DNA of 16,053 bases, from contig JBFRWI010000075.1 in NCBI GenBank assembly GCA_051439505.1, positions 1-16,053 on the forward strand. The letters run 5' to 3'. This DNA comes from Hormoscilla sp. GTDB lineage: Bacteria; Cyanobacteriota; Cyanobacteriia; Cyanobacteriales; Desertifilaceae. Below are positions 1 to 16,053 of the stretch, piece after piece (the first letter of the stretch is position 1; every line of letters begins with the position of its first letter). A program made the position numbers and the translations under genes. Under the pieces are notes generated by a model. It saw nothing but the letters and a program-made list of their open reading frames with translations, was not told the origin of the DNA and searched no databases.

Positions 1-69
1 AATGTAGCAACAATCTCTATTCCGGAACTCATTGAACAAATTGAGCCTCTAGTTCCACCCCCATCATAA
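1..69 (+). CDS. 3' end (partial) of a probable HepT-like/DUF86 HEPN toxin of an MNT-HEPN toxin-antitoxin pair
   Basis: Frame 1 reads NVATISIPELIEQIEPLVPPPS* with TAA at 67-69. This resembles the usual C-terminal 'W..v...lP.L...le.l.p' tail of DUF86 proteins. Only 22 residues are visible. Confidence 0.5.
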   Translation, partial: NVATISIPELIEQIEPLVPPPS

Positions 70-106
70 TTGTGAGGGAAAATCAGGCGATCGCACCCCC
101 GAGAGG

Positions 107-310
107 GCGATCGCATGTGGTTGGGGCACAGAGTTAATGGGCGATCGCATTTTTTTCTGACCAGTATGGTAGGTGTACAGCGCCAGCGTATCCATAAATC
201 AGGATATACACTGCAAATTAATCTATCGCCGTACACCGGTGCGACAGAAGCGATCTGTTAGGTGACATAAAATTCGCGATCGCCCATGTGGCCGGGGCAC
301 AAAGCAGTTA
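107..310. repeat. HIP1-anchored imperfect direct repeats flanking an internal inverted repeat
   Basis: GCGATCGC-ATGTGGTTGGGGCACAGAG at 107 versus GCGATCGC-CCATGTGGCCGGGGCACAAAG at 276. Internal IR GGTGTACAGCG (172-182) / CGCCGTACACC (227-237), 1 mismatch. Confidence 0.6.
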
Positions 311-393
311 CATTTTCATCTTCACCGATAATTGATTATTGACTCAATTAGCGGTAAGCTAAGAAAATAGACCAATATCCCACCAACACGGCC

Positions 394-825
394 ATGTTCA
401 AACGAGTCATCATCGGAATATCCAGCCTCTTACTTATCTTCAGCTGGACCCCAGACGCCTTAGCACTCGTGCCCATTAAACTAACCGACCTATCATACCA
501 CGAATGTCCAGCAGAACCAGACTCAGGTAGCTTTACCACCAGTGACGGTTCCGGTAATGCCGCCAATTGCTATATCGTCACCGGTACAGCCGTTAACAAA
601 TCTCGAAAAACAGTCTATGATGCTGATATTCGCGGTCGCATCTACGACGCCAACGATAATGATGTCTTGCCCAACCGGACTCGTCTAGGTTCTATAGATG
701 AGGTTCCCGCAGGAGAAAGCAAGTTTGAAATGCAGATCTCAGTACCTGCCAATTTAGCAACTCCCCTGAAGTTAAAACAGTTCAAAGCATCCGGTTCCCG
801 GAACCCAGTCAGTCTCCATTTTTAA
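394..825 (+). CDS. Conserved cyanobacterial exported hypothetical protein (signal peptide, Ig-like beta domain with FxLYD-like 'GRIYDAN' motif)
   Basis: 143 aa ORF with a basic/hydrophobic N-terminus and an ALA cleavage-like site, two Cys, and a beta-rich body (IVTGTAVN...GRIYDAND...FEMQISV). Confidence 0.8.
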   Translation: MFKRVIIGISSLLLIFSWTPDALALVPIKLTDLSYHECPAEPDSGSFTTSDGSGNAANCYIVTGTAVNKSRKTVYDADIRGRIYDANDNDVLPNRTRLGSIDEVPAGESKFEMQISVPANLATPLKLKQFKASGSRNPVSLHF

Positions 826-874
826 TTACGCCATGGGATCATCATGCCCGTGACAACCACAAGCAGGTAAAAAT

Positions 875-920
875 GTAGGGGCGTATCATGGGGCAACAAG
901 AAGCCCAATGATACGCCCCT
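875..920. repeat. GTAG-family REP-like palindrome between convergent genes
   Basis: GTAGGGGCGTATCAT...ATGATACGCCCCT: a GTAG tetranucleotide overlapping a 13-bp perfect stem (AGGGGCGTATCAT/ATGATACGCCCCT). Confidence 0.75.
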
Positions 921-946
921 TGGGACTTTCCCCTCGCGATCGAGAA

Positions 947-1216
947 CTAGAAAGCGATGCTTCTAGACATACCCACCACCAGTTGTTGCACAAACTGGAG
1001 GAGGAAAATAGCCAGGATCGGGGAAATATCAATACCACCTATCGGCGGAATGATCGAACGGAACAGGTTCAGGTAAGGGTCCGTTAACTGGCTGAGAATA
1101 GAAAAGGGCGGGTCAAACCAGTTGATATTCGGGAACCAGCTTAACAGGATCCGAATGATCAACAGCACAAAATATATTTGCAGAAAACTGCCAATTGTGG
1201 TAATCAGTAAATACAT
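947..1216 (-). CDS. ycf19: YggT/YlmG (Ycf19) family membrane protein
   Basis: Motifs IRILLSWFP, LTDPYLNLFRSIIPPIGGIDISPILA are characteristic of YggT/YlmG. Confidence 0.93.
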   Translation of the reverse strand: MYLLITTIGSFLQIYFVLLIIRILLSWFPNINWFDPPFSILSQLTDPYLNLFRSIIPPIGGIDISPILAIFLLQFVQQLVVGMSRSIAF

Positions 1217-1328
1217 AGGAGTATTGTGGCTTTCTCGTGACTCGACGGTAGTTAGACTGATCTCTAATTTAACCGATTCTGAGCCGATCGGCTCAGACTG
1301 CTAGCTAGCCCTTAACTGCCAGAGAGTG

Positions 1329-1676
1329 CTAAAACCTCTCTCCTGAGTTAGGTTGACCCGAGAGTTCTTGTTCTCCCTGGCGATTACCATTGACATGACC
1401 CAGTTGCAGACGCACATCGTCGATCGCCTCATTCAGTTGAGCAATTTTCTCATCCAGGCTGTGACCTGCAGTTTGCATCCTCATGCGATCGCCCTTGGGC
1501 AGTTTCTGCCTAGAAGGTTTACTGGGTAAGGTTTCCGGACTAGGATCGTCTTCTGGCAAATTTGACAAGGCATCGAGATCCCGCCGGGAAACTAATAGGG
1601 CCCCCACCAGGCCACCGATAATGCCCCCGATCGCCGATCCTAGGAGAAAGCCGCTGGAAAAATTATCTTGGCTCAT
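1329..1676 (-). CDS. Conserved cyanobacterial hypothetical protein (N-terminal Gly-rich TM anchor, C-terminal coiled coil; YtxH-like)
   Basis: Likely start is ATG at 1676 or 1679 (MSQDNFSSGFLLGSAIGGIIGGLVGALL), not 1796, which overlaps upp. C-terminal SLDEKIAQLNEAIDDVRLQL is a coiled coil. Lies between upp and yggT on the same strand. Confidence 0.8.
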   Translation of the reverse strand: MSQDNFSSGFLLGSAIGGIIGGLVGALLVSRRDLDALSNLPEDDPSPETLPSKPSRQKLPKGDRMRMQTAGHSLDEKIAQLNEAIDDVRLQLGHVNGNRQGEQELSGQPNSGERF

Positions 1677-1746
1677 CATTTTCATACCAGGCAATACTAT
1701 GTATCTAGCATAACCATTCACTGCCCCATCGGCCAATCCCCGAGCG

Positions 1747-2400
1747 CTAACCCGTACCAAACGCCCGATCGCCCGCATCCCCCAGTCCCGGGACAATATA
1801 GCCCCGATCGTTCAAACCCTCATCAATACAAGCGCTGTAAACCTGTAAACTCGGATAAGCCTGACTCAGCTTTTGTAAAGCCTGTGGTGCGGCCACCACA
1901 GAAATAATTCGCACCAAAGCCGGATCCGCCCCTCGCTGGGTCAGTTCCGTCATAGCATAGGCGATCGAACCCCCCGTCGCTAACATCGGTTCGCAGATCA
2001 GCACCCGGGTTTCAGGGGCGATCGCCTCCGGTAACTTATTTAAGTAACAGCTAGGCTGCAAAGTTTCCTCATTGCGGACCAAACCCAGATGGTAAACCGA
2101 GGCCAAGGGCAGCAAAGCTTGGGCCCCATCTAGCAAACCCAACCCGGCCCTGAGAATGGGCACCACTGCTACCGGCACCTCGGGATTAATAAAAGTAGCA
2201 GCACATGCAGTCAAAGGCGTCTGCACCGTACTGTCCACGGTCGCCAACCAATCTCGGGCCGCCTCATAAGTCAGCCAGCGCCCCAACTCCGTCAGCGCCG
2301 TTCTGAATAGTACGGGTGGGGTATTAATATCGCGGGCCACAGCTAGCCAATGCTTAATTAAAGGATGAGGAGGGACGAAAACACGCAGTTGCAGACTCAT
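1747..2400 (-). CDS. upp: Uracil phosphoribosyltransferase
   Basis: HPLIKHWL, VVPILRAGLG, PRPP-binding 'ICEPMLATGGS' and C-terminal GYIVPGLGDAGDRAFGT signature. Confidence 0.97.
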   Translation of the reverse strand: MSLQLRVFVPPHPLIKHWLAVARDINTPPVLFRTALTELGRWLTYEAARDWLATVDSTVQTPLTACAATFINPEVPVAVVPILRAGLGLLDGAQALLPLASVYHLGLVRNEETLQPSCYLNKLPEAIAPETRVLICEPMLATGGSIAYAMTELTQRGADPALVRIISVVAAPQALQKLSQAYPSLQVYSACIDEGLNDRGYIVPGLGDAGDRAFGTG

Positions 2401-2599
2401 ATGCCTAAAGATGACCGATCGCCACCATCATACCCCCATTCTCGAAAATTGAGAATCGCCTACGCCTTACGCTGACAGTTCAAATAGGGAAAGTATTCTG
2501 GAAAGGAGCAAGAGAATATGGTATATTACCTAGACATTTCGCGGGTTCCCAGCCGAGTCCGCAGGATGGAACGTACTAGATCCTCATACCACATTGCCC

Positions 2600-4105
2600 A
2601 TGCCACCTCATCCCCAACCCGAAAATTGTGATGTCATCGTCATCGGCGCTGGCATCGGCGGACTGGTGACGGCCACCCAACTAGCAGCAAAAGGCGCTCA
2701 AGTCCTCGTCCTCGAAAGCTACCTCATCCCTGGCGGTAGTGCCGGTTACTTTGACAGACAAGGCTATCGCTTTGATGTCGGTGCATCCATGATCTTCGGT
2801 TTTGGCACCCAAGGCACCACCAACCTCCTCACCCGGGCCTTAGCTGCCGTCAATGTCAGCATCGAAACCATTCCCGACCCCGTACAGATCCATTATCACC
2901 TCCCCAACGGCTTAGAGCTGAAAGTACATCGAAATTACGAACAATGGATAGCCGAACTAACTGCCAAATTCCCCCACGAACGCCAAGGAATTCGTCGCTT
3001 TTATGACGAATGTTGGCGAGTATTTAACTGTCTGAACTCAATGGAATTGCTATCCCTAGAAGAACCGCGCTATTTAATGCGAGTCTTTTTTCAGCATCCC
3101 CTAGCATGTCTGGGTTTAGTCAAGTATCTGCCCCAAAATGCTGGAGACATTGCCCGTCGCTATATCAAAGATCCCGAACTATTGCAATTCATCGATATAG
3201 AATGCTATTGTTGGTCGGTAGTCGCCGCCGACCTGACGCCAATGATTAATGCAGGCATGGTATTTTCTGACAGGCATTATGGCGGCATCAACTATCCCCA
3301 AGGGGGCGTAGGACAGATAGCCCAAAAGTTAGTAGCAGGATTGGAAAAAGCCGGGAGTCAAATTCAATACAAGTCGAGAGTGACCCAAATATTGCTGGAC
3401 AAAGGGAAAGCGGTGGGAGTAAAACTCGCGAATGGAAAAATATATCATGCTAAACGCATAGTATCCAATGCTACCCGCTGGGATACCTTTGAAAAGTTAC
3501 TACCTCAGATACCAGCAACAGAAAAGCAATGGCAGCAGCGTTATCAAAAATCACCCAGTTTCCTCAGCTTGCATTTAGGAGTGAAAGCCGAAAAGCTGCC
3601 CCCAGGAACGGAATGTCATCATATTCTTCTGGAAGATTGGAGTGAAATGGCAGCAGAACGGGGAACGCTGTTTGTGTCCATTCCTACCCTGCTGGACCCA
3701 AGTTTAGCCCCAAAAGGATATCATATTATACACAGCTTTACCCCCAGTTGGCTGGAAGAATGGCAAGGGTTGTCAGCGACTGCATATGCTCAGAAAAAAG
3801 CAGCCGCAGCAACAGCAACGATCGATCGCTTAGAGAAGATATTGCCAGGAATCAAAGATGGGTTAGAACATATGGAAGTAGGCACGCCGCGCAGCCATCG
3901 GCGTTTCTTAAATCGGCAGGATGGCACCTATGGTCCCATACCCAGACGGAAGCTATGGGGATTGTTAGGCATGCCCTTTAACCGCACATCTATACCGGGT
4001 CTATACTGCGTAGGAGATAGTACATTCCCGGGACAGGGTTTAAATGCAGTGGCGTTCTCAGGTTTTGCCTGCGCTCATCGGATTGCGGTAGATTTGGGTT
4101 TGTAG
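2600..4105 (+). CDS. crtH: Carotenoid (prolycopene) cis-trans isomerase CrtH/CRTISO
   Basis: FAD-binding [34 protein letters not shown] and [28 protein letters not shown] at 2600 is preferred over TTG at 2594. Confidence 0.93.
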
Positions 4106-4138
4106 AACGAGGAGAAGAGCAAAAGTGTGGCAATGATA

Positions 4139-4168
4139 TTGACAAGGGAAAAGGACAGGTGCAATAAT
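4139..4168 (+). promoter_or_regulatory. Putative sigma70-type promoter for the RTX/cadherin-like gene
   Basis: Perfect -35 TTGACA (4139-4144), 18-nt spacer and extended -10 TGcAATAAT (4160-4168), ~115 nt upstream of ATG 4285. Confidence 0.55.
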
Positions 4169-4284
4169 CAACAGTCGCAGAGTACAGTGAGGATTATTGT
4201 AGGTTATTGGGGAAACCCAAAAGCAGAAAAAATAAGGCGCAACTAGCGCGATGCGGATAGAAAAAAACTCAAGGGAGAATATGA

Positions 4285-5694
4285 ATGGCTTTCATTTTGG
4301 ACATTGATGGCGATGGCGAATTAAATGCCCTGACAGATGGCAGGTTGGTGCTGCTAGATCTGTTTGGTCTGTTGGATGAGAATACGGTTGCTAGCTCGAT
4401 CGGTCCGGACGCCACTCGAACTACACTAGCAGATATAGAAGGATACCTCGATAGCATACGTCCCCTGCTGGATATCGATGGCGATGGAGAAGTTGACGCT
4501 CTGAGTGACGGGGTGTTGAACGTGGCCCATCAGATCGAGGTACTGGAGGCTGTCTTACAGAGAGCTGTCAGGGAGGGTGCAGCGAGAACCACATCAGAAG
4601 AGATCGGAGCATACCTGGATTCCTTACAGAACGAACTGCCAGTGGCAGCAGATGATAGTGCCACGATCGCCCTGGGGACAGAGGGGACGATCGCGGTCCT
4701 GGAAAATGATTCGGACCCCGATGGCAACCCCCTGACAATTATTGGGGTGTCCGACCCAGTAGAGGGAAATAATCTCAGCATCAGTGAGAACGGCGACTTT
4801 TTGGTCTATACTCCAGCGGCAGACTTTGCGGGCGAAGATAGTTTGCTCTATACAATCTCTGATGGCAGGGGAGGGACGGCAAGTGCGACAGTAAATGTGA
4901 CAGCGATTACGAATGAGCCTCCGGTAGCTGAAGATGACCAGGCGATCGTGGCTACCGGAGCAAATGCAGAGATATCGGTCTTGGCCAACGACTCGGACCC
5001 CGATGGCGATACGCTGACAATTATCACAGTCGCAGATCCAGAAAACGGTACAGTGGATATCGATGGGGACCGGATAATCTATAGTCCCAATGATGAGTTT
5101 GCTGGCACGGATAGCTTCGCCTACAGTATTAGTGACGGGGTGGCCACGGACACGGCCACAGTGACAGTCACCGTACAGCCAGCGGATCAGCCATTAACTG
5201 GTTCGGATGGAGCAGATGTGCTGATTGGTGATGATAATCTTACCAGTCTGGGGGCGACAGCAGAACAAATAATCGGTGGCGCTGGAGATGATGTTCTAGT
5301 TGGCGGACAGGGTGCCGACCAGTTGACAGGGGGTGCAGGTGCCGATCGGTTTGAGTATTTGAGCTTGGCTGACAGCGGTGCCGACCCAGCAGCTACCTTG
5401 GAAGCAGGGGATAATATTCAAGATTTCGACCCAACCGTTGATACAATTGCCCTATTGTTTGACGTGGCTCCAGGTACGCCAGTTACAGCAGCGGATGTGA
5501 CAATTAACCTGAGTTTCATCAGCAACGGCTTAGCTAGGATTGGGCTTTCTGCTCTCAACACAGAGGATCCTGAGACGGGCGAGCAGTTCCTGCCAGAGCA
5601 ATTTACCATCAGGTTGAACGGTTTGAACAATTTGGAGAATTTCAATTCAGATACTATAGGCGACGAGATCCGCAATGCGATCGTCTTTGCATAG
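4285..5694 (+). CDS. Acidic Ca2+-binding surface protein: two DxDGDG dockerin/EF-hand-like repeats, two cadherin-like/Big_9 Ig domains, RTX nonapeptides; probable type I secretion substrate
   Basis: LDIDGDGELNALTDG and LDIDGDGEVDALSDG; two 'PVA.DD...I.VL.NDSDPDG..LTI....YTP...FAG.DS..Y.ISDG' units; GGAGDDVLV-GGQGADQLT-GGAGADRF. No N-terminal signal peptide. Confidence 0.85.
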   Translation: MAFILDIDGDGELNALTDGRLVLLDLFGLLDENTVASSIGPDATRTTLADIEGYLDSIRPLLDIDGDGEVDALSDGVLNVAHQIEVLEAVLQRAVREGAARTTSEEIGAYLDSLQNELPVAADDSATIALGTEGTIAVLENDSDPDGNPLTIIGVSDPVEGNNLSISENGDFLVYTPAADFAGEDSLLYTISDGRGGTASATVNVTAITNEPPVAEDDQAIVATGANAEISVLANDSDPDGDTLTIITVADPENGTVDIDGDRIIYSPNDEFAGTDSFAYSISDGVATDTATVTVTVQPADQPLTGSDGADVLIGDDNLTSLGATAEQIIGGAGDDVLVGGQGADQLTGGAGADRFEYLSLADSGADPAATLEAGDNIQDFDPTVDTIALLFDVAPGTPVTAADVTINLSFISNGLARIGLSALNTEDPETGEQFLPEQFTIRLNGLNNLENFNSDTIGDEIRNAIVFA

Positions 5695-5740
5695 GCCCTA
5701 GGGCCCGCCCGGATATGGGCAGTTAAAAATCTATCTGCAC

Positions 5741-5768
5741 AAAAAAACCCGCCCAGGCGGGTTTTTTT
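5741..5768. terminator. Bidirectional intrinsic terminator shared by the RTX-like gene (+) and 6S RNA (-)
   Basis: AAAAAAACCCGCC-CA-GGCGGGTTTTTTT: GC stem flanked by A7 and T7 tracts. Confidence 0.9.
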
Positions 5769-5771
5769 GTC

Positions 5772-5941
5772 AAACGGATACCCCCTCCGACGTGAGGGAA
5801 GTAGTTCGACCTTAGACTGTCGAGCTTACGTTTCTGCGGTAGAATACGGATGTTACTCAGTATCATCTCTGTGAATAAGTACCTATTCAATCTGGTATGG
5901 CGCTTTGCAATTGAAGGCTCCTTGAGTCCCGCCATCCGCCT
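5772..5941 (-). ncRNA. ssaA: 6S RNA (cyanobacterial SsaA/6Sa)
   Basis: Minus strand reads GGCGGAU...AUUGCAAAGCGCCAUACCAGAU...ACAGAGAUGAUACUGAGUAACAUCCG...GGUCGAACUACUUCCCUCACG...AUCCGU. These segments match cyanobacterial 6S RNA as I recall it, and the 5' GCGGAU pairs with the 3' AUCCGU. There is an upstream -10-like TATTGT (5948-5953, minus) and a terminator directly downstream. Ends are approximate. Confidence 0.85.
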
Positions 5942-6184
5942 TAGGGGACAATAGCCTTGATAGATATACGTATATTTACGACTCAGATTTACACAAAAAT
6001 CCGGATTTCGTCATTTGCATGTGTTAATCTATAATTAAGATGAGTTTCCAGGCTATCTACACTCGCACATGTGAGCTACGTGAGTGGCAGGGCCAAGCAT
6101 AGCCACAAGCATAACAGCTATGTATGTGCGATCGCCTAAGAGATTGTCCTTGAAGAAATGTCGTTTAATAGAGGAGTGGAGAAT

Positions 6185-6382
6185 ATGTGGGAAAAACTAA
6201 TATTATCTTTGATCGTTACCATGATATTACAACTACAGCTAGCTGTCAAGTCGGAGACTCTGAGCCCGAAAATGCCAGGGAGCGAGCAAGTTACCAATCA
6301 TGAGATGATAAGAGAAATTGCCAACCGAAACCTAGAAGATGTGCTGAGGTGGTTAAAGCAAAAGAAAACAATGTTGAATTGA
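6185..6382 (+). CDS. Small hypothetical protein with hydrophobic N-terminus (signal/TM)
   Basis: ATG at 6185 preceded by GGAG-rich RBS (GAGGAGTGGAGAAT). MWEKLILSLIVTMILQLQLAV is hydrophobic. Alternative start at 6158. Confidence 0.6.
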   Translation: MWEKLILSLIVTMILQLQLAVKSETLSPKMPGSEQVTNHEMIREIANRNLEDVLRWLKQKKTMLN

Positions 6383-6397
6383 ATGGGGCAAATTGTT

Positions 6398-6440
6398 AAT
6401 TGCTAATGACTAAGGTCGAAGCAATTAGCCATTAGCAATT
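6398..6440. terminator. Inverted repeat of heptamer-like (STRR-type) units between convergent genes; possible terminator/stabilising hairpin
   Basis: AATTGCTAATGACTAA (6398-6413) / TTAGCCATTAGCAATT (6425-6440), 1 mismatch. Confidence 0.55.
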
Positions 6441-6460
6441 AGGGCATCATCAAGCATAAA

Positions 6461-8320
6461 TTATTTGGCGGCGATCTTAAACCGATAAGAAATTGGCTGT
6501 CTGCTGTTGTTAATCATGACAAACTGATAGATACCTGTTTCCGGCAGTATAGTAGACCAGGAGGTTTTAGGGGAGTCCGCTAATAAGGGATCGCCATCGG
6601 CAGTTTGGGGATAAATAGACAGGCGGGTGGTCCCAGAGGGGTCCGCTTGCAGATAGACTTGCAAAAGTTGACTTTGACCGAGACTGGCGGTGAAGATTTT
6701 CCCGGCGCCGGGTGTCAGGGTGCCCGCAACTTGCTTGCTTTCGGCATTGAGGGCAAATTCGATTTTTTCGACCCGATTTGCTATGGTAGAGACTAGGTCG
6801 GAGGCGATCGCCTGCCAAACCTGACCGAAGGGATGTTTTTGAAAGGCGACAGCATTGTCAAACCGATCGAGGGGCGAAAAACCAAACAAATGCTCGAACC
6901 TAGCATCGGTTAAATCGTTCAGAGCCAAGTTGCTGATGTTATACTGAGCGAGTGTAGCCTGCCAGCTACTAAGATCGGCCTGGGTGTAATTTCCCATCTG
7001 GCGGCGGGCCCGATCGCTGATGCTTTCCAACTTATTCAAAGATGCCTCTGCAATTGTATACCACTGGGCTCGTAACTGAGCATCGGATGGTTTGGACGTC
7101 AGTTGACGACTATTTAATTGGGGGTTTTTATCGTAGAATTGCTGGTTGACTAAATCGCTGAAAAAAGAGTTGTTAATGTTTAAGGATAAACGGCGATCGC
7201 GCAGTCTTTGTTGGCGCCGCTGTTCGGATGAGGATATAGCTGTTTGATGTGGTTCGGAACCGCCAGTGCGGGTATTGATCCAAGCATTACGGGCCCAGAG
7301 GCCAACAAAAACGATATTAGCAAGCAGAAAACCAAAGAGCAAGAATTGCCTCAAACTGAACTGACTGAGAACCCCAGCGGTAGTGATGTTCCTAGCAGCA
7401 TAGGGGGATCTGGAGGCGGTAGCAGGAGTAACGGGAGGTGGCGCGGTGGCGGTGAGAGAATTGGGGGCGGGATGCTGCTTGAGGACTTCCTTTACGGCCC
7501 GGGCATTGGCGGGGCGATCGCCCGGTAATTCGGCCAGCATGTGGTTCAAAAGATCGGATAAATGGGGGCTAATATTCACCTGTGAGTGCCAATTCCATTG
7601 TAGAGTATCGGGGTGCATCAGTGCTTGAGGTTCCTTCCCTGTCAGCAACACCAGACAGGTAGCGGCCAGGGCATGTAGGTCGCTGCGAGGAGAGACTATC
7701 CCCATTTGCATTTGTTCGTTAGGGGCATATCCAGATTTTCCCAGCAGGGTGAGTGGTGCATTAGGATTGACTCCCGAGGAGACCTTGGCCGCCACTTGCT
7801 TGACGCCACCAAAATCAATCAGCACGGGTAGCTGGTCGGAGTGCCGTAAAATTAAATTTTCCGGGGATATGTCTCTGTGAATTACACCTTTGGAGTGAAT
7901 GTACTCTAACACGGGCAATAGTTGCATTAGCAGTTGTCTGACCTCAGTCTCATTAAAGCAGAGTCCCCGACTTTTACGGGCGGTCAGCAACTCTCGGTAG
8001 CTTTGACCCTCGGCATAATCCTGCACTAGAAACAGTAACTCGACAGTACCATTTTTCACTCGGAACATCTCTCGGAAGCGAGGAATCTGGGGATGTTGCA
8101 GTTGATAGAGGACTCCAGCTTCCCGGTCAAAAAGTTCGGAGGCTTTTTGCAGGGCGTTGGGAGTTTGCACCTTGGGGGCAAATTGCTTGAGTACGCAGAG
8201 TTCACCGAAGCGATTGGTATCTTCAGCTAGATAGGTGCGGCCAAAGCCACCATGCCCCAACTCGCGGACGATGCGGTAGCGATCGCTCAAGATGGATCCT
8301 GGATAGATAGGACTGTTCAT
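6461..8320 (-). CDS. Hanks-type (Pkn2) membrane Ser/Thr protein kinase with single TM and extracytoplasmic C-terminal region ending in a PPC-like beta domain
   Basis: LGHGGFGRTY, CVLK, HRDISPEN, DFG, GYAPNEQ; a Pro/Ala/Thr linker; TM FLLFGFLLANIVFVGLW. Confidence 0.93.
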   Translation of the reverse strand: MNSPIYPGSILSDRYRIVRELGHGGFGRTYLAEDTNRFGELCVLKQFAPKVQTPNALQKASELFDREAGVLYQLQHPQIPRFREMFRVKNGTVELLFLVQDYAEGQSYRELLTARKSRGLCFNETEVRQLLMQLLPVLEYIHSKGVIHRDISPENLILRHSDQLPVLIDFGGVKQVAAKVSSGVNPNAPLTLLGKSGYAPNEQMQMGIVSPRSDLHALAATCLVLLTGKEPQALMHPDTLQWNWHSQVNISPHLSDLLNHMLAELPGDRPANARAVKEVLKQHPAPNSLTATAPPPVTPATASRSPYAARNITTAGVLSQFSLRQFLLFGFLLANIVFVGLWARNAWINTRTGGSEPHQTAISSSEQRRQQRLRDRRLSLNINNSFFSDLVNQQFYDKNPQLNSRQLTSKPSDAQLRAQWYTIAEASLNKLESISDRARRQMGNYTQADLSSWQATLAQYNISNLALNDLTDARFEHLFGFSPLDRFDNAVAFQKHPFGQVWQAIASDLVSTIANRVEKIEFALNAESKQVAGTLTPGAGKIFTASLGQSQLLQVYLQADPSGTTRLSIYPQTADGDPLLADSPKTSWSTILPETGIYQFVMINNSRQPISYRFKIAAK

Positions 8321-8505
8321 AGCATAAACAAAATGAAACCTACAGTTGGAAAGATCGAGGCAGGAAATATCAAATCGGGAAGAGGACGACTCAGGAGGGC
8401 TCGGCTCTCCCCTAGGACTTGACTAATAGCCATCTTCATAGTATCTAATAGTAGAAACTGCCTTCTTGATTATTTAAGCTGCCCCTACCTGAGGCGGTTT
8501 TTGCC

Positions 8506-10740
8506 ATGAAATTACCTTTTGGTCGTCCTCCACAGTCTAGCGTCGAACCCCCTGAAGCTGCCAGTTCCGGTTTAGGAACCTTCGGTGGGGTCTATACACC
8601 ATCGATCCTCACCATCCTGGGCGTGATCATGTACTTGCGCTTTGGCTGGGTGGTCGGTAATGTGGGTTTGATCGGCACTCTCATCATCGTTACCCTCTCG
8701 ACATCGATTACCTTTTTGACCTCCCTGTCGATCTGCGCGATCGCCACCGACCGGGTAGTGCGGGGAGGGGGTGCCTATTATATGATTAGCCGTTCCTTGG
8801 GCATTGAAACGGGGGGTGCGGTGGGCATTCCCCTCTATTTTGCCCAAGCCCTTTCGGTAGCCCTCTATACCATCGGTTTTGCCGAGAGTGTGGTGCAAAC
8901 CTTCGGTGGATTGAATCAACTGTATGTAGCGCTGATTACTACTATTGCTGTAGCAGTGCTGGCTCTGACTTCGGCTAGCATCGCCATCAAGGCCCAGTAT
9001 TTTATTATGGGGGCGATCGCCCTATCCCTGCTGTCTTTGCTATTCGGACAGCCGATCGAAAATAGCAATATCGAAATGTGGGGCGCACCAGCAAGCGCTT
9101 CGGAACCATTTTGGACGGTTTTTGCCATCTTCTTCCCCGCCGTGACGGGCATCATGTCGGGGGTGAATATGTCGGGAGACCTGAAAGATCCGACTCGTTC
9201 CATTCCCATTGGCACCCTCGCCGCTGTAGCTACGGGATATTTAATATACATGGGACTGCCCATTTTGCTAGCAATGCGGGCAGATGCAAGCACCCTAATT
9301 GCGGAACCCCTGATCATGAAGCAGATGGCGTTTTGGGGAGATGCGATCTTGTTAGGGGTGTGGGGGGCGACAATCTCTAGCGCCCTGGGCAGTATCCTGG
9401 GTGCCCCGAGGGTGTTGCAGGCATTGGCCAGAGATGGGGTCTTGCCCCGCTTTTTGGGTTTTCTGGGTACGGGTAGCGGACGAGATGACGAACCCCGTGT
9501 CGGTACTGCCGTTACCTTGGGGATAGCGATCGCGGTTGTCTGCCTCGGGGACTTAAATTTGATCGCCCCGGTGCTGACGATGTTCTTTCTGACTACCTAT
9601 ATGGTACTGAATGTCTCGGCGGGCATCGAAGGTTTCCTGCAAAGTCCCTCCTTCCGTCCCACCTTTCGGGTCCATTGGGGACTGTCACTGCTAGGGGCCA
9701 CCGGATGCATTGCTGTCATGTTTTTAATCAATGCGGTTGCTACAGTAGTAGCCGCATTGATTGTTTTGGGGATCTACCTTTGGCTACAACGGCGGGAGTT
9801 GCAAACGACTTGGGGGGATGCCCGACGGGGAATATGGATGGCCCTGTTGCGGGAAGGTATTTTTCAGATCTCTCATGCGGAAGACACGAAGAACTGGCGA
9901 CCGCATATTCTGGTGCTTTCTGGCATCCCGCGAAAACGCTGGTCTTTAATTGAATTAGCAGATGCCCTGACCCACAACCGAGGTTTGATTACGGTTTCTA
10001 GCGTATTGCCCAGCGGTAAACGGGACGTTGGTCAGCAGGCGGAGAGTGAAGAAAAAATCCGTGATTATCTCGAAAAGCGCGGAGTGCAAGCCTTGGTGCG
10101 GTTGGTAACTGCGCCGGATCCCTTTGAGGGGGCTTTGCGACTGGTGGAAACCTATGGGTTGGGCCCCCTGGTCCCGAACACGATTTTGCTGGGTGATAGC
10201 GAGGCACCCGAAAGGCGCGATGGATATTGTCAGTTAATTGCCCAGATCCATCGGGCGAAGCGGAATCTGGTGATTTTCCGGGAAAATCCCGATCGGGGAT
10301 TTGGTCGTCGCCGCCGGATTGATGTTTGGTGGGGAGGTTTGCAGGCCAATGGTGGTTTAATGTTACTGCTAGCCTATCTGCTGCGGACTGATATCGACTG
10401 GCATGATGCGGAGATTTATCTTAAGCTTGTGGTTCCCGATCGGACTGCGGCCCAAGCAGCAGAGATAAATGTAAATAATCTGATGAAACAGCTACGCATT
10501 GGGGCTGTTTCACAAGTCCTAGTGGCAGACGATCGTCCTTTTAATGCGATCCTGCACGAGTCGTCAGGGAATGCTGACTTGGTATTTCTAGGGATGGCGA
10601 AGCCGAGGGATAATTACACCCAATATTATGAGGGCTTGCAAGCCCGTACTGCTGGTCTACCGACGACGGTGTTGGTGCTGGCGGCCCCGGGTTTTGCCTT
10701 TGAGGAGGTTCTCACAGAGAGTACCCCGAGTCAAAAGTAA
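8506..10740 (+). CDS. Cation-chloride cotransporter (CCC/SLC12-like, APC superfamily)
   Basis: GTFGGVYTPSILTILGVIMYLRFGWVVG, GGAYYMISRSLG, FAIFFPAVTGIMSG, SPSFRPTF, KNWRPHILV and IDVWW are hallmark NKCC/KCC motifs. Confidence 0.93.
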   Translation: MKLPFGRPPQSSVEPPEAASSGLGTFGGVYTPSILTILGVIMYLRFGWVVGNVGLIGTLIIVTLSTSITFLTSLSICAIATDRVVRGGGAYYMISRSLGIETGGAVGIPLYFAQALSVALYTIGFAESVVQTFGGLNQLYVALITTIAVAVLALTSASIAIKAQYFIMGAIALSLLSLLFGQPIENSNIEMWGAPASASEPFWTVFAIFFPAVTGIMSGVNMSGDLKDPTRSIPIGTLAAVATGYLIYMGLPILLAMRADASTLIAEPLIMKQMAFWGDAILLGVWGATISSALGSILGAPRVLQALARDGVLPRFLGFLGTGSGRDDEPRVGTAVTLGIAIAVVCLGDLNLIAPVLTMFFLTTYMVLNVSAGIEGFLQSPSFRPTFRVHWGLSLLGATGCIAVMFLINAVATVVAALIVLGIYLWLQRRELQTTWGDARRGIWMALLREGIFQISHAEDTKNWRPHILVLSGIPRKRWSLIELADALTHNRGLITVSSVLPSGKRDVGQQAESEEKIRDYLEKRGVQALVRLVTAPDPFEGALRLVETYGLGPLVPNTILLGDSEAPERRDGYCQLIAQIHRAKRNLVIFRENPDRGFGRRRRIDVWWGGLQANGGLMLLLAYLLRTDIDWHDAEIYLKLVVPDRTAAQAAEINVNNLMKQLRIGAVSQVLVADDRPFNAILHESSGNADLVFLGMAKPRDNYTQYYEGLQARTAGLPTTVLVLAAPGFAFEEVLTESTPSQK

Positions 10741-10758
10741 GCACGAAGCTAACCCGCC

Positions 10759-10995
10759 GTGGGTTAAAACCCTAAGGCTTTCAGCCTCTTGTGGGTTAAA
10801 ACCCACTCTCTTGCATTGTCGAGAAAGGATGAGCGCCCATTTTTTACCCTCGTTCCCAGGCTCCCGCCTGGGAACGAGCGGCGCGAGGCGGAGCCTCTAG
10901 TTGCAAATGGTGCAAGATCGAAAGTGGTAACCCACTCTCCAGCCTTGTCGCTAAAAGGATGCTCGCCCATTTTTGTGGACTTTGGCTCAAAGTCC
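10759..10995. repeat. Cluster of REP-like palindromes and an imperfect ~52-bp direct repeat
   Basis: GTGGGTTAAAACCC at 10759 and 10791; 13-bp perfect stem CTCGTTCCCAGGC/GCCTGGGAACGAG (10849-10878); GAGGC-GGA-GCCTC (10885-10897); GGACTTTG-GCT-CAAAGTCC (10977-10995); 10791-10845 resembles 10924-10974. Confidence 0.8.
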
Positions 10996-11046
10996 CTGTT
11001 TTAACCAGATGCGGCTTGTTGCGACAGGTGCAAGATATAAGAGAGA

Positions 11047-11548
11047 GCGTTTGTCTGGGTTCGACGAGCGTTCATTGGAACTTAACTTGCATTTGTCTGA
11101 GTTAGACCTACGTCGAATGAGGCCAAGCTTACGTCTATTTTGGTTATAACAACGTCGAATGAGGCCAAGCTTACGTCTATTTTGGTTATAACAACGTCGA
11201 ACGAGGCCAAACTTACGTCGAACGAGGCCCAACTTACGTCTATTTTAGTTATCCCTACGTCGAACGAGGCCCAACTTACGTCTATTTTGGTTATAACAAC
11301 GTCTATTTTAGTTATCCCTACGTCGAATTAGGCCAAACTTACGTCTATTTTAATTATCCCTACGTCGAACGAGGCCAAACTAACGTCTATTTTGGTTAGA
11401 CTAACGTCTATTTTGGTTAGACTAACGTCGAACTAGGCCAAACTAACGTTGAGTTTGGTTAGACGAACGTTGATTTGGGCAAAAACCGTTGAGTTTGGTT
11501 AGACAAACGTTGATTTGGGCAAAAAAAACGTTAAAATCGGCAATATAA
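11047..11548. repeat. 21-bp tandem repeat array (~24 units, mainly two interspersed unit types)
   Basis: Type A ACGTCGAAyGAGGCCAArCTT and type B ACGTCTATTTTrGTTAT(AACA/CCCT) in strict 21-bp phase from 11110 to 11466, with degenerate units on both flanks and one 19-bp unit at 11467-11485. Confidence 0.95.
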
Positions 11549-11599
11549 ACGTTTGTAGGAGCTGCACTGCATGGTACATTATTAAACCGTAAGTCCCTT

Positions 11600-11721
11600 A
11601 CCTCGCGCAAGGACTAAAGTCCTTACTACGAACTATGGCCTCCTCAAAAATAAGGGTGTGTAGTAAGACCTCGCGCAAGGACTAAAGTCCTTACTACGAA
11701 CTATGGTTTTACGAACTATGG
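11600..11721. repeat. Two identical 39-bp direct repeats with internal hairpin, plus a partial third copy (cyanobacterial REP-like element)
   Basis: ACCTCGCGCAAGGACTAAAGTCCTTACTACGAACTATGG at 11600-11638 and 11668-11706; hairpin AAGGACT-AA-AGTCCTT; partial TACGAACTATGG at 11710-11721. Confidence 0.9.
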
Positions 11722-11730
11722 TGAATGGTG

Positions 11731-12426
11731 CTAGATGCTACCATAAACGGGGATGAGGGCACCTCGGACATCTGCTGCTGCTTCCGAGGCGAGAAAGCAG
11801 ATAACTTCCGCTAATGATTCGGGTTTTACCCAGTTTCCAGCATTTTCCGCACCCATAGCTTCCCGGTTACTGGGAGTATCAAATATACTGGGAAGTACGA
11901 CATTAGCAGTGATGTTGGTGCCCTTGGTTTCGTCGGCGATCGCCTGGGTGAGGGCGATGACTGCTGCCTTTGAGGCCCCATAGGATGCCATCTGTGCTGT
12001 GGGTTCCACGGCCCCCCGGGATCCGATGGTGACAATGCGACCATAGCCATGTGCTATCATTTTCCGCAAGCTGTGTTTGCAGGTCAAGAATGTACTATGC
12101 AAGTTTAAGTCAAAGTCTTGTTTCCAATCTTGATAGCTGTATTCGTGGGTTTTGCCCATGGAAAAGCCCCCCACCAGATGCAGTAAAACATCTACTCGTC
12201 CCATATCGTTCGCCAGTTGTTCTACCGCTGGTTCCTGGGTGAGGTCGATCTCTACAAACCGGATCTTCGCGAACTCGGCGGCTGGTAGAATGCTTTTGAG
12301 GCGATCGACATGTGTTTGAGTGCGATAGGGAATGGTTACTTGGGCACCTCGGGCGAGGGCGAGGGGGACCACGCCGATGCCTAAACCGCCCGTACCGCCT
12401 GGGATTAAAACTTGTTTGTCTTTCAT
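11731..12426 (-). CDS. Short-chain dehydrogenase/reductase (FabG-like classical SDR)
   Basis: GGTGGLG Rossmann motif, catalytic S...YGASK, 'ITANVVLPSIFDTPSNR'. Confidence 0.92.
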   Translation of the reverse strand: MKDKQVLIPGGTGGLGIGVVPLALARGAQVTIPYRTQTHVDRLKSILPAAEFAKIRFVEIDLTQEPAVEQLANDMGRVDVLLHLVGGFSMGKTHEYSYQDWKQDFDLNLHSTFLTCKHSLRKMIAHGYGRIVTIGSRGAVEPTAQMASYGASKAAVIALTQAIADETKGTNITANVVLPSIFDTPSNREAMGAENAGNWVKPESLAEVICFLASEAAADVRGALIPVYGSI

Positions 12427-12483
12427 AGTCTTATCTGTGTTAGTCCTGAAGATATACTGACATAAAGGGTTAATTTAATCAAG

Positions 12484-12846
12484 ATGCCAATTACTCAATG
12501 TCTGCATGCAGCTATTCTGGTTTCTGACCTGGAACGGGCAGAACAGTTTTATGGTAAGGTGCTGGGATTGCCTAAGGTGGATCGTCAGCTCAAATTCACG
12601 GGGGCCTGGTATCAAGTTGGCAATTTTCAGATCCACCTCATTGAAAACCGAGATGTGGCGATCGCGCTGTGGAACGCAGAAAAATGGGGAAGGAACCAGC
12701 ACCTGGCCTTTTCTGTTGCTTCTTTGGATGAGACGAAACAGCGGCTGCTAGCTAACGGTTGTCCGATCCAGATGAGTGCATCGGGTCGGGCGGCCCTGTT
12801 TACCCAAGACCCCGATGGCAATATCATTGAACTAAGTGAGGTATGA
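12484..12846 (+). CDS. VOC/glyoxalase-bleomycin resistance family protein
   Basis: LHAAILVSDLERAEQFYGKVLGL, QIHLI, HLAFSV and DPDGNIIEL metal-binding VOC motifs. Confidence 0.93.
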   Translation: MPITQCLHAAILVSDLERAEQFYGKVLGLPKVDRQLKFTGAWYQVGNFQIHLIENRDVAIALWNAEKWGRNQHLAFSVASLDETKQRLLANGCPIQMSASGRAALFTQDPDGNIIELSEV

Positions 12847-13469
12847 CAACAATTCAAGCCAGGAAAGTAACTCTAGCCTACCTCAGAGAAAAATTCAATC
12901 TGCAACGAACGGCGGATGAAAGTTTTTTTACGGAATGGTTAACGGACTTGCCAGAATTATCCGATGGGGAAAAGCAAGCATTAGACCGAGTAAAAAGCAA
13001 TTATCTTTACTTGGCAGAACTCCGTCCGATGATGATGAAATACATTGTCAAGATGGTTGTTGTAGCCAGGTTACTAGAATTTGCAGGTTTTTACGGACCC
13101 CCTTTTGAAATTGATAGCAAACCATCGATAGAAATCTTTGTTGAGGACTCCGATGATGTGATTCAGGGAAATATCGATGTCTTGGTGTTGCACAAGCATT
13201 TATCTGTTTTCGTCATCCGAGAACGGAATGTGTTATCCTTGGAAGCAGGAAAACCACAGATTTTAGCTGAGATGCTGGATAATCCTCATCCTGAAAAACC
13301 TTCCTTTGGATTAATTACCAATGGCACTGACTTTATTTTTCTGAAGTTGACCAAACAGTCAGGAACAAAGTACGCTGTTTCTAATAATTTCTCGCTGACT
13401 AATCGCGGCAATGACTTGTACAGTGTTCTCAGTATCCTCAAGCGTCTCGGTCAGTTGGCTTTGGGATGA
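12843..13469 (+). CDS. Cyanobacterial stand-alone type I restriction enzyme R-subunit N-terminal-like (PD-(D/E)xK fold) protein, catalytic motif apparently degenerate
   Basis: Family-like segments FFTEWLTDLPELS, VKMVV..LL..AGFY, G.IDVLVL, FGLITNG.DFIFLKL and LYSVLSILKRL. The start overlaps the VOC stop (ATGA, 12843-12846). Confidence 0.75.
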   Translation: MTTIQARKVTLAYLREKFNLQRTADESFFTEWLTDLPELSDGEKQALDRVKSNYLYLAELRPMMMKYIVKMVVVARLLEFAGFYGPPFEIDSKPSIEIFVEDSDDVIQGNIDVLVLHKHLSVFVIRERNVLSLEAGKPQILAEMLDNPHPEKPSFGLITNGTDFIFLKLTKQSGTKYAVSNNFSLTNRGNDLYSVLSILKRLGQLALG

Positions 13470-13591
13470 TCTGGTAAAGAGAGGAGATGGAAGAGGGGCG
13501 ATCGCCTGGTGATGGGGCGATCGCTTCTCCGTACTTGTAGCAGTTTCCGAGTCAAATATCGATTTCTTGGCCGCCAGTGAGAGAAAAACAT

Positions 13592-14056
13592 TCATCCCCG
13601 ATCGCCGAATTTTTTTATTGACCTGAATAGCCACAGCAATATCTGCCACGTCGAAACCAATATATAACACAGATATATTGGTAATAAAACAATCCCAAAC
13701 GAGAGGGCTAAAGCCAATGAAGAATAATTTGTGTCCTCACAGAAACCACAGGATTTTTTATACAAAAAATATGGCAATACAAAGAGGATTATTACCGTGG
13801 TTATTGCCGATAATAATATATTGAGCATCCAGAATTTTTGGGGTAGCAATTTGGAGTAAATTTTTATCCAAATTGTCGTCGTCCAGAGTAGCGCACCTAA
13901 GCCTGATAAACTCCAGACAATTTGATCGAAATATTCAGAGGATACATTGGACTTCGATAATAAATCCAATGTGATAGCCAATACTGGTAGAGTCCCTAGG
14001 ACTGCTAGGAACCGGAACCATAAGATATGCCAACGGCTCAAGGAGACTGGATCCAT
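13592..14056 (-). CDS. 4-TM membrane protein; stand-alone paralogue of the C-terminal membrane module of the upstream kinase
   Basis: Best start is ATG at 14056 with RBS GGAGGTAAAC-ATG (154 aa, MDPVSLSRW...). It has four hydrophobic segments and aligns end to end with the last ~155 aa of 14130..15452. Confidence 0.85.
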   Translation of the reverse strand: MDPVSLSRWHILWFRFLAVLGTLPVLAITLDLLSKSNVSSEYFDQIVWSLSGLGALLWTTTIWIKIYSKLLPQKFWMLNILLSAITTVIILFVLPYFLYKKSCGFCEDTNYSSLALALSFGIVLLPIYLCYILVSTWQILLWLFRSIKKFGDRG

Positions 14057-14129
14057 GTTTACCTCCAACTCTTTTTCGGTTAATTTACGTTCACTTTGCA
14101 ATTTATTTGCCGCCAGTGAGATCGAACAT

Positions 14130-15452
14130 TTATCTACGAGCCCCGATAATTTTTTTTATTGACCTGGATAGCCACACCAATATCTGCCACGTCGAAACCA
14201 ATATATAACACAGATATATTGGTCCTAAAACAATCCCAAACGTGAGGAAGGCAAGTATTATATACCCCTGATGTTCTGTAATATATGAGTTTCCGACTAT
14301 CCAAAAAAAATATGGCACTACTATGATTATTACCGTGGTTATTACGGATAATAATATTTTGAGCATCCAGAATTTTTGGGATAGCAATTTGGAGTAAATT
14401 TTGTTCCAAATTGTCGTCGTCCAAAGTAGCGCACCTAAGCCTGATAAACTCCAGGCAATTTGATAAAATCCATGATTGATAGAGAATCCAGTGGACTCCA
14501 ATAATAAATACAATGTGATGGCCACCAATACTGGTATAATCCCTAGGAGTGCCAGGAACCGGAACCATAAGGTACGCCAACGGATCGGCGAGACTGGATG
14601 AATGCCTACTACCAACTTTCTTGGGATTAATTGACCTTCACTGTGCAATACTGCTAATGCTTCTTTTGCCGAAGCGAAACGGTCTTCAATAACTGGTTCA
14701 ACCATTTTCGCCAACCAGTCAGCAAAAGCCCGATCGACTCGGTCAACTCGCAGGTGACGACGAAATTTAATCTTCATCTGGTATACGGGCAAATCAGCAG
14801 GGGATTCTCCCGTTAACAAAAACAGCAATGTCGTTCCCAAACCATACAAATCAGTCGAGAGTACCGCTTGTCCTCGGAATTGTTCGGGTGCCATATAGCC
14901 AAAGGTGCCCACTACTGTTGAACCACCAGTAACCGTATTGTGATAGGTATCCCGTACAGCACCAAAATCTACCAGGAAAAGTTTCCCATCATCCCTGCGA
15001 ATAATGTTTTGCGGTTTGATATCGCGGTGAATGACACTCGGGGTAAGTTCTTGTAAATAAACCAATATTTCTAAAAGTTGAGTGGCGATCGGCTTCACCT
15101 CGCTTATCTCAGGTTTCCAACCGTTTTCTACCAAGGACGCTAGGGAATTCCCAGTTGCCAATTCTTGGACAATGTAGAAACAACGGTCTGAGGGACTGTC
15201 TTGCTGAAAGTAGTCGATGTAGCGAGGGATGGCGGGATTATGTAATTGAGAGAGTATTTTCGCTTCTCGTTCAAACAATTCCAGGGCTTTCCAGTCCTTG
15301 AGGCGATGCAGGTAAAGAACTTTGATAGCAACAAAATCATTGCTTTGTAAGTCTAAAGCTTTGTAGGTAATGCCCATACCACCCTGTCCCAAGCTGTTGA
15401 CGATGCGATATTGTCGGGCCAAGACTTCTCCTGTTTGATGTAGTAGTGTCAT
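14130..15452 (-). CDS. Hanks-type Ser/Thr protein kinase with C-terminal 4-TM module
   Basis: Intact LGQGGMGITY, VAIK, HRDIKPQN, DFG, GTFGYMAPE and DLYGLG motifs, followed by four hydrophobic helices. RBS GAGGTAAAC-ATG. Confidence 0.95.
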   Translation of the reverse strand: MTLLHQTGEVLARQYRIVNSLGQGGMGITYKALDLQSNDFVAIKVLYLHRLKDWKALELFEREAKILSQLHNPAIPRYIDYFQQDSPSDRCFYIVQELATGNSLASLVENGWKPEISEVKPIATQLLEILVYLQELTPSVIHRDIKPQNIIRRDDGKLFLVDFGAVRDTYHNTVTGGSTVVGTFGYMAPEQFRGQAVLSTDLYGLGTTLLFLLTGESPADLPVYQMKIKFRRHLRVDRVDRAFADWLAKMVEPVIEDRFASAKEALAVLHSEGQLIPRKLVVGIHPVSPIRWRTLWFRFLALLGIIPVLVAITLYLLLESTGFSINHGFYQIAWSLSGLGALLWTTTIWNKIYSKLLSQKFWMLKILLSVITTVIIIVVPYFFWIVGNSYITEHQGYIILAFLTFGIVLGPIYLCYILVSTWQILVWLSRSIKKIIGARR

Positions 15453-15482
15453 GTTTACCTCTGTTTAGTTATTCTTCTGGGG

Positions 15483-16053
15483 TTAATGTCTGACGCCGTG
15501 ACTTTTGAGTAGGGTAACTATCCGGGAATTTTTCGCCAACTGCAATGGAATTTTGCCATCCTTATTCTTGGCGTTAACATTGGCACCTCGGTCTAGCAGC
15601 AACTTGACTATTTCCACGTTGCTTCTCCATGATAATGATGCCTCATACAGTGGGGTGTTGCCATACTTATCTTTAGCATTAACATCGACACCTCTGTCTA
15701 GCAGCAACTTGACTACTCCCAGGTTGCCCCCCCTTGGTGCGTCATGTAGTGGGGTTTCGCCATCCTTATTCTTGGCATTAACATCGACACCTCGGTCTAG
15801 CAGCAACTTGACTACTCCCAGGTTGCCCTCCCTTGCGGCGTCATGTAGTGGGGTATTGCCATCGGAATCTTTAGCATTAATATCGGCGCCTCGGTCTAGC
15901 AGTAACTTGACTACTCCCAGTTTGCCCCCAGCGGCAGCATGCAGTGGGGTGGTGCCATATTTACTCTTGGCATTAACATCGGCACCTCGGCCTAGCAGCA
16001 ACTTGACTACTCCCAGGTTGCCCCTCCAAATGGCCTCATGCAGTGGGGTGTGG
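15483..16053 (-). CDS. Ankyrin-repeat protein (5'-truncated by window edge)
   Basis: The frame is open to the window end (HTPLHEAIWRGNLGVVK precedes the listed ORF). At least 5 TPLH...GNLGVVKLLLDRGxDVNAK repeats plus a capping repeat, encoded by ~99-bp near-identical DNA units. Confidence 0.95.
   Translation of the reverse strand, partial: HTPLHEAIWRGNLGVVKLLLGRGADVNAKSKYGTTPLHAAAGGKLGVVKLLLDRGADINAKDSDGNTPLHDAAREGNLGVVKLLLDRGVDVNAKNKDGETPLHDAPRGGNLGVVKLLLDRGVDVNAKDKYGNTPLYEASLSWRSNVEIVKLLLDRGANVNAKNKDGKIPLQLAKNSRIVTLLKSHGVRH

Follow-up and report, generated by a model that had tools for sequence, protein, structure and literature searches.

Domain shuffling and duplication have been described among cyanobacterial kinases (PMC2176072), and in the accessible portion of that article the term 'ank' has 0 occurrences. 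The Brassica S-locus pairs a polymorphic receptor kinase, SRK, with a linked kinase-less recognition copy, SLG, with gene conversion between the two, and SLG, although dispensable, may enhance or stabilise SRK (PMC4031107). In Rhs/CDI systems, core and tip are decoupled (PMC2935791) and Rhs orphans can be expressed (PMC7043789). In the Proteus proteins IdsD and IdsE, regions that vary in an allele-specific manner cover membrane spans as well as a periplasmic loop (PMC4471559), while DGR-diversified sensors of multicellular bacteria are hypervariable, in some cases with a kinase and membrane spans, and have been proposed to function in threat or kin recognition (PMC10907252). A search limited to open-access texts, supplements excluded, returned no description of the ankyrin/hairpin kinase pair or of the four-span module considered here.

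The DNA analyzed (hereafter the window) is a stretch of 16,053 nt that represents the entire contig C75 of a 6.47-Mb assembly, in which 6451 GCGATCGC sites were counted; we take GCGATCGC to be HIP1, a cyanobacterial hallmark. Three minus-strand ORFs are of relevance, i.e., an ankyrin ORF (15483-16053) that runs off the contig end, a kinase of 440 aa (14130-15452) and a short ORF encoding a membrane protein (13592-14101), and their component features are as follows:

15483..16053, minus strand: ankyrin repeats, open at the contig end (Pfam Ank)
14130..15452, minus strand: kinase B, a Hanks-type Ser/Thr kinase of 440 aa (Pkinase, E 2.5e-36)
14646-15410, minus strand: kinase domain of kinase B, about residues 15-269 (Pkinase)
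14130..14645, minus strand: predicted four-helix membrane module of kinase B, residues 270-440 (hydropathy, charge, AF2 model with pLDDT 60)
14466..14498, minus strand: loop 1 of the kinase module, predicted outward, variable (comparison with the orphan)
14326..14464, minus strand: conserved block B, comprising TM2, inward loop 2 and the start of TM3 (8/139 mismatches to 13788-13926)
14247..14306, minus strand: loop 3 of the kinase module, predicted outward, hypervariable (comparison with the orphan and other alleles)
14152..14242, minus strand: conserved block A, comprising TM4 (4/91 mismatches to 13611-13701)
14100..14109, minus strand: duplication junction, where the 3' flank of the kinase copy is joined to the kinase-domain end, residue 269 (alignment and flanks)
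14054..14065, minus strand: putative ribosome-binding site and new ATG of the orphan, GGAGG upstream (12-mer GAGGTAAACATG)
13592..14056, minus strand: kinase-less orphan module of 154 aa, frame intact (65% identical to the kinase tail)
13925..13957, minus strand: orphan loop 1, three codons shorter than the kinase/P0003 type (allele alignment)
13739..13750, minus strand: CxxC in orphan loop 3, the loop lying at about 13700-13765 (sequence; loop 3 of P0003 also has CxxC)

Judged by its sequence, kinase B is a member of the Hanks-type Ser/Thr kinases, and its catalytic motifs are intact (glycine loop, Lys44, HRD/KPxN, DFG and APE). Among 7999 scored sequences, 2042 relatives of its kinase domain were found at E<=1e-80, and the domain is 65-72% identical to many cyanobacterial kinases, relatives which we presume to be Pkn2-like. 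The extracted tails of the listed kinase proteins share, in 89 of 107 cases, another, canonical tail, in which conserved cytoplasmic strands surround a membrane hairpin, conservation being lowest in the hairpin loop. The only match of this tail was to DUF2244, at a sub-threshold score, and we assume that its beta-rich fold is possibly 'PH-like'. Pairs with a kinase identity of 93-100% exhibited a median tail identity of 70% (31 pairs, minimum 58%) and those with a kinase identity of 87-93% a median of 64% (61 pairs), values which are biased low by the 90% clustering of the database, so that hypervariability is inflated. Tail differences within the clade sit mostly in the hairpin, and the window pairs are typical of the clade in this respect.

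In 12 of the 32 loci examined (the best 31 of 75 plus L004), namely L011-L014, L016-L018, L021, L024, L027, L028 and L041, a hairpin kinase is immediately preceded by an ankyrin-tailed kinase, with ankyrin tails of 171 to 703 aa. In a quick tree of 59 rows, ankyrin and hairpin kinases split on one branch with a support of 96; the window kinase falls on the hairpin (B) side, while a kinase at the end of contig C94 (G000:C94:20975-21891), 62% identical to that of the window, falls on the ankyrin (A) side. The ankyrin ORF of the window ends 30 nt upstream of kinase B. Since the C94 kinase and the ankyrin ORF are both open at their contig ends, and since one contig of metagenome run X6 bears both, the operon is most likely composed of kinase A-ankyrin, kinase B-four-span and orphan, in that order; 15483-16053 most likely encodes the ectodomain at the C-terminus of kinase A, the kinase domain of which lies at the end of contig C94, the C94-C75 join being inferred from the contig of another strain. 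In most of the complete ankyrin kinases a hydrophobic span precedes the repeats, which would place the repeats outside, while none was scored in three Microcoleus loci. Differences among the five ankyrin repeats of the window are largely restricted to a few positions in each, a pattern that may, by analogy, resemble that of a natural binder library.

The sequence-only reading of this DNA had missed that the kinase belongs to this conserved tandem pair. Kinase B shares with the other members the kinase domain, the position behind the ankyrin kinase and a hypervariable membrane segment, and by kinase domain and position it is assigned to the B side. It differs in that the canonical hairpin kinase has a two-span and beta-rich tail, whereas the window kinase has a four-span module with no detectable likeness to it (negative scores were obtained for all four module sequences against a profile of the 89 canonical tails), and in that a recent kinase-less copy lies behind kinase B. 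We see about an even chance that the locus represents one lineage's own form of a two-kinase receptor operon of cyanobacteria, in which the usual two-span tail of kinase B would have been replaced by a four-span module with two polymorphic outward loops.

Kinase-less copies are rare in this clade. A downstream match was found behind five of 91 kinase matches in 78 loci, corresponding to three second kinases, one set of ankyrin repeats and one true orphan (hence 1/91), while in the genome of the window the frequency is one in 31 kinase matches. The true orphan (L039:6366-6971) is a kinase-less canonical tail (201 aa) that lies between two kinases and shares 25% identity with the tail upstream of it, and on this sequence comparison is independent of, and older than, the orphan in the window.

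The membrane module gave no family match in Pfam, NCBIfam or PADLOC. Its hydropathy profile exhibits three strong spans and a weaker second one (TM2 peaks at about 0.9 in the kinase and 1.45 in the orphan), and the AlphaFold (AF2) model contains four long helices at low confidence (pLDDT 60, pTM 0.36), so that the count of four spans is based on hydropathy, charge and a low-confidence model; with this weak model, none of 40 Foldseek matches reached E<=0.001. Lys/Arg residues number four to five in the linker, three in loop 2 (in three of four sequences) and three to five in the C-tail, while loops 1 and 3 of the kinase have none. By the positive-inside rule, this distribution fits a topology with the N-terminus in and loops 1 and 3 out, in the periplasm or thylakoid lumen, and supports the earlier assignment of loops 1 and 3 as outward and of the basic loop as inward.

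The tandem duplication of ~540 bp proposed for this region is real (~541 bp), with GCCGCCAGTGAGA present at 13570 and 14109, and the two near-identical blocks that had been reported are those designated A and B above. The duplicated unit extends from the last kinase-domain residue to about 20 nt beyond the stop, and a 2-nt microhomology is possible at the junction (14100..14109). Identity between the copies is 80% over 562 nt, and between the encoded kinase tail and orphan 65% over 168 aa, confirming a kinase-less copy of the predicted four-TM module behind the kinase. A BLAST check for additional modules (blastn and tblastn) returned no third copy in the 6.47-Mb assembly, which thus holds a single orphan. 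Differences between the copies are clustered beyond chance, as none of 5000 codon shuffles reached either statistic. Identical residues amount to 18/20 in TM2, 10/12 in loop 2 and 23/26 in TM4, as against 2/8 aligned residues in loop 1 (four gap codons; 12/24 nt differ) and 5/20 in loop 3 (38/60 nt differ). Of the loops that were said to barely align, loop 3 is indeed near random, while loop 1 still aligns in part. Nor is the divergence, which had been proposed to be concentrated on the exposed surface, confined to it: it clusters in loops 1 and 3, but the variable zone of loop 3 extends into the outer end of TM3, and the cytoplasmic linker is divergent too (10/25 aa), with 15 of those codons lying upstream of the orphan ATG.

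Synonymous divergence is 0-0.07 in the conserved blocks, with zero synonymous changes in TM4, versus 0.58-0.83 in the loops (loop 1, pS 0.58 and pN 0.48; loop 3, pS 0.83 and pN 0.59), and synonymous differences fall at 2/41 sites in the blocks versus 13/17 in the loops (rounded counts, Fisher p 7e-8). As constraint on residues cannot keep silent sites alike, the common ancestor of the blocks must be much younger than that of the loops; the contrast between blocks and loops is, at the level of sequence, beyond what amino-acid constraint alone would produce. The two copies are on this evidence a recombination mosaic, in which either the blocks were converted or the loops were replaced from other alleles, and the recombination signature sought between them is therefore present. 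Diversifying selection on the loops, for which dN/dS had been proposed as a check, is not directly supported, as pN is at or below pS (loop pN/pS 0.7-0.8).

Other origins of the pattern were considered. An assembly artefact was ruled out, as the copies are 20% apart and contigs of metagenome runs X4 and X10 span the junction. A recent foreign origin is unsupported, GC3 being alike (0.43-0.44) in module, orphan and kinase. A DGR target was likewise ruled out, the mismatches not being adenine-specific (A in the orphan at 28/108 and in the kinase copy at 31/108); the locus differs from DGR targets also in having indels among its differences and in lacking a C-type lectin. No reverse transcriptase was found in the window, and the three RVT_1 matches in the assembly all lie on other contigs (G000:C125, C213 and C165).

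The orphan most likely starts at ATG 14056 (154 aa) rather than at TTG 14101, the kinase copy having Ile at the site that matches this ATG. GGAGG precedes the orphan ATG, an arrangement that in this genome is seen at 0.8% of all ATGs (189,418) and at 4.3% of the gene-like ones (2072), and the 12-mer GAGGTAAACATG at the orphan start is also that of kinase B itself (15450-15461), with six occurrences in the genome. A terminator-like site was not found on the coding strand between kinase B and the orphan. Start, ribosome-binding site and the absent terminator-like site suggest that the orphan is co-translated with the operon.

Of 14 metagenome runs that contain part of the region, with no RNA run among those listed, four from four studies were examined with all their contigs (X3, X4, X6 and X10); differences from the window are drawn from 40 listed among 235, a further 37 pieces lying outside the listing, and the contigs, at 2-7x depth in three of the runs, are fragments in which strains may be mixed. 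The pieces in X3 are identical to the window, and its study may be the source of the window, so that independent evidence of the orphan comes from X4 and X10 only. In X4, the kinase core differs from the window at 1/488 positions and the adjoining module at 40/363 (p 1e-14), and one contig spans the kinase-orphan junction. Two loop 3 paths are present in this run, one of them 123 nt longer and the other short, and two overlapping loose ends, read by hand, yield another CxxC loop followed by an acidic run. In X10, the core differs at 4/322 positions and the linker at 15/121, 350 central module letters are not alignable except for 28 nt of TM2, and an orphan follows the module. In X6 (about 260x), the kinase is followed by a single module and this in turn by the downstream flank; depth is zero over 13948-14271 between flanks of about 150-270x, i.e., the orphan is missing. 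Changes among those listed for X6 mostly yield P0003 residues (11/14 codons). In a minor X6 contig (7x), blocks B and A are 201 letters apart, a spacing that exceeds that of the orphan by 123, and this long loop 3 (+123 nt compared to that of the orphan) is in frame in X4 and X6. Furthermore, two database proteins carry the module, namely P0003 (kinase 92% and tail 70% identical to the window) and P0007 (kinase 86%, tail 42%).

These data establish that near-identical kinases carry sharply different module alleles in other populations. The check for kinases with different loop alleles thus revealed real polymorphism, in the X4, X6 and X10 contigs and in P0003. CxxC recurs in otherwise dissimilar loop 3 alleles, the window kinase allele being one without it. 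The orphan is a presence/absence trait, found in three of four runs (X3, X4 and X10) and missing in the deeply covered X6, and the X4 and X10 contigs indicate that it has been kept in other strains.

The alleles also bear on the proposal that the orphan is mainly a reservoir, where a crossover in block B or A would move its loops into the kinase or pop the orphan out, as for Rhs/CDI orphan tips. The likeness lies in a variable C-terminal module that is repeated downstream with a homologous arm permitting fusion to the main gene: the unit begins at the kinase-domain end and its near-identical arms are long. P0003 combines a kinase-like loop 1 (9/12) with an orphan-like TM3, CxxC loop 3 and C-terminus, the major X6 allele is a single module with an orphan-type 3' end, and the minor allele, at about 3% of the depth, forms a bubble over TM2-TM4. 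A pre-duplication ancestor accounts for P0003 and X6 equally well, however, and a single-breakpoint test for kinase/orphan chimaeras was not significant (p 0.08 with 45 informative sites, p 0.26 with the 37 downstream of the ATG), because many differences are private to the kinase copy of the window. Rhs/CDI loci moreover hold an array of unrelated tips, whereas here there is one orphan, no array and no copy elsewhere in the genome, with the variation inside a homologous module; no ORF or family of a Rhs/CDI-type toxin or immunity gene was found at the locus (ORFs, Pfam, NCBIfam, PADLOC). Tails vary clade-wide without orphans, so that a donor cassette is not needed, and a silent donor would need no gained start and ribosome-binding site. 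A donor role of the orphan is possible from its sequence, but that this is its principal role we consider unlikely.

The reading that we prefer, and to which we assign roughly equal chances of being right or wrong, is that of a polymorphic receptor/co-receptor kinase pair, in which B swaps its outward loops by recombination and is accompanied by an expressed kinase-less modulator. Kinase A would consist of a kinase, one membrane span and outward ankyrin repeats, followed by kinase B with its kinase and membrane tail. Homologous recombination, for which the end of the kinase and the conserved helices would provide the arms, would transfer alleles from strain to strain as well as from one tandem copy to the other. 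The orphan would have arisen by one tandem duplication at a domain boundary, subsequently gaining a start codon and ribosome-binding site, and would be co-translated with the other genes of the operon. The loops, in many cases carrying a CxxC that could form a disulfide, may bind an outside partner, candidates being the ankyrin ectodomain of kinase A or a foreign or kin surface molecule, and such binding would bring the kinases together in clusters where trans-phosphorylation could take place. The orphan, which would share the helical packing faces but not the loops, could act as a kinase-dead modulator in complex with kinase B, either contributing a second specificity or dampening the signal.

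This arrangement resembles SRK/SLG in joining a polymorphic kinase with a linked kinase-less copy, by analogy and not by homology; SLG is secreted whereas the orphan is polytopic, and the SRK ligand SCR is known whereas partners of kinase B are proposed candidates. The likeness of kinase B to IdsD/IdsE, which lack a kinase, is also one of analogy only. A bolder version, again by analogy and in our view doubtful, would be an allorecognition or immune receptor-kinase operon of multicellular cyanobacteria comparable to plant receptor/co-receptor/receptor-like-protein sets, where the ankyrin-ectodomain kinase would be the variable binder, the small-loop kinase a co-receptor with a recombining pool of loop alleles, and the kinase-less twin an expressed decoy and a donor that rewrites kinase specificity within the population. 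Signals are known for only a minority of cyanobacterial Ser/Thr kinases, and the two-kinase operon offers a candidate system for kin or threat recognition in mat-forming cyanobacteria that is both compact and testable and whose natural alleles could be swapped. If the orphan is a decoy or donor, this would represent bacterial convergence on the logic of plant SRK/SLG and receptor-like proteins; if it is neither, the locus would still illustrate clearly how modules turn over on a conserved kinase.

Searches of 60 relatives, of 400 genomes from the order and of 400 from the phylum did not detect the module, except for one borderline match (in G518; E 9.6e-4, four stops), which was rejected as a homologue. 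None of 170 near-length candidates was homologous, and one homologue, P0003, was returned both among 1004 candidates and among 1.84 billion representatives. As P0007 was missed by both module searches and found only via its kinase domain, such searches underestimate the family. Scans of genome, metagenome and viral contigs contained no module, and an atlas comparison (top score 0.90, low recognition, clusters without names) provides a lead only. The module is real, non-random, polymorphic across populations and narrowly distributed, its function being inferred.

This narrow distribution would suit a near-neutral course, in which the loops are under no constraint, recombination in the population is free and the orphan, a partial duplicate, is transient and without a function. 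The loop pN/pS below 1, the absence of the orphan from X6 and the 5' part of the X4 kinase, which also differs from the window by 4% and so marks the locus as mosaic in general, are consistent with it, as is an orphan ribosome-binding site about three changes from the X4/X6 state (counted by hand). A jobless duplicate is at odds with an orphan frame that is intact despite 20% nucleotide divergence and several indels, all of them in frame, with the net +9 nt of the orphans in X4 and X10 relative to the window orphan, i.e., in two other studies, and with the recurrence of CxxC in unlike loop 3 alleles and the long allele being in frame. We hold this course to be rather improbable.

Patchiness together with a fast-changing outward surface could also be expected of a stand-alone anti-phage or envelope-damage sensor, in which kinase B would detect a phage protein in the membrane and trigger growth arrest, its loops would race with phages and the orphan would be an inhibitor that sets the threshold. 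The top PADLOC model is PD-T4-6 (E 1e-61) and a PD-(D/E)xK-like gene (E 5e-6) adjoins the locus, but the former match is limited to the kinase domain and a canonical relative scores equally well. In a study of Streptococcus thermophilus, such matches are reported to include a PASTA-type kinase that every S. thermophilus genome possesses and whose phenotype is very mild (PMC11514479). The adjoining nuclease-like gene has eight paralogues in the genome, and the window is without a defence island, making such a sensor very unlikely. In order of preference, the receptor/co-receptor pair with its modulator is followed by its rivals, namely the donor cassette and the near-neutral course, which are rated equally, and then the phage sensor; of these rivals, the first two are not exclusive.

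A number of further features were observed in the window and the genome. The gene adjoining the orphan is a 208-aa ORF (12843-13469, plus strand) that is convergent on it, with a weak PD-(D/E)xK match and no Pfam or NCBIfam family; its eight paralogues are 41-51% identical. At 6461-8320 (minus strand) lies another, distant Ser/Thr kinase, which has a single membrane span and an extended C-terminal portion, and an acidic 469-aa protein at 4285-5694 (plus strand), with two Ig/cadherin-like domains and RTX calcium-binding repeats, is a likely surface adhesin. Elsewhere in the genome, G000:C228:27012-27857 (minus strand) encodes a kinase-domain end with a canonical-type tail, representing a second kinase-less tail or a truncated kinase. 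Another tandem kinase pair is present at G000:C33:26575-29317, where the tail of the second kinase seems to be split into the following 95-aa frame, and is followed at G000:C33:29405-32753 by three tandem near-copies of a substrate-binding-protein-like gene with intergenic sequence common to them. An intergenic array of about 23 degenerate 21-nt units occupies 11058-11553 of the window, with related patches on eight other contigs, and a patch of this 21-nt type (26744-26862) adjoins the C228 frame. Finally, an exact 39-nt direct repeat (11600-11638 and 11668-11706) lies downstream of an SDR-like gene, with related sequence on 28 other contigs.
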